Source: a virus (taxonomy: Duplodnaviria; Heunggongvirae; Uroviricota; Caudoviricetes). Taken from it: DNA of 64,000 bases. Under the pieces are notes generated by a model, which saw nothing but the letters and a program-made list of their open reading frames with translations, was not told the origin of the DNA and did not search any database. Location of the stretch: the IMG/VR virus record IMGVR_UViG_3300034279_001376, positions 44,776 to 108,775 of that record, one strand, 5' to 3'. The translations under genes and the position numbers were made by a program. Below, piece after piece: positions 1 to 64,000 of the stretch (position 1 is its first letter; each line of letters starts with the position of its first letter).

Positions 1-467
1 ATGAAAAATAGTGTCTAAGTTAATTATTTCATTTAAAACCAATTGAAGCCGTTCCTGAAATATTTTTCCAGAATAGTTATTTTCTAACATAGAGTCTTCA
101 CTAACTTTTGCTCCTATGTGTTTGTCTGAAAGATACACCAAAAGAACGTTTGAGTTCTCTTTAGGATTTACTTGGAGAATAGAAGGCTCAAATTGAACTT
201 CTTTTATTTCTTCCTCATTGAACCGGACTTGTAAAGAAACTTTTCCTTTGTTGTTTACCCAAGCCCTTTCTATGGTTGAATTTTCAGGCAAATTGGTAAG
301 CATATCTGGAAGGCTTTTTTCTACTAAACCTTCTTTGTATTGCTTTTTTGCTTCTCTGATTTCATCTTCTGTGGCTTTATAAGTGGCTTTCAATTGGTTA
401 AAAGAATACGTAATTCTGATTGGGTTTTCAGTAAATGCAAGTACTATTTCTTTAATTTTTTCTAGCA
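1..467 (-). CDS. hypothetical protein, truncated by window edge (start codon at 465-467 on minus strand)
   Basis: Complement of 465-467 is ATG, and the minus-strand frame stays open to position 1 (MLEKIKEIVLAFTENPIRITYSFNQLKATYKATEDEIREAKKQY...). It is co-directional with the structural module. Confidence 0.4.
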
Positions 468-640
468 TGGTTGCAAAGTTACAAACTTTTCCATTGTTAT
501 AAAGGTTTTTATATTTCTGGAACTAATAAATAAAATTATTAAGGGTAGCATATAAATAAAAAGGCAAACATTACTGCTTGCCCTCCAAACCTATTAATAT
601 ATGAAAAAAAAAAAATTTAAAAGCCGTTCTTTATTTTATC

Positions 641-1165
641 TTAAAGTACCACCCATCCGTAGGAAGCCGCATTTGTTTTAATGTATGCTACTCTTAACAC
701 TCGACTTGGAAGTGCTCCTACGATAATATTATAGGAAGGACTTGTCAATACTGGATTATAACCATAAGGCAAAGGAATGTTAAAACTCCAAGCACCCGAC
801 GCAGTAGGAGTTGTGTTTATAAAAGTATAAATTTTATCTGCGTATGCAAGATTTCCCACAGGAAGAGTTACAGTAGCATTTACGTTGGTTACAGATTCAA
901 GGTCTTGTAAAAAGATTACACTGGAATTGGCTCCAAGAGTAAAGTTACCATCCCCTATTGTGTGAAATTCTGACACCAATGGTGCAGGATTTCCTGTTAT
1001 ACTTTGAAGGATATTGGTCAAAGACCTAGAAGAATTGGGTACAACATTTTCTCCCAATAAAGGTTCTTTGTTAAATATAACACAATCAGTGTTGATTGTT
1101 GTTCCACAACCCAAGCAAGGTTGTATAGGAGTACAAGTAGTACAAGGTTGAGCGCAGTTACACAT
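641..1165 (-). CDS. structural protein with Cys-rich N-terminus (possible tail fiber / receptor-binding component)
   Basis: 174 aa ORF. N-terminus MCNCAQPCTTCTPIQPCLGCGTT contains 8 Cys in 25 aa. Lies in the minus-strand late module with an ATGA overlap to the upstream gene. Confidence 0.55.
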   Translation of the reverse strand: MCNCAQPCTTCTPIQPCLGCGTTINTDCVIFNKEPLLGENVVPNSSRSLTNILQSITGNPAPLVSEFHTIGDGNFTLGANSSVIFLQDLESVTNVNATVTLPVGNLAYADKIYTFINTTPTASGAWSFNIPLPYGYNPVLTSPSYNIIVGALPSRVLRVAYIKTNAASYGWVVL

Positions 1166-1782
1166 TATTTTTTATATTGTATTCCGTCCAAAAATATAGA
1201 ACCAATTAAACTTGTAACAGGAGTTATACCTGTCCAAACCATAGTTGCTACACCAGAGGTGGATATTTGAAGAAATGGTTGCTCGTTTGCTACATTGGGC
1301 AAAGAGTAACTGTGAGAAAATGTTAATCTTTTAGTGTTGGTAGGAATTAAGTCCGCAGGTACATTAAATATGGGAACAAGAGTAGAACCAGCATTAATAG
1401 TGCCTGAAAGTTTTACCCAACCGTCTTGAATGTATCCAGTTGCGGGGTTATTAGATTCCACATTGGCCCACCTTTCTAAAAGGACAAGAGGATAATTTAG
1501 CAATGGGGAAGGCCCACATCCTGAGCCACACCCACAACCAGAATCTTGCTCTAAAGTGCATACCTTGGCTATGAGTGCTTCTATGATTGACTTGAGGTTT
1601 TTATCACAACCAAGAGTAAGGCAAGCAGTATCTACTGCTTTCCAGTTGATTTCTCCTTGCTTATCAACCAGCCATTTAAGCCAGTCATTCAGAGTATTCC
1701 CACAAAAATTAGCATGGTCAGGCTTCATAAGGCTGACTTCTGCTACTTGATTTGTTGAAATTGGATTAATAATGTTGCTCAT
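1165..1782 (-). CDS. structural protein with GCGCGSGCG Cys/Gly cluster
   Basis: 205 aa ORF with ATG start and internal motif SGCGCGSGCGPSP. Co-oriented with and overlapping neighbouring structural genes. Confidence 0.55.
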   Translation of the reverse strand: MSNIINPISTNQVAEVSLMKPDHANFCGNTLNDWLKWLVDKQGEINWKAVDTACLTLGCDKNLKSIIEALIAKVCTLEQDSGCGCGSGCGPSPLLNYPLVLLERWANVESNNPATGYIQDGWVKLSGTINAGSTLVPIFNVPADLIPTNTKRLTFSHSYSLPNVANEQPFLQISTSGVATMVWTGITPVTSLIGSIFLDGIQYKK

Positions 1783-1869
1783 ATATAGTTATTAACTCTT
1801 CACAAGTTAATTTTTTTTGTTTACCTATTCCTAGATATTTGTTAAGAATAAAAGCATAAACTTTTGTGT

Positions 1870-2088
1870 TCATAATATGTAATTATTAAACATGTTACAA
1901 TCTTTAGAGTAAAGGTTTAAAGCACTTTTTATAAAGGAAACTTGACTAAAATTTTCGTTTGCTATTGCCTGCTCCAATTTTGTCAACAACTCTTCTTGAG
2001 TGTAAACACAATCTTGAGGTATTGCAACTACTTCTTTGTTTGCTTTGTTCATTAAGGCTGCTTTTGCAGCACAACTAGTACATGCCAT
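1870..2088 (-). CDS. small hypothetical protein
   Basis: 72 aa ORF with ATG start and a 14-nt overlap with the upstream gene. Contains a CxxC pair. Confidence 0.4.
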   Translation of the reverse strand: MACTSCAAKAALMNKANKEVVAIPQDCVYTQEELLTKLEQAIANENFSQVSFIKSALNLYSKDCNMFNNYIL

Positions 2089-2530
2089 ATTTTGCGTTGA
2101 TTTGATTAAAGATTATAATTCCTTTTGAGCATTCTTCACTAGTACCATTAACAAGACTTTTTGCAACTTCTAAGTAAAGTAAATCCTCCAAACCTTCGCA
2201 CTTGTTGGCAAAGATAAGTATCTTTTTCCTTAGATTCCAAAAACGAAGATAATTTATTTTTATAAAAACCTCTTCATTAGGACAAACAGAAAATATTAAC
2301 TTGTAAACACCATCTCCTAGAGTAGTATCCCCCCAACCTAATTCTTGTGTTCCTAGCATTAGTCTGTGCTCAGGAACAAAAAAAGTGTTGAATGGTTGGG
2401 TAAAATTGGGTGGCGTTACACTCAATAAAGAGTTAGTAATTGGCACGTCAGGATTATACCTAGAACAGTCCCAGATCACAAATTCTTTTTCTGTGTCTTT
2501 AATTTCAAAATTTAATACTGTCTTGTTCAT
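2075..2530 (-). CDS. hypothetical structural/late protein
   Basis: 151 aa ORF with ATG start, tightly coupled to its neighbours in the late operon. Confidence 0.5.
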   Translation of the reverse strand: MNKTVLNFEIKDTEKEFVIWDCSRYNPDVPITNSLLSVTPPNFTQPFNTFFVPEHRLMLGTQELGWGDTTLGDGVYKLIFSVCPNEEVFIKINYLRFWNLRKKILIFANKCEGLEDLLYLEVAKSLVNGTSEECSKGIIIFNQINAKYGMY

Positions 2531-3174
2531 TAAGTTGTTGCTTTTTGTCCAGATGTCTGGTATCTAAATGAGTCTCCATTGTCAGAAGCCAATTGATTGA
2601 CTGCCATTGTTAGAATTTCAATAAGAGAAGATTCCTGAAATTCAGGGTTTATGTTTACATTAAGGTTTCCAAATTCATCTGAGTAGCCATCCTCCATATT
2701 GACTAAAGTAGGTACTCTGTAATAAAGCAGTTCTATTTTGTTTATGTTGAAATCGCCATAAACTTTTAACTTTTTGCCACTTATAGTTACAATGGATTCT
2801 GCCCATTCTAAGGAAGGTTTCCAATTGTCATCACTTAGAAGTCTGTTTATTTCTTCTTCTTTTTTAGGGTAAAGAAACAACTGACAAGGTGTAAATCCTA
2901 ATGCTCTTCTAAAGTGGTAGTAATCCCCGGGGAGTAGACCTTCCCAGTAGCCTTCCTTTTTGACTGGTTCAAATTCATACGTAGTAGATAAGATGTCTAT
3001 TTCATCAGTCCTAATTATGTTAGAACTTGAAATTTTACACCTTTCTTCCACCCAAGTAGTTTGAGCAGCATTAAAAGTCCTTACAAAAATGTGTTTTGGT
3101 ACATTATTACCGTAATTGGTAGATAAAGCATTTAACCTGTCTTGGATGTATAAATAGCAATCTGTTATTGTCAT
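2530..3174 (-). CDS. hypothetical structural/late protein
   Basis: 214 aa ORF with ATG start at complement 3172-3174. Confidence 0.55.
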   Translation of the reverse strand: MTITDCYLYIQDRLNALSTNYGNNVPKHIFVRTFNAAQTTWVEERCKISSSNIIRTDEIDILSTTYEFEPVKKEGYWEGLLPGDYYHFRRALGFTPCQLFLYPKKEEEINRLLSDDNWKPSLEWAESIVTISGKKLKVYGDFNINKIELLYYRVPTLVNMEDGYSDEFGNLNVNINPEFQESSLIEILTMAVNQLASDNGDSFRYQTSGQKATT

Positions 3175-3183
3175 AATAAAGGA

Positions 3184-3206
3184 GCAGGGGCTTTTACACC
3201 CCTGCC
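3184..3206. terminator. GC-rich hairpin (gcagggg-N9-cccctgc) between late genes; possible intrinsic terminator or attenuator
   Basis: 7-bp perfect GC stem, flanked by A/T-rich runs on both sides (aataaagg upstream, gtatttttaat downstream). Lies between the 663-aa and 214-aa minus-strand genes. Confidence 0.35.
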
Positions 3207-3219
3207 GTATTTTTAATTA

Positions 3220-5211
3220 TTACACTTGTTCTACTTTTGCAAGTGGGAAACCACTGCTAAGTTGACCTTTCAAGTTTTCAAACAACACTATGTCATTTTC
3301 GTGAATGTAAAGAGTAATTACCTCTTTTTTACCAGCCATAGGATGGTTTTCAAAACGAGAAATGTGATTGGTAATGTTGATAGCGTAGTAAAAGTCATTT
3401 ACTTTCACACCAAATTCTGTACCTTGACGAGCCAAAAGCAAAAGAGAATCTTTGTCTGTAAGGTTCATAAAACGCTCTTGACGGTCATTCCTAGTGATAA
3501 GAATTTCCTTGATAACGTCATATCCTTTCAAAATTTGATACTCAGCACTCTTAGTTTTACGGAATGTAGGGCTTTTTGAGCCACATACATAAGGTTCACC
3601 ATCAGGCTTGTAAATAGTCACCGAAAGATTTACAGGATCCTTTTCTTGGTAGAAATTAAGATCATAAATACCTTCTGGAAGACCCGGTTCAGGCATGGTC
3701 AAAGTGGTAAACTTAATACCACACTTACAACATTTGTCAGCAGGAGCAGGAGGAACAGGACAACCTGAACCATTTACAGTCCAACCTTCACATGGAATTA
3801 CTTCCCATTTGAAACCTTTCCAAGATGGAAGACTGTTAAATTTAGCCCCATCATGTCCAAATACGTCACAACCATCTACAAGAAGATTGTCACAGTATTG
3901 GGTTACATCGAATCGGATAATACAAGCGGTACTACCAGCATCAACCAAAAGAGTACCGGGTACAATTTCAGGGTTACCAGCGTAATAAGCCTGAATTTCA
4001 GCCAACTCTTCTGGATTTGATTGACAGTCAGCATTTTGCTTGGTCAAAGTCAAAGCACGAGTAATTTTGAAACTAGTACCAGCAGAAACCCACGCAGTAG
4101 TAATAGGAGCAGTTTGAGTACATTTTGCAGTAGTCAAGTCTAAGTCTTTTACAATACGTGCATCACCCGTAGGAGCAGTTAGTTTAGCAGAACTCACCAC
4201 ATAGTAAGTACTTGTTCCAAAACTGAAATTTTCTTTCTTAGCATAAGTAGCAGTTGCAAAAACAGTTTGCACTGCTGTCAACTGTGCTCCCAAAGTTACA
4301 TCAGCATTGGTGTTGTCAATCTCAACCACATAAGCAAACCCAGCAGCCACTGATGTAAAACCAGCAGGACAACTTGTACAGTCACGCACAGTAGTCAAAG
4401 ACTGGCTGTATGCAGCAGGTGCAGCAGTAGCAGCCAATTGAGTAAACTCATACGTAGTAAAAGGTGCTTTACGTTCTCTCACTTTAATAGTGGGAGTGTA
4501 CTGTGCTTGAACCTTTGCCATGTCCACTGCGTCTCCGTTGTCACACACAGTAAGTGTGTAAGTAGTGAAGTTAGTTTTTGCAGGAACACTCAAAGCAGGG
4601 GAACAAGAAATAAGTTTTTCTACTTTGTAAAAACGTTTTACCCAGAAAAGATCCGAGTCAAAACGTGCCATAAGGTCATCAATTACATAACTGCAATCAA
4701 TTTTACCATCCACGCAACCGCATGAAGCATCACAACATGGAGTATCTACTGATACTATTTCATTACGCTCATACGCACCAAAAACATTCTGTACATTTTG
4801 GCCTTGTACATTGATTTGAAACTTGTAGTTTTTACCACATTCAAAATTCAAACTTTCACAGTCATCCAAGCCATTCCAGCCGAGGTAGTAAACTTGTTCG
4901 AGGTTTTGTTTTTGTGGTTTTACAAATTTCAACTTTGCGATATTGCCCAAATCCGTAGATTTGAAAGAAATATCAGAGTTTAGAGAGTTGTACAATTTGT
5001 TAACTCGTTGCCCATCAGTTGCTTGTGGTGCATTGGGAGAACCTACTGCAAAGTAAGCATCACCAGTTAGTGCACTCACATTGATTGTTTTGTGGGTTTC
5101 CTTGTCCACCAAACCAAACTGAAAGGGTTTCAAATCAACAGTTTTAACCCCCGCAGGAGCAATTGATTGAACCACCCAATTTAACTCATTTCTGTCAGAG
5201 AAATTAGCCAT
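3220..5211 (-). CDS. large Cys-rich structural protein (tail/baseplate or receptor-binding candidate)
   Basis: 663 aa ORF with ATG start. Several Cys clusters (CCDASCGCVDGKIDC, CCKCGIKF) and repeated beta-rich Thr/Ser/Ala segments. Followed by the hairpin at 3184-3206. Confidence 0.65.
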   Translation of the reverse strand: MANFSDRNELNWVVQSIAPAGVKTVDLKPFQFGLVDKETHKTINVSALTGDAYFAVGSPNAPQATDGQRVNKLYNSLNSDISFKSTDLGNIAKLKFVKPQKQNLEQVYYLGWNGLDDCESLNFECGKNYKFQINVQGQNVQNVFGAYERNEIVSVDTPCCDASCGCVDGKIDCSYVIDDLMARFDSDLFWVKRFYKVEKLISCSPALSVPAKTNFTTYTLTVCDNGDAVDMAKVQAQYTPTIKVRERKAPFTTYEFTQLAATAAPAAYSQSLTTVRDCTSCPAGFTSVAAGFAYVVEIDNTNADVTLGAQLTAVQTVFATATYAKKENFSFGTSTYYVVSSAKLTAPTGDARIVKDLDLTTAKCTQTAPITTAWVSAGTSFKITRALTLTKQNADCQSNPEELAEIQAYYAGNPEIVPGTLLVDAGSTACIIRFDVTQYCDNLLVDGCDVFGHDGAKFNSLPSWKGFKWEVIPCEGWTVNGSGCPVPPAPADKCCKCGIKFTTLTMPEPGLPEGIYDLNFYQEKDPVNLSVTIYKPDGEPYVCGSKSPTFRKTKSAEYQILKGYDVIKEILITRNDRQERFMNLTDKDSLLLLARQGTEFGVKVNDFYYAINITNHISRFENHPMAGKKEVITLYIHENDIVLFENLKGQLSSGFPLAKVEQV

Positions 5212-5248
5212 TCTTTGTTTATTTAATAATTAATTAATAGGACCTAAC

Positions 5249-6082
5249 TTAGATCCTGTTTGAATTTCGTAACTGTGCCTTTATAGTGTATGCTTCATCA
5301 TTTGCAGCACCTGTACCAAGTTCGTCTTGGTTAGCAGGGTTTGAAAAGAAAGCAACCACCTCTTCTATTGTTCTACCGTATCCAGTATTGGTAACAGGGT
5401 TTTGATATTTTCCATTTACGGAACGAATCACTGCTACTGCTACTGCTTGTTTAATGGTCACCACTAGGTCTATATGTTCTACGTCTTCTTTTAAAGCACG
5501 TAAAAACCTACTTGCGTTTGCTTCCTGAGTAATATAATCAGTCAGTTTATCATACGCTATAATCTCGTTAGTAATACCACTGTTAATTTCTAATAAATAT
5601 TGGGCAAACAAAGTAATTTGAGTACGTTTGTTGTTCCAAAGTTCTTGAAGTGCAGCAATCGCTTCATTCAAGAGTTGTTTTTTGTTGACTCTTTTTTCTG
5701 TGTTTTTCTCTTCGTCAAAAAACTCAAAAATAGTAGTATCTACTGGACCTGTAATTTCTCCAGTTTTTACCAGACCAAAACCATTGTTTGATGTAAGCAA
5801 ATGTTTTTTGAACTGGTCTATTGGAGTATCTCCTATGATACAGTCTGTGTGGTCAATCTCAATACTGAAACTGTCCAAAAATTTAATACCTTCTGGTGAG
5901 TCAAACTTTACTCCTAGACTATTCTCAAAATACTCTTGTTTTTCTGGAGTCAGATTCAAGACGTATTTTCCACCCACAAAAGGGATTGCTAAACTACTAG
6001 AGCAGTCTGGGTGTACAGTAAACCCTAGATTTTCAAATCCTACCCTTGGGTTATCTTGTGCTTTTTGTTTTATAAGTGTCAT
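5249..6082 (-). CDS. hypothetical head/structural protein
   Basis: The table ORF 5249-6109 begins with GTG. The first ATG (MTLIKQ...) is at complement 6080-6082. The gene sits immediately downstream of the putative capsid gene. Confidence 0.5.
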   Translation of the reverse strand: MTLIKQKAQDNPRVGFENLGFTVHPDCSSSLAIPFVGGKYVLNLTPEKQEYFENSLGVKFDSPEGIKFLDSFSIEIDHTDCIIGDTPIDQFKKHLLTSNNGFGLVKTGEITGPVDTTIFEFFDEEKNTEKRVNKKQLLNEAIAALQELWNNKRTQITLFAQYLLEINSGITNEIIAYDKLTDYITQEANASRFLRALKEDVEHIDLVVTIKQAVAVAVIRSVNGKYQNPVTNTGYGRTIEEVVAFFSNPANQDELGTGAANDEAYTIKAQLRNSNRI

Positions 6083-6132
6083 AATATAATATGTGGGAGG
6101 ATATTTCACCTCCCACTAGTTTTTTTAAGTTA

Positions 6133-7809
6133 TTAATAAACAGGTTCAAAAATCATTTTACCTGTGAATGGATTGATTGGTTTAATAATCAAAGATTTTG
6201 TAGGATCTACCAAACGGTAAGCCTTCAATTTCTTTTCTACATAAACTTCAAAACCCGGAATGTCTTTATTACCGTGATGTGGCCTTCCACCCATATCTTC
6301 GTATGCTAATTTACCATTGGTATAGAAGTGGTTGAAATCCCAGTCAGCACCATAAACCAATTCTTCTACGTTACCACCTTCACCAGAAAGATCATCAATG
6401 ACCATCATATAAGAACTTAAACGGTGTCCATCATACATAGGGTTGTTGTACTCATTAGAAACGATTGGGTCAAATGCTGGTACGTGTGTAAAGTTTAAAA
6501 TACCATATTCCCAACGATAAGACATAAAGTTTTGAGTGTCAAGATACAACTTCTGATTGTCAGCACCTTTGATGTAATCTTTGGCTTGTGTAATCATGTT
6601 TGCTTGTAAGAACCTGTTACGAATTTGGGTACGGATTAACTTGAGTGCACCAGCACCACAACCAATGGTCATTTCCTGAACTCCATAAGGGTCTATTTTG
6701 TCTTTCAAACGAGACAACAAAAGTGCTTCAAGACGCTCAAGAGTGAATTTAGGAATGTTGAAACTTGCGTAAGAGCCCAAGTTAAACTGATGGAACAAAC
6801 CGATTGGCAGATTAACCTCAGTTTTACCATCCACCTTCATTGTGCCACCAGAACCCCAGATTGCGTAATAGTCCACATCACGCTCTACTTCCATCATAGC
6901 AATTGCTTCTACGAGAGGAATGTATGCTTTTTTTACAATGTCTTTTTTAACAAGACCCATTGCTGCTGCTTTGTCAGTCTTGAAGTGGTTCATGTACACA
7001 TCAATAGGACTAGTACCACGCATGTAAGCATCACTTGCTGGTGAACCGGGTGCAAATTGATACATTTCACACACTTGACGGTACTCTTGAAGAGACTTAG
7101 TAATATGGCCTGATACTTGAGAATAAGCAGCATCACGTGTTACACTGAAAGATTTGTGTGCATGACCCTCACCTACGTGCAAGTAATACTCTTTAAATCC
7201 ACTGGTGATAGGCGCAAGACTGTCATAAGTGCTGGAAAACTCCGAACCAATAGAACCAGTCCTAAAATAAATAGTACCTGCTTGCAACATCTCCTTGGGG
7301 AAGTACTTGTACTTTCCGTTAGTAGAATTCATGCGTACAGTGTACACAAAACCTGTTGCTGGATTGCCCGTAATTTCATCAGGTGTAACTACAAGTTCCA
7401 ATGCTAGATGCTTATCTGGGGTGATGATTGCACCATTACCAAAAGAACGCTTGTTAGAAAGGATCTTAAAGGTGGTTCCATCAATACCCGGAGTTTCTGT
7501 GTTGGAAATGTCTTTCAACAACTTGGTAGGCTGAGAAGCAATAGGGTATTGAAAGCGAGCAATATGCCCATCAATCATGGTACGCTTAACACCTTGTTTG
7601 GTATTAATCATGTCCCAAATACCGTTACGCTCCATAAAGCCAGTTGTAATCCAAGGTATAATCATACCCAAATCTGTACTGTCCGAAAAACGGTCAGTTT
7701 GGGAGTTCATGCGCAACAAGTGACCAGTGTCCAAGTTGTGCATTTCGGCATTAAATTCTTTGGTTTGTAAAAAGATGCCATTGTACAAACCCGTCTGTGG
7801 TAAATTCAT
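6133..7809 (-). CDS. putative major capsid protein
   Basis: 558 aa ORF with ATG start, in the canonical position after portal and scaffold. The size is compatible with T4 gp23-like or large HK97-fold capsid proteins. No direct motif proof. Confidence 0.5.
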   Translation of the reverse strand: MNLPQTGLYNGIFLQTKEFNAEMHNLDTGHLLRMNSQTDRFSDSTDLGMIIPWITTGFMERNGIWDMINTKQGVKRTMIDGHIARFQYPIASQPTKLLKDISNTETPGIDGTTFKILSNKRSFGNGAIITPDKHLALELVVTPDEITGNPATGFVYTVRMNSTNGKYKYFPKEMLQAGTIYFRTGSIGSEFSSTYDSLAPITSGFKEYYLHVGEGHAHKSFSVTRDAAYSQVSGHITKSLQEYRQVCEMYQFAPGSPASDAYMRGTSPIDVYMNHFKTDKAAAMGLVKKDIVKKAYIPLVEAIAMMEVERDVDYYAIWGSGGTMKVDGKTEVNLPIGLFHQFNLGSYASFNIPKFTLERLEALLLSRLKDKIDPYGVQEMTIGCGAGALKLIRTQIRNRFLQANMITQAKDYIKGADNQKLYLDTQNFMSYRWEYGILNFTHVPAFDPIVSNEYNNPMYDGHRLSSYMMVIDDLSGEGGNVEELVYGADWDFNHFYTNGKLAYEDMGGRPHHGNKDIPGFEVYVEKKLKAYRLVDPTKSLIIKPINPFTGKMIFEPVY

Positions 7810-7851
7810 ATTGTATATATGTTTTTAATTCTTTTTATTCTCTACTTTGCT

Positions 7852-9036
7852 TTATCGTGGTTGATTTACTTTTAAATTCCACCTTGAAACCTGTTTAGTT
7901 GGTTGTTCTTTAGGAGTGGTTTTTAATTGGCCACTTTTTGAACTTGTGTCATACTTGTGGTCTTTCACAAATTCATTCGTAACTTTATTTTCTACCACTC
8001 TTCTGTATTTTTCATCAAAAGCCTTCCTGTCTGAAAGAAGTAAGGCTGCTAATGCTAAAGTCTCTACGTCTCCTTTTTCCGAGAATCTGTTGTAAGCAAT
8101 CAAGGCTTCAAGGTAAGGCATTTCTGTTTTACTACCGTTTGGGAGGCTAACCGAAATAGGATTAGAATCCATAATTGCTGTTAACCTTTTGGTTTCTTCG
8201 GTTGTAAGTGCTACTTCACCTATTTTTTGAGTCTTTAAAGTGTTTTGTACTTTGCTCAAAAAGTTTTGTCTGCGTTGTTGTTCCATAGCCTTCATCTCTC
8301 TTACTCCTTCTTCTTTTTTTCTTGCAACTTCTTCCGTCTTTTGGTCCAGTTTAGGTTTAATCCGAGTAGCCTCTTTAGAAAGCAAACCTGCTGTTTTTAA
8401 GTCTGCTACCTTTTCATCTACTTCTTCACTGGTCCAATTTTCATTCTGAAACCAAGTACGAACTATTTTTTCTTGGTCAAACTCATTGTCTAAAGAAAGA
8501 GTTTTGATATTACTCTCTTCGACTAAAACCCGCATAAAACTTAAAATTTCAGCAGGGTCTTTTGATTCCAAATCAAAGTCAATAATTCTTTGAGTGACTG
8601 GTGAAATGTCATTCGTGTAAAAATCTTGAATGGCTTCATCTTTTGCAAGGTCAACATTGTGCGCAATTAATTTACTAATTACTTCCAAGGTTGGTTCTGT
8701 TGTGTCATCAAATCCTTCATACGGTTTTAAGTTACCTCCGAAAATATTGTCTGCAAGAGAATTGGCTATGGTTACATATTCATTCTCTATTTCTGCGTTT
8801 GCGTCAGCATCTTTAGGTTCTCCAAGATCAAAACTTAAATCGTCTTTATTTACTGTACTATCTAATGTCAAAGAAAAATCCTCTTTAGTAGGATCTGGTT
8901 TTACTGGTTCTGGTGTTTTTTCTCCTTCTACTGTAACCACTTTATCTATTGGTGCAGTGTCTGAAAAGTCTAGTTCTGTTGCTTTTACCAAAGGATCTGA
9001 GAACCCCAAATCTATTGATTGTGTTGATTTAAACAT
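7852..9036 (-). CDS. putative scaffolding protein (highly acidic, helical)
   Basis: 394 aa, strongly acidic, with D/E-rich repeats and predicted coiled-coil stretches (KKEEGVREMKAMEQQRRQNF). Located between the portal and capsid genes. Confidence 0.45.
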   Translation of the reverse strand: MFKSTQSIDLGFSDPLVKATELDFSDTAPIDKVVTVEGEKTPEPVKPDPTKEDFSLTLDSTVNKDDLSFDLGEPKDADANAEIENEYVTIANSLADNIFGGNLKPYEGFDDTTEPTLEVISKLIAHNVDLAKDEAIQDFYTNDISPVTQRIIDFDLESKDPAEILSFMRVLVEESNIKTLSLDNEFDQEKIVRTWFQNENWTSEEVDEKVADLKTAGLLSKEATRIKPKLDQKTEEVARKKEEGVREMKAMEQQRRQNFLSKVQNTLKTQKIGEVALTTEETKRLTAIMDSNPISVSLPNGSKTEMPYLEALIAYNRFSEKGDVETLALAALLLSDRKAFDEKYRRVVENKVTNEFVKDHKYDTSSKSGQLKTTPKEQPTKQVSRWNLKVNQPR

Positions 9037-9150
9037 AAATGTACGTCGTTTAATCTAGTGATTTTAAATTTTTTAGTTATTAAATATAGTTATTTTAAAT
9101 TTGATTGCAAAGCAAACTCTAATTAATTTGGTTAATTAATTACTTGTTTA

Positions 9151-11832
9151 CTATTTGTTTACTACTGCTACTTTCAAATTATCTTTAGAAATTTTAAGTT
9201 TTGCAGCAATTTCTTCACGTTTTACTTGTAATTCCTCCCTTCTTAGAGATTCATTGGTGTCATTAGTAAGTCTGTCTGCTTTTAGTTTTTCCCTCATAGC
9301 ACCTCTTTGAGACTCAGCCTCTTTTGCTTGGTTTAAGACAGACATATAGTAATCTTTTTCTGCAAGATCTGCCTTTTTTAAGTTAAGTAATTCCTCAACT
9401 CCTGTACCTTGCCCAAATGAAGACTGGCCTACTACACGCATTTCTTGAATGTATTCATCTGATTCTATCTTGAGAAGTAGTTTTTCTTTTTCCCACGCTA
9501 ATTCAGAAGCCTTAATTCTCTCATCTGCTTCAATTTTTGCTTGTAATTGTCTTTGTTCGTTTTCTTGTTGCTTCTGGACTTCCGCTTGTTTTTTTACAGT
9601 CAAATCTTTAAGAGCAGAATATATGTCTGAAAGAGAATGAGTACTTAACATTTTAATCTTGTCTTCTAAATCAGCACCCATAGTATTGTCCCTACGTACC
9701 ATTTCTTTCATCTCTGCAATTAATAGTGCATCATCAAAACTTGAGGATGTGTAAACTCCTAACATGTAAAGAGGAAAATCCTCAGTAGTAGTCTGAAATA
9801 TTTGTCTTTCCCCCTCAGAGTTAAGATAAGAATCAGCAGTACTTCCTTCTTTGATTTTTAGATACTTGGTAATCTCTAGGAAAGTTTGCCAACCCTTTTC
9901 CATCATGGAATAATGGTCATCATACACCTCTTTGACTGCGTTTACAGTTCTTTGCACTCCTTGTGCTATTCCTGCTTCTGTTTCCTGAGGACTTATTTCT
10001 GAAAGGAATTGAGAAGTAATTCCTAAGACCGAATAGCACTCTTCTTTAATAGACATGGCCAATTGTACTTTTTGGGCAATTTCATCCATTCTACTCAAAT
10101 CCACTTTCTGACCAAACCCACCAGTGAGTTGACTTCCTCCTTGCATGTTAGAAGGAGAAGTGTCCACAGCACCAATACCTAAGTCACGGGCTGTCATTGC
10201 AAACTTTACAAGATTATTTTTGCCCCAAGAACCATCCATAGATTCAGAAGGAATAGCATTTTGGTTCATCACAAAGAATGGACCTATTTCAGTCTTTAGA
10301 ATTTGCATGATGCGATTCCACACAAAATTAAAAGCAATTTCCCATACTTCTGTTTTGTCCACAATCTGACTAGACTCTGAATACTTATTGGTAGTGGCTC
10401 CACCGTGTACAGGAATGTAAGATCCAAACCTTCCTATTTTTGGATCTGAGAGTTGAACTTTATATTTTTCGATGCTTAACCAAACATCATCACTGAGGTC
10501 AGGATTTGCATTCCGTGAGAAATTTAATTTCTGGACTCTGTGGAGTTCGTTAATATAAAATACTTCCACATGTTCACCTTCGAGAAGATATTCTGCTGTT
10601 TTTGGTTTACCCTTTAAATAAGTGGGCTTAAAGACTGGAAGGTATGTTTCATCCACTATCTTAGTAACTTCCTCTTCACCTACTCGGAAAGTGACTTTTT
10701 TCATAATACGTGGAATTTGCACGTACATATTCAATATCTCAACCAACCTTTCTCTGTATTCTTCTCCCCTGTGTCTGTGAGTAGTGTCTTCTTCTGTTCT
10801 AAACGCGAGATAATTTTGGATGTCTGCTTCTACTGGTTTCTTAGTCTCAAACTCAAAATTAGCAGCAGTCGTTGCTGTGAAGTTAGTACTGCCAAATCTC
10901 AAGTGTAATTTCTGAATGGTTTCTTCATTTAATTTATCTCCGAACCTTTGAATAATAGTTTCAGGAGCCTCATACTCGTACCACATAAACATGTAAGAAT
11001 GACTTACATCATCGTTGTGAGGACTTTTTAAATAGGCAGCATTTTCTGGTCTGATTACTTCTGGTCTTACTTCATCTTCTTTAAGATTAAGATGTAGGAA
11101 AGGTCTGTCATTAATAATCCGGTTTCTAAAGAGTTGTTTTTCTATGTCTGGCATATTAAACTTTCTTTTGGCGTTTTCCATGACATGATTGGCCCACTGT
11201 TCAATAGTTAATCTAAATTCTGTGTTGTAATACTTCTGAATTTTTGGGAGTTGTTGGAATATTTTAATTTGTTCCTCATAGACATCTGGTTGACTTTCAG
11301 GTGTAATCCCTTGGGCTTCTAGGTCTTGGTTAAAAAACTGCATAGCACTAGAAACTAGAAGGTTTCTAATGTCTCCATTCTTGCGGTCAAGTATGTCATT
11401 CTGGGCCTCTCTGTTTACAGCGAGTACTGAGTAACCTACTTTAGTCTTAGAGAGAAAAGAAGTTAACACATTGACTATTTTAGAGGTTAAAGGGAAAAAC
11501 TCTATTTCTTCCAATTCATCCTCTACGTTGTCCACTAAAGACAACTCCTCTTTTAAAGAAGTGTCCTTTAAATAATCTTTAAGGTCAAGAGTACCATTGG
11601 CTCTTTGTTGATTTTTTATAATTTTGTTACGATTTGCAGCAATGGTTCTTCTTCCTTTCTGCTCGTATATTAATACGTTCTGTTTTAATAACCTAAAATC
11701 ATTTTCTGTTTTATCTTTCTCAGTCAGAACCAACTTGTTTTCGTTGAACCTGTGTAATACGTGAGAAAAATCAGAACCTTTTTTGTTAGGTATTTTTATT
11801 TTTGGCCCTGTCTTTGACCCTAATTTGTCCAT
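9151..11832 (-). CDS. putative portal protein
   Basis: 893 aa ORF with ATG start, immediately downstream of the large terminase on the same strand. The long charged coiled-coil C-terminus is typical of large portals. Call rests on position and size. Confidence 0.55.
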   Translation of the reverse strand: MDKLGSKTGPKIKIPNKKGSDFSHVLHRFNENKLVLTEKDKTENDFRLLKQNVLIYEQKGRRTIAANRNKIIKNQQRANGTLDLKDYLKDTSLKEELSLVDNVEDELEEIEFFPLTSKIVNVLTSFLSKTKVGYSVLAVNREAQNDILDRKNGDIRNLLVSSAMQFFNQDLEAQGITPESQPDVYEEQIKIFQQLPKIQKYYNTEFRLTIEQWANHVMENAKRKFNMPDIEKQLFRNRIINDRPFLHLNLKEDEVRPEVIRPENAAYLKSPHNDDVSHSYMFMWYEYEAPETIIQRFGDKLNEETIQKLHLRFGSTNFTATTAANFEFETKKPVEADIQNYLAFRTEEDTTHRHRGEEYRERLVEILNMYVQIPRIMKKVTFRVGEEEVTKIVDETYLPVFKPTYLKGKPKTAEYLLEGEHVEVFYINELHRVQKLNFSRNANPDLSDDVWLSIEKYKVQLSDPKIGRFGSYIPVHGGATTNKYSESSQIVDKTEVWEIAFNFVWNRIMQILKTEIGPFFVMNQNAIPSESMDGSWGKNNLVKFAMTARDLGIGAVDTSPSNMQGGSQLTGGFGQKVDLSRMDEIAQKVQLAMSIKEECYSVLGITSQFLSEISPQETEAGIAQGVQRTVNAVKEVYDDHYSMMEKGWQTFLEITKYLKIKEGSTADSYLNSEGERQIFQTTTEDFPLYMLGVYTSSSFDDALLIAEMKEMVRRDNTMGADLEDKIKMLSTHSLSDIYSALKDLTVKKQAEVQKQQENEQRQLQAKIEADERIKASELAWEKEKLLLKIESDEYIQEMRVVGQSSFGQGTGVEELLNLKKADLAEKDYYMSVLNQAKEAESQRGAMREKLKADRLTNDTNESLRREELQVKREEIAAKLKISKDNLKVAVVNK

Positions 11833-11924
11833 AATCTATATTTTGTGCGCAAATTTAGTATATTTCTATTAAGCAAGGTAGTAAAGCAAATAAATTTTAT
11901 TATTATTTACTAACCTTGGGCTTA

Positions 11925-14900
11925 TTATTTTCTTTTCTTAAAAGGAGAACCCATTTTCATTACTACTTTTTGCTCTCTTTTTACTCCGTTTTCTCTTACT
12001 TGTCTTTGCTCTTTTACTACTAGATTTCGATTGGTGTTTGATCTGGCTGCAATTAAGGCAAATGTAAATGCAACTAATCGGTCTGTGTTTAACTTAGGGG
12101 TGTATTTGAGCATCTCCTCTAGGAGCATAACATCTCTTAGTCTTGTAACTCCATACACGGGAGTTTTTTCCCCGTCTTTCATTATGTTAAGGATAACTTC
12201 ATCAACATAAGCAACTGCAAAATCTAAAGCCTTTTTTTTAAATTCTCCCTCCATCCTAATTCCTATTTCGTTTACTATGGTAGAATTGGGCATCCATTCG
12301 TTTAGAAGGTATATTTCTTTTCTTTTCATAAACATGTGCCCTAAGTCTTTTCCTATGGCCCATTCGTGAAAACCTGTTACGTTTGATTCTACTGCTATTC
12401 GAGCATTGTAATATTTGCAAAGGTTCATGCACGTTTCGTAAGTTTCTTCCCAAGTTGGATACCTACCTGTGTATCTGGCCACTGGAAAATCACTTACCAT
12501 TTGCCCATTAGCATTTACGTGAGCAGCCTTAAATATAACCACTGACATCAAAGACTTAGAAGTAGTGGTGTTGGTTTGTCTGATAGGGTCAATTCCTGCG
12601 TAATATAAACCCCAAGGTGGATTATCTATTGGTAGTTCATCTACTTCTACTACTCCTCTATTATCCTTAGTGGGGTCAACCTTTAGAGTTGAGATAGGTT
12701 TGTTGTACGAGATTTTGTGGGTGATTTTACTGTCAGTAACTTCCAGTTCTACTGTAAGAGGTTTATAGGTTTGACGAAGTAAAGTCTGGTGTTCTTTTAT
12801 GATTCGAGTGGGGAAAATATTATCCTCCCGGATAGCAAAAGCATCTTGAAGATTAAAAGGATGCTGAGATTTCCAAAGAATGTAATTGTCTTTTTCTCTC
12901 CTTTTTTCGTCTTCTAAGTTAAGATAGTACTTGGCTAATTCTATGTCTGAATTTCCATCCTTATCGTAACACTTAATCTGTTTACCATCAACACTTGCTA
13001 TATAATTCCAAAAGTCTGGGAAAAAGAAACAAATCTCTTCATCTGATTCTACCTCTGAGAATATATCTTTGATCCCTAAGAACCCATAACCAGAAGGATT
13101 GAAAGCAATGTTTTCTAATGGCCCACAATCTTTTAATTCACCCACGGCTCCTGATACTGTAATGTGCCCAGTTTTAACACCTCCCATTTTTGTGGCTGCT
13201 TCTGCAAACTCCAACACTTTGTCTAGGTTTGGAGCAATGCCTGCTTCTTCGTGAAAAAGATCAGTTATGTGACCACCTACTGCTTTTGCAGGGTTCTTTT
13301 TAGTGGTGGCTGCCACTAAACGAGATTTTAATCCTACCCATTTTTTCTTTGTGTTAACTGTACCTTCAATTACACTTCTTTTCTGTTCCCATTCTAGTCC
13401 TGCATCTGGTTCAAATGATCTGTACCAAGGAGTATGCTCATTTAGAAAGTTACGGTAGTTAACAGCAAATTTCCAAGAACCATTAGTGTTTACAAAATCT
13501 TCTTCATATCCTATGACTTTACAAACACTCTGCTTAACAAACCATAGTTTTCTCATTAACTTTGACATTAGTTTCAGTGTGTTATGAGTAAGTACATAGT
13601 CTTTAGTAATGTAAGTATGGCTAGGATGGTCAACTTCAATACAAGTGGACTCTTCTTTTCCAAGTTTTACTACATTAATAATACTGTTTTTTGTACGTCT
13701 TTCTCTGTCTAGTATTTGTCTGTATTTCTTACGCCTTAATCTAAACAACCTTATTTTATTTCCAATACGTACCCTCCAAAATATGTGGTCAGTTTCTTTT
13801 GCTGGTGGAAATTCACAACTATGAACTGGAATCCCCAAAGACCTGCATAATTCTACCACATCTGCTTGAAGTCTTTCGGATGTAGTCGTAAGTTGAATAT
13901 CATAACCTTGTTCAGAAATATACCCGTCTGTATCCATAAGCCCCTGTAATAAGGCTATCCGGTTTTCTACACTAGATTTTAAATAAACCTCTGGAATGAA
14001 TTTGTTGTAGCAAGTCGTACCTGTTAAACCTAACTCCTTTAGTTCTCTTAACAAAGGATTTACACCATATTGAGCGTTTACATATTTAGAATCTAAAGAT
14101 GTAAATCTTTTTGCATACATAATAGTGGCCCGGTAATGATTTTCTGCTTGTTCTCTTTCACCTGTATGGTAATCTTCTCCAAGGTCTTCAAGGACTAAAT
14201 CAAATACTTCTTGGTCTGCTGAGGTCAGCCTACATTGAGATTTGGTGAAAGAACCATCACCTAGTAAAGCACCCAAAGCATACGCAGGGATTGGCACAGT
14301 ATTCTCAGGATAAATAATGGGATCAATTTCCTCCACTCCATACCTATAACCTTTATACTCTTTTTTCTCCCCACTTTTTAAAGTTGCTGTTGCTTTATAA
14401 GTTATGCCTTTTTCTAACATTTGCTTCAAAGACAAAACTTTTAAAGTATTCCTTTCTCGCACCTCCCAGAGATGATTAATACCACATCTTACTTTTCTTT
14501 TGTCCAAAAATTCTATTTCGTAAACATCTTTTACTCCTTGTGGATAAACACCTATTACATTGGTTAACTTGCCATCTTTAGAATAAACTTTGTCTCCTAC
14601 TTTTAAATCTCCAATAGGTCTAAAACCATGTTCTGTGAGTACAGGTTCTGAATTAGGTTGTTCAAAGCCTTTCTGGCGGGCTTTGCAGACAGCAGAGTTT
14701 AGATCAGATAATCTAGCAATTTCGTCATACAAATAAAAATGGTAATCTCCATCCCATAATTCTGCAAAATCCTCCCTACCTTTTAATTTATCTACAATAG
14801 GAGTGTAGTTAAGATACCAATAAAAATCTCCGGGTAAATAAAACTCGTTAATGATTACACCTTGACCTATTTTTTTCTTCTCAAAAGCAAAATGTTCTTT

Positions 14901-15113
14901 GTATTGTTCTGAGTCTTCCGAGAAGTCACAATACCTTCCTGTCGTTTGGAATTTAGTGGCAGGTTCAACCCATAGATAAGTGTCATACAAACCATATTTA
15001 CCCGGTTCTTTGAACTGAGATTTTACGTATGCAAGAAACTCCTTGTCATTTTCGTAAATAGTGTATGACCAAACTCCATTTTTAAGAGTAGGTATTCGCT
15101 TTGTTGTAAACAT
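11925..15113 (-). CDS. terL: terminase large subunit (T4 gp17-like) interrupted by an intein
   Basis: 1062 aa. N-terminal ATPase region with ...CKARQKG P-loop remnant. C-terminal nuclease domain with a YAGIDPIRQ RNaseH-like acidic motif. The internal ~360 aa has hallmarks of a homing-endonuclease intein (see intein feature). Confidence 0.8.
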   Translation of the reverse strand: MFTTKRIPTLKNGVWSYTIYENDKEFLAYVKSQFKEPGKYGLYDTYLWVEPATKFQTTGRYCDFSEDSEQYKEHFAFEKKKIGQGVIINEFYLPGDFYWYLNYTPIVDKLKGREDFAELWDGDYHFYLYDEIARLSDLNSAVCKARQKGFEQPNSEPVLTEHGFRPIGDLKVGDKVYSKDGKLTNVIGVYPQGVKDVYEIEFLDKRKVRCGINHLWEVRERNTLKVLSLKQMLEKGITYKATATLKSGEKKEYKGYRYGVEEIDPIIYPENTVPIPAYALGALLGDGSFTKSQCRLTSADQEVFDLVLEDLGEDYHTGEREQAENHYRATIMYAKRFTSLDSKYVNAQYGVNPLLRELKELGLTGTTCYNKFIPEVYLKSSVENRIALLQGLMDTDGYISEQGYDIQLTTTSERLQADVVELCRSLGIPVHSCEFPPAKETDHIFWRVRIGNKIRLFRLRRKKYRQILDRERRTKNSIINVVKLGKEESTCIEVDHPSHTYITKDYVLTHNTLKLMSKLMRKLWFVKQSVCKVIGYEEDFVNTNGSWKFAVNYRNFLNEHTPWYRSFEPDAGLEWEQKRSVIEGTVNTKKKWVGLKSRLVAATTKKNPAKAVGGHITDLFHEEAGIAPNLDKVLEFAEAATKMGGVKTGHITVSGAVGELKDCGPLENIAFNPSGYGFLGIKDIFSEVESDEEICFFFPDFWNYIASVDGKQIKCYDKDGNSDIELAKYYLNLEDEKRREKDNYILWKSQHPFNLQDAFAIREDNIFPTRIIKEHQTLLRQTYKPLTVELEVTDSKITHKISYNKPISTLKVDPTKDNRGVVEVDELPIDNPPWGLYYAGIDPIRQTNTTTSKSLMSVVIFKAAHVNANGQMVSDFPVARYTGRYPTWEETYETCMNLCKYYNARIAVESNVTGFHEWAIGKDLGHMFMKRKEIYLLNEWMPNSTIVNEIGIRMEGEFKKKALDFAVAYVDEVILNIMKDGEKTPVYGVTRLRDVMLLEEMLKYTPKLNTDRLVAFTFALIAARSNTNRNLVVKEQRQVRENGVKREQKVVMKMGSPFKKRK
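13581..14651 (-). mobile_element. intein with LAGLIDADG homing endonuclease inside the terminase ATPase domain (approximate boundaries)
   Basis: Hint-like N-block (EPVLTEHGFRPIGDLKVGDKVYSKDG). Two LAGLIDADG motifs (LGALLGDGSF and LQGLMDTDGYI). C-terminal block ...YVLTHN followed by Thr (+1 extein residue). The N-terminal boundary is uncertain; Ser155 is a candidate first residue. Confidence 0.6.
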
Positions 15114-15661
15114 TAAAAATCAGAGTTTGTATCATCCTCATCAATTGCTATTTTGGATGCACCTTTTCGTTTAATAACTTCTTGCCTGAATGCAGCATCT
15201 ACTGCATTAAAGTTGTTGATAGTGGTAGAGGCGTTGTTTTGAATTTGCTGGATATTTGCCAAGTTTCCATCTTTTCCTCCCACTACTTGAGCAGTTCTCA
15301 GATAATCACCCACATTATCCATTGCTATTTTTAAGGATTGAAGGTATCTTTGCGTGGGTGTTTCACACAATTCCTTCATTTTTTCTGCTGCTTCTATGAG
15401 AGGAATATCAAAAGAAGGGTTGTAATCACCCGGACAGTCTTTCATAACTCTTTCCTTCCTAAAATCTTCGTGAAGCAAAAGATGGGGGCTTTCCGGGTCA
15501 TACATAAAATGAAGATAAGTAAATGCTGATATGGCATTGTTCATACCGTTTACCTCGTCCTTATTTACATAGTAATCGTATGCCTTTCTGAAAGCAGGAA
15601 CTACTAATATAACCTCGTTTACTATGACTCTATTTTCTTTTATTGTTAGTACTTTTTGCAT
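15113..15661 (-). CDS. putative terminase small subunit (positional call) or hypothetical protein
   Basis: 182 aa ORF with ATG start. It ends in an ATGA overlap with the terL start, the classic terS position. No diagnostic motif. Confidence 0.35.
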   Translation of the reverse strand: MQKVLTIKENRVIVNEVILVVPAFRKAYDYYVNKDEVNGMNNAISAFTYLHFMYDPESPHLLLHEDFRKERVMKDCPGDYNPSFDIPLIEAAEKMKELCETPTQRYLQSLKIAMDNVGDYLRTAQVVGGKDGNLANIQQIQNNASTTINNFNAVDAAFRQEVIKRKGASKIAIDEDDTNSDF

Positions 15662-16391
15662 TTTTAAAATGATTTAGTAATGCTATGACTTCTTTCTTTA
15701 GATAATTAACTGGATATGGAACTGACTCAAATGCTTTATTTTCTGAGAATAAAATATGATGAATGGTTAGTCCGTTTGGTTTTAACTTATACCCTGCTTG
15801 TTCTAAAATGTAAGCGTATATGCTTAATTGGAGAGTGTAATGAGTCCCGTTACAATCACCTAAATGTGAAATAGGTGGATACATTTTTTTCTCACTTCGA
15901 GTTTTAGAGTCGGGGTTAAAAACCATAAACCCGCTAAACTTCAATTCTTTATTAGTCTTGAAATCCTCAAGTATAAATGTTTTGTCCTCAAATATCTCTA
16001 CGTAATCTGCTGTACCAGTTAGATCGAACTCAGGCAAGTAAACCATAAGTTCTGGATACACACCCGGTTTTAGATTGGTAATATCGAATGCTTCTTTTAA
16101 GCCATTCCTTTCTTCGTGTTTGAATACTTTTCTTTTTTTGTCCTTGTAGTATTCTTCTTCTCGAAAAGCATGATACGCTTTCCCCCTAACTATTGACTTA
16201 TCATTTTCCTCTTTCCATTCTTTGAGAATTAACTCAGGGGTGGTTTTTCTTTTCTCAGCCACTTTAACAGACATTTTTTCTGCGTCAAAGTGCTCGTGGT
16301 ATTGAGCAAGGAGCCTTGAGACAGAAGTCAATTCTTTCTCAGGGGCATCTCTCCAAAAGTATCTGTGTTCTTCTTCGTTAAATAATAACAT
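15630..16391 (-). CDS. PD-(D/E)xK RecB/Cas4-like nuclease
   Basis: 253 aa. Motif GTADYVEIF...ILEDFKTN fits D...(D/E)xK, and a downstream TLQLSIYAY matches the RecB-family QxxxY motif. Confidence 0.5.
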   Translation of the reverse strand: MLLFNEEEHRYFWRDAPEKELTSVSRLLAQYHEHFDAEKMSVKVAEKRKTTPELILKEWKEENDKSIVRGKAYHAFREEEYYKDKKRKVFKHEERNGLKEAFDITNLKPGVYPELMVYLPEFDLTGTADYVEIFEDKTFILEDFKTNKELKFSGFMVFNPDSKTRSEKKMYPPISHLGDCNGTHYTLQLSIYAYILEQAGYKLKPNGLTIHHILFSENKAFESVPYPVNYLKKEVIALLNHFKNAKSTNNKRK

Positions 16392-16681
16392 TATATAATC
16401 TTGCCTTTAATGATAAAATTGTGTGTAATTCCCCCTACTTTAATCCAAGCAGATTCATCCACCACACCAAATTGATTTGTTTTATCTATGGTAACTATTA
16501 CGTTAAAAGCCTCATCTTTTTCTACTATCCTAGGAAATGAAACAGTGGTGCAACTGCAACTAACCCCTGAATCTTCTATGGTTAAAATGTCTCCGAAGTT
16601 CCTTCCTGCAAAGAAGAATGTACTCGGTGATGTGCTGCTTATAATCTGATTGTGAAGTGTGTTTGTGTTAAATCTTAGCAT
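16391..16681 (-). CDS. hypothetical protein
   Basis: 96 aa ORF with ATG start, in the minus-strand accessory block. Confidence 0.45.
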   Translation of the reverse strand: MLRFNTNTLHNQIISSTSPSTFFFAGRNFGDILTIEDSGVSCSCTTVSFPRIVEKDEAFNVIVTIDKTNQFGVVDESAWIKVGGITHNFIIKGKII

Positions 16682-17061
16682 GGTGGGTTGTCTTTAAATA
16701 GGTTAGTAAACAAATCAGTGTCTGTCAAAGAAACCCCCCATGTCAATCTTGGGGAATTTTTTAGAACATTAAATCCCATAGGATCAGTAGCATAAAGCCA
16801 ATCATTTGCTGAAAGGTTTTCTGCGGAAACAGATTCAATAAAGTTTTTGTGGATTTCTACTTTATTTTCACCAGCGTCATTTAAGTAAAACTCGTACAAT
16901 TTACCATTAATAAGTCCTATGGTTAGTTTTTCTGCCCCATCTCGCCATATTCTTCTAAAAGCAAAATAACCATTTTTTAGCCTTTGGTAATTAAAAGTAG
17001 TTTCTATTGGTTCTTGTATGTTCATAAGTGGGTTTTGATGAACTGGATATTGGTGATACAT
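16675..17061 (-). CDS. DUF2829 / Tad2-like protein, copy 1
   Basis: Motif QRLKNGYFAFRRIW...LSANDWLYATDP matches the remembered DUF2829 signature (A..LK.GK...R..W ... llAdDWe). Start taken at the ATG at 17059-17061 (M28 of the table ORF) to avoid overlapping copy 2. Confidence 0.5.
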   Translation of the reverse strand: MYHQYPVHQNPLMNIQEPIETTFNYQRLKNGYFAFRRIWRDGAEKLTIGLINGKLYEFYLNDAGENKVEIHKNFIESVSAENLSANDWLYATDPMGFNVLKNSPRLTWGVSLTDTDLFTNLFKDNPPC

Positions 17062-17062
17062 A

Positions 17063-17431
17063 TTATTTTGTGTAAGGTTTAAAAAACATTGGTTGAATAG
17101 GCGGGTTTTGTTTACCACTATAATAATGAGAACTAGTAGCACAAATAACTGGTGGTAGATTTTCTTTTACTTTTGTATAACCATAAGGGTCTAAAAAATA
17201 CTCCCAGTCATCCGCTAATAAATCTTCTGTTAATGGGTTCCACACTCTACTAGTAGAAGTTGTAGCAGTATTTTCTGTTTCTAATTCGTGCAATAAAAAA
17301 GTAGAATTTCTTATCCCCAAGAAAAATGGATCCCAAGATTTTCTCTTTGCAAATTGCCCGTTTTTTAATCTTTGAATATCTAATAACATATTATTTGTTT
17401 TTAAGTTTGAATTTTTTCCATTCACTCTCAT
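17063..17431 (-). CDS. DUF2829 / Tad2-like protein, copy 2 (tandem paralog)
   Basis: Motif IQRLKNGQFAKRKSW...LLADDWEYFLDP is clearly paralogous to copy 1. The start may instead be the internal ATG at 17387-17389 (MLLDIQ...). Confidence 0.5.
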   Translation of the reverse strand: MRVNGKNSNLKTNNMLLDIQRLKNGQFAKRKSWDPFFLGIRNSTFLLHELETENTATTSTSRVWNPLTEDLLADDWEYFLDPYGYTKVKENLPPVICATSSHYYSGKQNPPIQPMFFKPYTK

Positions 17432-17669
17432 TTAACATTTCAGGATAACAATTTCCTTCACATGCTTTGCTTGAGTAAAAAAGTTCTGGTGTTTTGCATT
17501 TGCAAATTTTGCAGTGTCCATTGAGGCATTCTGGGGATATTTCTTTGACTAGGATTTCTCTGAGTACAACTTGTTCTCGAATGTAACCCGGAAGTCCTTT
17601 AAATCTGTATCTAAAGTGCCCTTGAAAAAATGCGTAAATATTTTTAAGTGTTATTTGATTTAGTTTCAT
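17391..17669 (-). CDS. small Cys-rich zinc-ribbon-like protein
   Basis: 92 aa with ATG start. CLNGHCKICKCKTPELFYSSKACEGNC gives at least 6 Cys in CxxC-like spacing. Confidence 0.5.
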   Translation of the reverse strand: MKLNQITLKNIYAFFQGHFRYRFKGLPGYIREQVVLREILVKEISPECLNGHCKICKCKTPELFYSSKACEGNCYPEMLNESEWKKFKLKNK

Positions 17670-18052
17670 TATTTTTTCCTTGTTTTAAATGTCCTTCCTC
17701 TGGTAAGAAGGGTGTTTGAGTATTCTAAGTATTTTTCTTGCTCTTCTAGGTTCCTTTCCACGTTTTTATTTAAGACCTTAATCTTGGGAGACAAATCATT
17801 AAATCCTTTTATTTTTCTTCTATTTGAGTTGACCACTTCTTTTAACTTTTTATTAGAGGTAGCCACTGTCCCTAAGTTTAAGAATCTGTATTCAAGTTTG
17901 TCTGTGGTTTCTACTCTTGACTTAAAGTGCTTAAAGTATCCTTTGACAAAACTCCACAATTCATCCTGATCTAGTTCTGGATGTAACTCCTTAATAAGAT
18001 CAAGATATTTAGTTTTTAAAGTTTCTATGGTTAACGTGGTCTTGCTCTTCAT
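17669..18052 (-). CDS. basic hypothetical protein
   Basis: The table ORF starts with TTG at 18055. An ATG follows one codon later (18050-18052). The protein is Lys/Arg-rich. Confidence 0.5.
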   Translation of the reverse strand: MKSKTTLTIETLKTKYLDLIKELHPELDQDELWSFVKGYFKHFKSRVETTDKLEYRFLNLGTVATSNKKLKEVVNSNRRKIKGFNDLSPKIKVLNKNVERNLEEQEKYLEYSNTLLTRGRTFKTRKK

Positions 18053-18422
18053 CAAATGAGTACTGACTAATTAAAACATAAGGAGTGTGTACTAAGTTTA
18101 TGTCAGGGTTTAAAATCGCATCAGGCCAATGCCCATGTATTAGGTTTTCCCTGCGGAGCGCACTTTCATAATTGTTCATAGAATCTGGAGAAGTACTGAT
18201 TCGAGACTCTAAGACTTTCTCCTTATAATCTTTGCCATAGACTATAAAGTAAGCCAAAATGTATTTTTTAGTCTCTGTGGTTCCTTTTTCTTGGAGAATA
18301 ATGTCTAGTTGACGTTTATAAAATTCAACCTTAGACAGTTTTTCTTCCATAAAGTTAACCGAGACTCCCTGATCTATGACTACTTCTACTCCTAGTTTAT
18401 CTTTTAATGGTGTTATTTGCAT
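18009..18422 (-). CDS. hypothetical protein
   Basis: 137 aa ORF with ATG start. Confidence 0.5.
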   Translation of the reverse strand: MQITPLKDKLGVEVVIDQGVSVNFMEEKLSKVEFYKRQLDIILQEKGTTETKKYILAYFIVYGKDYKEKVLESRISTSPDSMNNYESALRRENLIHGHWPDAILNPDINLVHTPYVLISQYSFDEEQDHVNHRNFKN

Positions 18423-18511
18423 TTAATAATTTTTGATTTAAATTAACTGATAAAAGTGGAAACCACAATTTGTAAATAACTTTGTAGTATGTAACTATAC
18501 TTATTTTTGCC

Positions 18512-18862
18512 CTAGTGTTTAACCGTATATGTGACATATCTATTTATGATTTTTTTGAAAATAAAGTTGTTCAAATAAGCAAATGCTTCATCATTCTCTT
18601 GAGAAATAGGTACTCCCACTGCGTGAAGAATGTAAGAAGTAGCATGAATACATTCGTGGTTTAAGTTTGAGAGAAAATTTAAATCAGGAACCAACATGTA
18701 AACAGTATGATTATCCTCATCGTAGTATGTGACTGCACAAGCATTTTTATAGTCTATTGATTTTTTTGTGACTTTTTTAAATACTTCCGCACATTTCTCA
18801 ATAGTGTCTTCCGTGATGAAGACTATTGCAGCATTGTATATTTCTACTTTAAATCTTAGCAT
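18512..18862 (-). CDS. small HExxH zinc-metallopeptidase-like protein
   Basis: 116 aa. NHECIHATSYILH contains HExxH, with a downstream acidic ENDEAFAY segment as a candidate third ligand (SprT/ImmA-like mini-gluzincin architecture). Confidence 0.45.
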   Translation of the reverse strand: MLRFKVEIYNAAIVFITEDTIEKCAEVFKKVTKKSIDYKNACAVTYYDEDNHTVYMLVPDLNFLSNLNHECIHATSYILHAVGVPISQENDEAFAYLNNFIFKKIINRYVTYTVKH

Positions 18863-19358
18863 TTAGGATAATTTTTACACATTCATGCACTTTTTTTGCT
18901 GTACTTTCCGCAAATCCGAATTTGTGAATATTACTTTGTACCCAAGTTTCAAAAGGATTTCCGTATGATTTTCCTGCTCCTATCCAATCAGCCAGCATTT
19001 CGATGATGTAAATGTCGGGCATTTCTAAAGGGCTTGTTATTCCTGATTTATCTACCATGAACCAGTGTTCAGGATGATGAGGATTATTCATGTAATGGTG
19101 ATGCCACGCTAGATCAAAAGCATTAATTACTTCTGGGGTTCTAGGTACTCCTTCTTCTCCAAAGAAATAATCAGCATAACCCTTAAATTCTGCCTTAGAG
19201 TATTTAGACTTGTCATGCTTGTCTAAATTGGACATGAATTTAATTGTGGAGTATTCTAAAGGTAAGTCCAGTTCCATTAAAACCTGACCTGCTTCCTGAA
19301 CAAATCTTATATGACTGTTCACTGTGTTTAAGTAAAGTTCTTCTTTTAAATTTTTCAT
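18849..19358 (-). CDS. His-rich putative metal-dependent hydrolase (HD-like)
   Basis: The table ORF starts with TTG. The first ATG (MKNLKEEL...) is at complement 19356-19358. Motifs LDKHDKSKY and AWHHHYMNNPHHPEHW suggest a metal-binding hydrolase. Confidence 0.45.
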   Translation of the reverse strand: MKNLKEELYLNTVNSHIRFVQEAGQVLMELDLPLEYSTIKFMSNLDKHDKSKYSKAEFKGYADYFFGEEGVPRTPEVINAFDLAWHHHYMNNPHHPEHWFMVDKSGITSPLEMPDIYIIEMLADWIGAGKSYGNPFETWVQSNIHKFGFAESTAKKVHECVKIILNAKI

Positions 19359-19545
19359 GGAGCAAAGGTAAATAAAAAAGTTATTTAGTAGTTTCTTTTT
19401 TATAAGTAATTTTACTGAAAATTGTATTATGGCACAAACGAGCAATAAGGACAACGAAATAATAATTATTAGTACCCAAGGTACTGTAAGTGAAGAAGAT
19501 ACTAAAGCACTTGAAAAAGCATTACAAGAGGCTTTAAAGAAAGAC

Positions 19546-19767
19546 TCAGAGAAGAAGTGATACTACTCTGTGTTTTTTGAGGTATTTCTTTAAAGCCCTT
19601 TTCTTTTTAGGGATTCTGGTTTTGGGTGAGAATGAAAATTCTGCACTACTAATTTTATGTACGTAAGATTCAAGCATTTCTGAGGGTAGCCATAAGGAGT
19701 TGGTGAAATGCTCTCTTGAAACTTTAATGGTAAATGAAGTACCTTGTGTGCCGGGTGTATTTGTCAT
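19546..19767 (-). CDS. hypothetical protein (first gene of minus-strand unit)
   Basis: 73 aa ORF with ATG start, adjacent to the divergent intergenic region. Confidence 0.35.
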   Translation of the reverse strand: MTNTPGTQGTSFTIKVSREHFTNSLWLPSEMLESYVHKISSAEFSFSPKTRIPKKKRALKKYLKKHRVVSLLL

Positions 19768-20301
19768 ATATTTATATTTTTTGCAAAGATAAGGATAATT
19801 CTGAATCTAAAGTGTGTGTTTAAATTTTTTATATAGTTTTTTTGAAAGTTTATATTTGTGTGGGATTAGAGGGTATAAGAAAACCCCTCCCCTGCGTAGA
19901 AAATGAGAAAAAGAATTAGTCTTGTGTGAATTTCAAATAGTCTTCAAAAATTGAGTGGTAGAATGTTAGGGTAGTTGGTACTATCAATGCCGCCCCCCTC
20001 TTAAACTTCAGGAGAGACCCCCTAGTCTTTCAATTCCGAGAGATTAGTTTTGGGGTAAATCAAGGTAGAAAGTAGTAACCTAGAAATAGGAAACGTGGAG
20101 ACAACCACATTTAAAACCTACTTTGATCTCTTCCTCCCTTGCAATTGGGTTATTGCTGTATCGTTACATTAACGAGCATTTTTCTAGTTGAGTGGATCAA
20201 CTGGCGTTATAGAATCCTAATGGATTTGTATATAAGGGCTACTACGTTAAAGTAGCCCAATTTTTCACACTTCACTTTAAATTTTAAAACTATAAGTTAT
20301 T
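19768..20301. promoter_or_regulatory. divergent intergenic control region between the minus late/accessory unit and the plus early unit
   Basis: 534 bp without ORFs, AT-rich with TAnnTTTG-like elements (for example tatatttg near 19846). Contains unusual C-tracts (aaacccctcccctgcg at 19883-19896 and ccgcccccctc...gagaccccct at 19990-20023) and a hairpin at 20236-20258. Confidence 0.4.
20236..20265 (+). terminator. hairpin gggctact-acgttaa-agtagccc followed by TTTTT (plus-strand intrinsic-terminator-like)
   Basis: 8-bp perfect stem with a T5 run, 40 nt upstream of the 20302 start codon. It could end a short leader or sRNA, or act as an attenuator. Confidence 0.4.
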
Positions 20302-20793
20302 ATGGACGAGCAACAAATTGCAGAAGCAGCCGCAGATAAGGCAGCCAAGAAAGGTACACCAGCCTTTGTAGCACCAAAAGAATCCAGTACAACTGGAGAA
20401 CTTTTGAGTGTTGCACCAGTAGAGGAGAAAGGTATTGTGCTTGTGTATGTGCAAGATGAAGATGACACAGTGGTGGTATGTTCCACAAGCATCGCTTATT
20501 GGAAGAAAGTTGGAGCATTCTTTGCTCCGGGTTCTATCCTCAAAGTTGGTTATGAGAAAAGAATTGAGGGAGTCACAAGTTACAAGGATCAGGCTGGTGT
20601 TGTTAAGACACACACTTCAAGTGGTCTAAGTGTCCTCAATGTTACTCCGTACTCGGTCAGTGCTTGGAATCAAGCCAAGGCAAACCGTAAACAGGCTAGT
20701 GATATGGTGCAAATAGTAAACCAAGCACCAGAAACTGTTAATGCTGTATCAAGTTACCTTGCAGCCACTTTTACAACCTCATTAAAGGGTTAA
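20302..20793 (+). CDS. hypothetical protein with anomalously high GC content
   Basis: 163 aa with ATG start. Local GC is visibly higher than the flanks, and three antisense ORFs in the table are artefacts of this. Ala/Val/Ser-rich with no recognised motif. Confidence 0.6.
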   Translation: MDEQQIAEAAADKAAKKGTPAFVAPKESSTTGELLSVAPVEEKGIVLVYVQDEDDTVVVCSTSIAYWKKVGAFFAPGSILKVGYEKRIEGVTSYKDQAGVVKTHTSSGLSVLNVTPYSVSAWNQAKANRKQASDMVQIVNQAPETVNAVSSYLAATFTTSLKG

Positions 20794-20815
20794 GATTAAG
20801 TGCTACCGCATTAAA

Positions 20816-20858
20816 CAAGACCCATTCTACTATGTAGGGTGGGTCTTGTATCTTTTCA
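20816..20858 (+). terminator. rho-independent terminator (caagaccca-N15-tgggtcttg + T-rich tail)
   Basis: 9-bp perfect stem followed by tatcttttcac, 22 nt after the stop of the 20302-20793 gene. Confidence 0.55.
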
Positions 20859-21093
20859 CACACAACACCGTTTTTTTATGACTTGGAAATCAAGAGTCTT
20901 TCATGTTCGCAGAATGTGCGAAGGACTCACAAAGGAGCAAGCAATTGCTACTATTTGTGGTCCATGTTCCCCAAAACATTGGGAGGTAATAATCAATTAC
21001 ATTTACAAGTAACCGTTTTCTATGCGTATTTTCATTCAATTCCCTGATGGAAGTATTGGAACCAATTTAGATTGGGATTTTCAATAAATCCAT

Positions 21094-21125
21094 GCACCTG
21101 TAATCTCTAATGGGGTTACAGGTGC
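21094..21125 (+). ncRNA. perfect 10-bp hairpin (gcacctgtaa-N12-ttacaggtgc) in an ORF-free stretch; possible sRNA 3' end or terminator
   Basis: Lies in the 20860-21320 region, which has no ORF of 60 aa or more on either strand. Followed by ttctttgg. A second hairpin, ttcgca-gaatg-tgcgaa, lies at 20896-20912. Confidence 0.3.
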
Positions 21126-21323
21126 TTCTTTGGTCAGAGGTGCACCACTTTTCTAGGTTATGAAAAATCTAGCGTTTTTAAGTTTCTACCAATGCTATGG
21201 CGTGGTTGTAAGTGAAACTTATTCTTTCAGGTGAAAGTAGCATTTGCTATGAGTAGCCTTTTTATTTTAAGTTGAAAATGAGAGGATAGTCCTGCACAGA
21301 TGAAAATCAGTGTGGGACAAATT

Positions 21324-21740
21324 TTATTTCTTTCTTATTTTATGAGTTGATACAGTTACTTCAAATGTGTATTTCAGCCCAAGAACATCTGTGTGTAACG
21401 AAACCCAACTTTGGTCACGTGAAATTTGATAGGTATTGTTTTCTTTAAAAATTATTAATTTTTTGTCTAACAATTGCTCTATTCCTTTTTTCAAATCCTC
21501 CAAAGAAAGGCTTTTTTGTTCTCCAATGCCTGTTAGCAATCCATCCGTAAAAGTAACACAACCCATTTCAGTGGCATAAGTCTGTGTGAAATGCTTTAAT
21601 ATAGCAATAGCAGGTTTTTCTAATCTTTCATACATTCCTACTATTCTAGCGTAGAACTCCGCAAAATCTTCTAATGAGTCTGCTTTTAAAGAAACTTGCT
21701 TTTGAGTTAGTATGCCTTTAATTTCTGTTTGTTTGTTCAT
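21324..21740 (-). CDS. hypothetical protein (minus-strand gene inside the plus-strand early region)
   Basis: 138 aa ORF with ATG start. Confidence 0.55.
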   Translation of the reverse strand: MNKQTEIKGILTQKQVSLKADSLEDFAEFYARIVGMYERLEKPAIAILKHFTQTYATEMGCVTFTDGLLTGIGEQKSLSLEDLKKGIEQLLDKKLIIFKENNTYQISRDQSWVSLHTDVLGLKYTFEVTVSTHKIRKK

Positions 21741-21807
21741 AATTTTTTATTTAACAAATTTTATAAATAGTTGGTTATCAACCCTTTACTATTTTCAGTG
21801 AGAATTA

Positions 21808-21848
21808 CACTTCGGTTTAAGCGAAGAAACACTTCGGTTTAAGCGAAG
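21808..21848. repeat. tandem direct repeat 2 x 19 bp (cacttcggtttaagcgaag), each unit a small hairpin (cttcg/cgaag)
   Basis: Exact copies at 21808-21826 and 21830-21848, separated by aaa. Located upstream of 21324-21740 and downstream of 21915-22457. Confidence 0.6.
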
Positions 21849-21914
21849 CCATATCTTTGTAAATAGTTGGTTTTCAGCACTTTAGATTTTTGACCCTCTT
21901 ATATCTTTTAGAGA

Positions 21915-22457
21915 CTATAATTTAGATTTTTGTGCTCTTCTGTAATATTCATTTGTAAGGGCCGTTCCTTCAAACAATTTTGCTATGTCTGTGTCAATAA
22001 GTTTTCCACCAAAAGAGAGATAAGGATTTAAAACCCAATACTTTGTGTAGGCAAAGTTTTCTTTAACTACATCAAACTTTCCAAACACGCCTAATTGGTG
22101 GAGTTTGGTAAAAAGTTTTTTGCTGTTCCTATGGTCAATCTTAAAGTAAGCAGAAATTTCCACTTGTGTAATTTCGTCAGACAGAGGTTCTAAAGAATTT
22201 GTGTTAAGTTTTGCCATTCTCGCCAGTTTCAAAACAACTCTTAATTCTAAATCAGTAAGTACTTCCTCAAGAAAATCCCAAGAGTAATCAAAAGATTTCC
22301 TCCAGCCTTTTTCTTCTATACCCCAAGTTGATTTACCTTCTGGTATGTTGTTTGGTTTTACGGATATTTCAGTTGTCAAACCTGTCTCTTTGTTAATCAT
22401 TGCTGGGCTACAATTGTGGGGTAAATTAAATTCTTGTTTATATGTGTCTTTTCGCAT
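21915..22457 (-). CDS. putative winged-helix DNA-binding protein
   Basis: 180 aa. Segment LELRVVLKLARMAKLNTNSLEPLSDEITQVEISAYFKIDHRNSKKLFTKLHQLGVFGKFDVV resembles a wHTH. Opposite orientation to the surrounding early genes. Confidence 0.45.
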   Translation of the reverse strand: MRKDTYKQEFNLPHNCSPAMINKETGLTTEISVKPNNIPEGKSTWGIEEKGWRKSFDYSWDFLEEVLTDLELRVVLKLARMAKLNTNSLEPLSDEITQVEISAYFKIDHRNSKKLFTKLHQLGVFGKFDVVKENFAYTKYWVLNPYLSFGGKLIDTDIAKLFEGTALTNEYYRRAQKSKL

Positions 22458-22575
22458 AAAAATGTTTTAAAATTTAATGCAAAGGTACTTAAAAATGTAC
22501 TAATTCTTTAATCAAACTTATAGTATTTTTCTTAAAACCTCATTCTTACTTCACAAGGGTAAGCATACATTATGT

Positions 22576-22980
22576 ATGAAGGTTGAGTGGGTTAAATTTC
22601 ATTCTCACACTCATTATCTTAGTCATCTAACCCAATGGGGAAGGGGTGGCCAAGATAGTGGCTTAAACTTTAATTTTATGCCTTATTTTTCGTATCCATT
22701 CAAGACTTCTATGACTGGCCTTTGGGACAATGATACAGAAGGTTTATTTGATTTTACTTTAACCACAACGGATGCTACTGGAAAAGTAGTATGTGTAGGT
22801 GGTGGAGTTGGAGTGTCCCAAGACATTATTGACCAACACAAGGAAGACGAAATGGTGTTGGAAGAAACAGTAGAATGGGCAGCAATTACTCAATTAGATG
22901 AGGAAAACTATGCTGCGTATCTTGAGTCTCTTGATGAGCATTGCTGGGAAGATGCAATGGGATTGCATGATCCAGAATAA
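22576..22980 (+). CDS. acidic hypothetical protein
   Basis: 134 aa with ATG start and a Gly-rich centre (CVGGGVGVSQD). Confidence 0.5.
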   Translation: MKVEWVKFHSHTHYLSHLTQWGRGGQDSGLNFNFMPYFSYPFKTSMTGLWDNDTEGLFDFTLTTTDATGKVVCVGGGVGVSQDIIDQHKEDEMVLEETVEWAAITQLDEENYAAYLESLDEHCWEDAMGLHDPE

Positions 22981-23006
22981 AATTCTGTCTTTGTTAGTAT
23001 AATCCT

Positions 23007-23414
23007 TTAGTCAGGGAGTGAGAATAATTTAATAGTTATTTTCACTCCTTTCTCTAAATTATCTTTGTATGGAATGAAACGAAGATTTCTTAAATCACTG
23101 CATATTTCTGCTGGTATACCTAACTTGAAACATTTGCAAATAGGAAATACATGATCCAAATGGTAATTTTTCCAACCTCTTTTTTCATAATTAGGTAAAG
23201 ATTTCAAGTCTTGCAATTCCGTAAGTTTCCAAACCAATTCTTTATATTGTTTTTTAGTAAACCTAATACCTTTTTTATTTGAGTTTGTTTTAACAAATGC
23301 TTTTATCTCTTTGAAACCCAGAACCCCATAAATGTTTATCAAATGCTTTTTAGCAGACTTTAACATTTCTGGATTTTTTGAGTAAAATTGTTTTTCTAAT
23401 TCTAAATTCGTCAT
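23007..23414 (-). CDS. HNH homing endonuclease
   Basis: 135 aa. YHLDHVFPICKCF...NLRFIPYKDNLEKG is a canonical HNH motif (H-x-D-H ... N ... N/K). Free-standing on the opposite strand to its neighbours. Confidence 0.75.
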   Translation of the reverse strand: MTNLELEKQFYSKNPEMLKSAKKHLINIYGVLGFKEIKAFVKTNSNKKGIRFTKKQYKELVWKLTELQDLKSLPNYEKRGWKNYHLDHVFPICKCFKLGIPAEICSDLRNLRFIPYKDNLEKGVKITIKLFSLPD

Positions 23415-23615
23415 ATTCTTTAAACCATTTAAATTAGAAAAGGTTTAATTATTTATAAAGAGTTCAGAATAAAATTTGTTTCAATCATCTAGCATTTTGT
23501 CATTTGCCTCAAAAAAAGAGTAATAAAACAAAATAAAATATTGGGTTTATTAGCAAAGACAGAATTTATTTGCTTTAGATTATGCAGTCTCAAAGACAAA
23601 TCGTATTTTTGCATT

Positions 23616-24104
23616 ATGAAAATTCAAGATAGAATCAAACTGCAAGGGCTTCAAAACCCTTTTATGACCAATACAACCATTCAATGTAAAACCTATAAGG
23701 TGATTAACAAAATGGGGAATTTGGCAGACATAACCGAAGGTATTTTTGTGGGGGATGTGTCCGAGATTAAGCAAAGTGTGATCGTGGATTCAGAAGAACA
23801 CTCAAAAATATTCACAAAAGCAGGTTATAGGCTTCATGTAAGTGCCTTATCACCTCAAGGAAGGCTCTTATTTTTATGGCTGTTGTACGAAATTGATTAT
23901 GCGGAAGATTTCCTAGAACTGAATAAAAGACGGTTTATAGCGGAATGCACGTCGAATTACAAGCATTTATCAGCAGGGATCAAATCTCTTATGGATGCTT
24001 CTATAATTATACCTACAACAGTTGAGAACGTGTATTGGATAAACCCTATTTTCTTCTTTAAAGGAGATAGAGTTAAGAAATACCCAAACAATATTACGAC
24101 ATAG
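23616..24104 (+). CDS. hypothetical protein (possible regulator)
   Basis: The table ORF 23541-24104 initiates at TTG. The first ATG (MKIQDRIKLQGL...) is at 23616. Confidence 0.5.
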   Translation: MKIQDRIKLQGLQNPFMTNTTIQCKTYKVINKMGNLADITEGIFVGDVSEIKQSVIVDSEEHSKIFTKAGYRLHVSALSPQGRLLFLWLLYEIDYAEDFLELNKRRFIAECTSNYKHLSAGIKSLMDASIIIPTTVENVYWINPIFFFKGDRVKKYPNNITT

Positions 24105-24118
24105 ATTTATGAATAGTG

Positions 24119-24205
24119 TTGATAATCAATGAGTTATGAGATGAAACAAAGGTATTAAACTATACCAACGTATTATCTTGTAATTTGTTGATTATCAATG
24201 AGTTA
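24119..24205. repeat. pair of 18-bp direct repeats with palindromic cores (ttgataatcaatgagtta / ttgattatcaatgagtta) in an AT-rich intergenic region
   Basis: Copies at 24119-24136 and 24188-24205. The 9-mer cores tgataatca and tgattatca are reverse complements of each other. Downstream runs of tttgaaattt-like repeats and the element pair ccctttYcWGAAA (24292-24304 and 24331-24343) suggest an operator, iteron or origin. Confidence 0.5.
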
Positions 24206-24386
24206 GTAAAACCTATGTCTTTAATTGATTTTGAGAAATTTTTGAATTTTTTTGAAATTTGAGGGAAAGAGTAAGGTGAGTTACTCATTTAACCCTTTTC
24301 TGAAAGAGATCAATAAAATTTTATTTATAACTCTTTATACCCTTTCAGAAAACATTTAATTACGCTTATTTAACCTTATTTACTTT

Positions 24387-24689
24387 ATGAAACTAGGCAC
24401 TAAATTCTGGATACAAGTAGAAAAGGACTACTTAAAATCCAATAGGAATTACCTTTGTGATGGTTCTAACTTGTTTAAATATACGTGGAGCCATACACCT
24501 ACATGGAAAGTGATTAAACAACTAGAACTTGTTTTCATTACAGAAGTGTTAAACTTACCAGATTATTACTTTGATCCAGAAGGTAAGACATTGTTCAGAA
24601 ATACACTGGTAGGATCGAGAGAAGTAAGACAAGCATTTCTTAGGTGGGTAATCCATACTAAGATGAAAGTTGTTATTACTTTAGAGTAA
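24387..24689 (+). CDS. small protein, 'KxFW' family member 1
   Basis: 100 aa with ATG start. MKLGTKFWIQVEKDYL...LCDGSNLF... shares an N-terminal K.FW..V...Y and L(C)..gS..F pattern with four paralogs. Confidence 0.55.
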   Translation: MKLGTKFWIQVEKDYLKSNRNYLCDGSNLFKYTWSHTPTWKVIKQLELVFITEVLNLPDYYFDPEGKTLFRNTLVGSREVRQAFLRWVIHTKMKVVITLE

Positions 24690-24739
24690 TAGGCCAGTAA
24701 ATTAATTCACCCGCGATTCTCACATCAAAATCCAAAAAC

Positions 24740-24943
24740 ATGGAAAATTTTATAATCATTCACATAAAAAATAGCACATACTGGATAGTAGAATATCTAG
24801 GAAGTGATTTTACTCATAGCAGGGTTTCAGAAGAATTTGCTCTTACAACAAGCATCAAGCATGTTGATTGTGAAAGCATTGACAAATTCTATTCTACTGC
24901 AATGGACAATAATCCTTTACAAAATTCAAATAGAACTCGATAA
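24740..24943 (+). CDS. small hypothetical protein
   Basis: 67 aa ORF with ATG start. Confidence 0.4.
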   Translation: MENFIIIHIKNSTYWIVEYLGSDFTHSRVSEEFALTTSIKHVDCESIDKFYSTAMDNNPLQNSNRTR

Positions 24944-25010
24944 GTTTTTAAAAGCAATAAAGTAAAAAAATGTAGTTGTGTGATATAATTGCACAACTAC
25001 ACTCATAAAT

Positions 25011-25268
25011 ATGATAGTTAAAGCAAAAGTCAAGCAAAGACTTGACGTATGGTTTACACGGAAGTTTGATTCTTCTATGTGGGAAGTAGTGCCTGATTCC
25101 ATAGTCCATTTAACGGACTATGCAGATGTTCAGGCAGCAGTAGAAGTAGAAGGCCAAGGGCTTTTTAGAATCTCTGCTGGAGATTGTGACTTATTGAAAA
25201 CTCAAGACACATTTAATGTGCGGATTTTCAATGACAGCACAGCCGCTACTTTATTTCAAATTTCTTAA
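25011..25268 (+). CDS. small hypothetical protein
   Basis: 85 aa ORF with ATG start. Confidence 0.45.
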   Translation: MIVKAKVKQRLDVWFTRKFDSSMWEVVPDSIVHLTDYADVQAAVEVEGQGLFRISAGDCDLLKTQDTFNVRIFNDSTAATLFQIS

Positions 25269-25541
25269 CCGAACAATAGTAGGTTAAGTTGTTAATCTCG
25301 TTACAGGGAGTTAACGTAAAATTACAAAGAAATCCTATCAAGGATGAGCAGTCTGTAATATATAATGCCTTTAGCAAGCATTATGAAATCTTAGTAATAA
25401 GAATAGATTACTTAGTACATGACAGTAACTAAGAAGGATCGCTAACTGTTTTCACTTTAAATTCAACCTCAAAATACCTTTGAGAATGTGTTTCAATAGC
25501 GCATTTTCACGAAGAAGTAATAAACAATTAAATATAAAAAC

Positions 25542-25787
25542 ATGAAAAAAATACAAGTTAACTCAGAATTTGCTTTTGCATTCCAATATAATCATTGGGT
25601 AATATTTTGCTCTCAAAATAGTGTTTACTTGGAAGTAAATCTTCTTGGTAATTGGAGAGTAAGAAATCAAAAAAATACTTTAGAAGAATTCTTTGATGCT
25701 TTAGCGTTTAACAATGCTTCAAAGTTTTATATAGAAAGTCTTTTAAAGACAATACCTGAACATAAAATAGCAGTTGAATTTGTTTGA
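25542..25787 (+). CDS. small hypothetical protein
   Basis: 81 aa ORF with ATG start. Confidence 0.45.
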   Translation: MKKIQVNSEFAFAFQYNHWVIFCSQNSVYLEVNLLGNWRVRNQKNTLEEFFDALAFNNASKFYIESLLKTIPEHKIAVEFV

Positions 25788-25860
25788 CTAAAACTTATGG
25801 AGTTAATCTTCAAACTGTTCAAATAAAACAAGAAGGGGTAATACCCAAAACATTGTGGGA

Positions 25861-26055
25861 ATGAAAAAATATGTGATAAAAGAATTAGTGTCTGGAAATT
25901 ATCTTATAGGTCATCAAATTAGACTTGTTACAAAAGTTATCTGGAATGCTAAGGCTTATAGCAGCAAAAAAGCAGCAAAAGCAACAATTCTGCAAATGCT
26001 TGCTCAATCCGAAACAAAACTGTGGCTAGAAATAGTCACTGTATATACGAACTAA
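25861..26055 (+). CDS. small hypothetical protein
   Basis: The table ORF starts with GTG at 25855. An ATG follows at 25861 (MKKYVIKEL...). Confidence 0.4.
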   Translation: MKKYVIKELVSGNYLIGHQIRLVTKVIWNAKAYSSKKAAKATILQMLAQSETKLWLEIVTVYTN

Positions 26056-26157
26056 CATCATTTTGATGTTCTGCCATTTTAATTTCCGGGTCTGATGAAA
26101 ATCAGGCTCGGTTAACTTTTATTAAAAGCATCCCTGCTCTGCTAACAGGAGAAAAAT

Positions 26158-26442
26158 ATGAAAATAGAGTTTTATCAACTTGGACAGCACAAAATAATTG
26201 TTCATATCCCAGAACAACTGGAGGAATTTCAAGTAATGGATAATAAATGCCATATTGTAATTGGAGACAAATGTCAACCAGTATTGTATGGAGATTATTA
26301 TCCTGAATGGGAAGAAGACAGGTTAACTATCATTAGATGGGCATTGTCTGTTTTATTTCGTAAAGACAAAACACAGCCACAAAAAATAAGACGCTCTAGC
26401 AATATATTTGGACGTAAAATTCGTACTGGTAATCGAAGATAA
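26158..26442 (+). CDS. small hypothetical protein
   Basis: 94 aa with ATG start and a basic C-terminus. Confidence 0.5.
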   Translation: MKIEFYQLGQHKIIVHIPEQLEEFQVMDNKCHIVIGDKCQPVLYGDYYPEWEEDRLTIIRWALSVLFRKDKTQPQKIRRSSNIFGRKIRTGNRR

Positions 26443-26500
26443 TTCAATAATCAAGTGGTAGTAGAGTTTAAGGCTTTACTACTACTTTAAAATTTATAGT

Positions 26501-26875
26501 ATGAAATTAATATTAACTACCTATGATTGTTTTGCAATCTGGGACACAGGTTACATACATAATCCTTGTGCAACAGAGTTTGCCAAGGAACTGATCAACC
26601 AAGCAAAAAAATTTGCCAAGGAATGCAAAGTTCCTTTGCAAACAGTGCATTGGTTGCACGTTACAGAAGAGTCAGATGAAATAAATGAGCACCTTTTGAT
26701 CTATGCTAAAGTACCTCAAAATTGGGAACCAACCTCTAATACAAGAATCCTTGACGACAAAATAAACCCTATGTACCCTGAAAGTGTTTTTACTTTTAGA
26801 AGTTGGGTTAAAAATCACGGAAGTATTGGAGTAGGAACAAACAAAAATAACCATAAACTTTTTAAAAGCGTATGA
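26501..26875 (+). CDS. hypothetical protein
   Basis: 124 aa ORF with ATG start. Confidence 0.5.
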   Translation: MKLILTTYDCFAIWDTGYIHNPCATEFAKELINQAKKFAKECKVPLQTVHWLHVTEESDEINEHLLIYAKVPQNWEPTSNTRILDDKINPMYPESVFTFRSWVKNHGSIGVGTNKNNHKLFKSV

Positions 26876-27108
26876 ACTTTACGACATTAATTATAAAACT
26901 CTTTCTAGGAGTTCTTGTACTTTTTTTGCCTATGCTTATTTTTGCAGTAATAGTAGGCTTTTATTACATACAATTTTCATTTTTAGATTCTATAAAATGG
27001 ATAATGGGTAAAAACAATCCATTTGTTTTTCCTTTTTCCCTGTTTTATTATTTTTGGACTATTTTTACTTGTGTCTTCACAATCAAAAGAATAAAAAGCA
27101 ATGAATAA
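26872..27108 (+). CDS. small integral membrane protein
   Basis: 78 aa with 2-3 hydrophobic helices (LFLGVLVLFLPMLIFAVIVGFYYI). ATGA overlap with the upstream gene. Confidence 0.5.
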   Translation: MNFTTLIIKLFLGVLVLFLPMLIFAVIVGFYYIQFSFLDSIKWIMGKNNPFVFPFSLFYYFWTIFTCVFTIKRIKSNE

Positions 27109-27433
27109 AATTACAGTAAAGCAAATCCAAAAGATAATTGAGGAAATACAACCTCAAAAACTTACAGAAATATTTAGTCAATCAGAAGGAGCCACAACCA
27201 TTGTCTTTTGGGCAGGTGGTGTATTTCCTGACAGATATGTAGCAGATTGGAGAAACACAAAACCTCGACAAAGGTTTTGTTACAAGGAAAGTAATCTGAT
27301 TCGTGCAGTACACCAATACAATTTAATGGTGGAAATGCACAATGAGGACACAGAAAAAGAAGAATTAAGCGGTAGTTGTAATGATGCCCAACCGGGAAGT
27401 AATTTTCTGGTTGGGCTACTGCTTTCACAATAA
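27101..27433 (+). CDS. hypothetical protein
   Basis: 110 aa ORF with ATG start. Confidence 0.5.
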   Translation: MNKITVKQIQKIIEEIQPQKLTEIFSQSEGATTIVFWAGGVFPDRYVADWRNTKPRQRFCYKESNLIRAVHQYNLMVEMHNEDTEKEELSGSCNDAQPGSNFLVGLLLSQ

Positions 27434-27445
27434 AAAACTAAAATC

Positions 27446-27808
27446 ATGCAAAAAAGCGTAATGATGACCGCAACAGTTGGTCTTGTAGCAGGTTACAATA
27501 ATAATGTAAATCCAGATTGGACACATGTTAATTTTCTACTTTGGAAAATGAGCCAAGAACATGTTCCCTTTTGTTACCAATTTTCCAGAGTTGTTTATCC
27601 TTCTAAATGGGGCTGCCCTGCTGGTGGTGAGCATGTAGTTGTTATAACAGCAATGGCAAATCCTGAATTTGAAAAAGATATAGAAGCATGGAAAGAAAAA
27701 TATGTTCAAGCAATCGAATGGCTTTCAATTGCACTAAAACAAGAAACGTCTCAAATATTTTTTCAAGAAGGAGAATTTAAATACTTAAAGCCATCCGGTA
27801 AGGCGTAA
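27446..27808 (+). CDS. hypothetical protein
   Basis: 120 aa ORF with ATG start. Confidence 0.5.
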   Translation: MQKSVMMTATVGLVAGYNNNVNPDWTHVNFLLWKMSQEHVPFCYQFSRVVYPSKWGCPAGGEHVVVITAMANPEFEKDIEAWKEKYVQAIEWLSIALKQETSQIFFQEGEFKYLKPSGKA

Positions 27809-27829
27809 ACCTGAAAATTTAGAAACAAC

Positions 27830-28712
27830 TTTAAGCAATATCTTTACTAAGCCCTCATTATTCCAGAGCCTCTGGTTAACAGTAATGAAACATGGCAATG
27901 CCAGTAAAGTAAAACCTTAAAGTATATCAAAAGTAATACAAAACTCATAGGATAGTTGCGAGATGTAGATGCTGCTTCTCAGGGAGTAGTTGAGTCAACC
28001 TTGGAATAGCAACAGTGAAGTATTATTTGTTTATAGATAGGCTTGATAACCTATTTTTAAAATTCAAACTAAAATTAAAAATAAGCATGTGGGGCAACAA
28101 GACACTATAAATTGGTTATCGGAAAAAGATGTGATACACATTCCCGCCAATGAATATTATTCTCCTAGTAGTAAAGGTTTAGCCTTTATGAAGCCAGAGT
28201 AGTTTAGTGTTTTTATTGTGCAGACTTGAACAGCGATGGTTAACCCATCTAATCTACATGTGGTAGTGTAGTAGTTCCTGTATTAAGTACCTATGTTAAA
28301 CAACCGTTATTACTTGCGCAGGAACTTGAAACAAACTAACAAGGCGGAGTAATTGTAATAGGTTTGGGCTTTTATTGAATGAAATTACTGACCTGCAAAT
28401 GTAGGTAAGAGTAAGGTAAAGCCTTTAGGGAAGAGATTAATACAGAAAAATCATGCAGTGGTACGGCCTTAATCCGTGCAAATCCAAATCTGTACAGAAC
28501 GGATTCATAACCAAATAGTGAATAGGTTATCCCGGCTGTGGGTAAAACAGTAGTCCTTAAAATGGGGGAAGATAACAAGTCATACTTACAAGCCTAGGTA
28601 ATTGTATTTATGGCTAATACGTGGTAGTATGTATGTTATAAACTAAATTAAATAGAGTACAAAATTAGTACTTAAATAGATTTAGTACAGGTTCGATTCC
28701 TGCTTCCTCCGC
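27830..28712 (+). ncRNA. long ORF-free, GC-richer region; candidate large structured ncRNA and/or degenerate tRNA cluster
   Basis: About 900 bp with no plausible ORF; the only table ORF, 28372-28578 (-), looks spurious. Many local inverted repeats (for example gttcctg...caggaac at 28274-28325). Ends in a tRNA-like T-arm GGTTCGATTCC (28690-28700) plus an acceptor-like 3' strand. Confidence 0.3.
28687..28711 (+). other. tRNA-like 3' element: T-stem/loop (acagg-TTCGATT-cctgc) plus 7-nt acceptor-like strand
   Basis: Canonical T-loop TTCGATT with a 4-5 bp stem. No convincing full cloverleaf could be assembled by eye. A distal complement gcggag at 28345-28350 could pair with ctccgc at 28706-28711. 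Confidence 0.3.
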
Positions 28713-28726
28713 TAAACTTTAAAAAC

Positions 28727-29143
28727 ATGAAAAACATGAAATACAGTTTTACAATAAGAATTCACCAAGGTAAACGAACTTGCTTATCTGATTTACAAAG
28801 CCTTGTAATTTCTGAAATAACTATTGTGTCTAAATCTTCTAAATTTGGGGGCTTATGTACACATTTAAGCAATCAAAAGAAATTTGGTTACTCTTTGTCT
28901 TTAAGTAAAAAGTTTTTAAATGTTGGTGGAAGTAATAATTCACCTCGTTTAACATTTAAAGGAGAATACTTAGATATTCAAATCAAAGACTTTCCAAGAT
29001 ACCCTGCATTTTGTCAAGACAAGTATGCGGCTCTTGGTTGCTTAAAAGGGTATGGGTACACAAATCACATCAATAAAGGATTTCCTATTGAATTTCTTTA
29101 TAGAAAAATTGAAATCTTAAACCTTAAACAAAACAAATTATGA
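28727..29143 (+). CDS. hypothetical protein
   Basis: 138 aa with ATG start 15 nt after the tRNA-like element. Confidence 0.45.
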   Translation: MKNMKYSFTIRIHQGKRTCLSDLQSLVISEITIVSKSSKFGGLCTHLSNQKKFGYSLSLSKKFLNVGGSNNSPRLTFKGEYLDIQIKDFPRYPAFCQDKYAALGCLKGYGYTNHINKGFPIEFLYRKIEILNLKQNKL

Positions 29144-29238
29144 TAAAGTTAACAGATCTTGCCTAGGATGACAAAACCCATAATTATGAAATATTCATAG
29201 GAGAAGTTACTAAATACAATGTAGCAGAATCTCTTAGA

Positions 29239-29556
29239 TTGAGTTTTGAAAGGCTTGGTGGAAAGTACCTTTTAGAATATTTAGAGGCACAAGGAGAACA
29301 AGTAACTTCTTTTAGTTTTCCTTTGCATGTTAACAAGGAAATACTTCAAACCATTCTCAAAAACACTTGTTTTGAATGTGGAGGGTTAATGAAAGATGGA
29401 ACTGTAATCAAGAACCAAAAGTTTCGAGTATTAACTGACAATGGTTATATTCCCTATCCAGAAGGACCAGCAACTTTACAGCAATGCCGCAAATGCACCA
29501 GTTGTGGACATTCTCACATTGGAAATCAATTATTACCAATAAATCCTCATGTATAA
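29239..29556 (+). CDS. putative zinc-ribbon protein (TTG start as given)
   Basis: 105 aa. CFECGG...CRKCTSCGH gives two CxxC pairs. There is no in-frame ATG before the first CxxC, so a TTG or other non-ATG start is implied. Confidence 0.35.
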   Translation: MSFERLGGKYLLEYLEAQGEQVTSFSFPLHVNKEILQTILKNTCFECGGLMKDGTVIKNQKFRVLTDNGYIPYPEGPATLQQCRKCTSCGHSHIGNQLLPINPHV

Positions 29557-29648
29557 TTATGAAATTAATCAAATTTTTAATTAACTTTTTCAAATCAAAA
29601 CCTTCTAATTCTGTTGAAGAATGGGAAGGTAGATTTTAAACTAAATAA

Positions 29649-30437
29649 ATGGTAAAAGAAATCAAAAAGATAGTTACCCATGATGGGGTGTTTCACGCAG
29701 ATGAAGTAGTAGCAGTAGCACTACTTAGATTACAAGGCTGGGATTGTCCAGTTATCAGGACTAGAGACAAGCAAATTGTTTCTGAGGCTTTGCTTGACCC
29801 AGAAATCATGGTGCTAGATCAAGGAGGGGAATATAATATCTCTATGTTAAACCTTGACCACCATCAAGACATGAACTTACAAAGTGCAGCAGGTTTAGTT
29901 TGGAGTAATTTTAACGCTTATATTCTTTCTGATTTAGCCAAAGGCTTTTTTCAGGAGTTTATAAACGGTATTGATAAATGGGACACAAATCGGGATGGTT
30001 GCCACGGTGAGTGGAAACAGGAGTTCAGAAATTTCTCACATCTTATAGCGGGATTTAATAGGGATCCTTTCGATAGTGTTCGTCAAGATACACAATTTGA
30101 AAGGGCAGTTCAATTTGCTATGGCTGTTATTAGGAACGAAAAAGAATCTGCTCTTGAAAAAGCCAAAGCAGAAAAAGAGTATTCCGAACACACAGTAATA
30201 AATGGAATAGCATTGTTTCCTAAGTTCTCCCCTATTTGGAAAGAAAAAGGGGAATATGAATTTGCAGTCATGCCTCATCCTAGCGGATGGCAAGTAGTGG
30301 CTGCAAAAATTGTAAACAAAGTAGTACCGGAAACTGCAAAAGATTTTGAAGGGTTTATTTTCCGACATAATACTGGGTTTATGGCTACCTTTGACACCTT
30401 AGATTCTATTATGGAGTTTGTTAAAACATTTAAATAA
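29649..30437 (+). CDS. MYG1 / UPF0160-family metal-dependent hydrolase-like protein
   Basis: 262 aa. N-terminal THDGVFHADEVVAVALL matches the UPF0160 (MYG1 exonuclease family) signature T-H-x-G-x-F-H-x-D-E. Downstream His/Asp-rich LDHHQD. Confidence 0.6.
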   Translation: MVKEIKKIVTHDGVFHADEVVAVALLRLQGWDCPVIRTRDKQIVSEALLDPEIMVLDQGGEYNISMLNLDHHQDMNLQSAAGLVWSNFNAYILSDLAKGFFQEFINGIDKWDTNRDGCHGEWKQEFRNFSHLIAGFNRDPFDSVRQDTQFERAVQFAMAVIRNEKESALEKAKAEKEYSEHTVINGIALFPKFSPIWKEKGEYEFAVMPHPSGWQVVAAKIVNKVVPETAKDFEGFIFRHNTGFMATFDTLDSIMEFVKTFK

Positions 30438-30718
30438 TGAAATACCTTTTTATTTTTCTCCTCTTGCCTTTTATGGCAACAGCACAAGACACCCTTCCTT
30501 TAACCAACCATGTTTATTGTTTGGTAGGAAATGAACTAGTTAAACCATCAGAGGATTCTGTGGCTTATGCACAATATAATGGGTTATTACCTACTATATG
30601 GACTTATAAAGGGCGTACTGTTTATCATTACATAGACAAGTCTGTGGATGGAAAATGGGTCACTCGACTATGTATCATTTACAAAAAACGAAACAGATGG
30701 AAAACACGGATTCTGTAA
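30437..30718 (+). CDS. secreted small protein (signal peptide)
   Basis: 93 aa. MKYLFIFLLLPFMATAQ is a classic cleavable signal peptide. ATGA/TAATG overlap with the upstream gene. Confidence 0.5.
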   Translation: MKYLFIFLLLPFMATAQDTLPLTNHVYCLVGNELVKPSEDSVAYAQYNGLLPTIWTYKGRTVYHYIDKSVDGKWVTRLCIIYKKRNRWKTRIL

Positions 30719-30951
30719 CTAAAAAGCAAATCATTCTTTTAACTCTTCTTGAACAAGAGGAGTTGTGGGGGGAGCATTTACGCATTTACACAGAAGGTGC
30801 AAAATGTTTTGTTAAAAATTCAGAAAGGGCATTAATAGTATCTGTTTATAATGTACAAGGCGTAGGGCATAAATTAGTGACTAAGTTACAATTGCTTGGG
30901 TTCCAATTTTCAAATAGTGAAGTAGGACACCACAAGTTTAGATTTGATTAA
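30697..30951 (+). CDS. small hypothetical protein
   Basis: The table ORF 30655-30951 overlaps the previous gene by 64 nt. The internal ATG at 30697 (MENTDSV...) is a more likely start. Confidence 0.4.
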   Translation: MENTDSVTKKQIILLTLLEQEELWGEHLRIYTEGAKCFVKNSERALIVSVYNVQGVGHKLVTKLQLLGFQFSNSEVGHHKFRFD

Positions 30952-31146
30952 AACAGAGACGAAGTTTGTCTTATACTTCGGGTATAAGCAAACACCAGTG
31001 AGGTGCAAACACCCGTTTATCAGTTTCTACCCAATAGGTTGTAAGTGAAACTGTACTAGCCCCGTTCATATAGCAGACAATATGCTCCTCTTCTAAGGGA
31101 GTCACAGGGGTGCAAATCCTCTACGGGGTACTAAATTATTAAAATT

Positions 31147-31455
31147 ATGCAAGAAATATTCAGTAAAACATATTTGAACGCCAGAGAGATTTCTACTATT
31201 GTAGATTCAGATTGGCCACAAGACAGGAAAGAAAGATTTTTATGTTCAAATTTACAAGAATATCTTGTGAGTTTGAAAGTAGGACTAGAGCATGTACATG
31301 GGTTGGCTATGCACATTGTAAGCAGGGACCCGAAATCAATTTTGTTCTATAAAGACAGAAAACCAGAAGATTGGATCAGGATAGCCTCTGAGGGATTCAC
31401 AGCAATAAAAGATATTAGTATTCCTGTACTCGGTGCAGAATACTTTAAGAAGTAG
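31147..31455 (+). CDS. hypothetical protein
   Basis: 102 aa ORF with ATG start. Confidence 0.5.
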   Translation: MQEIFSKTYLNAREISTIVDSDWPQDRKERFLCSNLQEYLVSLKVGLEHVHGLAMHIVSRDPKSILFYKDRKPEDWIRIASEGFTAIKDISIPVLGAEYFKK

Positions 31456-31555
31456 ATTTTTTTCATGTTTTGATTTATCTGACCTGTTGGAAAATAGAGT
31501 CAGTTTTAGTAGTCACCAACCATTTATTATATAGATAAATTTAAAAACGTTTTCA

Positions 31556-32470
31556 TTGATTTTTGTATTATTGCTGATTGTTTTTGGGTTGCAGAAACTT
31601 GCAACTTATGCTAAAGGCCCAGTAGTGTTTTTGCCTTATGTGTTATTCTTTATTGTAGTCGCTGTTATTGCAGTTAACTGGCGTAAATTGGCCAATTTCT
31701 TTATTTTTATTCCGTTGTTGTTTACAGCATGTAATTTTATTGCATCAGACAAAATTGGGGTAAGAGTAGAAAATTTTGGGCATGAACCAGCCGACTATGC
31801 CTTAGTCTATGGTAAATTCCCATCAGATTGGTCCGCAAGTTCTTGGAATCTTGAATTTCCGGGACAGTCTTTTGGAGTGCCAGTTGATCCTTTTCAAGTA
31901 TCTACAAAAGATGGCGTTTCATTTACTTGTGACCCATCCGTACTTGTTGCTTTAATTAGGACTAACGAGGCTTGTCAAAAGTTTGCGTTTAAATTTAGTG
32001 CTTATAAGAGCGAAGAAGATTTTCAAAAGGCAATTGCACAGATTATTTTGAAAGAATCTGTGGATGCTATCAGGTACACTGTTGGGTCATTTTCATCAGA
32101 TACTATTCTATTTAATAGAACTGGCTTTGAGACTATGATTCAAACAAAATTAGCAACACGTTTAGACAAGGAGTATGGTATCAGTCTAAGTCAATTTAGT
32201 TTGACATTGGATCCTCCTGCTTCTTTACAACAGGCTATTAATGACAGGTTACTAGCACAAGAGCAAACTAAAAAAACTTTAGCAGCAGTTGAAAACGCAA
32301 AAGCAGAAGTAATTCTAGCACAAATCCAAAAAAAGAAAATGTTGGTTCAAACAGCAGGTTACACTGAGGCTTATCTTAGGAACAAAGCCTTAGATGTTTA
32401 TTGGAGTTTGAGTGCATCACCTAACAAAGTATTTGTTTTGGGAGATCCAAAAAGTTTAATTATTCAATAA
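31556..32470 (+). CDS. SPFH / band-7 (stomatin/prohibitin/HflC-like) domain membrane protein
   Basis: 304 aa with N-terminal TM helices. The core ...IGVRVENFG...PSVLVALIRT...IAQIILKESVDAIRYTVGSFSSDTILFNRTGFETMIQTKLATRLDKEYGISLSQFSLTLDPPASLQQAINDRLLAQEQTKK... is typical of the SPFH fold. The ORF initiates at TTG with no in-frame ATG near the 5' end. Confidence 0.55.
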   Translation: MIFVLLLIVFGLQKLATYAKGPVVFLPYVLFFIVVAVIAVNWRKLANFFIFIPLLFTACNFIASDKIGVRVENFGHEPADYALVYGKFPSDWSASSWNLEFPGQSFGVPVDPFQVSTKDGVSFTCDPSVLVALIRTNEACQKFAFKFSAYKSEEDFQKAIAQIILKESVDAIRYTVGSFSSDTILFNRTGFETMIQTKLATRLDKEYGISLSQFSLTLDPPASLQQAINDRLLAQEQTKKTLAAVENAKAEVILAQIQKKKMLVQTAGYTEAYLRNKALDVYWSLSASPNKVFVLGDPKSLIIQ

Positions 32471-32603
32471 ACAAAAGTTTATTGAATGGAATCAGGTGGT
32501 GGAAAGTTAAACACTAATCAAAAGACTTTGAACTAGAAATAGTTGTAACGCGAGGGCATTGAGCGAGGTAAGGTCTGATGGTAGCAATTTTATGCAGTTG
32601 CTT

Positions 32604-32637
32604 GAGAGTTCGAGACTCTCCCTGATTACGAAATATT
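32604..32637 (+). repeat. module copy 1: T-arm-like hairpin (gagag-TTCGAGA-ctctc) immediately followed by the conserved 15-mer cctgattacgaaata
   Basis: 5-bp stem with a TTCRANY-type loop, then a 15-nt block shared exactly with copy 2. Confidence 0.5.
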
Positions 32638-32719
32638 AGAAAAGATCGGGTAGCAGAATGTAAATGCAGTGGTATGCAAGGTTTACCACGTTAGGTAAAA
32701 GGCAGGAATGCACCAATGT

Positions 32720-32752
32720 CTCTAACACTAAAGGTTCAAGTCCTTTCCTGAT
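32720..32752 (+). repeat. module copy 2: T-arm-like hairpin (aaagg-TTCAAGT-ccttt) followed by cctgattacgaaata
   Basis: Same architecture as copy 1 with a different stem sequence (compensatory) and an identical 3' 15-mer. Confidence 0.5.
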
Positions 32753-32784
32753 TACGAAATAATTGGAAAAACTTGTTAGATTTA

Positions 32785-32814
32785 GACTGTCTTGTTGTAA
32801 AGCAAGGCAGTCTT
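32785..32814 (+). other. 11-bp hairpin agactgtcttg-ttgtaaag-caaggcagtct
   Basis: Stem of 10 Watson-Crick pairs plus one U-G wobble, inside the ORF-free region. Confidence 0.4.
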
Positions 32815-32877
32815 ATACCTAAATAGATTCTATTGAGGTAAAAAGTTTGCTATAAATCAGCAAACTATAAAAGTATG

Positions 32878-32947
32878 AGGGAGTTAGCCTTAAAGTAAAG
32901 GCCAGTATTTGCTATACGGTATGCTGGTTCAAATCCAGTACTCTCTC
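32878..32947 (+). tRNA. tRNA-like element (possible degenerate tRNA, anticodon-loop reading UGC)
   Basis: Acceptor agggagt/actctct (7 bp including one G-U). U8. D-stem gcct/aggc. T-arm gctgg-TTCAAAT-ccagt. The anticodon stem has an A-G mismatch, the variable loop is only 3 nt and position 37 is a pyrimidine, so it is non-canonical. Confidence 0.25.
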
Positions 32948-33017
32948 CCGAAACGGGTTGGTAACCTAGGACTGCTGTAAAGTGGGACTAGGATTTTTAA
33001 CATTTAACATTTAAAAA

Positions 33018-33317
33018 ATGGAAAAACTATCAAAAGATTTTTGGCTTACAGTCCGAAAAGAATACTCTGAATCCAAAGGGCAAGTATTTCTTTGTCATGG
33101 TTCTGAAACTTTTGAAAAAATGTGGGATAATAAAGAGTCCAGATTAAAAGTAAAAGAACTTGAAGAAAAGTTTATGGAGGACAATTCATTCAATTTTAAT
33201 TATAGTACTCTTGAGCACCTTTTATTTTCCAGACATGAAGGAAATGATTATCAACTAAAAACACAATTTATTAATTGGATTATAAAAAACGAATTATATG
33301 AGTTGCAAAAAATGTAA
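33018..33317 (+). CDS. small protein, 'KxFW' family member 2
   Basis: 99 aa with ATG start. MEKLSKDFWLTVRKEYSESKGQVFLCHGSETFEKMW. Confidence 0.55.
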   Translation: MEKLSKDFWLTVRKEYSESKGQVFLCHGSETFEKMWDNKESRLKVKELEEKFMEDNSFNFNYSTLEHLLFSRHEGNDYQLKTQFINWIIKNELYELQKM

Positions 33318-33681
33318 CGGCACGGGTTGGATAGGAAATTTCCTATGCGTGTGTCAAACACTATTGACGAAATTAATGCTTATTTTTCTTTTGTTTTTCT
33401 TTGTTCAATGCGCAGACAAAGGACTTGAAAGTGCTTATGCAAAACAAGACCTTATCTTATTGATGAGAAAAAACCAAGAAAAATTTACTGTATCAGAGGC
33501 ACATTTGTTGCTGTCTGGTCATGTAAAAGCAGAGGAAATAGAAATAATTTTAAGTACTTTCACAGGTAAATGGAGTACCTCAAAATGCCCTTCATTTAAC
33601 AAATCAGTTCTGTATTCTCGTTTAGAAAACGACAGAAACACAGAATTGATACAAAAAATACAAAGTTATGGAAATCAATAA
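33298..33681 (+). CDS. small Cys-rich / lipoprotein-like protein
   Basis: 127 aa with ATG start and a 20-nt overlap with the upstream gene. MSCKKCNGTGW...CVCQ is followed by a hydrophobic segment FFFVQCADKG. An alternative start MLIFLL... lies at 33376. Confidence 0.45.
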   Translation: MSCKKCNGTGWIGNFLCVCQTLLTKLMLIFLLFFFVQCADKGLESAYAKQDLILLMRKNQEKFTVSEAHLLLSGHVKAEEIEIILSTFTGKWSTSKCPSFNKSVLYSRLENDRNTELIQKIQSYGNQ

Positions 33682-33985
33682 ACAGTTTTGGCAACAAGTA
33701 AAAGCCGAATATGAAGCAGACAATTTTTATTGTTCATATTTGTGTCATGCCTCTCCCACATTTAAAAAAGTTTGGTGGCAACCAGATGAAAAAAATCCAG
33801 ATGAGTTTGTCCCAAATAAGGAAATAATGAGTCTCGGAAAAGTATTTCTTGCACAGAATCCTGAACTTGTTAAACGATACTCTTTAACCATTGAAAAAAC
33901 TGTTCTTTTTGCCAGTCTTTTAGAAAATACTCAATTTGTTAAACAATCCCGTATTCCATTTTTGGAATGGGTTATAAAACAATAA
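33668..33985 (+). CDS. small protein, 'KxFW' family member 3
   Basis: 105 aa with ATG start. MEINKQFWQQVKAEYEADNFYCSYLCHASPTFKKVWW. Confidence 0.55.
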   Translation: MEINKQFWQQVKAEYEADNFYCSYLCHASPTFKKVWWQPDEKNPDEFVPNKEIMSLGKVFLAQNPELVKRYSLTIEKTVLFASLLENTQFVKQSRIPFLEWVIKQ

Positions 33986-33987
33986 TT

Positions 33988-34743
33988 ATGTGCATATTTA
34001 ATAAAGAAACGCAAGCAGGAGCCACAAAAATACTAGTAGCCCACAGAGGGTTACGTAGGTGGATGGCTTATCAGATGAAAGTAACATCCCCAGAAAAATC
34101 CATGTTGCTTTTACCACAACCTACTGATGCAATAAAATTTCACGATACTACTGCTTATGCAGAGTTTCTTGATCTTTTGGCAATCCAAGTTGGTGAGAAA
34201 GAAGTAGAAAATACTAGGAGCACTAAAAGCAAAAGTTTTACTCAAGTAGGAGCATATCAAATGGCGGATGTTGAGCCTGAAAATCTTATTGAGTTTTTGC
34301 TTCACCATGAGCAAACAGTGCCTTCATGGTTGCCTAAAATGATTCGATTATACAAAGATTTCAGTTGGTTGTGTGTTGAGATTCCTGCGGGGTTTGATAT
34401 GAAATCTCAGCCTATTCTTATTGAGTACGAACAGAATCAACTCACAGACAAACTCTTTCTCAATATGATGGAAATACACGGTGAGGAAAAAATTGAGGAA
34501 ACAGCAGATAGAGACCATGTAGTAATCTTTGCCAACGAGTTAATTACTGAGAAATCAGGAGGGTTTAGAACTGAAATTCCTAATTTTCCTTGGGATTGGG
34601 GTTACATTGGTACTACAATTAAATCTGTTCCTAATAAACGTTTCAAAAACGGAGATTTATGGGTTGATATTCGAGAAGACAAAAATTACCCAGAGGAGCC
34701 GGGGTACACAATGAATTTTAAAAACTGGATGTTGCCAGTTTAG
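33988..34743 (+). CDS. hypothetical protein
   Basis: The table ORF starts at 33967, overlapping the upstream gene by 19 nt. The ATG at 33988 (MCIFNKE...) follows the upstream stop directly. Confidence 0.5.
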   Translation: MCIFNKETQAGATKILVAHRGLRRWMAYQMKVTSPEKSMLLLPQPTDAIKFHDTTAYAEFLDLLAIQVGEKEVENTRSTKSKSFTQVGAYQMADVEPENLIEFLLHHEQTVPSWLPKMIRLYKDFSWLCVEIPAGFDMKSQPILIEYEQNQLTDKLFLNMMEIHGEEKIEETADRDHVVIFANELITEKSGGFRTEIPNFPWDWGYIGTTIKSVPNKRFKNGDLWVDIREDKNYPEEPGYTMNFKNWMLPV

Positions 34744-34797
34744 TTAAAAAAGATAGAGTATCTAACAAATACTCTATCTTTGCAAAAAATATACGTT

Positions 34798-35160
34798 ATG
34801 AAATATTTATTATTGTTGAGTTTAGTCTTTTGCTCATGTCAAAAAGACACGCTGAAAGTTGAAACGGAACTAATGAAAACTGAATGGAACACAGAGTTCC
34901 GTTTAAGAATGGCAACTACAATGCCAGTGGCTTTTCCGCAGTCCTTAATCTATGAAGTTAATCATTTTCAATTCCGTGAAGATGGTATGTTTGACACTCA
35001 AGGTAACTTTTATTTTGGGAGTTTTAACAAGGATACATTCAACCTCACGGAAAGATTAATTCGGTATTATCCATCTGGAGATACTTTAGTCAGAGAGACT
35101 TTCAGTACTGAAAATCTTGATAGTTGGGGATTGTTAAAATTTACAACTAAATATTATTAA
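34798..35160 (+). CDS. putative lipoprotein
   Basis: MKYLLLLSLVFCSCQKD is a signal peptide with a lipobox-like LVFCSC Cys. The table ORF starts 6 codons upstream at 34780. Confidence 0.55.
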   Translation: MKYLLLLSLVFCSCQKDTLKVETELMKTEWNTEFRLRMATTMPVAFPQSLIYEVNHFQFREDGMFDTQGNFYFGSFNKDTFNLTERLIRYYPSGDTLVRETFSTENLDSWGLLKFTTKYY

Positions 35161-35161
35161 T

Positions 35162-35404
35162 ATGTTTTTGAAAAAATTAAAAGCAGTTATTTATTTTATT
35201 TATTGGTGTTGGCTGTTTCAATGGATTTTTCTTGGAACTGATTTACGTAATGCTTTAGGTTTAAGTCACGATGCTTATGTAAATACAGGATGGGGAAGTA
35301 CTTCAAATATTTACATAGGTGATAAAATTTGGTTTAAAGCATCCTCATTATTAATGTTCAATCTAGGAATCATTATTGATTTCTTAATCATTTTTGCACT
35401 ATGA
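35162..35404 (+). CDS. small membrane protein
   Basis: 80 aa with two hydrophobic helices. Confidence 0.45.
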   Translation: MFLKKLKAVIYFIYWCWLFQWIFLGTDLRNALGLSHDAYVNTGWGSTSNIYIGDKIWFKASSLLMFNLGIIIDFLIIFAL

Positions 35405-35553
35405 TAACACATAAGGAAAAAGAAATTTTAGAGGATATGCGCAAACAACACACCAGAAGGTGCTGTCAATCGTATTGAGTATTTCTTAAAACATGGAGTA
35501 CCCACTGATTTTAAGTATAATGATCCTAGTACTTACAAACCTTTTTATGAAGT

Positions 35554-35808
35554 ATGAAAGAACAATTATGGCTACTCGAAGTAGGAACTGTTTTCTTTTA
35601 TAAAGGCTATGAATGCCTTTTAGAAGGCACAATAGCCAACCTAGAAGATGTAGAAAGATGGATAGTAAAAAGTGATTACAACAGGCTTGAAAATCCTGCT
35701 CCAAAAAAAGGAGCAAAAATGTTAAAATTCCACAAGAAACTCGGTGGTAAATTCCAGACTAAAATTAGTTACTGGATAGACAGAGACACAGAAGTTGAAA
35801 TAAAATAA
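35554..35808 (+). CDS. small hypothetical protein
   Basis: 84 aa ORF with ATG start. Confidence 0.45.
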   Translation: MKEQLWLLEVGTVFFYKGYECLLEGTIANLEDVERWIVKSDYNRLENPAPKKGAKMLKFHKKLGGKFQTKISYWIDRDTEVEIK

Positions 35809-35819
35809 TGTAATAAGAG

Positions 35820-36405
35820 TATGAGTGGAATTGAAACCAACGAATTATACTCAGAATACTACACCGTCCATCAGGCATTAAGATTCTGGAAGATGTAGTT
35901 TTACAAAGATTGAAGTTTTACTATTTACACGGCAAAACATTGAGCCGGATACTTAATGTGGGGCTTAGTCACGCACCAACACAAAAGGAGTTGGAACTGT
36001 ATCAAAATATTAACCTTGAATTGACAAGGTGTTCATACCTAATTATCCGACTTGTTGTTGGGTTCTAATAGGTGGGTAAGTTGAACGGAGTAATCCTAGA
36101 CACACTTTTCCCTTGAGAAAGGAAACCATGTCTTGAAAGAGTAAGCATGTACTCTTAAAGTGTGAATGAGCCAATATCCGTGAGGACTTGGGTACGAAAG
36201 TATTTCTCAGCAAGTAGTAACAAACACTAAAATTGAAGTTATGACCTCTTAATTAAAGTCGTTACAGTGAAAATTATTATTACGTGACCCTAACTTACAG
36301 CAATGCAATGGTAGCATTGTATAATACACTAATCCGCATTTGTATTTATATTTATACAAGGAAACGAAAAAGGGTGTAAGAGGGTGCTAAAACAAACAAA
36401 AATTA
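35820..36405. ncRNA. ORF-free, GC-richer ~590-bp region; candidate structured ncRNA
   Basis: No ORF of 60 aa or more on either strand. Shares an atggtagca(t)t-like motif with region 32571-32590 (a tggtag D-loop-like motif). Directly precedes a KxFW-family gene. Confidence 0.25.
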
Positions 36406-36408
36406 ATT

Positions 36409-36702
36409 ATGAAACTAAACAAGGAATTTTGGGAGCAGGTTTTAAGTGACTATGAGCATTACACAAATGACAGAAATTCACTAATAACCACTATTTGCGG
36501 AGCCTCTAAACTTTTTGAGGAGGCTTGGGAAAAACAAAGAGAAGAAATCCGAGCATTAGCAAAAGAATTTCTTGATTATTATTGCATAACTAATGTAGAA
36601 TTAGGAGTAAATTTATTGTTTGTAAATAACCCTTATTCTTATGAAGTTGCAATAAAAACAAGAAAAGACTTTTTAAATTATGCAATTCAAAATGCACAAT
36701 AA
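36409..36702 (+). CDS. small protein, 'KxFW' family member 4
   Basis: 97 aa with ATG start. MKLNKEFWEQVLSDYEH...ICGASKLFEEAWEK. Confidence 0.55.
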   Translation: MKLNKEFWEQVLSDYEHYTNDRNSLITTICGASKLFEEAWEKQREEIRALAKEFLDYYCITNVELGVNLLFVNNPYSYEVAIKTRKDFLNYAIQNAQ

Positions 36703-37009
36703 GGAATTTTGGCTAAAAGTTCAGAAAGAGTACTTGGAGTGGTTAGAACTTGAAAGTACTATTAAAGACCAGTATGCAATTCATATTTGTTCAGGTTCTA
36801 AAACATTTGACGAATATTATAGTCAAAGTTCTATTACAGAACAAGAGCCTTTAAGAGAAGCAGCAAGAAAGTTTCTCAATCAATCTAAGTACAAGAAAAC
36901 GAAAATAGGGTATGTTTCCTTGTTTTCAATAGTAGGCAAAACAAAAGAAAATAACATTGAAATCCGAAAAGATTTTTTAAACTTTATGATAAATTATGCT
37001 AACGATTAA
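36680..37009 (+). CDS. small protein, 'KxFW' family member 5
   Basis: 109 aa with ATG start. MQFKMHNKEFWLKVQKEYLEW...ICSGSKTFDEYY. Tandem with member 4. Confidence 0.55.
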   Translation: MQFKMHNKEFWLKVQKEYLEWLELESTIKDQYAIHICSGSKTFDEYYSQSSITEQEPLREAARKFLNQSKYKKTKIGYVSLFSIVGKTKENNIEIRKDFLNFMINYAND

Positions 37010-37256
37010 AAAACTGTTGAGAGAAGCCTTTGAAATGGGCAAATTGGGTGCTACGGATGAACAATTCCAAGAATGGTATGAACTTCAAGGTGACACTAAC
37101 AAAATCATTGAAGCATCTACTAATTATGTAGAAACCCGGCTGAATATTACAATTTCAAGTCAAACAAAAACCACTCATCAAAAAAATGTAATTATAGGTG
37201 GTACAATTACGGCCCCAAATGGTTTTCATTTAGGGGACACAATAATAAACAAATAA
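36996..37256 (+). CDS. small hypothetical protein
   Basis: 86 aa ORF with ATG start. Confidence 0.45.
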   Translation: MLTIKKLLREAFEMGKLGATDEQFQEWYELQGDTNKIIEASTNYVETRLNITISSQTKTTHQKNVIIGGTITAPNGFHLGDTIINK

Positions 37257-37260
37257 AACT

Positions 37261-37554
37261 ATGAAAAAATTACTCTTAGGCTTATGCTTGTGCCTAACAA
37301 GCCTGCTTTATTCCCAGACAGGTAGTAATGAATACTCAGAAGCCTGTTTTAAATCAGGTCATCTATTTATTGAAACTCCATATTCAAGTGTAATGCTTGA
37401 ATGTGAGGCACGTGAGAGGTATGAAATGAAAAAGTGTTATCTTAATTACACTTTTTTTCGCCATGGTATTCCAGTGGCTCAAATTGCTGATGGAGAGTTG
37501 ATACTGTATAACACCCATCTTTATTGGGGACAACCTACACAATCATCAAAATGA
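37261..37554 (+). CDS. secreted small protein (signal peptide)
   Basis: MKKLLLGLCLCLTSLLYSQ signal peptide. 97 aa. Confidence 0.5.
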   Translation: MKKLLLGLCLCLTSLLYSQTGSNEYSEACFKSGHLFIETPYSSVMLECEARERYEMKKCYLNYTFFRHGIPVAQIADGELILYNTHLYWGQPTQSSK

Positions 37555-38681
37555 ACCTAACAAATCATCAAGAAGAGGTTGTGCAGTCCGTGAGAAACCA
37601 TCTTACGGACTGCTGTCTTATAGGCCGCAGTGGAGTTGGAAAATCCACCTGTTTAAAAGCAGTTATTGAAGGAATACCAGATATAATTCTTGCAGCACCT
37701 ACTCATACAGCAGCAGCAAAGGTGTGGGAAACCACCGGGAAGTATTGTGTAACAAATGCTTCTCTTCTTGGTAAGAAACAAGAGAGGGATTTTACCACAG
37801 GAGAAGTTTTCTTTAATCCTGCTGATTTCGTAGAGACTAAAAGATATTACATAGTCATTGATGAGGCAGGAATGCTTACGCAGAAAGATTACTTGAAGTT
37901 AAAATCCAATTACCCTAATGCAAGATTTCTCTTCGTGGGGGATAAAGGTCAACTGCCTCCAATTGGAGATGAGAATTTTTGTATTTTTGACCACTTGCCT
38001 TGTTATGAATTATTGGTGAACATGAGATGTGGTCAAGGTAATGCACTATTTGACTTGATCGAATTGGTGTATGAAACTCCAGCAGATGAAATTTCTGAAA
38101 TTAAGTTTGATTTTAAAGACAACGTAATTGAAATCAATCAAAGCATGCTGACTACGGATGATTTGGTTTTGACTTACACACGAAACACACGGAAAACTTA
38201 CAACACACTAATTAGAGGAAATTCCCCAATTAGCACAGAGACTAAATTTGTTGCAGACGAGAATATTTGCTACGACAAGCAGATAGGGAAATTTTTATTG
38301 AAGAATGGTAAGACTTTTTTTCCGCTTAAAGTGGAAGAAAAAAAGATCAAAATCCAAGGAAAAAATGTTTTGAACCGAGTTTTGACTCTAAAAAGTTTTA
38401 AGGAGTTTAAAGTCAACTACTTGGAAGACAGAACAGTTTTAGATGCTTACATGAAAAAACTGGCAGACCAGAAATTATGGAGGGAGTATTTCAAAATGAA
38501 AGATTTATACCCGGAGGTTGATTTAGCGTATGCTATGACTACCCATAAGTCACAAGGGCAGACTTTTCAATCACCAACAGTAGATCTTTTGGACATTCTT
38601 AAAATAGGTGATCCTTTACTCAGGAAGAAGTGTTTATATGTAGCCCTTAGTAGAGCCTCAGAATCTTTAAAAATTATATGA
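37551..38681 (+). CDS. SF1 Dda/RecD-like DNA helicase
   Basis: Walker A GRSGVGKST; Walker B YIVIDEAGM; C-terminal ...THKSQGQTF... and ...ALSRASESLKII, typical of Dda/RecD/Pif1-like helicases. The table start 37524 is TTG; the ATG at 37551 forms an ATGA overlap with the upstream gene. Confidence 0.7.
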   Translation: MNLTNHQEEVVQSVRNHLTDCCLIGRSGVGKSTCLKAVIEGIPDIILAAPTHTAAAKVWETTGKYCVTNASLLGKKQERDFTTGEVFFNPADFVETKRYYIVIDEAGMLTQKDYLKLKSNYPNARFLFVGDKGQLPPIGDENFCIFDHLPCYELLVNMRCGQGNALFDLIELVYETPADEISEIKFDFKDNVIEINQSMLTTDDLVLTYTRNTRKTYNTLIRGNSPISTETKFVADENICYDKQIGKFLLKNGKTFFPLKVEEKKIKIQGKNVLNRVLTLKSFKEFKVNYLEDRTVLDAYMKKLADQKLWREYFKMKDLYPEVDLAYAMTTHKSQGQTFQSPTVDLLDILKIGDPLLRKKCLYVALSRASESLKII

Positions 38682-38944
38682 ACTTTGTAATTAACCAACA
38701 AGCGTATTTAGTTTGTGACATTTTATGGCTTGTACTAAGTGTTTCGATACTTTTTATGTACCTTATTTCTAAAGTAAAAAAGAAGCCATTTCACAAATCT
38801 GTCAGTGTTCACTCAGTGGATGATTTTACAGCAATGTTAATTCTTTACGGGACTGGGTTTTTTCTTTTTCATTTTATTCAGGGGATTTGGTATGCTCTTT
38901 TATTACTTTTAAAAATATTTGGATGTTTCTTATATTTTCAATAA
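38678..38944 (+). CDS. small membrane protein (paralog pair, copy 1)
   Basis: 88 aa with TM helices and a KKKPFHKS motif. Confidence 0.5.
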   Translation: MNFVINQQAYLVCDILWLVLSVSILFMYLISKVKKKPFHKSVSVHSVDDFTAMLILYGTGFFLFHFIQGIWYALLLLLKIFGCFLYFQ

Positions 38945-39132
38945 TAGTCTTATGTGTTTACATAATGGCTAAACTTAGCAATACACCATTTAAGGACATT
39001 TTAGACTACCCATCTCTAATTCCAGATTATTTAAACCCTGCGTTTATATTGTATGGGGTAATGACAGTGGTTTATCACGTTGTTTATTGTGGTTCAATTA
39101 TTATTTTTCAAATTATAAATTTTCTAATTTAA
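38923..39132 (+). CDS. small membrane protein (paralog pair, copy 2)
   Basis: The table start 38887 is TTG. The ATG at 38923 gives MFLIFSIIVLCVYIMAKLSNTPFKD...ILYG..., paralogous to copy 1. Confidence 0.4.
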   Translation: MFLIFSIIVLCVYIMAKLSNTPFKDILDYPSLIPDYLNPAFILYGVMTVVYHVVYCGSIIIFQIINFLI

Positions 39133-39824
39133 TGAATCAATATCAAAAATTAATTGCAGCAGGTAAAATCCAAGAGTGTATTGACGCATTCCTTGAAATG
39201 GATGGCGATGTATATGAACAAACTATTCTTTTATCTGCTCGCTGGGTAAGGAATGAAGAATCAAATTTAAGGGGGTTACTTGATCCTAGGGATTATACTG
39301 TTGCAAGAAACCAAATTGTTAGGGCTTTAACTCATATAGCATTTGGTATAAAAGGTTTTAGTGTTGTGAGCACTACAAGTGCAAAGTCTGAAATTAGTAG
39401 TCAATATACTCGTGAAAATATTATAGTTTTAATCCAGCATTTTTCTCGAAGAAACCCAGAAGCATCTGAACAGTTTGAACAATGTCTCGCAGAGTTTGAC
39501 TCTTATCAAAAGGCTAAAACTCAATTTGCAGGGTATGATGCTACTGGCAGGCAAAGAGTAAAAATGCAGACTGATTTTGAAATTCTCTACAACAATGCAG
39601 TAAATGCTAAAGCAGATAACTTCGAGGAAGAGATCACTCAGATTCAAAAATTAATTTCTGCAAGGGTTCCAACTGTTCAAGATCTAACTACTGCTTACGC
39701 AATAGCATCAGGTTTGGGATATAGGAATTCAGAGTTAGAACGACTGCTTGAGTTACCAGTGCACACAAATGAAACTCGTATTAAAATCACCGAGGCTTTA
39801 GAAGCCTACTTAAAATCACTTTAA
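39132..39824 (+). CDS. hypothetical protein
   Basis: The table start 39087 is TTG. The ATG at 39132 (MNQYQKLIAAG...) forms a TAATG junction with the upstream gene. Confidence 0.5.
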   Translation: MNQYQKLIAAGKIQECIDAFLEMDGDVYEQTILLSARWVRNEESNLRGLLDPRDYTVARNQIVRALTHIAFGIKGFSVVSTTSAKSEISSQYTRENIIVLIQHFSRRNPEASEQFEQCLAEFDSYQKAKTQFAGYDATGRQRVKMQTDFEILYNNAVNAKADNFEEEITQIQKLISARVPTVQDLTTAYAIASGLGYRNSELERLLELPVHTNETRIKITEALEAYLKSL

Positions 39825-40168
39825 TGTATAAACTACTAATTTTAATTTTGTTGGTTAGTTGCCAGCAAACACCCAAGGTTACAGAAATTCCTACGGTAGT
39901 AAACACAGATACTTTTACAGTTCATTCAGCAGTGCATGGGGCTTTGTATTTTGGATTAAAAGTACAATCAATAGTAAGAATTTCTTCAACTGGTGCTTCT
40001 GCACACATTTTAGTCAAGCAAGGAGACAGAACTATTGTAGACGACTATTTTATCAGGGGTACAAATGATTGCTGGCCTGTTGATGAAGACTCAAAAATAG
40101 AACGCATTTGGTTTGAGCCTTTTACCATAATCTATAAGGATGGGGCTGAGCATCAATTCACTTATTAA
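39824..40168 (+). CDS. putative lipoprotein
   Basis: MYKLLILILLVSCQQT is a signal peptide with a lipobox Cys. 114 aa. Confidence 0.55.
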   Translation: MYKLLILILLVSCQQTPKVTEIPTVVNTDTFTVHSAVHGALYFGLKVQSIVRISSTGASAHILVKQGDRTIVDDYFIRGTNDCWPVDEDSKIERIWFEPFTIIYKDGAEHQFTY

Positions 40169-40180
40169 ACATTTTTAAAT

Positions 40181-40489
40181 ATGAAAAATTTAATTTTAGC
40201 AGTATTATGTCTATTTTCAGTCTCTGTATTTTCTCAAAAAGTGGAAATAACCGGACAGAGAGATGGATTACCTCTCTATAAAGTGGTAAAAGATCTTTAT
40301 AAAGACTCTAAACTCGTAGGAACTTTGCAAAGCAACACAATTCCCTCTGTGGAATACAAAGTGTATCAAAAAACAAAACCTAACAAAAAGGGAATTAGAA
40401 CCTGTTTTTATCTCGCTATCAGAGAGGAAAGCACTAAAACTCAAGCAATAGGTGAACCATACAGAAAAACTTGTTTATGCCCAAACTAA
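40181..40489 (+). CDS. secreted small protein (signal peptide)
   Basis: MKNLILAVLCLFSVSVFSQ signal peptide. 102 aa. Confidence 0.5.
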   Translation: MKNLILAVLCLFSVSVFSQKVEITGQRDGLPLYKVVKDLYKDSKLVGTLQSNTIPSVEYKVYQKTKPNKKGIRTCFYLAIREESTKTQAIGEPYRKTCLCPN

Positions 40490-40738
40490 ACAGAACGTTA
40501 CTATTAGAACTGTTTTTGACGGTTCTGATTGTGATTTATTTGGGTGTGAAATGGGAGCAAGCAGGCACGGTAGGAACTAATTTCTTATCGTTGCTTGCTT
40601 GTGAACTCATGTTAGTAATGTATCTGGACACAAAAAAACAACAAAACTGAATTTCTATGATAACACATGAAAGGAAGGTTCGAGGATTTTCCTCAAGGTG
40701 TAATCATAGAAGTGAAAGTGACCGTTAAATGATTCCCC

Positions 40739-40767
40739 GCACTTGGGTTAAGGTGCATTTATTTTTT
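40739..40767 (+). terminator. short hairpin (gcac-N10-gtgc) followed by a long T-run (atttatttttt)
   Basis: Weak 4-bp stem but a strong U-tract. Lies at the end of the ~300-bp ORF-free stretch (40490-40793) that also has the hairpin cagaac...gttctg at 40491-40527. Confidence 0.35.
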
Positions 40768-40793
40768 ATCTTTAATTTTTAAATTTTAAACGC

Positions 40794-41108
40794 ATGACAG
40801 ATATAATTTTTTATTTTATGATAGTCCTAATTGGATTTATCCTTGGTTTTCTTGCTAACAAGAAAAAACAAACTGTACAAGAAACTATTCTTGAAACTGT
40901 TAATGTCACAGCAAATGCTCAAATAAAGACCTCACTTGAGGCTGTATTTCAGCATTTTACTGCCCTAATCATTAAAAGTGAACCAGAAGAGGCTGAAAGG
41001 TACACAGACATTTTAGCCCAGAAAATAAAACATTTCACAAAAGTGCAATCTGGGCTTGAGCGCATAGATAAAACTTTTAACAACATCAATGATTATGGCC
41101 AACAATAG
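40794..41108 (+). CDS. small membrane protein (holin-like candidate by position)
   Basis: 104 aa with an N-terminal TM helix (IIFYFMIVLIGFILGFLA), immediately upstream of the glucosaminidase gene. Confidence 0.4.
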   Translation: MTDIIFYFMIVLIGFILGFLANKKKQTVQETILETVNVTANAQIKTSLEAVFQHFTALIIKSEPEEAERYTDILAQKIKHFTKVQSGLERIDKTFNNINDYGQQ

Positions 41109-41787
41109 TCTTATCCCGTATAATCCACCTCAGAAAAATTGGAAAGAAATCTTGAAATCAAAACTGAATTTCAAGATAAATTACAATTATGTGTCTGTAT
41201 GTTCATTTATTGGAGTACTTTTGCTTGCTGCTACTGGTAGATTTTGGCATGATACATCAGTAAACCCAACAATTCCAGTTACAAAAACAGCAACTTTAAT
41301 AACTGCTGATGATGTTAAGCCTTACGTACCAGATACTGATGATTTTAATGTTTTAGCAAAGGCTTACATAAAAAATTACAGTGGGCTGGCTCAAGAGCAA
41401 CAAGCAAAATATAAAATCCCAGCAAGCATAACTCTTGCTCAAGGATTAATAGAAGGAAAAGCAGGAACTAGTAAATTGGCTAAAGGCAACAATAACCATT
41501 TTGGGATGAAATGTTTTTCTCGAAATTGTCGAAAAGGGCATTGCACAAATCACAAAGATGACAGCCATAAAGATTTTTTCAGAAAATACAAAAATGTTAG
41601 AGAAAGTTTTGAGGCTCACTCTCAGTTATTAAGCAAAAAAGGTTACGCAAAACTTAAAAAATACGGTAATGATTACCGTAAATATGCTTATGGTTTAAAA
41701 TCTTGTGGTTATGCAACGGATAAAACATACGCTGAAAAACTCATTGGTGTCATTGAAAAATATGATCTCCACCGATTTGATAAATGA
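41089..41787 (+). CDS. peptidoglycan hydrolase, glucosaminidase (FlgJ/LytD-like) family, with N-terminal TM/signal-anchor
   Basis: ITLAQGLIEGKAGTSKLAKGNNNHFGMK matches the Glucosaminidase-domain motif (aQa..ESgwG.S.LA...NN.FGiK). N-terminal hydrophobic VSVCSFIGVLLLAATG. Candidate SAR-type endolysin. Confidence 0.6.
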   Translation: MIMANNSLIPYNPPQKNWKEILKSKLNFKINYNYVSVCSFIGVLLLAATGRFWHDTSVNPTIPVTKTATLITADDVKPYVPDTDDFNVLAKAYIKNYSGLAQEQQAKYKIPASITLAQGLIEGKAGTSKLAKGNNNHFGMKCFSRNCRKGHCTNHKDDSHKDFFRKYKNVRESFEAHSQLLSKKGYAKLKKYGNDYRKYAYGLKSCGYATDKTYAEKLIGVIEKYDLHRFDK

Positions 41788-41856
41788 AAACTGGGAGTTG
41801 CTAGTATTAGTGGCTCCCTTTATTTTCATGCTCATAGCGGGCTTAATTCAATTATT

Positions 41857-42330
41857 ATGCTAAAACATCTTATTTTTCTAATCTTTTTAAGTGGCAAAAT
41901 TCAGGAAGAAATCATTCCTGAATACGCCTTAAATGAAATAGATATAGTCTATTATAAACCTGAAAAAAACATTTTTCATGCTGATTCCGTAAAGGCTTTA
42001 GCCATGTTAATCAACAGAGAATGCCCAGAATGTACTTTTGATGAAAAAGTACACGTGGCTTCTTGTGTGGTTACTGGCTCTAAATCCTTGGGAGTTACTT
42101 GGAAAGTGTATCTGTTTGAAAAGAAACAGTTTTGGGGTTTTAAACACCCAAAAATAGAATACAGGGATACTCCTGAACACAAGCAAAATCTTATGGCCTC
42201 TATTGAGGCTTGGAAAAACCCTTATAGGGTTAGATTTTATGCTTCAAATCAGGACACAAAAACGCACTTTAATAAAGTGCAAAGAAAAGGTTACAAGAAG
42301 AAAGGGTTTTATCATCATTTCACATATTAA
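41857..42330 (+). CDS. hypothetical protein
   Basis: 157 aa ORF with ATG start. Confidence 0.5.
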   Translation: MLKHLIFLIFLSGKIQEEIIPEYALNEIDIVYYKPEKNIFHADSVKALAMLINRECPECTFDEKVHVASCVVTGSKSLGVTWKVYLFEKKQFWGFKHPKIEYRDTPEHKQNLMASIEAWKNPYRVRFYASNQDTKTHFNKVQRKGYKKKGFYHHFTY

Positions 42331-42353
42331 TTTTAATTTTTAAACTATTTTTT

Positions 42354-42821
42354 ATGAAAGTTCAAATTTCAATCACAGAAGTTTCCGTGTACCCATTGAC
42401 CAGTAAAGTAACTGGTAACGTGCAAAACCGTGTTAGAATTGCAGGAGTAGATGCTAAAGGTAATGAAGTCATTGCAAACGTAAGCCAACGACAGTTTGCA
42501 AACAACAATGAAGGAAACCCAAAAGATTATCAAGGAGGCACTGCAACAGTACAATTCTATGAAAAAGGAGATGAGATGGTAGGAGGACAAATCTGTTCAC
42601 AGTCTGGAAAGATTGTAGTAAATCTTAGTTGCGTAAAATCTATGGAAACTCGTGTTATTGAGCAAATGAGCAATCAAATGGCGCAATTGATGCTTACTAA
42701 AATGGGTCTTGGTAGCAATTTAATCACTATTCAAGGTACACCAGTTTCTCAAGCACCAGTAAAAGAAGAAGTAGAAGAAGAAAGTGACCTAGTACCAGAG
42801 GACTTCCAAGAAAAGATGTAA
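42354..42821 (+). CDS. hypothetical protein with acidic C-terminal tail
   Basis: 155 aa with ATG start. C-terminus ...EEVEEESDLVPEDFQEKM. Confidence 0.5.
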   Translation: MKVQISITEVSVYPLTSKVTGNVQNRVRIAGVDAKGNEVIANVSQRQFANNNEGNPKDYQGGTATVQFYEKGDEMVGGQICSQSGKIVVNLSCVKSMETRVIEQMSNQMAQLMLTKMGLGSNLITIQGTPVSQAPVKEEVEEESDLVPEDFQEKM

Positions 42822-42878
42822 TTAAAATTTCTTAATAAAATCTAGACATTAATTTGTCTAGCCTAAAAATCTAAACTT

Positions 42879-43370
42879 ATGCACAGCACAACACACATTT
42901 TATTGTTGCTCCTTCAAAATGGAGGAGAACAAGTAGAATATAATAATGGCACGTTTACTTTCAAGCCAAGCACTCAAGATATTAAAAATCTTGAAAACTT
43001 AGGTCTTCTCCAGCAAGGAAGTAGGAAATTGACTGCCTATGGCAGGACTTACCGCCCTGTTACAGATCCTAACAAACTTTCAAATTCTGGATTAAACCTT
43101 GCAATCCGTGGAGGACTTGAGGTTGCCACTAAAAAAATGGGCTATGGTAAATTTACTGCACAAGATGCCACCTTAGAAGCAATTGCAAACTTTGTAGATG
43201 TTTCTAATAATGCTCTAGTAAGTAATGAAGCATATCTCAACAACTTTGATGGAGTGCCAGAAGAAATTGGAGAAGGTGTACAAGCAGCAGCAGTTGAAAT
43301 ACTTGAGGATGTGAAGAAAACAGAAGAAGTAAAACCAAAAAGAGGAAGAAAGAAAAAAACAGAAGTATAA
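42879..43370 (+). CDS. hypothetical protein with basic C-terminal tail
   Basis: 163 aa with ATG start. C-terminus KPKRGRKKKTEV. Confidence 0.5.
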   Translation: MHSTTHILLLLLQNGGEQVEYNNGTFTFKPSTQDIKNLENLGLLQQGSRKLTAYGRTYRPVTDPNKLSNSGLNLAIRGGLEVATKKMGYGKFTAQDATLEAIANFVDVSNNALVSNEAYLNNFDGVPEEIGEGVQAAAVEILEDVKKTEEVKPKRGRKKKTEV

Positions 43371-43383
43371 GAGTAATCATATG

Positions 43384-43415
43384 TCTAGCAGTATTGGGAA
43401 ACCAGTATTGCTAGA
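43384..43415 (+). promoter_or_regulatory. 14-bp stem hairpin capped by a GAAA tetraloop, upstream of the DNA polymerase gene
   Basis: tctagcagtattgg-gaaa-ccagtattgctaga has 12 Watson-Crick pairs plus 2 G-U. Lies 33 nt before the polA ATG and is followed by an A-run rather than a T-run. Confidence 0.5.
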
Positions 43416-43447
43416 CTAAGATAAAAAAATTTCTGGACGGACTAAAT

Positions 43448-45673
43448 ATGATAAAATACATAGGTAAAACAGAAGAAAACTTTGAGCACGCAAGTCCACA
43501 GGAATGTCTGGATTGGTGCTTAAAACAGCAAGTGTTAGTCTTAGACACAGAGACTACAAGAAAGTACCCTAAAGGTACTTATGATGAATCAGTGTACAGG
43601 TCTGGATTGGATCCTAAATTGAGCAATATTATTATGTTGCAAATAGGAAACCAAGAAAGGAAATACATTATTGACGCACGAATAATAGATGTGAGGTTTT
43701 TAAAACCAGTGTTAGAAGGGCCTATACTAAAGATTCTTCATAATGCAAAATTTGATGCCAAGCATCTTTTAGAATTAGATCTTACGCTCTATAATGTATG
43801 GGACACCATGATTATAGAACGGGTCTTACACAACGGATGGAATTATTCTTACTCCTTGGAGGCAACAGCAAAAAGATACGGTTTAATTCAATCTAATATC
43901 TTGCCTGAATTGTTTGATATAGAAGAAGAGGAAGAAGAGGAATTAGATTTTTTAGACGGTAAAGAAGAAAAGGTTTTTGTTGACAAGTCAATAAGAACTC
44001 AATTTGTAGAGTGGGGTGATAAGCCTTTCACAGAGAAGCAGATTTTGTATGGTGCATCTGATTTGGATTTACCACTTAAAATCTACAATCGACAGAAACA
44101 AGGAACAACAGTAAATGGTGAATTGTATCTTCCTCTAAAGGGATTTGCAGTGGAAAACGAAACTGTTTTAGCCTTGGCTCAAGTGGAAAGGGAAGGAATT
44201 AAAGTTGACATAGAAGGATGGTTGGCACTTGAAAAAATAAACCTTGAGAAATATAGGGAGAAAAAGAAAATACTTGACAAGTACATTATCAGTTATTTTC
44301 CGAATTATACGTCAGGAGTTGATCTCTTCTCTAACGAGGAAACATGCGGGATAGATTGGCAGTCTCCGAATCAAGTTATTAAACTATTCAGAGGGCTGGA
44401 TATTTGCCCCAAAGAGAAGTCTAAGCAAACTGGGAAGATGGATTGGACTGTGGGAGCCAAAGCACTGTTTAAACTCCTTACAAACGAGAATAAGGAGAAA
44501 TTCCAAAACTCTGAAACTATTGAGTTTAAGGATAAGAATGATACTCAGGCTTTAATTCTTAATTTCCTAGTCTTCAAGAAGTACCAGATGTTAACTACTA
44601 CATTTGGCTCCAAATATCTTAGGTGGGTTCACCCTATCACTGGAAAAATTCACACTAATTTCCGTCAGTATATGAATACTGGCAGAATGAGCAGTAGTTC
44701 GCCCAATTTACAGAACGTGCCAGCAGGAAAAGAATGGAGAAAACTTTTCATCAGTGAAGAAAATGAAGACATGGTTGCAGTGGACTTTGAGAGTCAGGAA
44801 ATAAGATACCTTTCTGTTTTGGCCAATCTTCAAAACATGAAAGACTTTTTTATTAAAGGTAATGAAATCTTTGGTGCGGATTTCCATGCGTTCAGTGCCA
44901 CAAATATGATGAGAGTTGTAAAGAATGATCCTACTCTTTTAATCACTAAGAAAACTCACCCCAAAGAAAGGACCATAAGCAAAACTTTGACTTTTGGTAT
45001 TAACTATGGAAAAGGTTCTTTTTCAGTGTCTCAGGAACTAGGAATCGAAGAATCAGAAGCCATAAAATTTATAGACGGATTTTTGGATGGTTTTCCCGGC
45101 TTGAGGGAAAACTTTGCCAAGAGAAAAAAAGCAGCAACAGATAACGGATGGATAGAAATAAGCCCTTACACTAAAAAAAGATATTTCTTTCCTGAATTTA
45201 AAGAGATGAAAGACAGTGAGACTTTAGCAAGGTCTTATTATACGGAGGAACACAATGAGAAATCCAAGAAGATTAATGTTGCTCTCAAAGGTAATTTAAC
45301 CAAAGAACAAAAAGCAGATTTATTGGAGCAAAAACAGGCTTTAAAGGATGAATTGTACGCAAAACACCCAGAGTTAGGCCCTTTGTGGAAACGAGTAATG
45401 ACTTTAAAAGGCAAACTAGAGAGAAGGGCATTAAACTTTGGAATACAAGGAGGTTGTTCAGAAATGACCAAAATTGCTTTGTGTCTTATGGTTAGAGCCA
45501 AAATTAGAGTTATATTGATTATTCACGACGAATTTCTTGCAGTATGTAAGGAACCAGAGAGTGAATATGTAGGAACAAAAATCAAAGAATTAATGGTCAG
45601 TGCAGGTGCTCGATACAGTAATGATGTAAAATTTACTGGTGATGCTGCTACTGGTAAATACTGGATACACTAA
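43448..45673 (+). CDS. polA: family A DNA polymerase (Pol I-like) with 3'-5' exonuclease domain
   Basis: Exo I VLVLDTETT, Exo II LHNAKFDAKHL, Exo III YGASDLD. Pol motif A VAVDFESQEIRYL, motif B RTISKTLTFGINYG, motif C IIHDEFL. Confidence 0.9.
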   Translation: MIKYIGKTEENFEHASPQECLDWCLKQQVLVLDTETTRKYPKGTYDESVYRSGLDPKLSNIIMLQIGNQERKYIIDARIIDVRFLKPVLEGPILKILHNAKFDAKHLLELDLTLYNVWDTMIIERVLHNGWNYSYSLEATAKRYGLIQSNILPELFDIEEEEEEELDFLDGKEEKVFVDKSIRTQFVEWGDKPFTEKQILYGASDLDLPLKIYNRQKQGTTVNGELYLPLKGFAVENETVLALAQVEREGIKVDIEGWLALEKINLEKYREKKKILDKYIISYFPNYTSGVDLFSNEETCGIDWQSPNQVIKLFRGLDICPKEKSKQTGKMDWTVGAKALFKLLTNENKEKFQNSETIEFKDKNDTQALILNFLVFKKYQMLTTTFGSKYLRWVHPITGKIHTNFRQYMNTGRMSSSSPNLQNVPAGKEWRKLFISEENEDMVAVDFESQEIRYLSVLANLQNMKDFFIKGNEIFGADFHAFSATNMMRVVKNDPTLLITKKTHPKERTISKTLTFGINYGKGSFSVSQELGIEESEAIKFIDGFLDGFPGLRENFAKRKKAATDNGWIEISPYTKKRYFFPEFKEMKDSETLARSYYTEEHNEKSKKINVALKGNLTKEQKADLLEQKQALKDELYAKHPELGPLWKRVMTLKGKLERRALNFGIQGGCSEMTKIALCLMVRAKIRVILIIHDEFLAVCKEPESEYVGTKIKELMVSAGARYSNDVKFTGDAATGKYWIH

Positions 45674-45996
45674 TGGAAAATAAAATAAAATTAGGGCAAG
45701 AGTTAATTGTAACTACAAAAACTCAATACAGAGGTGGGGTAAGAATATGCACTAAAGCAAAAGTAGTAGAGATAGGAGATATTTATTTCAAGTTGGAAGG
45801 GTTTACATTTAAAAATTTAGAATTTAACATAGAAACTCTTGAAAACCAAAAATTCAAATGCTATTCAAATAGTCAAGTTTTACAAGATGAAATAGACAAA
45901 AAACATGTATTAAAACATCTTCAATACCTTTTACCCGGCTTGTCTCTCAAGGAACTAAAATCCATTCACTCAAAAATTTTACAAAGTGCATTATGA
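45673..45996 (+). CDS. hypothetical protein
   Basis: 107 aa ORF with ATG start. Confidence 0.5.
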   Translation: MENKIKLGQELIVTTKTQYRGGVRICTKAKVVEIGDIYFKLEGFTFKNLEFNIETLENQKFKCYSNSQVLQDEIDKKHVLKHLQYLLPGLSLKELKSIHSKILQSAL

Positions 45997-46370
45997 CATA
46001 CCAAGAACTAAAAGCAGAACAAACCAAAAGAGTTTCAGAAATCTTAGAAAGAAACAAAGTGTTTTTTGCTTTTTCTCAGAAACAATATTTAGAAAATCAA
46101 ACACCTGCTGAAAATGGAGTAGTAGCCATAGGGAGTGGAGGGTACTTACCTAGTGAGAACAAACAAACGTACTTACTAGACATGATAGAACTGGATTTCT
46201 GGTTCAAAAAAGAAGTATTAGAATGCAAAGAAGAAGCAATAGACTACGAACTAGGGAACTATGAGTGTTATTACACACACGATTTAGAACCTGTTTACGA
46301 TTTATTTTTTGATGTATTTTCCGAGGATGATATTATGAACATTTACAAACAAAATTTATGCAAACAATAA
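45993..46370 (+). CDS. hypothetical protein
   Basis: 125 aa ORF with ATGA overlap. Confidence 0.5.
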   Translation: MTYQELKAEQTKRVSEILERNKVFFAFSQKQYLENQTPAENGVVAIGSGGYLPSENKQTYLLDMIELDFWFKKEVLECKEEAIDYELGNYECYYTHDLEPVYDLFFDVFSEDDIMNIYKQNLCKQ

Positions 46371-46585
46371 AACAATGGTTTGAAGGATGTAATGAAGAAT
46401 GGGCAAAAGAGGCTTTAAAAATAACTAAGTACCCTAATAAAGAAGTTTCATTGCTTAGTCAGGCTTTATTACATGCTTTTAATTGGAATGCATCTAATAG
46501 AAAAAAGAAAGAGAGTTGGTTAACTATTTATAGCATAATAAAACAAAAAGAAATAGATGAGCAAAACAATAAAGGAATGGTTTGA
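46358..46585 (+). CDS. small protein, tandem paralog pair A1
   Basis: MQTIKQWFEGCNEEWAKEALKITKYPNKEVSLLSQALLHAF... is similar to the next ORF. Confidence 0.5.
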   Translation: MQTIKQWFEGCNEEWAKEALKITKYPNKEVSLLSQALLHAFNWNASNRKKKESWLTIYSIIKQKEIDEQNNKGMV

Positions 46586-46787
46586 ATGGGCTAAAGAACA
46601 AGTCCATAAAGACGGAAGTAGGTTATACCCTTGGGCAGAAGAGGCTTTACAATTATGTAAATGGCCACATGAGGAACATGACAGTTTAAATAATGCTCTT
46701 TTAGGAGCATTTCTTTTCTCAGATGACTTAGACCGGAATTGGTACGGAATTTATAACAGTCTAGAATATGAAACATATGAGATTTAA
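46557..46787 (+). CDS. small protein, tandem paralog pair A2
   Basis: MSKTIKEWFEWAKEQ...WAEEALQLCKWPHEEHDSLNNALLGAF... shares TIK.WFE...EEAL...P..E...L..ALL.AF with A1. Confidence 0.5.
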   Translation: MSKTIKEWFEWAKEQVHKDGSRLYPWAEEALQLCKWPHEEHDSLNNALLGAFLFSDDLDRNWYGIYNSLEYETYEI

Positions 46788-47355
46788 AATATATCATTAC
46801 CCGCAGGTTCCTTGTAAACCTTTTAAAGTGGAAGTAGATTCCATAGAAAAAGCAATGCTACTTGAAAAAGTACTTGCTGAGCAGCATTTGTTTCTTTTGA
46901 AAGAAAATATAATTCCTGATTACTGCAATGTAATTACGGTACAAATGTGGAATGAAGAAGAACAAGATTGGTGTGATTATGACACAGACGGAAATGACTG
47001 GGAAACAATCCAAGAACTTTATTGGGAGAAGCAACCAAAGTTTAAAGATTTGAAGTTTGAAACAGAAGATGAATTCGAGGAATGGTTGTATAAAACACAT
47101 TTAGTAAGGATTGAACTCTTTGGAGATCAAGACTTAACTACATTGTTTGTAGCCGAGTCTGGAGAAATTCTTTTGTCCAATCTTCAAGGAGATATTTGGC
47201 ATGGAAAATTTGTAGATTTTGAAATGCCAAAAGTTTTAGATTTTGAAACCTTAAATCAAAAAGAAAAAACGTATCTTAAAATTTTTAACAACGATTTAAT
47301 GAAGTGGGAAACCACTAATTTAGAAATCGAACAAATAATTCCAAACACAAAATGA
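46768..47355 (+). CDS. hypothetical protein
   Basis: 195 aa ORF with ATG start. Confidence 0.5.
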   Translation: MKHMRFKIYHYPQVPCKPFKVEVDSIEKAMLLEKVLAEQHLFLLKENIIPDYCNVITVQMWNEEEQDWCDYDTDGNDWETIQELYWEKQPKFKDLKFETEDEFEEWLYKTHLVRIELFGDQDLTTLFVAESGEILLSNLQGDIWHGKFVDFEMPKVLDFETLNQKEKTYLKIFNNDLMKWETTNLEIEQIIPNTK

Positions 47356-47708
47356 CAGTATCATTAAAATTAGAAAATGATGAGGAATTAAGGGCTTATG
47401 TAAAAGACCTTATTAAAGGACAAATGATGAGTGTGATCCGAGAGGAGACACTCAATTTAGTTCAAGCAGAGTTGACTAGAAAAGTTAAGGGTATGGATAT
47501 TCCATATTTTGAAAGACTGGTTAAAGAGGCTTTAAACAAACACACCAAAGATTATTTAGATTCAGCATCAAGAAACTTAGGAGCCTTACTCCAACCAGCA
47601 GTTTTTGCTCGTGTGGATGAAATGTTCACAAATGAGGCACTAACAGAATCTTTGGTTAACAGTTTAGTACAGAAAAAATTTCAAGAATTAATAAAAACAG
47701 TACAATGA
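47352..47708 (+). CDS. hypothetical protein
   Basis: 118 aa ORF with ATGA overlap. Confidence 0.5.
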   Translation: MTVSLKLENDEELRAYVKDLIKGQMMSVIREETLNLVQAELTRKVKGMDIPYFERLVKEALNKHTKDYLDSASRNLGALLQPAVFARVDEMFTNEALTESLVNSLVQKKFQELIKTVQ

Positions 47709-48367
47709 TTCAACCAGAATACACAGTAATCATAGACGGAAGAAAAAGAGGAGTTTATTTGTTAAATCAAACCCACGAAATAGAAGGTGAAGAATCTGAT
47801 AAATGGGTGAGTTTAATGAATATGCCTTTTGGGGAAGATGAAATAGAAGAAGGCATAAAGGCTGGTTTATTAGTTCCTTATCATTCTTTTATTGAACGGT
47901 TCTGTTGGGACATCAAGATTTATCAGAAAAACTTTACTAAAGAGAAGTGGGATAAAACTATTTTTAGAAGCCAAACAGTTTGTGAAATGAGATGCAATGG
48001 AACTTTAGTGTATTCTTTCACAACCACTGGTAGTTCGGATGGAATGTCATTTGCATTTGCCAAGGCTCAATACCTTCAAACAATTCTGGTAGAGCACCCT
48101 TTTAATTTTTTAGAACCTGAAAAAGAGCAAGGTAGAGAAATTTTATTTTATGGATTACCTGCCCAAGTAGAAATTAGACAGGGGTATGAGAAATGGAAAA
48201 TAAATATATGCCCATTATACACAGAGCACACTAAAGAGAAATGGTGGAAACTTCTTATTGAAAGATCCTCAGCCTCTGATGAAGAAAGAGAGGATTGGGA
48301 AGAGTATAAAGAATCAGATTACATTAACTGGGGGGATGCACTCTCCGATCAACACATTAAATGGTAA
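47705..48367 (+). CDS. hypothetical protein
   Basis: 220 aa ORF with ATGA overlap. Confidence 0.5.
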   Translation: MIQPEYTVIIDGRKRGVYLLNQTHEIEGEESDKWVSLMNMPFGEDEIEEGIKAGLLVPYHSFIERFCWDIKIYQKNFTKEKWDKTIFRSQTVCEMRCNGTLVYSFTTTGSSDGMSFAFAKAQYLQTILVEHPFNFLEPEKEQGREILFYGLPAQVEIRQGYEKWKINICPLYTEHTKEKWWKLLIERSSASDEEREDWEEYKESDYINWGDALSDQHIKW

Positions 48368-48370
48368 ATT

Positions 48371-50320
48371 ATGTTTAAAGATTTAAAAGCACAAGTTCAA
48401 GAAAATTTTAAAACTTTTGGTCAACTTTATGTAGTTGATTTAAAGTTAGACAGTCTATGGGATGCCTATTTGGATGGGTTTCCAGATGAAACAGAAAGGC
48501 AACACCACAATTGTAATTGTTGTAGGTCGTTTATTAAACACTATGGTAACATAGTTGAAATTAAAGGAGGAAAAATCAGAAGCATTTGGGATATACCAGT
48601 TTTTGGTATTTATGAAACGCCTTTAAAAAACATGAAGAAATTGGTAGAGTGTGCAAGCATTAAAAACCTATTCGTGACCTCAGAAAACAAAATAGGAACC
48701 GATTTCAACCACCAAGTTACTGAAAGTGGTACTATTCGCAGAGACCATTTTCACTTGGACTTAAAACATTCTTTTAAAGTTTCTCCCGTTTCTGGAAGCA
48801 TAGAAGCCAAAGAAGGAAATTTCACTGCAACTTTTCAAGTTTTTAAGCGTGGGTTAACTGAAATCCCAGTACATGTTTTACAGACTACACTTGACCTTAT
48901 AAACCAAGGCTCACTAGAAAGAGGTAATGAGTTTAAAACCAGCATAGAAAAATTCTTGGCTCTTAAAATTCAATACGACAAAAACCCAAATGATATTTTT
49001 ATTTGGCAAAACATTTTAGGACCAGAATCAGTGCTCAGAATCAGGAATATTTCAATAGGTACTTTCTTGCAAGACTTGAGTGAAAACAAAGATTTGGATT
49101 TTGCAGTGGAAAAGTTTGGAAGATTAATGTCACCAACAAGTTATAAAAGGCCAACAAGTCTTTACACACCTGCTATGGTGAAAGCAGCCCAAGAAAAACT
49201 TTCTGAACTAGGATACTTAGAGTGTCTTAATCGAAGACTAGCAGTAGCCAGTGATTTGGAACTCAAAAACCTATTGTGGCAGAACCCTGAGAAGGTTCAA
49301 ACAGATGTATTTGCTCAAATGATTAAAGAGGCTCCTAAGAACTTGAGTAAAGTGGAGGAAATGTCATGGGAGGATTTTCAGAAGAAAGTGTTACCAACAG
49401 CCACTTCATTGGAGGCTTACGTGGAAAATACTCATTTGCCCAATTTTATGACTTTGACCACCTCTGACAACCCTAAGACTATGTTCAAATGGGATAACCA
49501 AACAGCATGGTATTACACAAATGATGTGGCTGATTCTCTCAAAGAAAGAGTCAAAGAGGCTAAAGGTAAAGTAGATGGGTTTATGCGTATTTCACTAGGA
49601 TGGACCAATTCTGATGATTTGGATTTACATGTGATAGAGCCAAAAGTAGGAGGGCATAATGTAGAGATTTATTACGCAAGTAAAATATCAAACAGAACCG
49701 GAGGTCAATTAGATGTGGATATGAACGCAAGTTCAATCAGTAAAAATCCAGTAGAAAATATATTTTACCCTTCTAAAGAGCGTCTGAGTGCAGGTACTTA
49801 CAAAGTAGAAATTCATAATTACAGGTGCAGAGCAGACAATAACCAAGGTTATAAAGTCGAAATAGAAGTTAATGGTGAAATCTATAACTTTGAGTCAACT
49901 ACCAATCCTTCTGTTGGAAGACCCGTACTTGCTTTTGAATTTACCGTGGATGAAGAACACAACGTTAAAGTTAAAGGTAACAAAACAGGTTCTGCAAGCA
50001 AATGGGGGGTTAAGTTAAACACTTTCGAGAAGGTAAATTTCGTGATGAAATCTCCAAATTATTGGGGAACTAATCAAGGAAATGAGCATGTGTTCTTTAT
50101 TTTAGAAAACGCAAAATCAGACGAAGAAACACGTGGGTTCTTTAATGAGTACCTTTCACAGGAACTCACAGAACAAAGGAAAGTATTTGAGACTCTAGGA
50201 AGTAAAACCAAAATCCCAATAGGAGATGAACAACTTTCAGGGTTGGGTTTTACCAAAGGGAAATCTTTAACAGTTCAAGTTAAAGGTACTTTTAATCGTA
50301 CTTTAAAAATTAATTTCTAA
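48371..50320 (+). CDS. large hypothetical protein with N-terminal Cys cluster
   Basis: 649 aa with ATG start. HHNCNCCRSF near the N-terminus suggests a zinc site. No recognised catalytic motif. It sits in the replication module. Confidence 0.55.
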   Translation: MFKDLKAQVQENFKTFGQLYVVDLKLDSLWDAYLDGFPDETERQHHNCNCCRSFIKHYGNIVEIKGGKIRSIWDIPVFGIYETPLKNMKKLVECASIKNLFVTSENKIGTDFNHQVTESGTIRRDHFHLDLKHSFKVSPVSGSIEAKEGNFTATFQVFKRGLTEIPVHVLQTTLDLINQGSLERGNEFKTSIEKFLALKIQYDKNPNDIFIWQNILGPESVLRIRNISIGTFLQDLSENKDLDFAVEKFGRLMSPTSYKRPTSLYTPAMVKAAQEKLSELGYLECLNRRLAVASDLELKNLLWQNPEKVQTDVFAQMIKEAPKNLSKVEEMSWEDFQKKVLPTATSLEAYVENTHLPNFMTLTTSDNPKTMFKWDNQTAWYYTNDVADSLKERVKEAKGKVDGFMRISLGWTNSDDLDLHVIEPKVGGHNVEIYYASKISNRTGGQLDVDMNASSISKNPVENIFYPSKERLSAGTYKVEIHNYRCRADNNQGYKVEIEVNGEIYNFESTTNPSVGRPVLAFEFTVDEEHNVKVKGNKTGSASKWGVKLNTFEKVNFVMKSPNYWGTNQGNEHVFFILENAKSDEETRGFFNEYLSQELTEQRKVFETLGSKTKIPIGDEQLSGLGFTKGKSLTVQVKGTFNRTLKINF

Positions 50321-50871
50321 TGGTCACAAAAGAAGAGATTTTTGCAGAAAAACTTGGGGTTCTTAAACAATTTCAACGTAATTACCCGGAATCAGTTTTA
50401 GGAGGGAGCATTGCACTCTTTTTGTATGGGGTGGATTTAAAGAGAGATTTAACTATGTCTGATTTGGACTTCTGTATGCCAGACTGTACTAAATTGATAG
50501 AAAATAGATTAAATAAAGAACCAGTTAAAAATTCGCAAGAAATTTCTGGTTCTGATTTTAGGTACAAAGTCAATTTAAACCACAAAACAGAAGGTTATTT
50601 TACAAAAGTAGAAGTAAGTGAGAGAGATTGTGATTTTGTTTACAAAACTTACGAAGGATCTATTTATAAACTTCAAACTTTGTCTGATATTATTTTGTGG
50701 AAAGCACATTACGCTTTTAAAGGAATTCCTAAACACAGAGAAGATTTACAAGAAATCATTCACAGCAGATTTCCTAGCACAAAACCTTACCCAAATGAAT
50801 TACAAAATTTTATTGAAAAATACAAATCATCAACCCCCACTGTCCTAGAAGACGATGGGTTACCATTTTAA
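50320..50871 (+). CDS. possible minimal nucleotidyltransferase-fold protein
   Basis: 183 aa. GGSIALFLYGVDLKRDLTMSDLDF fits the Pol-beta NTase pattern hG[GS]-x(9-16)-DhD. Weak evidence. Confidence 0.4.
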   Translation: MVTKEEIFAEKLGVLKQFQRNYPESVLGGSIALFLYGVDLKRDLTMSDLDFCMPDCTKLIENRLNKEPVKNSQEISGSDFRYKVNLNHKTEGYFTKVEVSERDCDFVYKTYEGSIYKLQTLSDIILWKAHYAFKGIPKHREDLQEIIHSRFPSTKPYPNELQNFIEKYKSSTPTVLEDDGLPF

Positions 50872-50877
50872 TAAATT

Positions 50878-51270
50878 ATGTCACAAACAATTAATTGGGA
50901 GAAGGCTCTCCGAATGAAACTCACTTTCTTGCACAAAGGAGTTACTTCTTTGCAAGATTTATGGTTCCTTGAAGTAGAGGAATTGGACACAATTGCGGTT
51001 AATTTAAATGCAAGTCTGGAAACTAAAAAGGCTAGTTTTCTTAGTCCCAACACTAAAGATGAATTGAACACTTTCAAACTTGAAATAGTTCTTTACATTA
51101 TGGGTGTTAAACAAGCGGAAGAAACTGCTAAATTAACTGCTCGTGCAGAAGAAAAAGCAAAAAGGGATCAAAAGAACCTTCTTGATGCTCTTATTGCAGA
51201 AGATGAAATGGAATCAGTCAGAAAGTTATCCTTGGAAGAAAAGAAAAAACTTCGAGACGCACTTTCTTAA
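50878..51270 (+). CDS. hypothetical coiled-coil protein
   Basis: 130 aa with ATG start and a charged helical C-terminal half. Confidence 0.5.
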   Translation: MSQTINWEKALRMKLTFLHKGVTSLQDLWFLEVEELDTIAVNLNASLETKKASFLSPNTKDELNTFKLEIVLYIMGVKQAEETAKLTARAEEKAKRDQKNLLDALIAEDEMESVRKLSLEEKKKLRDALS

Positions 51271-51282
51271 AACATTTTAAAA

Positions 51283-51308
51283 GCCCTCATGTGTAAAAGC
51301 ATGGGGGC
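51283..51308 (+). terminator. hairpin gccctcatg-tgtaaaag-catgggggc after the 50878-51270 gene
   Basis: 9-bp stem with one U-G pair. No clear T-run, so it may be a processing or stability element rather than a terminator. Confidence 0.3.
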
Positions 51309-51329
51309 AAACACTATTATGGAAAGACA

Positions 51330-51542
51330 ATGACTAGAATCGAAGAATTACTCGCAAAAAGAAAGGAACTAACTGCTACTCTTGAAGAAGAGATAGAACT
51401 TTTAGAACTTGTTAAAACTGTTCCACAGGAAGAATTTGACAAAATAGATGAAAGCCTTTTAAAAATTTCAAGTGAAGGCAGGCTTGGTAAAATGATAAGT
51501 TTAATTGATAAAATGATAGAAAAAATAAATGAGACACAATAG
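51330..51542 (+). CDS. small coiled-coil protein
   Basis: 70 aa with ATG start. Preferred over the antisense table ORF 51317-51592 because of strand consistency and helical periodicity. Confidence 0.45.
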   Translation: MTRIEELLAKRKELTATLEEEIELLELVKTVPQEEFDKIDESLLKISSEGRLGKMISLIDKMIEKINETQ

Positions 51543-51951
51543 AGAACCAATTGGTAATACATGTGGTCAAATTGACAAGTACATAAAGTCAATTAACGCA
51601 GCCACCTATGACGTAAACTATTTAAAAAAAGACCTTAATAGGGAAGATTTGGTGGAGTTTGCAATAGAAATGAGCGAGGAATTGACTAGATGTGAAGACT
51701 ATTTAGAGGATTTACGCAGTTCTAATTCCACACTTAGGGACTGGGGTTGCAATGAAGCGAGAAGAGTAGATGAATTAAAACAAACTGTTGACGTTTTAGA
51801 ACAAACTAAAACAGATTTGGAAAACCTTGAGGCAAAATACTCAGAGTTGGAACAAAAATACAGTGATATACTAATGGAATTACAAGACGTTAAGTATGAA
51901 TTAAAGGGTTGTAGAAAAGATTTAGAATGGTATGAAGATAAGCATAAATAA
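51529..51951 (+). CDS. hypothetical coiled-coil protein
   Basis: 140 aa ORF with ATG start. Confidence 0.5.
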   Translation: MRHNREPIGNTCGQIDKYIKSINAATYDVNYLKKDLNREDLVEFAIEMSEELTRCEDYLEDLRSSNSTLRDWGCNEARRVDELKQTVDVLEQTKTDLENLEAKYSELEQKYSDILMELQDVKYELKGCRKDLEWYEDKHK

Positions 51952-53204
51952 TGACTAGAGACCAATTACAAGCAAAATGCCTTGAGTACCCAAAGGATGC
52001 TAACATAGCATTAATCTGGGCCCCAAGAGTAGGAAAGACAAGAGGAGCCATTAACTGTTTAGGAGGTGAATCAGTATTGGTAGTGTCTAATTCAGAACTT
52101 ATAAGGGATGACTGGAAAATCAGCCTCAAGGATTACACAGGAAATTGGAATTCCATTTGTTACCAGTCTTTAAAAAGTGTTCAAGGAAATTGGGATACTG
52201 CAATCTGTGACGAGGCTGATTTAATTACGGAAAATTATTATACGTCTTTGTCTGAACTTGGAATTAAGAGATTTATTTTCTTAACAGGAACTCCTACTTT
52301 TAGAAGCAATCAGTTTATGGCAAAATTGGCTCCTAAAGTCACTAAAAGTTTGGTGACAATGGATATGGCAATTTCTTACGGGATCTTACCAGTGCCAAAA
52401 ATTACGTGTTTAGGACTAAGTTTGAGGAGTGACAAACAAGAATGTTTGTTTCAAATAGGTAAAAATCAAAAGTTTCCAGTTAAATACGCTAAGTACGGGG
52501 AGCATTTCCAGCATCTGAAAACAAAAGGAATCAGGCTTCATGTACAATGTACAGAAGTAGAATGGTATTCACTTGTAAACGCTGAAATTGAGTATTGGAA
52601 TGCAATTGTCCAGAATTATCGAAAATTGGACAACCTTGAGCAGTTGAGAGATTACGGAGAAGAATACAAAGAATTAAAAAAGATAGTAAGCAATTACAGG
52701 GTTCCTAAAGAAATGGCTCTTAATGTCCTCAAGCAGTCAGGGCTTAAAAGAAAAAATTTCTTAGCAGATAAGAAAAACAGGTACATTGAACGTTTGTTTA
52801 AGTTTTTCAAGGTAGAAAACGAAAGGGTGATTGTGTTTGCTAATTCTATTCCTCAAGCAGAGTTTATTAATCCCGACTGTGTGATCCACTCCAAGTTAAA
52901 ACTGAAAAAAGGAGAAAAAAATCCTTTGGACAAATTTAATTCTAAAGAGATAGATGTGCTGATTTCCGTAGGAATGCTTTCAAGAGGAGTTGCTGTACGT
53001 GACGTACACACATCTTTCATTCTGCAAATACCCGGAAGTGATGCAGATGCTATGCAAAAAGCATCTCGTAATTTATTGGATGATACTCCAAGGTTAGTTT
53101 TAGCGTATTTTAGAGGAACCAAGGATGAAGACAATGTAAAAAAATTTGTTAACAAGTTTAACCCAGACTATATAGAATGGGTTAACGTAGCCAACACTAA
53201 ATAA
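51951..53204 (+). CDS. SF2 DEAD/DEAH-box family helicase
   Basis: Motif I APRVGKTRGAI; motif II ICDEADL; motif III FLTGTP; C-terminal SVGMLSRGVAVRD resembles motif VI. ATGA overlap with the upstream gene. Confidence 0.65.
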   Translation: MTRDQLQAKCLEYPKDANIALIWAPRVGKTRGAINCLGGESVLVVSNSELIRDDWKISLKDYTGNWNSICYQSLKSVQGNWDTAICDEADLITENYYTSLSELGIKRFIFLTGTPTFRSNQFMAKLAPKVTKSLVTMDMAISYGILPVPKITCLGLSLRSDKQECLFQIGKNQKFPVKYAKYGEHFQHLKTKGIRLHVQCTEVEWYSLVNAEIEYWNAIVQNYRKLDNLEQLRDYGEEYKELKKIVSNYRVPKEMALNVLKQSGLKRKNFLADKKNRYIERLFKFFKVENERVIVFANSIPQAEFINPDCVIHSKLKLKKGEKNPLDKFNSKEIDVLISVGMLSRGVAVRDVHTSFILQIPGSDADAMQKASRNLLDDTPRLVLAYFRGTKDEDNVKKFVNKFNPDYIEWVNVANTK

Positions 53205-53575
53205 TGGACAGATTAGGAATGCTTCCATACTCGGAAGATTTGATTCAAGAAATACAATCAAAAAAAGACAAACTAATAAGAAAGTTATTTCTTTCAATAG
53301 CATTAGATTGTCTGAATAACACCAAGCCAATCAATTACAATCCAGATACATACTTTAATGATGCTGGAACAACTTGGGATGTAATAGGAGGAGTTTATTT
53401 AAGGTATGCAAAACCTGCTAATTTGGAAATTTCTAAATGTTCTTCTCATTTTTATGAATGGAAAAATGAAGTTTTTTCATACTTTAGCAATGAAGAACTT
53501 GAAACAATGTTTGTTAATAAACTTAGTTTAGATGACGCAAAACTAACAATTCAAAACAAACTCAACAATGAATAG
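53204..53575 (+). CDS. hypothetical protein
   Basis: 123 aa ORF with ATG start. Confidence 0.5.
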   Translation: MDRLGMLPYSEDLIQEIQSKKDKLIRKLFLSIALDCLNNTKPINYNPDTYFNDAGTTWDVIGGVYLRYAKPANLEISKCSSHFYEWKNEVFSYFSNEELETMFVNKLSLDDAKLTIQNKLNNE

Positions 53576-53795
53576 ACACATTTGGGAAGGTTGGACTGTT
53601 AATGATTTCATTAATGAATTGGAACCTATGTTTGACATGATTATGAAAGGAAACTCTCATGTAAACCCATTCAAATCAAGGGGAGAAGTTCAAGCATGGT
53701 GCATGAATAACCAACCGTATTACAAAAAACACATACCAGAAGTAGTGAATTATTTTGAGCAAAAAAGATTAGAACTAAATGGCATTAAACAGTAA
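53568..53795 (+). CDS. small hypothetical protein
   Basis: 75 aa ORF with ATG start. Confidence 0.45.
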   Translation: MNRHIWEGWTVNDFINELEPMFDMIMKGNSHVNPFKSRGEVQAWCMNNQPYYKKHIPEVVNYFEQKRLELNGIKQ

Positions 53796-54261
53796 ATTAA
53801 AAGACCTATTCAAAGAAATAGGTCTTTCACAGGATGAAGGGTTTGCTTTTTGTATCCTGTTTCATTACAGGCTTTCTGACTATTTAATCAACACAGGTTT
53901 AGCAGATGCAGAAAAATGTATGTTGCTTCTTAACGTGACTGAAAATGGTTATGAATTAAAACACGCTCTTTTTGAAAAAAAGGAGTACAAAAACTTTACA
54001 AAGTTTATAGGACTTCTTTCCGCTAATGCTCAAATAGACTCTATGGGCCATGTAAACAACCCTCAGGAGTACAGCGTGATTAATAGTGGGGAAGAAACCG
54101 CCTTAGAATTTGAAAAAGCATCAGAATTGATTCCTGATTTTGACATAGAAAAAGCAGTAAATGTAGTGATTAATTATTACAAAGGCGTGAAGAAAGGGTT
54201 CAAATTATCTAATTATCTCAAAAATAACTTTGTACTAGATTATGCAAAGTTCGATAATTAA
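53779..54261 (+). CDS. hypothetical protein
   Basis: 160 aa ORF with ATG start. Confidence 0.5.
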   Translation: MALNSKLKDLFKEIGLSQDEGFAFCILFHYRLSDYLINTGLADAEKCMLLLNVTENGYELKHALFEKKEYKNFTKFIGLLSANAQIDSMGHVNNPQEYSVINSGEETALEFEKASELIPDFDIEKAVNVVINYYKGVKKGFKLSNYLKNNFVLDYAKFDN

Positions 54262-55351
54262 ATATGAGTATGATGGGCTAACGGGTATAATAGGGAAGAA
54301 TCACCATAATTATGTCAACGGGATACTAAATTATGTACCTTTTCCTGACTTGGGAGAGTTTACAGAGTATTTTCCGGGCCAAATGAGAGGTGATGTCACT
54401 TGTTTTACAGGAACTCCTTCTGTTTCTAAATCTGCTTTGACAAGGGCTGTTCTTGAGAATCACGCTATTCCTTGGGCAATCAATAACAAGAAAAACCTAA
54501 AGATAATCAGGTTTGGATTGGAAGAATCTACACGCCAATACCAATACTCTTTACTTTCTAATCGAATTTATAAAGATCATGGTATTGAGTATAATATTCG
54601 AGATTTTGAGTGTGTGGGTAGGACTATTGATGAAAAACATTTGCCTTTAATTAAGGCTTCTGAGGACAAGGTAAAAAGAATGTTAAAGTACGTAGATTAC
54701 GTAGATAATGTTTATAATTCCTTTGGATTTTGGAAGTATGTTCGTACCTTCGCAGCCCAAAGAGGTAAGTTTTATAAGAACGGAAAAGAAGTATCACCAG
54801 AGAATGATGGTTGGGATACTTATAAACCTAATGACCCTGATGAATTTGTTGTAGTCATAGTCGATAACTTGTCTTACATCAATAAACAGGAGAAAGAAAT
54901 TGACCAAAGAGAAGGTATTTGGAACACAGTAGAAAATCTTCGGAAATATGCTGCTATCAAACTTAACTACATAGTTAACTTTGTACAGCACCAAGATGCT
55001 ACTAGTGAAAACCAAGAATCTAGGAAAGATAAAACCATTCTCCCAACAGAACAAGGGCTTGCTATCAACAAAGCCGTAAGTAGAGCCTATCTTAATCTTA
55101 TAGGTATTGCTAATCCTAACAAAGCCAATACGGCTGGTGTGGATTACAATATTAGAAATTGGGATGGGCATGATCTGAAACACTGGGGAAATTATCTTAG
55201 GACCCTTAATATTTTAAAATCTCGTTGGGGCATGACAAACGTACATGCTAACGTGTTTAATGCGGGTAGATCAGGTTATTTTTCTAAGATACCTAAAACT
55301 GGCACACCGGAATACACTCAATTTATGCAAAATTTAAAAAATTTTCAATGA
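54242..55351 (+). CDS. DnaB-like / RecA-fold replicative helicase-domain protein with deviant Walker A
   Basis: GDVTCFTGTPSVSKSALTRAVL resembles the DnaB/gp4 P-loop but reads GxxxxSKS. A Walker B-like VVVIVDNLSYIN follows. 369 aa. Confidence 0.45.
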   Translation: MQSSIIKYEYDGLTGIIGKNHHNYVNGILNYVPFPDLGEFTEYFPGQMRGDVTCFTGTPSVSKSALTRAVLENHAIPWAINNKKNLKIIRFGLEESTRQYQYSLLSNRIYKDHGIEYNIRDFECVGRTIDEKHLPLIKASEDKVKRMLKYVDYVDNVYNSFGFWKYVRTFAAQRGKFYKNGKEVSPENDGWDTYKPNDPDEFVVVIVDNLSYINKQEKEIDQREGIWNTVENLRKYAAIKLNYIVNFVQHQDATSENQESRKDKTILPTEQGLAINKAVSRAYLNLIGIANPNKANTAGVDYNIRNWDGHDLKHWGNYLRTLNILKSRWGMTNVHANVFNAGRSGYFSKIPKTGTPEYTQFMQNLKNFQ

Positions 55352-55716
55352 CAAAAACAGAATTTTTGGAAGATACTATTCAGTATTTTTCCGCACCAAA
55401 CAAAAGATGTGTTTCAGATTTTGGCAGTTGTTTTTATTCCCCTCAAAATTCAGATCAAACTGGTTGTGCAATAGGGAGATTTATGACACCAGAAAATGCT
55501 CAATTAGCAGATGAAATAGGAGGAGTAGATGGATTAATTTATGAAAGAATGTACGCTGATTATCGAAGTTTAATTCCAGAGTTTATGTTAGAATGGGAAG
55601 TAGATTTCTTAAATAACGTACAAAGATTACATGATGATTCTAAATACTGGAAATCAGGTGGATTAAGCGAAGCAGGAAAAAAATACGTACAAGAAATAAA
55701 AGAAAATTTTTTATGA
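55348..55716 (+). CDS. hypothetical protein
   Basis: 122 aa ORF with ATGA overlap. Confidence 0.5.
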   Translation: MTKTEFLEDTIQYFSAPNKRCVSDFGSCFYSPQNSDQTGCAIGRFMTPENAQLADEIGGVDGLIYERMYADYRSLIPEFMLEWEVDFLNNVQRLHDDSKYWKSGGLSEAGKKYVQEIKENFL

Positions 55717-56192
55717 CAAAAACAGATCTGTATTATTTTCTCAAGGAAAACGAAGTTAAACAAGAGTGGGATGATGAAAAGTTAGTGGCTTGGGTACCTT
55801 TGAAAGTATTTGAAGGCTTCTATACTCTGGTGGAGAAAAAAGTTATGCCAGTAGTCGTTGTAGATGGGTTAGTCTGGGTAAACTTGACAGTAATATGTGA
55901 GGAAAATTTTATAAGCCCGGAGTACTTGTTTTCGAGACCTATTAATGAAAAACCTTTTATCAACGTAAACAAGACTATCAGTAAACACACAAGCAAAGAT
56001 CTTATTGCATTCTTGAAAGAACTGGATAAAATTGGAGCATCACCTGCACCTAAAAAAGTTGAATGCAGTGCCAGTTTAAGATGGCTTATAACATGGTCAG
56101 GGTTTGAAACTTTTTTAGAGAATTATAGTCATGTTAAGCAACTTATAGAAGTTGAATTAATAGAAAGATTAAAAAACAATACACATAAATAA
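55713..56192 (+). CDS. hypothetical protein
   Basis: 159 aa ORF with ATGA overlap. Confidence 0.5.
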   Translation: MTKTDLYYFLKENEVKQEWDDEKLVAWVPLKVFEGFYTLVEKKVMPVVVVDGLVWVNLTVICEENFISPEYLFSRPINEKPFINVNKTISKHTSKDLIAFLKELDKIGASPAPKKVECSASLRWLITWSGFETFLENYSHVKQLIEVELIERLKNNTHK

Positions 56193-56202
56193 ATTATACA
56201 CA

Positions 56203-57054
56203 ATGCTACCAACAACACCATCAAAACCTGTTATTACATACCCATCAAGTATGTTGTTGAGCGGGTTTTCAGGAGCAGGTAAATCTACCTTGATTCAAGA
56301 ACTAAACATGAATGGTTACAAATGCCTTCATATAGACTTACAAGGAGGAACAGAACACATTGGAGGGTACAGAGTTGACCTCCAAGAAGAAGCACTTAAA
56401 CTCAAAACAAACCTTTATGGGGCTTTCATCTCTCTCATAAAAGATTTGGATGAAGCAAAACTCAAGGGAGTTCAGTACGATTTTGTAGTATGGGACACTT
56501 TGAGCGATTTTAAAGAACTCATAGTACAAATTTCCGCTGCTATTTACAACAGTACTACTATTGGAAAGGCAGCAGCAAAAAAACTTGCAGATGCTAAATT
56601 TGGACCAAATCACACTCCGGCTCAATTAGCAACTTGCTTGTCAAAAGATCCTGTTACTGACCTAGGACAAAATGGTTGGAATTTCCACAATCAGGCTTTT
56701 GATTTTATTCAAAAACGATTGTTTAAACACGCTAAATATTGTACTATAATTCTTGCCCACGCAAAATTAAAAGCACAAAGGAAAGCAGAAGACAGCCCAG
56801 AGTTCAACATTAAAGAGATTGATTTTTGGCCAACTTACACTGCTAATTTAGTCAGGCTAGTTTCAGAAAGTGGTCAAGTAATTCGTAAAGACAATGAAGT
56901 GTATCTAAACTTTATTTTCATGGAGGGACAAGCACACTTTAAATCAAGGTACTTGGATGGGCAGTCTATTTTAATGTCTGAAATGGATGAAAACAAAGTA
57001 ATCACTGCACACTGGGAAAAAATATTTCCATTTTTAACCACACCAGCAAAATAA
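56203..57054 (+). CDS. P-loop NTPase (AAA_24/Sak4-like candidate)
   Basis: Walker A LLSGFSGAGKSTLIQEL. Walker B-like FVVWDTLSD. 283 aa, a size typical of phage RecA-like recombination ATPases. Confidence 0.55.
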   Translation: MLPTTPSKPVITYPSSMLLSGFSGAGKSTLIQELNMNGYKCLHIDLQGGTEHIGGYRVDLQEEALKLKTNLYGAFISLIKDLDEAKLKGVQYDFVVWDTLSDFKELIVQISAAIYNSTTIGKAAAKKLADAKFGPNHTPAQLATCLSKDPVTDLGQNGWNFHNQAFDFIQKRLFKHAKYCTIILAHAKLKAQRKAEDSPEFNIKEIDFWPTYTANLVRLVSESGQVIRKDNEVYLNFIFMEGQAHFKSRYLDGQSILMSEMDENKVITAHWEKIFPFLTTPAK

Positions 57055-57183
57055 TGCAGTATCAAGAAATTTTATGGGAGGAAATAACCACACAGTTGGA
57101 TTATTTTCATTTTATTCAGGATGGATTAATGAATTTACCCACTTATTCTGAGTGGTTAAGTGAACAAAATAATTATAATTAAA

Positions 57184-57858
57184 ATGCAAGAAGAAATGCA
57201 AGAGCAAACAACCACCGCGCAGAGCGCACCAGCACAAGAAGTGCCAGAAACAGTGTCAAAAACTGTAAAAATCTCCATGACTAAAGAACAAGCAGTGTCT
57301 TGGTTGTCAGGAGTATTCAACACACCAACAACTGTTATACCAACAGAACAATTTCCAGAATTAATCAAAACCAATTTAGGTCTTGATGTACCAGAAAAAT
57401 TCTTGGGAGCCTTTGTCATGCAAATGCTGAATAAACCTCTTACAAGCAGACCTCGCAAAGAAAAACCTATTGAGGAGCCAAAACCAAAACGTGAAAAAGC
57501 AATTAAAGAATTATTCTTTCAGTTTGAAGACACAGATGTAGAAGTAGTGAGCATTAAAAAAGAAAAACCTGTTGATGTAGTAGAAACAGAAATTGTTGAA
57601 ACACAAGAAGAAACAGTAGGTACAACACAAAATAGAAACTGGCAAACTGCAAGAGAAAACACTGAAATAGGTGTAGAACCAGAAAACGAAATTTACAAAG
57701 TAGGTTTAAATCCCATTTCTGATTTAGAAAAATCTCTTTCAGAAAATCCTGAGTTTTACACAGGTTCTTTAGGAATACTGGATGAAGAAACAGAAATCTC
57801 AGAAGAAACAAATTCTACCTCATCTTTAAACACAACAGAAGAAGATGTCAATTGGTAA
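57184..57858 (+). CDS. highly acidic protein
   Basis: The table ORF begins with GTG at 57160. The first ATG is at 57184 (MQEEMQEQ...). Glu/Thr-rich and low complexity. Confidence 0.5.
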   Translation: MQEEMQEQTTTAQSAPAQEVPETVSKTVKISMTKEQAVSWLSGVFNTPTTVIPTEQFPELIKTNLGLDVPEKFLGAFVMQMLNKPLTSRPRKEKPIEEPKPKREKAIKELFFQFEDTDVEVVSIKKEKPVDVVETEIVETQEETVGTTQNRNWQTARENTEIGVEPENEIYKVGLNPISDLEKSLSENPEFYTGSLGILDEETEISEETNSTSSLNTTEEDVNW

Positions 57859-59104
57859 AAAGAAAGTATTAAAAGTAGCACTTGATACAAGTGGTTCAAT
57901 GAGCGGGGTTAAGTACGATAATGCTGTTCTAGGAGTTCAACAAATTTGGAAATCAGATTTTACTGAAAAGTTTTTTAAGGAAATCAGCACTTCTGCAAGA
58001 GATGAGTTTCGAGAAGGTATTTACAGAATTGCAAGTGCAACAGGTGCAACACCACTTTATAAAAGTTTGATAAGCATTTTAGAGGGCTTAAATCAAGAAG
58101 AAAGTAAAAATAAACTGGCTCCAACAGTGATTTGTATTTTTACAGATGGAGATGACACAGAAGGTTATACTTTAGGTTGGGATAGAAAATTATTGGTAGA
58201 AAGAATCAATTATTACACTAGTAAAAATGTGACTTTCACATTTATTTGTACGACAAATGATGCTCGTAATATTGCAAATATAGGCATTCCAGAGGGTAAC
58301 ATTATTACTCACAACAACACAGGTGCTGGTGTAGCACAGGTAATGGATGAATATGTGTTGAATTTAAATGCTTATTCTAAAGAAATGGACCTTGGAATCA
58401 ATGATACTCGTAGGTTTTTTAAGAAAAACCTAGTAGGCGGTTACACACCAACAAGCCCAGAGTATTTCAGTGAAACTTCTTACTTCAAGTTGTTGGGGTC
58501 AAAGGGGGAAAATGCAGTAATGCTCAACCTTAATACCAACGAGGAGGTAGAAATTAGCAACCAGTATGTTCAAGCATCTTTAACTTCTGCTAGTCAATTT
58601 ACAAGTACTGTGAAGGTGGGCAAAGAAGACAAGTATTGGACACAAAAACAAATTGAAGATCAACAGAAAAAAGATCATACCTTTGTGGCTGTTGTTGGAG
58701 ATTTGAAGTTGAAGGGTATGAAAACCATTTGGGATGATATTTCTTCTCAAGTTTTCACAGTGACTTATCGTAAAGTAGGAAAAGAGTTGAGTGCAAAGGC
58801 TTACGACAAGTTACTAGAGGATAAAGCAAATGAAGTATTAGCATTAATTGAAGAAGCCAAGAATAGCAAGAAAGGAGTGGCAAAAGCAGCATCTACTGTA
58901 ATTGTTGACCTTCTGAAAAACCCTATCACGAGAAATGTAGAAGGTGAACTCCGAGTGCTTACAGGACGTAAATTGCAGTTTACTTCACAAGACGGCTTTT
59001 TTAAAGTAGTAGATTTTGAAGTAACAGACGGGCAACCAAGGTCTGTAAATATCAATACAGTGGAAGAGATTATCGTGAATGGAGTAAAATACATTTTGGA
59101 TTAA
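57845..59104 (+). CDS. von Willebrand factor A (vWA) domain protein
   Basis: VLKVALDTSGSMSG carries the MIDAS motif DxSxS, with a downstream T (TGATPLY) and D (FTDGDDT) completing the MIDAS. 419 aa. Confidence 0.6.
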   Translation: MSIGKKKVLKVALDTSGSMSGVKYDNAVLGVQQIWKSDFTEKFFKEISTSARDEFREGIYRIASATGATPLYKSLISILEGLNQEESKNKLAPTVICIFTDGDDTEGYTLGWDRKLLVERINYYTSKNVTFTFICTTNDARNIANIGIPEGNIITHNNTGAGVAQVMDEYVLNLNAYSKEMDLGINDTRRFFKKNLVGGYTPTSPEYFSETSYFKLLGSKGENAVMLNLNTNEEVEISNQYVQASLTSASQFTSTVKVGKEDKYWTQKQIEDQQKKDHTFVAVVGDLKLKGMKTIWDDISSQVFTVTYRKVGKELSAKAYDKLLEDKANEVLALIEEAKNSKKGVAKAASTVIVDLLKNPITRNVEGELRVLTGRKLQFTSQDGFFKVVDFEVTDGQPRSVNINTVEEIIVNGVKYILD

Positions 59105-59168
59105 AAACTAAAGAAAACATCTTCCTATTTTAACATTTTTATCAAACAACAATTTATTTATCAATATT

Positions 59169-59813
59169 ATGGCACAAGTTAATATGGATGGGGTACAACC
59201 CATTGAAGGTGGTACATCACGTAATGCAGGTATCAATTATTTACCACTTGACAGTTGGTCAATAATTGACTCACAGTGGGGAAGGCAAGTAGAGTTTGTA
59301 TTCAAAGATGGAGAAAACGCAAAAAAGTGTTGGGTGCAACTCAAAAAAAGTTTTGAGAATGACGCTGCTGGTAAACAACGCGGATATTTCTTAGGAAAAA
59401 TCAAAGGGTATGTGAATATCCTTGCTGCTTACGTGGGAATAGAAGCCGCAGAAGCCCACTTCAAAACTTGTTTTGAAGAAATGAAATTAGTAGGTTTTGA
59501 CAATGAGTCTGATGACTCAGTGAGTGCTTACGAAGAAAAATTCTTGGTTAAGATTATGGCAGGAATACCTGCAAACTCTTCTCAAGAAATTCCAGTAATT
59601 CTTCACTACAACGACAAAGGGTATTTGAACATTCCTAACATGAAGGAAAATGGCTATAAATTACCATTCGGAGTAGAAGAAAAATTGGTGCTTGGAAAAG
59701 ACTTGGTTTTGGTAAAGCCAGAAGACGGTACGCAGGAATCTCCAGAGGCTCCAGTAGTCACAGAGACAGATTTACCATTAGTAGATGCTCAAGGAGCAGA
59801 TTTACCATTTTAA
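59169..59813 (+). CDS. putative ssDNA-binding (SSB-like) or annealing-associated protein with acidic C-terminal tail ending DLPF
   Basis: 214 aa. The C-terminus ...ETDLPLVDAQGADLPF mimics the SSB C-terminal tip (...DDDIPF). Flanked by its own strong terminator. Confidence 0.4.
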   Translation: MAQVNMDGVQPIEGGTSRNAGINYLPLDSWSIIDSQWGRQVEFVFKDGENAKKCWVQLKKSFENDAAGKQRGYFLGKIKGYVNILAAYVGIEAAEAHFKTCFEEMKLVGFDNESDDSVSAYEEKFLVKIMAGIPANSSQEIPVILHYNDKGYLNIPNMKENGYKLPFGVEEKLVLGKDLVLVKPEDGTQESPEAPVVTETDLPLVDAQGADLPF

Positions 59814-59826
59814 TTATTAATCATCT

Positions 59827-59860
59827 AGGGGTGGCTCACAAGGCTACCCCTATTTTTATC
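59827..59860 (+). terminator. rho-independent terminator aggggtggc-tcacaag-gctacccct + TTTTTA
   Basis: 9-bp stem (one G-U), 7-nt loop and a T-run, 14 nt after the stop of 59169-59813. Confidence 0.6.
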
Positions 59861-59861
59861 T

Positions 59862-60770
59862 ATGATACTAGGTCACATCAAGGTTGAGGAACTTAACAAC
59901 ATTTTATGTTGGGAATTTTTAATGCACGAAAGTGTGACATTTGGCAAATTGTACAGAAATCCTTTCAGGGTGGACAAAAAACCCGGTTGTAAGTTTTTTA
60001 GATCAGGAAATGTAATTTTATTTCACGACCATTCAAGAGGCAAGACTTATAACGTGATTACTGCTTGTTCTATACTTTATAATCTAAGTTACAGAGAAGC
60101 CTCAGAATTGCTTTTGAACCAGATTCAAAGCGGGGTGGTGATGAAAGTAAAGCCAGTAGAAACTCAAGTAACTTGTGGAATAGAAGTAGTAAGCAGGAAG
60201 TATAGTAAGGAGTTCGTAAATTACTGGGAAAATCTAGGAGTAACTATTTCCAATTTGGAAAGACTTGACACTAGAGTTTTACAGGTAGAATCTTATAAAA
60301 TAATTTCTGGGGTTACTAAAACTTATTATCCTTCTGATTTGGTATTTGCTTATCAAGGACAAAAAGGCCACAAATTATACTTTCCTGAACGAGAAAAACC
60401 TCGGTTTAAATCTTCACTAGATAAAGAGGATGTATGGGAAGTAATTAACAACCCTAAGAAATGGTTCATAACTAAGTCTCACAAAGACATGCTGGTTATC
60501 GAGTCTTTATTAGAAGATACTGATTTTTCATTTTCTCATGTACAAAATGAAGGTTCTTTTCCTAAACGAGACTATTGGGAAGATGCTTGGGAATTATATA
60601 TTTTAATGGACAATGACAAAGCAGGTCATTTAGCAGCAGAAAAAATGAAAGATTATTATTTAAACGCCAATATCATATTTTTATCCGCAAAAGACGCCTC
60701 TGATCTTGTAAAAGAAAAAGGAGTAGACTTTGCAAGAAACGAATTAATAAAATGTACACAACAACAATAA
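59862..60770 (+). CDS. DnaG-like DNA primase (zinc-binding N-terminus + Toprim)
   Basis: N-terminal C..F.MHESVTF...NPFRVDKKPGCKF resembles the CHC2 zinc finger (HxExTPSF). Toprim signature LYILMDNDKAGHLAAE (DxD...AG) and an acidic E in HKDMLVIESL. 302 aa. Confidence 0.6.
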   Translation: MILGHIKVEELNNILCWEFLMHESVTFGKLYRNPFRVDKKPGCKFFRSGNVILFHDHSRGKTYNVITACSILYNLSYREASELLLNQIQSGVVMKVKPVETQVTCGIEVVSRKYSKEFVNYWENLGVTISNLERLDTRVLQVESYKIISGVTKTYYPSDLVFAYQGQKGHKLYFPEREKPRFKSSLDKEDVWEVINNPKKWFITKSHKDMLVIESLLEDTDFSFSHVQNEGSFPKRDYWEDAWELYILMDNDKAGHLAAEKMKDYYLNANIIFLSAKDASDLVKEKGVDFARNELIKCTQQQ

Positions 60771-61306
60771 TAGGTAATATAACTTATAGTACAGACAGAA
60801 CCACTCTTGTTAATTCAGTACAACAAGTTCTTAGATGCAGTGGAATTCCCACAAATTTAAAAATCAGTTGTGGAGAAATGCAATGGGTAGTTTTGGGGTC
60901 TAATATAAAAGTAATATTTTCCATAGCAGCATTAAAAGACATCAAAGAACTTTACCCAAATCTGTTAAACCAAATACATGAAGATGGCTTATACATACAA
61001 GACGAAGTAGAAGGGTACAGAGAACTTTTGCTTGAAATAGACTTTGCACAAAACATTGAAGAGATACAAAACCAAATCTTAAAAGCAGAAATGAAAAGAG
61101 GTGATTTAAAGATGTTTTTAAATCAAGCAGAAAAGTATAATAAGAATATAGAAATTAAACATTGGGGTAAAGAAAAAATAGAAACACTTCATTCTGCTTT
61201 AGTTAAACATAAAATAGAGTATGATGATTATGTAAGCATTGAAACAATATCTGATTCTTGCATACACATTAGTTTAGTTGATATTATAAAAGCAAAATAC
61301 GTTTAA
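60752..61306 (+). CDS. hypothetical protein
   Basis: 184 aa ORF with ATG start. Confidence 0.5.
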   Translation: MYTTTIIGNITYSTDRTTLVNSVQQVLRCSGIPTNLKISCGEMQWVVLGSNIKVIFSIAALKDIKELYPNLLNQIHEDGLYIQDEVEGYRELLLEIDFAQNIEEIQNQILKAEMKRGDLKMFLNQAEKYNKNIEIKHWGKEKIETLHSALVKHKIEYDDYVSIETISDSCIHISLVDIIKAKYV

Positions 61307-61309
61307 TTT

Positions 61310-61501
61310 ATGGAGGCTAAATACGCAGAGTTACTAGGACTTGAGTTTTGGTTAGAAGACTGGTTTAAAGAGGACTTTTTGTCAATTACTGTTACATTAC
61401 CAGTAGGTATAAAATTCTCTACTGTGGAATTGGCAGTAACTAGTGTGGAAGGAAATAATGAATGGTTAATAATAAAAATTAGAAAAAGTGACAATATATA
61501 A
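61310..61501 (+). CDS. small hypothetical protein
   Basis: 63 aa with ATG start. Chosen over the antisense table ORF 61303-61494. Confidence 0.4.
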   Translation: MEAKYAELLGLEFWLEDWFKEDFLSITVTLPVGIKFSTVELAVTSVEGNNEWLIIKIRKSDNI

Positions 61502-62459
61502 CACCTTACAAGGAATCAAAAATTACCGAGACCACCCTGCTATAAATCAATCCTTATTGAAAGATGTATTTGAAGGCAGAAAACGAGATAAATGGGACTC
61601 AATAAGTATCTTATTGGGGTCTTATTTGGATGCTCTAGTAACACTGGACGGAAATGAACCAGAAGATACATTTATATTTTTTGAAGGAAAGAGGCCCTCA
61701 GAGGCTGTGACTGACATCTGCTACAAGTTAAAATCATTTGTGGATGAGTGGAAGCCTTTAAGTGAGATAGAGTCTCTAGGGGATTTTTTGGCTGATAAAA
61801 ACTTCTATCCAAATTTGGCCCCGGAAGGTCAAGTTAAAAACTTCATTACAAAAGCAAATGATTGGTGGGAGTTTCTTGAAAAAAGTGAAGACAAATTCAT
61901 TTTGACTCAAGCAGAGAAAGAACTCCAAGAATCTTTGGCTGTGAAGGCTAAGTGGTTCATTAACAACCTACTTCCCAATGTGGATTACACAATTTCTTAC
62001 CAAAAAGAACTGTATTGGTCTTACATGGGATTAGATTGTAAAGGTCTTGCAGATATTGTGATAGAGACAGAAGATGCTATTATGGAAATAGACCTAAAAT
62101 TTACCACAGCAAAAACTTTGAACAGTTGGGCTTATGTAGCAAGGGATTTAAACTATCCTTTTCAGAAAGCATTTTACCGTGAAGGTTTACGTAAGGGTAA
62201 ATCAATCATTCAATATTGGTTAGTAGTGGGGACTTATTTTATCCACCTCGTCCCTTTTACCCACAGAATGTATGATTTTGGCCTTAACGGATACTTAGAG
62301 CACACTAAGACTTTGACAGGAGCAAATAAAACAATGAAAATATCTAAAAGAAAATACGGAGTAATAGAGGCCATTGAGTTTTACAAGAACCCAGTAAGAG
62401 AAACCCCCCAAGTGTTAAACGGAGATCAAGCAGAGAATTTAATGTATGGTGAGCAATAA
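61488..62459 (+). CDS. PD-(D/E)xK RecB/lambda-Exo-like nuclease
   Basis: GLADIVIETEDAIMEIDLKF fits D...E.K. Downstream QKAFY gives the QxxxY motif. The ORF begins with GTG and there is no upstream in-frame ATG. Confidence 0.5.
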   Translation: MTIYNTLQGIKNYRDHPAINQSLLKDVFEGRKRDKWDSISILLGSYLDALVTLDGNEPEDTFIFFEGKRPSEAVTDICYKLKSFVDEWKPLSEIESLGDFLADKNFYPNLAPEGQVKNFITKANDWWEFLEKSEDKFILTQAEKELQESLAVKAKWFINNLLPNVDYTISYQKELYWSYMGLDCKGLADIVIETEDAIMEIDLKFTTAKTLNSWAYVARDLNYPFQKAFYREGLRKGKSIIQYWLVVGTYFIHLVPFTHRMYDFGLNGYLEHTKTLTGANKTMKISKRKYGVIEAIEFYKNPVRETPQVLNGDQAENLMYGEQ

Positions 62460-63063
62460 TCTGATTAAGAACAGAACGCAATTTTATCTGGGTAGGACAA
62501 CAAGTTTGTACCCTAAGTCTTTTATGACTTATTTTGAGACAATAAAACCTCAAGCAGTGGGTTTTTATTGTGACGATGTGTTGTGGAGAAAACACAACAA
62601 AGAAACTAAGCCTATTTTGTTTTTCGTGGTGAATGTAAAAAACTTAAATTCTGTGTTTATGGGGTTTTTGAAAAGCACTAGAAAGTCTTCTTGGTACGTA
62701 GATGATTACGTGTTAGAATTAGGAACTAAACATGTTTTTTGTTTTAAAGTCTTACCGCAGTTTTACAACGCATTTGAGAAGTTTATGCAAAGCAAGTATT
62801 CTCAGATGTACACGGACTCCCAATTAAAAGATTTAGGGATCAAAAAAATAGTAAATGGTAAAGAGAACCAACTTTATTCTATTTTGAAAAAAACACCTTT
62901 TGGTCTTACAGTCTTTGAAGGAACTCTCCAGAAAAGGTTTTATCCTGACCCCAAAGACAAGGTGCATTTACCAGAACAAATAGAAGAGTATGACTTACCA
63001 TTCGTAAAATCTAAAGAAATACTAAATTATGATAGTACAAAAAGAAGTTTCGGAAGTAATTAG
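62446..63063 (+). CDS. hypothetical protein
   Basis: 205 aa ORF with ATG start. Confidence 0.5.
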   Translation: MVSNNLIKNRTQFYLGRTTSLYPKSFMTYFETIKPQAVGFYCDDVLWRKHNKETKPILFFVVNVKNLNSVFMGFLKSTRKSSWYVDDYVLELGTKHVFCFKVLPQFYNAFEKFMQSKYSQMYTDSQLKDLGIKKIVNGKENQLYSILKKTPFGLTVFEGTLQKRFYPDPKDKVHLPEQIEEYDLPFVKSKEILNYDSTKRSFGSN

Positions 63064-64000
63064 GTTCGGGAAAGTGGAAGAGTCCGAGTTTTCCATTTCC
63101 CAAAACTCTATGTTTTTGATAGATGCTTTGATTAATCTTTATTCCAAGAAAGAGGAATCCATTCTTAGAGAAATAGTGTCGAATGCTTATGATGCTAGTC
63201 TGGAAACGGAGGAAAAAAGAGTTGTGATTATCATCAACGATGATAAATTAGTAATTCAAGATTTTGGGACCGGAATGTCACCAGAATTTATGAGAGACGG
63301 TTACACAAAAATAGGCGAAAGCACCAAAACAGAAAATGCTAATGCAATTGGCTATTACGGATTAGGAAGGGTTTCAGTGCTTTCTAACTCAAACTCTTAT
63401 AACGTAATTACTTGCTTTGAAGGAGTTGAGTATAACTGGTTGGTTTGGAGAGAAGAAAACATCCACATAGATTTGTTAAGTTCTGCTTGCTCTGATAATA
63501 GGGGTACAAGAGTAGAGTTTAACATTAAAAACCCAAAGAAATGGTTTGATACTGCCAAAAATACTTTAGAGTTCTTTGACGGTGTTATTATCCATTACGA
63601 GGTAAACGGAGAAAAAACTGAATATGTAACAAAACCAGTAGTAGTTGAAAAAGGAAACAAGTATGGTGTAAGAGATGAAAAAATTAATCAGACTAACAAG
63701 TTAGGAATTATACTCGGTAAAGTAAAATACCCCATAGATTTTGAAGCCCTTGAAATTCCAGTTATAAAATCAGAAGCAAGTATATTTCTCCCTTTGGACT
63801 CTGGATTAAAACCTGTTCCCTCAAGAGAAAGTATTATTTATTCTGAGAAGACTAAAGAATATCTTAGAGTAAAGATTAAAGAATTTCAGGACTATTGTGA
63901 GGCTGAAATCAATGAGAAATTAGAAGAGGCTAAGAAAAAAGGAATAGTAGAATATAAAAAAGCATTTGATAATGCTTTTATAGAATGGGAAGGAGTTCGA
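63029..64000 (+). CDS. GHKL / HSP90-like (Bergerat-fold) ATPase, truncated at the window edge
   Basis: ATG at 63029 follows an in-frame TAA. The frame is open to the window edge (324 codons, no stop). N-box EIVSNAYDAS, G1 box VIQDFGTGMS and G2 box IGYYGLGRVS closely match HSP90/MutL/MORC-type HATPase_c motifs. Not in the table because it has no stop in the window. Confidence 0.6.
   Translation, partial: MIVQKEVSEVIRFGKVEESEFSISQNSMFLIDALINLYSKKEESILREIVSNAYDASLETEEKRVVIIINDDKLVIQDFGTGMSPEFMRDGYTKIGESTKTENANAIGYYGLGRVSVLSNSNSYNVITCFEGVEYNWLVWREENIHIDLLSSACSDNRGTRVEFNIKNPKKWFDTAKNTLEFFDGVIIHYEVNGEKTEYVTKPVVVEKGNKYGVRDEKINQTNKLGIILGKVKYPIDFEALEIPVIKSEASIFLPLDSGLKPVPSRESIIYSEKTKEYLRVKIKEFQDYCEAEINEKLEEAKKKGIVEYKKAFDNAFIEWEGVR

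Follow-up and report, generated by a model that had tools for sequence, protein, structure and literature searches.

A predicted full-length class 3 intein in the deviant Walker A motif of a crAss-like phage terminase large subunit

Class 3 inteins carry a non-nucleophilic residue at position 1, a Trp-Cys-Thr (WCT) triplet distributed over blocks B, F and G, and Thr or Ser at the +1 position. Their prototype is the DnaB intein of mycobacteriophage Bethlehem, and both this definition and the block numbering used below follow Tori et al. 2010 (PMC2807308). Class 3 inteins in the P-loops of phage terminase large subunits (TerL) were already published in 2010, and inteins in crAss-like TerL in 2021. 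In the mycobacteriophages, inteins of classes 1 and 3 occupy several alternative sites in a single TerL family; Kelley et al. 2016 (PMC5050341) name those of class 3 in TerL1 at sites c and e rather than at the P-loop. As for the crAss-like phages, the TerL passages of Yutin et al. 2021 (PMC7886860) state that the Delta-group protein "typically contains an intein" and show one TerL with two Hint-Hop inteins; splice junctions and mechanistic class do not appear in those passages, and both are worked out here for a further crAss-like TerL that contains an intein.

The intein described here lies in the window, by which we mean the whole 64,000-nucleotide stretch of viral DNA analyzed. It is an ordinary one, given that the class 3 type is typical of phage ATPase genes, and it leaves current understanding unchanged. 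What it adds is a predicted class 3 intein in a Walker A variant where Phe takes the place of the preceding Lys, and with it crAss-like phages of Bacteroidota would join the lineages of phages in which class 3 inteins occur. Such a case would fit the proposed phage origin of these inteins and their preference for P-loops.

The terminase gene and the exact insertion site

The 1062-aa open reading frame in question is that of a crAss-like TerL, as judged from the homology of its exteins and from its neighbor. It matches the terminase large subunit family phrog_6681 (E=1e-64), with the match picking up again at residue 512 and spanning residues 512-1051, and its exteins find Crassvirales TerL by tblastn at 24-28% identity. 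A portal gene (phrog_6547, 9151..11832) lies directly downstream. A megablast search with 15 kb around terL found no near-identical phage among GenBank phages. The identical 1062-aa protein is present on at least 15 contigs.

The original prediction held that this protein is about 360 aa longer than usual and that the excess is a LAGLIDADG intein at the P-loop of the ATPase domain, and it proposed alignment with intein-free homologs as the check. That alignment bears the prediction out. The closest intein-free homolog (P0002, 701 aa, 94% identity) is exactly 361 aa shorter, and it and three further homologs without the insert (P0003-P0005) read RQKGF[ST]LK across the site, so that the exteins are defined as residues 1-150 and 512-1062. 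At the DNA level, the comparison with three intein-free loci (L001-L003), with which the exteins of the window are colinear at 85.5% identity, reveals an exact insertion of 1083 nt between TTT (Phe150) and ACN (Thr). The insertion is in frame, sits where the host protein is conserved and is absent from the orthologs. The coordinates of all features are collected in Table 1.

Table 1. Features of the intein-containing terL gene; positions are those of the window.
Feature	Coordinates	Strand	Basis or remark
TerL precursor ORF, crAss-like terminase large subunit with intein	11925..15113	-	1062 aa; phrog_6681, Crassvirales tblastn, adjoining portal gene
N-extein, residues 1-150, ending K144-A-R-Q-K-G-F150	14664..15113	-	colinear with residues 1-150 of intein-free P0002
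First seven residues of deviant Walker A, KARQKGF	14664..14684	-	intein-free homologs read K-[AS]-R-Q-K-G-F-[ST]
Intein, Glu151-Asn511, 361 aa (1083 nt), predicted Hint domain with inserted LAGLIDADG endonuclease	13581..14663	-	exact insertion relative to L001-L003; Pfam; model; fold matches
Intein residue 1, Glu151, non-nucleophilic; block A opens EQP	14661..14663	-	alignment with intein-free alleles and with relatives at the site
Block B, His214-Leu215-Trp216 (B:10 His; B:12 Trp, the W of WCT)	14466..14474	-	invariant; aligned to His65 and Trp67 of MchDnaB1 (6RIX)
LAGLIDADG motif 1, LGALLGDGSF, L280-F289, acidic Asp286	14247..14276	-	G281, G285, D286 and G287 invariant or at least 90% conserved in 50 inteins
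LAGLIDADG motif 2, LQGLMDTDGYI, L389-I399, Asp394 and Asp396	13917..13949	-	D394, D396 and G397 invariant; aligned to LAGLIDSDGYV of PI-SceI
Block F, Cys491 (F:4, the C of WCT), predicted to be the first nucleophile and to form the first branch point	13641..13643	-	invariant; pairs in alignment with Cys124 in 6RIX and with the catalytic Cys in 6BS8
Block G, Thr509-His510-Asn511 (G:5 Thr of WCT, penultimate His, terminal Asn)	13581..13589	-	THN conserved in relatives
+1 residue, Thr512, first C-extein residue and eighth Walker A residue (Ser/Thr)	13578..13580	-	Thr/Ser in intein-free homologs
C-extein, residues 512-1062 and stop (remaining ATPase domain and nuclease domain)	11925..13580	-	phrog_6681 match; colinear with residues 151-701 of P0002

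The intein divides a lambda-like deviant Walker A motif, K-A-R-Q-K-G-F/T (the slash marks the insertion site), and the residue that precedes it is therefore Phe in place of the usual Lys. The corresponding segment of lambda gpA, as translated here, reads VVKSARVGYS and has the same K-x4-G-[YF]-[ST] spacing; we take it to be the lambda Walker A motif, and a literature search for 'KSARVGYS' found no paper.

Two other explanations for the extra segment were ruled out. It is not a native terminase domain, since it is missing from the ortholog of 94% identity, and it is not a group I or II intron interrupting the gene at the RNA level, as the frame is continuous and no Rfam match was found in the gene.

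While the C-terminal boundary at 13581 was predicted exactly, the N-terminal one was placed, with some hesitation, at Ser155 (14651); the real start is Glu151 (14663), which lies 12 nt, or four codons, upstream. With Ser155 as the first residue, the insert would be a class 1 intein that starts with an N-O acyl shift by that serine, and the spliced TerL would retain EQPN in its P-loop. In favor of this reading, Ser155 could serve as a nucleophile and lies just upstream of the beta-strand of block A, and 8 of the 10 TerL inteins found at this site have Ser as the fifth residue of the insert. However, the other two have Asp there, EQPN is absent from the intein-free homologs, including the one of 94% identity, and the alignment with the class 3 structure 6RIX makes Glu151 residue 1. 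Furthermore, throughout the family of related inteins the first residues are [A/E/S]QP, immediately behind the GK of Walker A. We thus regard a start at Ser155 as extremely improbable. Because the insert starts at Glu151, it is an intein with no N-terminal nucleophile.

The splicing domain and its class 3 signature

Identity to the window intein is only 39-56% among the 10 TerL inteins found at this site. All of them begin with EQP or AQP, so that residue 1 is either Glu or Ala, and all are followed by Thr or Ser at +1. The positions of His214, Trp216, Cys491 and Thr509-His510-Asn511 are invariant in all ten. A wider survey made here of related inteins in the P-loops of PhoH, DnaB, Terminase_6 and AAA_30 proteins gives the same picture: the block B His and Trp occur in 120/120, and each of the 113 that extend over the block F Cys and block G Thr positions has both residues. 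THN is found in 112 of these 113, the exception (P0129) keeping the Thr and reading TSF. Residue 1 in the survey is Ala (54), Glu (15), Ser (10) or Asp (3) and never Cys; Glu thus accounts for 15 of the 84 relatives aligned there, with Ala being commoner, while +1 is Thr in 93 and Ser in 18. In a 50-sequence alignment the signature residues (His, Trp, Cys and THN) are likewise invariant.

The same residues align one for one with those of solved splicing domains. In the PDB, the splicing domain is matched best by the class 3 inteins MchDnaB1 (6RIX/6RIY) and MsmDnaB1 (6BS8), along with the engineered gp41-1_WCT (6RIZ), and the triplet formed by Trp216, Cys491 and Thr509 falls on Trp67, Cys124 and Thr143 of MchDnaB1. 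The Pfam Hint models, on the other hand, score below their gathering thresholds in the insert (20.9 versus 32.1 and 12.8 versus 28.4); hence, the assignment to the Hint fold, which the original prediction had made from an N-terminal Hint block, rests on the PDB sequence matches and on structure prediction with fold search. The AlphaFold model of the intein has a pLDDT of 92.3 and a pTM of 0.91. Its best matches in the fold search are PI-SceI, TliVMA and PhoVMA, with E-values down to 2e-19 and TM-scores up to 0.68. Taken together, the predicted Hint fold, blocks A, B, F and G, the terminal Asn and the Ser/Thr/Cys at +1 argue strongly for an intein, and the predicted HN followed by Thr is indeed present as His510-Asn511 and Thr512.

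By sequence, the intein also has what would place it in class 3, namely a residue other than Cys, Ser or Thr at position 1, the WCT triplet, and Thr at +1, the last being usual in the class and not absolute. Given that the first residue is Glu, the mechanism to be expected changes from the canonical one with Ser1 or Cys1 to that of class 3. The class 3 nature of the intein had been missed in the original prediction.

With known class 3 inteins, it shares the non-nucleophilic residue 1, the B:10 His and B:12 Trp, the F:4 Cys, the Thr-His-Asn at G:5-7 and the Thr at +1, as well as a location within a phage ATPase P-loop, just ahead of the Walker A Ser/Thr. It differs from the solved class 3 structures, which are mini-inteins, in being full-length with a LAGLIDADG endonuclease domain. 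Its residue 1 is Glu, and Phe precedes it in K-x4-G-F-T, not the Lys of GK[ST]. The TerL inteins of mycobacteriophages (Kelley et al. 2016, PMC5050341) are similar in carrying a LAGLIDADG homing endonuclease and, at the 'classic' P-loop site TerL1-a, in lying after the penultimate residue of Walker A and directly before the nucleophilic Thr. In contrast to those, the present intein resides in a crAss-like TerL of phrog_6681, not of Terminase_1/6, and in a Bacteroidota-type phage with a different host phylum.

Proposed splicing route and alternatives to it

From alignments and the structural model, we conclude that Glu151-Asn511 is very probably a full-length class 3 intein within the TerL Walker A motif, that the precursor would splice to a TerL of 701 aa, and that the endonuclease would serve in homing. 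Since the insertion falls in the P-loop of TerL's ATPase domain, protein splicing should be needed for packaging ATPase function: the precursor has its ATP-binding loop split, and the ATPase would become active only once the intein is excised and Phe150 is joined to Thr512. We infer the splicing activity, the order of its chemical steps and the endonuclease activity as follows. With Glu as residue 1, the canonical first step cannot take place. Instead, the block F residue Cys491 would be activated by His214 and Trp216 and attack the peptide bond between Phe150 and Glu151, forming a thioester-branched intermediate. The N-extein would then be moved to the side chain of Thr512, cyclization of Asn511 would release the intein, and an O-to-N acyl shift would restore a native peptide bond. 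In annotation, the spliced protein would be given as 701 aa with the junction KARQKGF-TLKLM, and the gene is due the label of an intein-containing terminase instead of a hypothetical protein.

An intein with this signature might also splice by the class 2 route, in which Thr512 attacks the Phe150-Glu151 bond directly and Cys491 has only a supporting role. Tori and Perler noted that this route is in principle open to an intein with the class 3 signature and that only mutation of the block F Cys tells the two apart. Nevertheless, this Cys is strictly required in every WCT intein so tested, namely MP-Be DnaB, Msm DnaB-1, Mle DnaB, as well as Bvi IcmO (Tori et al. 2010, PMC2807308; Tori and Perler), and it is invariant in all relatives that cover the position. 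The direct attack by Thr512 is hence very unlikely here.

The WCT triplet alone is no guarantee of activity, since engineering it into a class 1 intein was insufficient for splicing. Dead inteins do exist; the passage describing Arthrobacter Arth_1007 calls its intein a pseudogene. By the same token, the insertion might have decayed and lost splicing, leaving a TerL pseudogene or a permanent 361-aa P-loop insertion that is tolerated, or its endonuclease might be dead. Against this stand the intact ORF of 1062 codons, in which every catalytic residue of splicing and endonuclease domains is kept, the invariance of these residues across relatives that are 30-56% identical, and the occurrence of the identical protein on multiple contigs. 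In addition, TerL is essential, and 361 aa inside its Walker A motif are unlikely to be tolerated. A decayed insertion is therefore highly improbable, and a splicing class 3 intein is the reading we retain.

Such splicing may in turn be conditional. By analogy, Cys491 and Cys210, the latter lying four residues before His214 and at least 90% conserved in the 50-sequence alignment, might form a reversible disulfide or a metal site, so that TerL would stay inactive until a given redox state is reached and splicing would serve DNA packaging as a timer or sensor at the post-translational level. The passages on a mycobacterial class 3 DnaB intein report it as an oxidative-stress sensor. We consider such control unlikely for the window intein. 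In a weaker form of the idea, the unusual junction, with Phe at -1 and Glu at 1 within the deviant Walker A motif, could tune the splicing rate.

The endonuclease domain and mobility

Both predicted LAGLIDADG motifs are present (Table 1). Pfam LAGLIDADG_3 (35.9 bits, cut-off 22.5) and Hom_end (25.1, cut-off 21.1) score above their curated thresholds, the acidic residues of both motifs are invariant in the 50-sequence alignment, and the model also matches the endonucleases I-DmoI and I-Tsp061I in the fold search. This points to a two-motif monomeric LAGLIDADG homing endonuclease, with a predicted alpha-beta-beta-alpha-beta-beta-alpha pseudo-dimer and conserved acids. PI-SceI, the VMA1 intein of S. 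cerevisiae, is the best overall structural match (E=2e-19, TM 0.68, 17% identity); it has the same bifunctional architecture of Hint and LAGLIDADG domains, and its endonuclease domain aligns in sequence. It differs in being a class 1 intein (Cys1, Cys+1) and in residing in a eukaryotic V-ATPase subunit.

During co-infection, the endonuclease would cut an intein-free terL at the site, and repair would copy the intein in (homing). The candidate target is the intein-free junction in L001-L003, which reads ...CGCCAAAAAGGTTTT/ACGCTGAAATTAATG...; that of L003 is centred on ...CAAAAAGGTTTT/ACGCTGAAATTA... (slash, junction). The intein is present or absent among near-identical TerLs, since P0005, which lacks it, and P0013, which carries it, differ at only 14 of 741 extein residues. 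Eight of these 14 differences fall within positions 108-154, adjacent to the insertion site, and this cluster is the sole, indirect support for site-specific cleavage of the intein-free allele. Furthermore, intein identity to the window does not track extein identity: P0013 is 66% identical in its exteins and 40% in its intein, while P0073 is 45% and 54% identical, respectively.

Between the window exteins and L001-L003, the mismatches are spread roughly evenly, with no obvious co-conversion tract, so recent homing into this lineage is not supported by that comparison. The GC content of the intein (35.4%, versus 36.7% in the exteins) likewise bears no sign of recent foreign origin.

Among cultured phages, Bacteroides phage DAC15 has a TerL in which the corresponding position of Walker A is occupied by a class 3 intein. 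RefSeq labels this intein-bearing gene "DarB-like antirestriction", which is a mislabel.

Boundaries and architecture of the insertion

The original prediction placed a LAGLIDADG intein in the P-loop of the terminase large subunit (TerL), at 13581-14651 of the window, with a start perhaps at Ser155. The closest intein-free homolog, P0002 (701 aa, 94% identical), reads ...NSAVTKSRQKGF|TLKLMSKLMRKLWFV... across the junction, and the window reads ...NSAVCKARQKGF|EQPNSEPVLTEHG...DYVLTHN|TLKLMSKLMRKLWFV... Three contigs that carry P0002 (L001-L003) match the window's exteins colinearly, without indels and at 85.5% identity; relative to them, the window gains exactly 1083 nt between TTT (Phe150) and ACN (Thr). 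Since P0002 and these contigs define both ends of the insert, the intein is Glu151-Asn511, 361 aa (window 13581..14663), and no shifted junction gives back the intein-free sequence. The predicted C-terminal boundary (13581) is therefore exact, while the proposed start at Ser155 (14651) lies four codons too late; a class 1 intein beginning at that serine is excluded by the intein-free alleles. An intron is ruled out by the continuous reading frame and by the lack of an Rfam match in the gene.

All motifs named in the prediction, including HN followed by Thr, are found in the TerL ORF. LAGLIDADG_3 (residues 385-457, 35.9 bits) and Hom_end (residues 373-431, 25.1 bits) match above the Pfam curated thresholds, and Pfam Hint models match residues 158-226 below threshold. 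An AlphaFold2 model built from a 50-sequence intein alignment (mean pLDDT 92.3, pTM 0.91) has full-length intein endonucleases as its top-ranked Foldseek matches in the PDB, among them PI-SceI (E=2e-19, TM 0.68) and the TliVMA and PhoVMA inteins; the free-standing LAGLIDADG enzymes I-DmoI and I-Tsp061I and mini-inteins, including class 3, rank lower. As modelled, a Hint domain carries an inserted two-motif LAGLIDADG endonuclease. The alignment holds 18 invariant columns, including His214, Trp216, Cys491, Thr509, His510 and Asn511 as well as the LAGLIDADG residues Gly287, Asp394, Asp396 and Gly397. The central prediction, a LAGLIDADG intein interrupting the TerL P-loop, is confirmed.

Features of the intein-bearing TerL genes (residues numbered in the 1062-aa ORF)
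Feature	Position	Strand	Remark
TerL ORF	11925..15113	minus	single ORF, 1062 aa, holds the intein
KARQKG	residues 144-149	minus	P-loop part before intein
Block B	...INH214-L-W216...	minus	
LGALLGDGSF	residues 280-289	minus	first LAGLIDADG motif
LQGLMDTDGYI	residues 389-399	minus	second LAGLIDADG motif
Block F	...ST-C491-IEV...	minus	
Block G and +1	T509-H510-N511 then T512	minus	
Insert C-terminal end	His510-Asn511 then Thr512	minus	
DAC15 intein-bearing TerL	L004 1249-4581 = NC_055832.1 9429-12761		Bacteroides phage DAC15

Class 3 signature and proposed splicing route

Class 3 inteins combine a non-nucleophilic first residue with a dispersed Trp-Cys-Thr (WCT) triplet: Trp at block B position 12, two residues past the block B His; Cys at block F position 4; and Thr at block G position 5, just ahead of the penultimate His and terminal Asn. 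Their +1 residue is usually Thr or Ser (Tori et al. 2010). The window intein begins with Glu, which rules out the canonical N-S/N-O acyl shift of a Cys1 or Ser1. Judged by its sequence, the intein has the exact class 3 pattern.

Whether this pattern could be due to chance was checked by three comparisons. First, 10 of the 120 listed TerL homologs bear an intein at the same site; these are just 39-56% identical to the window intein, yet all 10 start with EQP or AQP, keep HLW, the block F Cys and THN, and are followed by Thr or Ser. Second, an intein-only database query gave 253 matches at E<=1e-10, the best 120 of which (30-42% identity) were aligned to the window intein. These best 120 interrupt the Walker A loops of P-loop NTPases, among them PhoH, DnaB, Terminase_6 and AAA_30, and the usual context is GxxGxGK|[A/E/S]QP...THN|[T/S]. 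All 120 have the His and the Trp, and Cys and Thr occur in 113/113 covering those positions; the full Thr-His-Asn end is kept in 112/113, the exception being Thr-Ser-Phe. At residue 1 the counts are 54 A, 15 E, 10 S and 3 D, with no Cys at all, and the +1 residue is Thr (93) or Ser (18). Third, with a mini-intein version of the window sequence, the best solved matches are two class 3 DnaB inteins, from Mycobacterium chimaera (6RIX/6RIY) and from M. smegmatis (6BS8), along with the engineered gp41-1_WCT (6RIZ). His65/Trp67, Cys124 and Thr143-His-Asn of MchDnaB1 align to His214/Trp216, Cys491 and Thr509-His-Asn, and its chain position 1 to Glu151.

At least 90% of 50 related class 3 inteins keep Cys210 (window 14484-14486, minus), which lies four residues ahead of the block B His and does not belong to the published WCT signature. 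It may pair with Cys491 in a disulfide or a metal site.

Following the class 3 literature, Cys491 would attack the Phe150-Glu151 bond with the assistance of His214 and Trp216, and the N-extein would then pass to the side chain of Thr512. Cyclisation of Asn511 would release the intein, and an acyl shift would remake the peptide bond to yield a 701-aa TerL with an intact P-loop. A class 2-type mechanism operating despite the WCT signature is unlikely, as all tested precedents speak against such a route in WCT inteins. It is also unlikely that the intein is dead, given that every catalytic residue is retained despite divergence and that TerL is essential. With 361 residues within its ATP-binding loop the precursor is expected to be inactive, and packaging should therefore depend on splicing, in line with the original prediction.

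Insertion site, mobility and precedents

Intein-free TerL proteins read K-[AS]-R-Q-K-G-[FYML]-[ST]. The lambda gpA segment VVKSARVGYS (translated in this analysis) is spaced alike, and we take it to be the deviant Walker A motif of lambda, in which the functional Lys comes first. The intein directly precedes the final Ser/Thr of the TerL motif, such that the +1 Thr would be both splicing nucleophile and Walker A residue; this is the "classic" P-loop intein site (Kelley et al. 2016). In the TerL of DAC15, a cultured crAss-like phage, the Walker A is an ordinary one (TRGAGK|S), and the class 3 intein that interrupts it at the corresponding position reads AHP...HLW...KCITV...THN|S. This protein is labelled 'DarB-like antirestriction' in RefSeq and hypothetical in GenBank, which is probably a misannotation.

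Inteins also occur at three or more further sites in this TerL family (P0032, P0033, P0039, P0042, P0056, P0061, P0071, P0074, P0088-P0090, P0094, P0095). P0042 has a Cys1 intein in the P-loop, three residues upstream (KKRQ|C...HN|CGYS); other inteins lie directly ahead of the Walker B-like DLFHEE (KAVGGx|C...THN|C/S) or close to the C-terminus (LNTDR|C...HN|C). All sites together, 23/120 listed TerL cluster representatives are intein-bearing.

Sequence comparisons provide evidence that the intein is, or recently was, mobile: it is polymorphic in presence between near-identical TerLs, and similarity between inteins does not follow that between their exteins. Between the TerL homologs P0005 (intein-free) and P0013, 14 of the 741 positions in the exteins differ, and 8 of these fall within 108-154, immediately upstream of the insertion site. 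This cluster, whose range was picked after inspecting the data, appears as expected of a co-conversion tract; no such tract is seen between the window's exteins and L001-L003.

The original description of class 3 inteins already named phage terminase large subunits among their hosts, next to DnaB, Snf2 and RecG, with most of the insertions in ATPase P-loops (Tori et al. 2010). Classes 1 and 3 are both represented among the mycobacteriophage TerL inteins analysed by Kelley et al. (2016). For crAss-like TerL, inteins were reported by Yutin et al. (2021, PMC7886860). The window intein is hence a clean case of an already described type; the minor additions are the explicit junctions, the class 3 assignment of a crAss-like TerL intein, Glu as intein position 1, and a lambda-like Walker A in which position -1 is Phe.

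Genomic setting

The joined-extein query retrieved 1031 TerL homologs, and at least 15 metagenomic contigs encode an identical TerL protein. The PHROGs family phrog_6681 (terminase large subunit) matches the ORF in two stretches (E=1e-64), the C-terminal one restarting at residue 512. GenBank phage relatives found by tblastn are distant (24-28% identity), every one a Crassvirales TerL, and a megablast of the 15 kb around the gene gives no DNA-level close relative among GenBank phages. A portal gene (phrog_6547) lies directly downstream of TerL; a family A DNA polymerase and helicases are encoded elsewhere in the window.

Three further observations concern other genes. A 111-nt Rfam tRNA match at window 32644-32754 (+; 36.6 bits, gathering score 29) sits between tRNA-Arg(tct) (31059-31131) and tRNA-Ala(tgc) (32878-32949); it is not called by ARAGORN, intron mode included, and could be an interrupted or atypical tRNA. 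A 245-aa ORF at window 39087-39824 (+) matches Pfam EAD11 (Effector-associated domain 11; 49.6 bits, cut-off 26), an odd domain for a phage replication-module region. Finally, a gene at positions 1-1164 of the intein-free L001-L003, which lies upstream of terL by approximately 5 kb, has a GIY-YIG nuclease match and is possibly a free-standing homing endonuclease.

Follow-up and report, generated by a model that had tools for sequence, protein, structure and literature searches.

What is a run of small, largely unannotated genes doing between the packaging genes and the divergent control region of a phage? The window considered here, a 64-kb stretch of DNA, belongs to a distant crAss-like phage with a genome of ~131 kb, and a sequence-only reading had seen in 10-11 small minus-strand genes at 15630-19767 a possible counter-defense or host-takeover island. 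ORF calling fills this interval with ten tightly packed minus-strand ORFs, and the same block genes were called independently in two metagenome contigs carrying the phage. Comparison with related phages resolves the block into a mosaic, one half conserved backbone and the other exchangeable cargo; because of this division, it is only partly an anti-defense island. We put at roughly 60% the probability that the locus is a conserved backbone with insertion slots whose cargo counters nucleotide-signal immunity. The features, in the order of leftward reading, are as follows.

P10, 19546..19767, minus strand: basic protein of 73 aa; cargo, slot 0
43-aa gene, 19429..19560, plus strand: lies between P10 and P9 on the opposite strand
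Divergent intergenic region, 19359..19428: 70 bp, conserved, nearly identical in relative L004
P9, 18849..19358, minus strand: 169 aa, DUF5662, predicted HD-superfamily fold; cargo, slot 0
P8, 18512..18862, minus strand: 116 aa, HExxH...E, mini-gluzincin-like by motif; cargo, slot 0
46-aa ORF, 18397-18537, minus strand: in a phage-specific insertion
P7, 18009..18422, minus strand: 137 aa, first backbone gene
P6, 17669..18052, minus strand: 127 aa, basic, pI 9.9; backbone
P5, 17391..17669, minus strand: 92 aa, Cys-rich; backbone
P4, 17063..17389, minus strand: 108 aa, divergent shortened Tad2-like protein (DUF2829); cargo, slot A
P3, 16675..17061, minus strand: 128 aa, degenerate P4 paralogue; cargo, slot A
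P2, 16391..16681, minus strand: 96 aa, DUF1573 (Ig-like beta-sandwich); backbone
P1, 15630..16391, minus strand: PD-(D/E)xK nuclease of RecB/Cas4 type; backbone
g182, 15113..15661, minus strand: 182 aa, conserved, directly upstream of TerL; backbone, flanking the block

The block lies where it had been placed, yet the conserved g182 intervenes between it and TerL. Ten of the proposed genes are confirmed, the 46-aa ORF being the one that is not conserved. Every item of the original gene list was recovered, but the DUF1573 gene and P7 were missing from it, and the plus-strand 43-aa gene separates P10 from P9.

A TerL search at E<=1e-20 yielded 137 relatives; the comparison set comprised ten related phages with TerL identities of 93-39%. 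Across this set, five of the ten minus-strand genes (P7, P6, P5, P2, and P1) are fixed and collinear, their order being kept in 8-9 of 10 relatives with TerL identity down to 45%; at 39%, matches to g182 and P1 are still strong and those to P7 and P6 weak. The other five (P10, P9, and P8 in slot 0, upstream of P7; P4 and P3 in slot A, between P5 and P2) are limited to relatives with 93% TerL identity, except for a partial P8 match in L005. It had been suggested that such a comparison would show whether the block varies among related phages: gene content at fixed positions does vary for these five and does not for P1, P2, P5, P6, and P7. The anti-defense interpretation fails for the latter because they are conserved across relatives, although none is shown to be a virion protein. 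Relative to the closest relative, all ten named genes, the 73-aa P10 included, have dN/dS values of 0.035-0.31, which are rough because dS is near saturation; the five backbone genes within the block, at 0.035-0.12, are under strong purifying selection.

Individual backbone genes differ in how much can be said of them. Present in 10/10 relatives at 28-90% identity, g182 has an acidic C-terminal tail (DEDDxxDF) and a weak match to phrog_16390 only; a search for a PDB relative found none. P2, in 9/10 relatives either directly upstream of the nuclease or one slot away, passes PF07610 marginally (27.5 bits, gathering score 26.1), and precomputed DUF1573 matches exist for its orthologues in L005, L007, L008, L010, and L016. 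P5 is found in 9/10 relatives, counting an uncalled copy in L003, and matches phrog_13610 (1.7e-16); its description as Cys-rich is borne out by six Cys conserved family-wide (C-x5-C-x2-C-x-C...C-x3/4-CYP), and it probably binds zinc. The basic protein is P6, which adjoins P7 in eight relatives, with weaker matches in more distant ones. P7 itself occurs in nine relatives, with a weak match in L015, and is possibly a winged-helix DNA-binding protein; its best PDB match, a MarR-family regulator across the wHTH region, is not significant (E 0.38). Alignment with L003 and L004 reveals an insertion of approximately 115 nt (18423..18537) that directly follows the ancestral start codon of P7. It is found in this phage alone, with no second copy in the window or in the relatives' loci.

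The nuclease is the best understood member of the backbone. P1, with a dN/dS of 0.035, matches phrog_298 'exonuclease' at 4.8e-19, and D129, D143-x-K145, and Q188xxxY192 are invariant among seven family members, the QxxxY motif being that of the RecB/Cas4/lambda-exonuclease branch; the original assignment as a RecB-like PD-(D/E)xK nuclease thus stands. Its tblastn matches are annotated crAss PD-(D/E)XK nucleases, and the family profile identifies crAssphage KP06_gp83 (81 bits) and crAss002 gp4 (79 bits) as homologs, all three lying at the same position upstream of TerL. By sequence and position, P1 is the counterpart of the Crassvirales 'PDDEXK_a', which has been placed in the crAss-like structural block (Yutin et al. 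2021, PMC7886860). The pre-terminase layout is also the same in p-crAssphage (Carjivirus communis KP06_gp78-gp87) and crAss002 (gp1-gp7): in all three phages a divergent RepL-like gene is followed by small genes, the PD-(D/E)XK nuclease, a few small genes, and TerL, and then by portal, one gene, and the major capsid protein. Profile comparison of the small genes other than the nuclease found no significant similarity to p-crAssphage or crAss002, and the nuclease-TerL interval, which in crAssphage holds lysis genes (lysozyme and a membrane protein), here holds g182 alone. In L010 and L016 an intein interrupts the P1 homolog at or near its D-x-K motif. Such an interruption is typical of essential genes.

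In relatives, the two slots hold other genes, including Acb3 (twice), a canonical Tad2, an Acb2/Tad1-hairpin protein, an AlkB-like oxygenase, PhoH, and homing endonucleases. L005 carries Acb3 (37.8 bits), as does L016 in slot A; the Tad2-like gene is that of L007 (62.3 bits; 2.6e-9 to ModTad2, PDB 9eib) and the Acb2/Tad1 hairpin that of L008 (53.9 bits). All exceed their Pfam gathering scores, and the 62 remaining ORFs of the window with 90 aa or more gave no match to an Acb, Tad, or Acr family of Pfam. P3, P4, P8, P9, and P10, which are variable and whose slots elsewhere carry these families, thus behave as the island proposal would have it; for the five collinear genes the proposal fails. 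Fixed-position anti-defense loci, such as the SPbeta-like anti-Gabija and the anti-CRISPR loci discussed by Yirmiya et al. (10.1101/2023.05.01.538930), likewise hold different anti-defense genes at one position among relatives; here, however, the slots are interleaved with backbone genes in an operon leading to packaging genes rather than standing apart as an early-gene island.

Slot A of this phage carries the two genes that had been called Tad2-like, an assignment that can be retained with some refinement. P4 scores 29.0 bits against PF11195 (gathering score 25) and 1.1e-7 against phrog_643, annotated 'transcriptional regulator'. The references are SPO1 gp34.65 (PDB 8SME) and ModTad2 (PDB 9EIB), DUF2829 sponges for Thoeris and other nucleotide signals. 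In SPO1 Tad2, gcADPR is contacted by W25, N26, W73, and D79, of which P4 keeps three (W19, W50, and D56 aligning with W25, W73, and D79) and replaces N26 by D20; the N-terminal LKxGxxxxRxxW and the C-terminal W-P-x3-D-LLAxDW are also shared. Between the two pocket tryptophans, however, P4 has 30 residues compared to 47 in SPO1 Tad2, its core being ~18 residues shorter, and it lacks the complete Tad2 core (which includes the beta2-beta3/alpha2 region forming the dimer interface) and carries a 45-residue C-terminal extension. Comparison of P4 with the solved Tad2 sequences gave no significant match, hhalign aligning the C-terminal 15 residues only (20% probability). P4 is a marginal Tad2 member. 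P3 is 30% identical to P4 (E 2e-7), but a Pfam search gave no match and it consequently does not pass PF11195; it retains the N-terminal LKxGxxxxRxxW and, among the key Tad2 residues, the first Trp alone, E and N replacing W73 and D79. The Tad2-like genes here thus form a tandem pair whose second member lacks the W73/D79 equivalents. Both are confined to L003 and L004 (62% identity for P4, 64% for P3), and both evolve rapidly: dN is 0.24 for P3 and 0.30 for P4 compared to 0.04-0.10 for neighbors at similar dS, a 3-7 times faster non-synonymous evolution, and their dN/dS (0.25 and 0.31) is the highest of the region.

Slot 0 holds the 116-aa HExxH protein and the His-rich HD-like protein of the sequence-only reading, both of which survive closer inspection. 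In P8, H69, E70, H73, and E92 are invariant among 61 homologs; the model places HExxH and the third-ligand Glu on helices 63-81 and 88-115. The invariant Glu lies 19 residues past the second His, on the next helix and in an N-D-E-A motif, as in gluzincins, a spacing that resembles that of thermolysin. The likeness to known zincins fails at the level of structure, where no peptidase was matched, and P8 is zincin-like by motif only. P9 matches DUF5662 (PF18907) at 1.8e-32 (112.5 bits, gathering score 27); among 47 sequences H48, D49, H88, H94, H95, and D124 are invariant and H16 nearly so, a binuclear-type ligand set that includes the H...HD...D metal-ligand pattern. Modeling confidently predicts an HD fold most similar to that of cyclic-dinucleotide phosphodiesterases, although sequence identity to the HD-GYP/PgpH enzymes (PDB 9rbz, 3tm8, 4s1b, 4r8z) is 7-15%, P9 lacks their GYP motif, sensor domains, and membrane domains, and Foldseek returned nothing for it. 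P10 is found only in L004 (87% identity, dN/dS 0.12). Its plus-strand neighbor of 43 aa is a real gene: L003 and L004 both retain the ORF, a 9-nt indel in it being in frame, and the counts of differences at the three codon positions are 2/4/19 and 5/3/13.

A probable start of the transcription unit running from P9 to TerL is the intergenic region at 19359..19428. A Bacteroidetes-type -7 box (TACCTTTG), a putative promoter element, lies on the minus strand at 19370-19363, immediately before the P9 start codon; P10 has a -7 box of its own (TATCTTTG, 19791-19784). Over 15000-19800, the motif has only three minus-strand occurrences: at 19791, at 19370, and once within P1. The host-type boxes in front of P10 and P9 may hint at early expression.

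What the data show is the mosaic layout, the assignments of folds and motifs, and the rapid evolution of the Tad2-like pair; biochemical activities, target systems, and expression timing are our inference. The region is the leader of a crAss-type leftward operon into TerL, portal, and major capsid protein, and is built in two layers, the first being a backbone in the order P7, P6, P5, P2, P1, g182, and then TerL. Within it, P1 would process phage DNA, in recombination or in trimming or resolving before packaging, and would not attack host defenses. Between backbone genes, the slots of the second layer swap cargo among related phages: slot 0 with P10, the predicted HD-fold DUF5662 hydrolase, and the HExxH mini-zincin, and slot A with the tandem pair of shortened Tad2-like proteins. 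This cargo half probably counters bacterial immunity; the immunity in question would be of the nucleotide-signal kind (Thoeris, CBASS, or Pycsar type), with P4 as a putative signal sponge and P9 as an enzyme that may hydrolyze a cyclic or ADP-ribose-derived signal.

Other accounts deserve consideration. That the entire 4-kb block is an anti-defense or host-takeover island, its nuclease, Zn-binding, and basic proteins being counter-defense effectors, would suit a set of genes that are all small, mostly unannotated, and adjoin the strand-switch region, that include a Tad2-like gene, and whose counterpart region in relatives carries Acb3, Tad2, and Acb2/Tad1. It is largely refuted by the collinearity of P1, P2, P5, P6, and P7, and we regard it as very improbable: gene order, the low backbone dN/dS, the presence of P1 at this position across Crassvirales, and the inteins at its catalytic motif in two relatives all make these five genes core rather than island cargo. 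Still harder to credit is that the block is in part an annotation artifact, some small ORFs not being genes. This holds for the 46-aa ORF only, which lies in the phage-specific 115-nt insertion without a homolog, has no tblastn match in relatives, and is probably spurious; for the ten named genes, most of which have family-level matches, orthologs with dN/dS <=0.31 refute it.

At the opposite extreme, the variable genes might have nothing to do with defense and serve ordinary accessory functions (for DUF5662 that of an HD hydrolase acting on the nucleotide pool, for the HExxH protein that of a peptidase in maturation or lysis, for the DUF2829 pair that of small regulators), with turnover driven by homing endonucleases. 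GIY-YIG homing endonucleases do occupy slot 0 of L003, L004, L008, and L016, the AlkB-like oxygenase and PhoH are also among slot contents, the regulator annotation of phrog_643 fits, and DUF5662 homologs elsewhere occur in replication or early regions. The cargo is moreover contiguous and on the same strand with late structural genes, whereas anti-defense genes are usually early. Against this stand three recognized anti-signaling families in these exact slots of four independent relatives, the retention by P4 of both Tad2 pocket tryptophans and the Asp, and the fastest protein evolution of the region in P3 and P4; on balance we consider a purely accessory role unlikely, if still worth keeping in view.

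A backbone with immunity-countering cargo, the reading we prefer, has a stronger form, which we think quite unlikely: the slots would be a dedicated arsenal against nucleotide-signal immunity, made up of a DUF5662 phosphodiesterase, a phrog_1365 protease, and a Tad2-like sponge, and would include anti-defense families not yet recognized as such. If true, DUF5662 would define a phage HD-domain phosphodiesterase class that is new and destroys immune signals of the cyclic-nucleotide or ADP-ribose-derived type, the phrog_1365 mini-zincin would act by cleaving a defense protein, and the shortened Tad2-like pair would assemble into a hetero-oligomeric sponge whose ligand specificity is new.

The stretch between 15630 and 19767 is a crAss-type pre-terminase leader, in which a conserved backbone is interleaved with cargo slots. 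It is filled by ten tightly packed minus-strand ORFs, numbered P1 to P10 away from the large terminase (TerL), all of which we accept as genes because the closest relative has an orthologue of each, with dN/dS no higher than 0.31. NCBIfam and PADLOC searches gave no meaningful matches. The ten genes, with g182, the 182-aa gene that separates P1 from TerL, are:

15113-15661, minus strand: g182, 182 aa
15630-16391, minus strand: P1, 253 aa, phrog_298 exonuclease (4.8e-19)
16391-16681, minus strand: P2, 96 aa, DUF1573 (27.5 bits; gathering score 26.1)
16675-17061, minus strand: P3, 128 aa, no family hit
17063-17389, minus strand: P4, 108 aa, Tad2-like PF11195 (29 bits; gathering score 25)
17391-17669, minus strand: P5, 92 aa, phrog_13610
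17669-18052, minus strand: P6, 127 aa, pI 9.9
18009-18422, minus strand: P7, 137 aa, no family hit
18512-18862, minus strand: P8, 116 aa, HECIH motif, phrog_1365
18849-19358, minus strand: P9, 169 aa, DUF5662 (1.8e-32)
19546-19767, minus strand: P10, 73 aa, no family hit

The sequence-only reading had taken this block for an accessory, possibly anti-defense island. Every item that it listed is present; P2, P7, and g182 were absent from its list. The island interpretation itself is half right: P3, P4, and P8 to P10 are variable cargo, whereas P1, P2, and P5 to P7 are conserved core genes.

Several matches place the phage: the major capsid protein (6133-7809, minus strand) matches PF23898 (Crass_capsid), TerL (11925-15113, minus strand) and a RepL-like gene (23541-24104, plus strand) are recognizable, and the portal protein shows remote similarity to its counterparts in Cellulophaga phages phi17:2/phi4:1 and in gut crAss-like phages. 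A near-identity DNA search of GenBank phages with the window gave no match, and scanning IMG/VR with either g182 or the TerL C-extein found no relatives; the window is therefore a distant crAss-like phage. A 131-kb ENA contig and a JGI contig carry the same phage. In its 1062-aa TerL, residues 160-520 or so belong to a LAGLIDADG/Hint intein (PF14528, PF05204, PF05203); the TerL of L003 and L004, the two closest loci compared below, is 701 aa long and lacks the intein.

The division into backbone and cargo comes from a graded series of relatives matching the TerL C-extein in a large protein collection, which yielded 137 TerL relatives at E<=1e-20. Neighborhoods of ten were fetched (L003 and L004 at 93% TerL identity to the window, L005 and L006 at 67%, L007 at 65%, L008 and L009 at 60%, and the more distant L016 at 46%, L010 at 45%, and L015 at 39%) and compared by BLASTP, clustering, tblastn, and family HMMs. 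The backbone order, P7, P6, P5, [slot A], P2, [slot B], P1, [slot C], g182, [slot D], TerL, portal, is unchanged in all relatives down to 45% TerL identity; at 39%, g182 (119 bits) and P1 (130 bits) still match strongly, and P7 and P6 are weak and in the right place. A further slot, slot 0, lies upstream of P7 and adjoins the strand-switch region. The variable genes are P3 and P4 (slot A) and P8 to P10 (slot 0): among the ten relatives they are confined to L003 and L004, save for a partial P8-like gene in L005. Slot 0 differs even at 93% TerL identity: both L003 and L004 carry a GIY-YIG endonuclease there along with a second copy of DUF5662, and P10 is absent from L003.

The PD-(D/E)xK nuclease P1 is a core gene across the order. 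Its residues D129, D143-x-K145, and Q188xxxY192 are invariant, its identity is 51-58% in relatives whose TerL identity is 60-67%, and tblastn with it recovers annotated PD-(D/E)XK nucleases of crAss-like phages. It cannot be counted as island cargo, because its family profile scores 81 bits on gp83 of Carjivirus communis (p-crAssphage) and 79 bits on crAss002 gp4, both genomes sharing the layout of the window (divergent RepL, small genes, nuclease, small genes, TerL, portal); because PDDEXK_a is described as "encoded within the structural block" (Yutin et al. 2021, PMC7886860); and because the nuclease has itself acquired an intein, at about the catalytic D-x-K motif, in L010 (7188-8987) and L016 (6851-8659), where it reaches about 600 aa. 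That intein is homologous to the one in the window TerL (26-27% identical). Since HMMs of P2, P5, P6, P7, and g182 gave no convincing match among the crAssphage and crAss002 neighbors, P1 alone qualifies as conserved across the order.

The cargo has a different character. Blocks of short unique genes have been suspected to be anti-CRISPRs in crAss-like phages (Yutin et al. 2021, PMC7886860), and the slots of the relatives hold several recognizable families, all Pfam matches above the gathering score. Acb3 is found in slot 0 of L005 (37.8 bits) and in slot A of L016, the same slot as the window's Tad2-like pair; L007 has a canonical Tad2 domain in slot 0 (62.3 bits; 2.6e-9 to PDB 9eib, ModTad2), and L008 an Acb2/Tad1-hairpin protein in slot D (53.9 bits). 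Other contents include an AlkB-like 2OG-Fe(II) oxygenase (L005), PhoH (L015), and GIY-YIG endonucleases. A recognized anti-signaling family is present in the region in seven of 11 genomes, window included, and Pfam found no Acb, Tad, or Acr family in the 62 other window ORFs of at least 90 aa. Slot cargo in this lineage thus appears, by family membership, to consist repeatedly of anti-signaling genes.

In the window, P3 and P4 are candidates for this role. In SPO1 Tad2, W25 and W73 hold gcADPR, and N26 and D79 make polar contacts with it (10.1101/2023.05.01.538930). When P4 is aligned to solved Tad2 sequences, RLKNGQFAKRKSW19 falls on the N-terminal helix and beta1, and VW50NPLTED56LLADDW62 falls on the C-terminal motif, so that W25, W73, and D79 are kept, with D in place of N26. 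P4 differs in having 30 residues between the two tryptophans, against 47 in SPO1 Tad2, and it has a 45-residue tail; hhalign of the P3/P4 family against the solved sequences aligned just the last 15 columns, at 20% probability. P3, a 30%-identical paralogue of P4, has E and N at the positions of W73 and D79. Both genes are changing quickly: dN against L004 is 0.24 for P3 and 0.30 for P4, versus 0.04-0.10 for other block genes at comparable dS, and dN/dS is 0.25-0.31 versus 0.035-0.12, ratios that are rough with dS near saturation. Tad2 homologues bind His-ADPR, cUMP/cCMP, and N7-cADPR besides gcADPR (PMC12393519), and a divergent member could therefore bind another ligand.

For P9, the earlier label of HD-like hydrolase holds at the level of fold and motif, and we hypothesize a role in signal degradation. 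In other phages, more remote members of DUF5662 have replication or early genes as neighbors; a full-text literature search found no paper mentioning the family. The DUF5662 genes of L003 (5356-6364) and L004 (5146-6154) are in tandem (44% identical to each other), with a GIY-YIG homing endonuclease just upstream; the window has a single DUF5662 gene. The phrog_1365 HExxH family of P8 is widespread. PDB sequence searches with P4 and with P3/P4, P1, DUF5662, P8, P7, and g182 profiles returned nothing significant. P4 (with P3), P9, and P8 are plausible counter-defense candidates in this phage.

Among the small backbone genes, P5 has six conserved cysteines, and in the PDB the central motif of P7 comes closest to a MarR regulator, at its wHTH, with a non-significant E of 0.38; P5, P7, and g182 have no PDB or Pfam relative. 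All ten relatives have g182 immediately, or almost immediately, upstream of TerL, and the protein ends in a conserved acidic tail (IDEDDT-NSDF), which we take to resemble the C-terminal tip of SSB. No homologue of known function was detectable for g182, which is a candidate for the small terminase or for another partner in packaging. Composition and position beside the nuclease and TerL suggest a DNA-binding or DNA-processing role for the set.

From P9 to TerL, the sole gap above a few bases is about 90 nt between P8 and P7. TAnnTTTG is the Bacteroidetes −7 box of Bacteroides promoters; its only occurrences on the minus strand of 15000-19800 are one inside P1 and two others, which lie 24 nt upstream of P10 and 12 nt upstream of P9. 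The 70-bp interval separating P9 from a 43-aa gene on the plus strand is nearly unchanged in L004, and the P9-to-TerL run probably starts in this interval. Such host-type promoters would allow early expression. The promoter reading uses the position of the short −7 box alone, as a hint: the combined −33/−7 Bacteroidetes pattern was not enriched (8 versus 6.3 expected), and a sigma-70 scan was uninformative because it gave fewer sites (25) than shuffled sequence (34.6) in an AT-rich, probably Bacteroidota-infecting phage.

The 43-aa gene (MAQTSNKDNEIIIISTQGTVSEEDTKALEKALQEALKKDSEKK; 19429-19560, plus strand) lies between P10 and P9 and is kept in L003 and L004. Its substitutions there favor third codon positions (2/4/19 and 5/3/13), a 9-nt indel is in frame, and the 3' ends of this gene and P10 share 15 nt. 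An insertion of about 115 nt (18423-18537), missing from L003 and L004, directly follows the ancestral P7 start codon, so that P7 now begins at a new ATG. It has no second copy in the window or the relatives' loci and contains promoter-like motifs, TTTG...TAnnTTTG, on the plus strand (18481-18509), from which transcription would be antisense. A 46-aa ORF at 18397-18537 was rejected as a gene: it lies in this insertion, and tblastn gave it no match in the relatives.

Upstream of the block, the supposed divergent control region has more than one switch of strand, since gene strands alternate over 19800-24100. Features here and beyond include:

20302-20793, plus strand: gene, strand-switch region
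21324-21740, minus strand: gene, strand-switch region
21915-22457, minus strand: gene, strand-switch region
22576-22980, plus strand: gene, strand-switch region
23007-23414, minus strand: phrog_5104, weakly endonuclease VII-like
31059-31131, plus strand: tRNA-Arg(TCT)
32878-32949, plus strand: tRNA-Ala(TGC)

Two long perfect plus-strand hairpins in the strand-switch region, downstream of the 20302-20793 gene (20815-20849 and 21094-21125; stems of 16 and 14 bp, then T-rich tracts), are probably terminators insulating oppositely oriented units. Pfam matches on the plus strand of 24000-63100 include PolA with 3'-5' exonuclease, SF1 helicases, glucosaminidase, MYG1 exonuclease, GP17 superinfection-exclusion, Band_7/SPFH, EAD11 (effector-associated domain 11), and a ProQ-C-like domain.

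The crAss-like phages are abundant phages of Bacteroidota, and their small genes are almost all unannotated. A row of small uncharacterized genes with one anti-defense match should not be called an island wholesale; here, the conserved genes upstream of TerL, which probably act in DNA processing or regulation, can now be told apart from exchangeable cargo. For this lineage, the comparison yields a positional rule for anti-defense genes (the P5-P2 interval and positions upstream of P7 or immediately upstream of TerL) and candidates that are cheap to test: DUF5662 with its HD fold, the phrog_1365 HExxH family, and a shortened Tad2 variant.

Follow-up and report, generated by a model that had tools for sequence, protein, structure and literature searches.

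A divergent Tad2-like gene and its pocket-less paralog abut in a variable slot of crAss-like phages

Tad2 proteins are among the most widespread counter-defence sponges of phages, with a list of ligands that is still lengthening, and validated Tad2s from Bacteroidota phages include HgmTad2, SptTad2 and ModTad2. The DNA studied here, a stretch of 64,000 nucleotides that we call the window (positions 44,776 to 108,775 of the IMG/VR record IMGVR_UViG_3300034279_001376), contains two small neighbouring genes, A and B, in which the first-pass annotation saw a tandem pair of DUF2829/Tad2-like genes and a candidate anti-Thoeris module. Do these genes belong to the Tad2 family and, if so, could their products act as sponges for a signalling nucleotide? 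The pair represents a Tad2 lineage of crAss-like phages that has a minimal core and an extended tail, one of the two paralogs having lost the pocket; it cannot be called a clear-cut anti-Thoeris module, and its tandem arrangement is not unique.

Two abutting genes and their surroundings

The window comes from a crAss-like phage: its 558-aa protein at 6133-7809 matches PF23898 (Crass_capsid). By tblastn, an 893-aa protein (9151-11832) distantly resembles portal-annotated genes of Cellulophaga phages phi17:2 and phi4:1 and of phage csAssE-Sib, and a LAGLIDADG intein lies inside the large terminase (11925-15113). The GC content is about 34%, and the region has no nucleotide match among 50,697 phage records searched with blastn. 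Genes A and B are located about 2 kb inside a leftward gene string that begins near 19.4 kb and reads, in order, small unknown genes, a 253-aa protein, a 182-aa protein, TerL, portal and capsid. A promoter and terminator scan was uninformative: sigma-70 matches were fewer than in shuffled sequences, and Bacteroidota promoters are outside the models of the scan.

Two adjacent small open reading frames are indeed present on the minus strand in the interval 16675-17431; the longest-ORF bounds first given to them overlap, but the real genes abut. Gene A (17063..17389, minus strand, ATG at 17389, stop at 17063) encodes a divergent Tad2-like (PF11195) protein of 108 aa, and gene B (16675..17061, minus strand, ATG at 17061, stop at 16675), a diverged paralog of A, 128 aa long, in which the canonical pocket residues of Tad2 are missing. 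The strings that the first-pass annotation quotes are found where expected, QRLKNGQFAKRKSW...LLADDWEYFLDP in A and QRLKNGYFAFRRIW...LSANDWLYATDP in B. The ATG of A lies one base past the stop of an upstream Cys-rich gene of 92 aa, and the ATG of B one base past the stop of A. Both of these minus-strand junctions read directly as TAATATG, the one at 17387-17393 (AAATAATATG) joining the Cys-rich gene to A and the one at 17059..17065 joining A to B. At its other end, B overlaps the start of the next gene by the sequence ATGCTAA (16675..16681, minus strand); this gene encodes a 96-aa DUF1573-like protein, with a PF07610 match at 27.5 bits. A tblastn search found no third A/B-like copy in the window. 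An alternative start of B at its internal Met13 (MNIQE...) was rejected: the orthologs in loci L001-L004 have Lys at that site, and a MYHQ or MYNQ start at a TAA(T/C)ATG junction is common to all copies.

The two proteins were announced as clear paralogs, and they are. BLASTP aligns A and B over 106 columns with 30% identity (E 9e-10), and the group of A orthologs aligned with the group of B orthologs by hhalign yields a probability of 94% (E 1.4e-7): judged from the sequences, the similarity is far above chance.

Family membership, fold and pocket residues

Protein A matches PF11195 (Tad2-like, formerly DUF2829) with 29.3 bits and an E-value of 1.3e-6. The match spans residues 5-63 of A and positions 7-71 of the 73 in the model; the curated gathering threshold of the family is 25 bits. 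With scores of 26.9, 24.9 and 22.4 bits for orthologs of A, the A clade straddles this threshold, two of its four orthologs being just under the cut-off. Since SPO1 Tad2 reaches 85.8 bits on the same model, A stands at the edge of the family. The proposed DUF2829 membership thus holds for A in a Pfam search but not for B, which has no PF11195 match, nor do its orthologs, even at E<=10 or E<=1.

Comparisons of profiles go further. Aligned by hhalign with 35 PF11195 proteins, the A clade obtains 96.9% (E 2e-10), and the B clade, against the same 35-protein alignment alone, 49.9% (E 1.6e-4). When the target combines the A clade with the family, including SPO1 Tad2, ModTad2 and HgmTad2, the B clade reaches 96.5% (E 7.3e-10): as far as the alignments tell, the tie of B to the Tad2 family is visible through profiles only, and via A. 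Against the PDB, the sole matches of the A-clade profile are the Tad2 entries 8v3e and 9eib, and they are weak (E about 1.7); the B-clade profile has just one chance match there, to a nucleotidase (E 1.2), and phmmer searches of PDB sequences with A and B return no Tad2.

Both proteins are rare. Word-indexed searches among 5.8 billion proteins yield only four A-type and three B-type clusters, and an exhaustive HMM search through 1.84 billion representatives yielded, at E<=0.001, the clade itself and two further matches, dismissed as false positives, which Pfam identifies as a beta-propeller lactonase and a PKD-repeat protein. Scans of IMG/VR and a JGI metagenome scan found no relatives of A or B, a genome scan found distant Firmicutes PF11195 genes and nothing closer, an exact-sequence look-up has neither protein on record, and NCBIfam has no family for A, B or SPO1 Tad2. 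The label “transcriptional regulator” of PHROG 643 was rejected, as no experimental basis was found for it; the label is also borne by StB20-like gp47, of a Staphylococcus phage, and phiCM3 gp45, of a Bacillus phage, which are strong PF11195-family members with relatives that NCBI names Tad2 family.

An AlphaFold2 model of A, built from an alignment of 43 sequences, has a pLDDT of about 85 at residues 1-70 and below 50 at residues 78-108, a tail predicted to be disordered. Its elements are helix a1 (5-9), strands at 13-16, 23-27, 30-39 and 42-49, a helix at 54-57 and a strand at 62-65. The model thereby gives A the Tad2 fold, that is, an N-terminal helix, a five-stranded antiparallel sheet, and helix a3 ahead of strand b5. 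Together with the alignment to SPO1 Tad2, it delimits a Tad2-fold core at residues 1-65 (17195..17389, minus strand), with elements a1, b1, b2, b3, b4, a3, b5 and residues W19, W50, P52, D56 and W62. In B, a Tad2-like core is predicted at residues 19-91 (16789..17007, minus strand), with the order of secondary-structure elements of A and a longer N-terminal helix. Foldseek searches of the PDB with the models of A and B retrieved no Tad2.

The two cores are followed by C-terminal extensions, of about 43 aa in A (residues 66-108; 17066..17194, minus strand; delimited by alignments and low pLDDT) and about 37 aa in B, which are absent from the validated Tad2s. Both extensions contain the motif Y-x-x-D-P-x-G-[YF], with DPYG in A; the extension of A is Pro-rich and variable, and has an NPPVT repeat in L006.

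What remains of the ligand pocket can be read by comparison with the solved structures, using the sequence of SPO1 Tad2 (gp34.65) in NC_011421 and those of ModTad2 and HgmTad2 taken from PDB alignments. In SPO1 Tad2, gcADPR is contacted by W25, N26, W73, T78 and D79, and S76, D67 and H71 hold water molecules (bioRxiv 10.1101/2023.05.01.538930); in HgmTad2, the contacts are W21/N22/G23 and S90/T92/D93 (PMC10680739). Between strands b2 and b3, SPO1 Tad2 has an insertion of 24 residues, and HgmTad2 one of 41 (PMC10680739). This insertion provides the a2 dimer contact and, when long, a second pocket for cyclic dinucleotides or cUMP (PMC10680739 among sources); the 41-residue domain of HgmTad2 binds cGG and cGAMP (PMC10680739). 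The motifs R-x-G-W-N-G-K and W-x-[PA]-S-x-[TS]-D-[VIM]-L-A-x-D-W are common to the three solved Tad2 types.

The corresponding motifs of A are R-K-S-W19-D-P-F and W50-N-P-L-T-E-D56-L-L-A-D-D-W62. The alignment pairs W19, W50, D56 and W62 of A with W25, W73, D79 and W85 of SPO1 Tad2; W19, W50 and D56 are unchanged throughout the A clade, and among the A clade and 22 family members R16, W50, D56, D61 and W62 are invariant, P52 and A59 nearly so. The aromatic clamp and acidic residue formed in SPO1 Tad2 by W25, W73 and D79 are therefore kept in A. The Asn-Gly and Ser/Thr contacts are absent: A reads W-D-P (W-V-P or W-D-S in orthologs), with L53 at the position of S76 and E55 at that of T78. Because it is without the diphosphate-binding Asn-Gly, canonical gcADPR binding by A is not to be assumed.

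In B, the motifs become R-R-I-W39-R-D-G-A and E76-S-V-S-A-E-N82-L-S-A-N-D-W88. Only W39 is left of the clamp: E76, V78 and N82 occupy the positions of W73, P75 and D79 of SPO1 Tad2, S79 and E81 those of S76 and T78, and the first Trp is followed by R-D-G-A. The fold-core residues R36, A85, D87 and W88 are retained. On this alignment B appears to be without exactly the three pocket residues, with its fold core kept. The first-pass annotation had relied on an “AdDW” signature. This is a fold-core motif (SPO1 W85) rather than the ligand-contacting W25, W73 and D79, of which A keeps all three equivalents and B only that of W25.

SPO1 Tad2 (8SME/8SMF/8SMG), the founding Thoeris anti-defence 2 sponge, is like A a short phage PF11195 protein with the same order of elements, and its residues R22, W25, W73, P75, D79 and W85 have equivalents in A. 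Nevertheless, identity is only about 24-29%, and the PF11195 scores are 86 bits against 29 for A. Beyond the substitutions of Asp-Pro for Asn-Gly, L53 for S76 and E55 for T78, A differs by a shorter a1, by the added tail of 43 aa, and by a b2-b3 connection that in the model is a turn of 2 residues, with neither the 24-residue insertion nor its helix a2. B is further removed, as the equivalents of W73, P75 and D79 are also missing.

A variable slot under selection

In related metagenomic contigs the flanks of the pair are retained and the content of the slot varies: A-B, B-A, or A alone. The order Cys-rich gene, A, B, DUF1573-like gene of the window is also that of L005, where a TGG->TGA change truncates B by its last 21 aa. 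In loci L001-L004, as in each of the 24 contigs read for P0007, the order is Cys-rich gene, B, A, DUF1573-like gene; L006 has A between the two flanking genes, and no B. Every junction in these loci is TAA(T/C)ATG, and B appears, from the junction sequences, to have been relocated as an exact ORF, ATGTATCA to AACCNACCAT.

Between related phages, protein identity is 60-70% for A and 65-87% for B, and mostly 85-96% for the neighbouring genes. In the alignments of the ortholog groups, identity is 59-72% among A proteins and 63-87% among B proteins; since A and B share only 30%, a separate duplication in each lineage is rejected. The ratio dN/dS, computed with the Nei-Gojobori method, is 0.19-0.32 for A when the saturated pair L005-L006 is left out (dS 4.2, ratio 0.07), and 0.24-0.27 for B at dS of about 0.9, against 0.02-0.10 in five neighbouring genes at comparable dS. 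Both genes are under purifying selection, yet they are evolving about 3-6 times faster than their neighbours; from these ratios and identities, we conclude that A and B are functional, and change several-fold faster than what surrounds them. Helix a3, strand b5 and the DPxG stretch are nearly invariant within each paralog, with residues that differ between A and B, which is the pattern expected after functional divergence. A and B are ancient duplicates, predicted to be co-transcribed, with the Tad2 fold in A and a predicted Tad2-like core in B; they occupy an accessory slot of variable content that immediately precedes the packaging genes.

There is always the possibility that B is a degenerating copy that does nothing by itself. 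Its pocket Trp, Pro and Asp are gone, it has no Pfam match, L005 cuts its last 21 aa and L006 does without it. However, B has the low dN/dS just given, and a 23-residue stretch (SAENLSANDWLYATDPMGFNVLK) is identical between orthologs that are only 63% identical overall. At least 24 contigs of one lineage and 14 of another carry its ORF undamaged, and the L005 truncation takes only a tail that is disordered in the model. Decay is thus a very improbable account of B.

Candidate functions of the pair

With homology, the fold of A, residue states, selection and synteny established, proposals on function must borrow from the family. Type I Thoeris is inhibited by most of the Tad2 homologs assayed experimentally (bioRxiv 10.1101/2024.01.03.573942), and a later screen of 18 homologs turned up at least one inhibitor for each of CBASS, Pycsar and Thoeris types I, II and IV (PMC12393519). 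Known ligands of the family are 3'cADPR, His-ADPR, N7-cADPR, cGG/cGAMP and cUMP (PMC10680739, PMC12393519 among sources). By analogy, oligomerisation, ligand binding and counter-defence would be expected of the pair as well.

The explanation that we tentatively prefer, without granting it quite an even chance, is that A may be a Tad2-like sponge for an immune nucleotide, with a non-canonical mode or ligand, and that B may have a different ligand or partner. Most likely, oligomers of A would capture a signalling nucleotide of host immunity in a pocket between subunits, with W19, W50 and D56 as its clamp; no second pocket, of the kind that accepts cyclic dinucleotides or cUMP, would be expected. 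Since A has neither the Asn-Gly clamp, nor the Ser/Thr of a3, nor the insertion domain, its ligand or mode is probably not that of canonical 3'cADPR binding. Its oligomer may also differ, since the dimer of SPO1 Tad2 is held together through helix a2 and the insertion, both absent from A. As for B, the replacement of its pocket Trp, Pro and Asp would prevent canonical binding, and since it is still constrained, it would most likely be a partner that has acquired a new function, on another ligand or target. Several observations count against this explanation, among them the low PF11195 score of A, the absence of Tad2 from the Foldseek matches, the lack of relatives outside the clade in the exhaustive HMM search, and the use of PF11195 in other contexts such as the lipase fusions described below. 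An Asp beside the diphosphate would be unfavourable, and the A clade has Asp or Val after the first Trp; moreover, judging from the gene order, A and B head what looks like a structural and packaging transcription unit, a position that is not obviously early.

ModTad2, from a prophage of Myroides odoratus (8V3E/9EIB), is the only PDB sequence-profile match of the A clade, and it comes from a Bacteroidota mobile element. It is a sponge for His-ADPR (type II Thoeris) and for cUMP/cCMP. Unlike A and B, it carries both motifs in canonical form, as REGWNGKG and WTPSVSD, together with an insertion region, and since family members with canonical motifs already differ in ligand, nothing on the ligands of A and B is drawn from ModTad2. 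The likeness of HgmTad2/AcrIIA7, of a Bacteroides phage (8KBI-8KBM, 8WJC), lies in its gut Bacteroidota phage origin: A is without the equivalents of N22/G23, S90, T92 and the insertion, and B without nearly the entire set of contacts.

It may also be that A and B are not sponges at all, but Acr-like or otherwise protein-binding inhibitors, regulators, or proteins with a role linked to packaging or structure. The family scores are at the fringe, the Asn-Gly, Ser and Thr contacts and the insertion domain are missing, and the pair lies directly upstream of the genes for the 253-aa protein, the 182-aa protein and TerL, in one direction of transcription. Family members bear other labels, such as AcrIIA7 (HgmTad2), “MW1434 family type I TA system toxin” and “transcriptional regulator”, and Clostridia MAGs (L012, L013) contain tandem fusions of a GDSL lipase with PF11195, membrane-anchored. 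These fusions share with A-B the PF11195 domain and the tandem paralogs; unlike A and B, which are small stand-alone phage proteins, they are bacterial, measure 330-380 aa and combine a hydrophobic N-terminal segment with an esterase domain, and they imply that the use of PF11195 is not restricted to phage sponges. Nevertheless, W50, P52 and D56, which A keeps, are ligand-pocket residues that are invariant or nearly so in the family, and fast evolution with presence and absence fits an accessory gene in an arms race rather than a core morphogenesis gene. No experimental basis was found for the “regulator” and “toxin” labels. We consider a non-sponge role somewhat unlikely.

The tandem arrangement, which was announced as unusual, deserves a closer look. 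A search with HgmTad2 yields 391 places in 380 phage records, so that most phages have one detectable copy. The arrangement is not unique, however: Bacillus phages vB_BtS_BMBtp3 and phi4J1 have abutting PF11195 pairs, as yet uncharacterised. A search of a limited collection of literature found no paper discussing tandem Tad2 genes. The downstream copy of these pairs is canonical (REGWNGK...GWLASQTDMLANDW), and the upstream copy has RSIWGGYW, a non-canonical loop past the first Trp, and Ala at the W73 position, in parallel with B. The resemblance to A-B has its limits, as one copy of the Bacillus pairs is fully canonical and neither copy is in the A-B pair; the Bacillus copies are also only 80-87 aa long, have no C-terminal extension and are readily matched by the family HMM.

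In another reading, A and B would co-assemble as a hetero-oligomeric sponge, its asymmetric A:B interface pocket tuned to another signal. Tad2 pockets lie between two protomers of a homotetramer, and A could contribute one aromatic clamp and B new residues. The two genes abut whenever both are present, in either order, with TAATATG stop-start coupling, and both proteins carry the clade-specific Y..DPxG C-terminal extension. B keeps the residues of the fold core but not those of the pocket, and a3, b5 and DPxG are near-invariant in each paralog with paralog-specific residues. The Bacillus phages likewise pair a canonical copy with one that has no W73 equivalent. On the other hand, L006 has A without B, which implies that A is not dependent on B, and all known sponges are described as homo-oligomers in a 2025 preprint (PMC12265669). 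We judge co-assembly quite unlikely, and it is highly doubtful that an A-B heteromer would use its asymmetric pocket for a signal beyond the reach of homomeric Tad2. If this were true, the heteromer and the unrelated Bacillus-phage pairs would represent a general, undescribed way to diversify sponge specificity.

Whatever the function of the pair, it extends the family to a very divergent minimal core in crAss-like phages, with neither insertion domain nor Asn-Gly clamp, and it gives an example of a paralog in which the fold appears to be retained and the pocket rewritten. Together with the Bacillus-phage pairs, it hints that duplication of a sponge gene followed by remodelling of the pocket in one copy may be a recurrent route to new specificities or to heteromers. 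If neither A nor B is a sponge, the pair would set a limit on the annotation of PF11195 matches as anti-Thoeris proteins. Should either protein bind a new signal, it would offer a handle for finding that signal, and the defence system that produces it, in Bacteroidota.

Order and integrity of the paired genes

The two abutting Tad2-like paralogs, gene A (17063-17389, minus strand) and gene B (16675-17061, minus strand), do not keep the same arrangement in related phages. A comparison of the window (16675-17393) with the metagenomic contigs L001 (5620-6335), L005 (5995-6650) and L006 (1210-1545) reveals that their order is swapped between lineages, A-B versus B-A, and that one lineage has A alone. 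At all the junctions of these four loci, we find the sequence TAA(T/C)ATG; where B comes after A, the tail of A is shorter by 3-4 amino acids, and the stop codon of B overlaps the ATG of the next gene. It seems that B changed its place as an exact open reading frame.

The B gene of L005 (6323-6700) has a TGA codon in place of TGG, and its product loses the last 21 amino acids. Since the DNA downstream of this TGA is still colinear with the window, the C-terminal tail of B seems to be either dispensable or in decay.

Genes surrounding the pair

Directly upstream of A lies a conserved gene (17391-17669, minus strand) for a Cys-rich protein of 92 amino acids, CLNGHCKICKCK...C..C, which has no match in Pfam and is 86-96% identical to its counterparts in the relatives. 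At all the loci compared, its translation is coupled to that of A or B. Between the pair and the large terminase, a conserved protein of 253 amino acids (15630-16391, minus strand), also without a Pfam match, contains a D...E-x-K-like stretch, TADYVEIFEDKTFILEDFKTNK, reminiscent of PD-(D/E)XK nucleases.

The window has a single DUF5662 gene (18849-19358, minus strand); related phages have two tandem paralogs, of 171 and 167 amino acids (L001: 3273-4281), each of which shares about 45% identity with the counterparts of the other, and they also have a GIY-YIG gene nearby. This is the second instance, after A and B, of tandem paralogs that vary in copy number within the same 3-kb stretch.

The large terminase itself (11925-15113, minus strand, 1062 amino acids) is interrupted by an intein, which has a LAGLIDADG homing endonuclease (PF14528, PF05204). 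The terminase of L005 has the same intein-bearing form, at 1063 amino acids, and those of L001-L004 and L006 are intein-less, at 701. The rightward half of the window encodes, on the plus strand, a RepL-like protein (23541-24104; PF05732, 23.9 bits), a tRNA-Arg(TCT) (31059-31131) and a tRNA-Ala(TGC) (32878-32949).

PF11195 in other phages and in bacteria

Abutting PF11195/DUF2829 genes are also found in two cultured Bacillus phages, vB_BtS_BMBtp3 (L023: 759-1261) and phi4J1 (L022: 1259-1764). In both, the canonical pocket motifs of Tad2 are present in the downstream gene of the pair. In the upstream gene, Ala occupies the W73 position, and WGGYW stands where WNGK would be expected. This pairing is a parallel to that of A and B, and seems not to have been described in the literature searched.

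Database names of PF11195 relatives (P0017, P0054, L007: 236-469 and L008: 245-460) disagree: "Thoeris anti-defense Tad2 family protein", "MW1434 family type I TA system toxin", "transcriptional regulator" (also the label of PHROG 643) and "AcrIIA7". Most of these conflicting labels appear to be without experimental backing.

Two Clostridia/Oscillospiraceae metagenome-assembled genomes contain tandem genes (L012: 3071-5343 and L013: 3176-5301) for proteins of about 330-380 amino acids, in each of which a hydrophobic segment at the N-terminus is followed by a GDSL-like lipase/acylhydrolase domain and, at the C-terminus, by the Tad2-like PF11195 domain (45-67 bits). This is a bacterial setting of the domain that does not look like that of a sponge.
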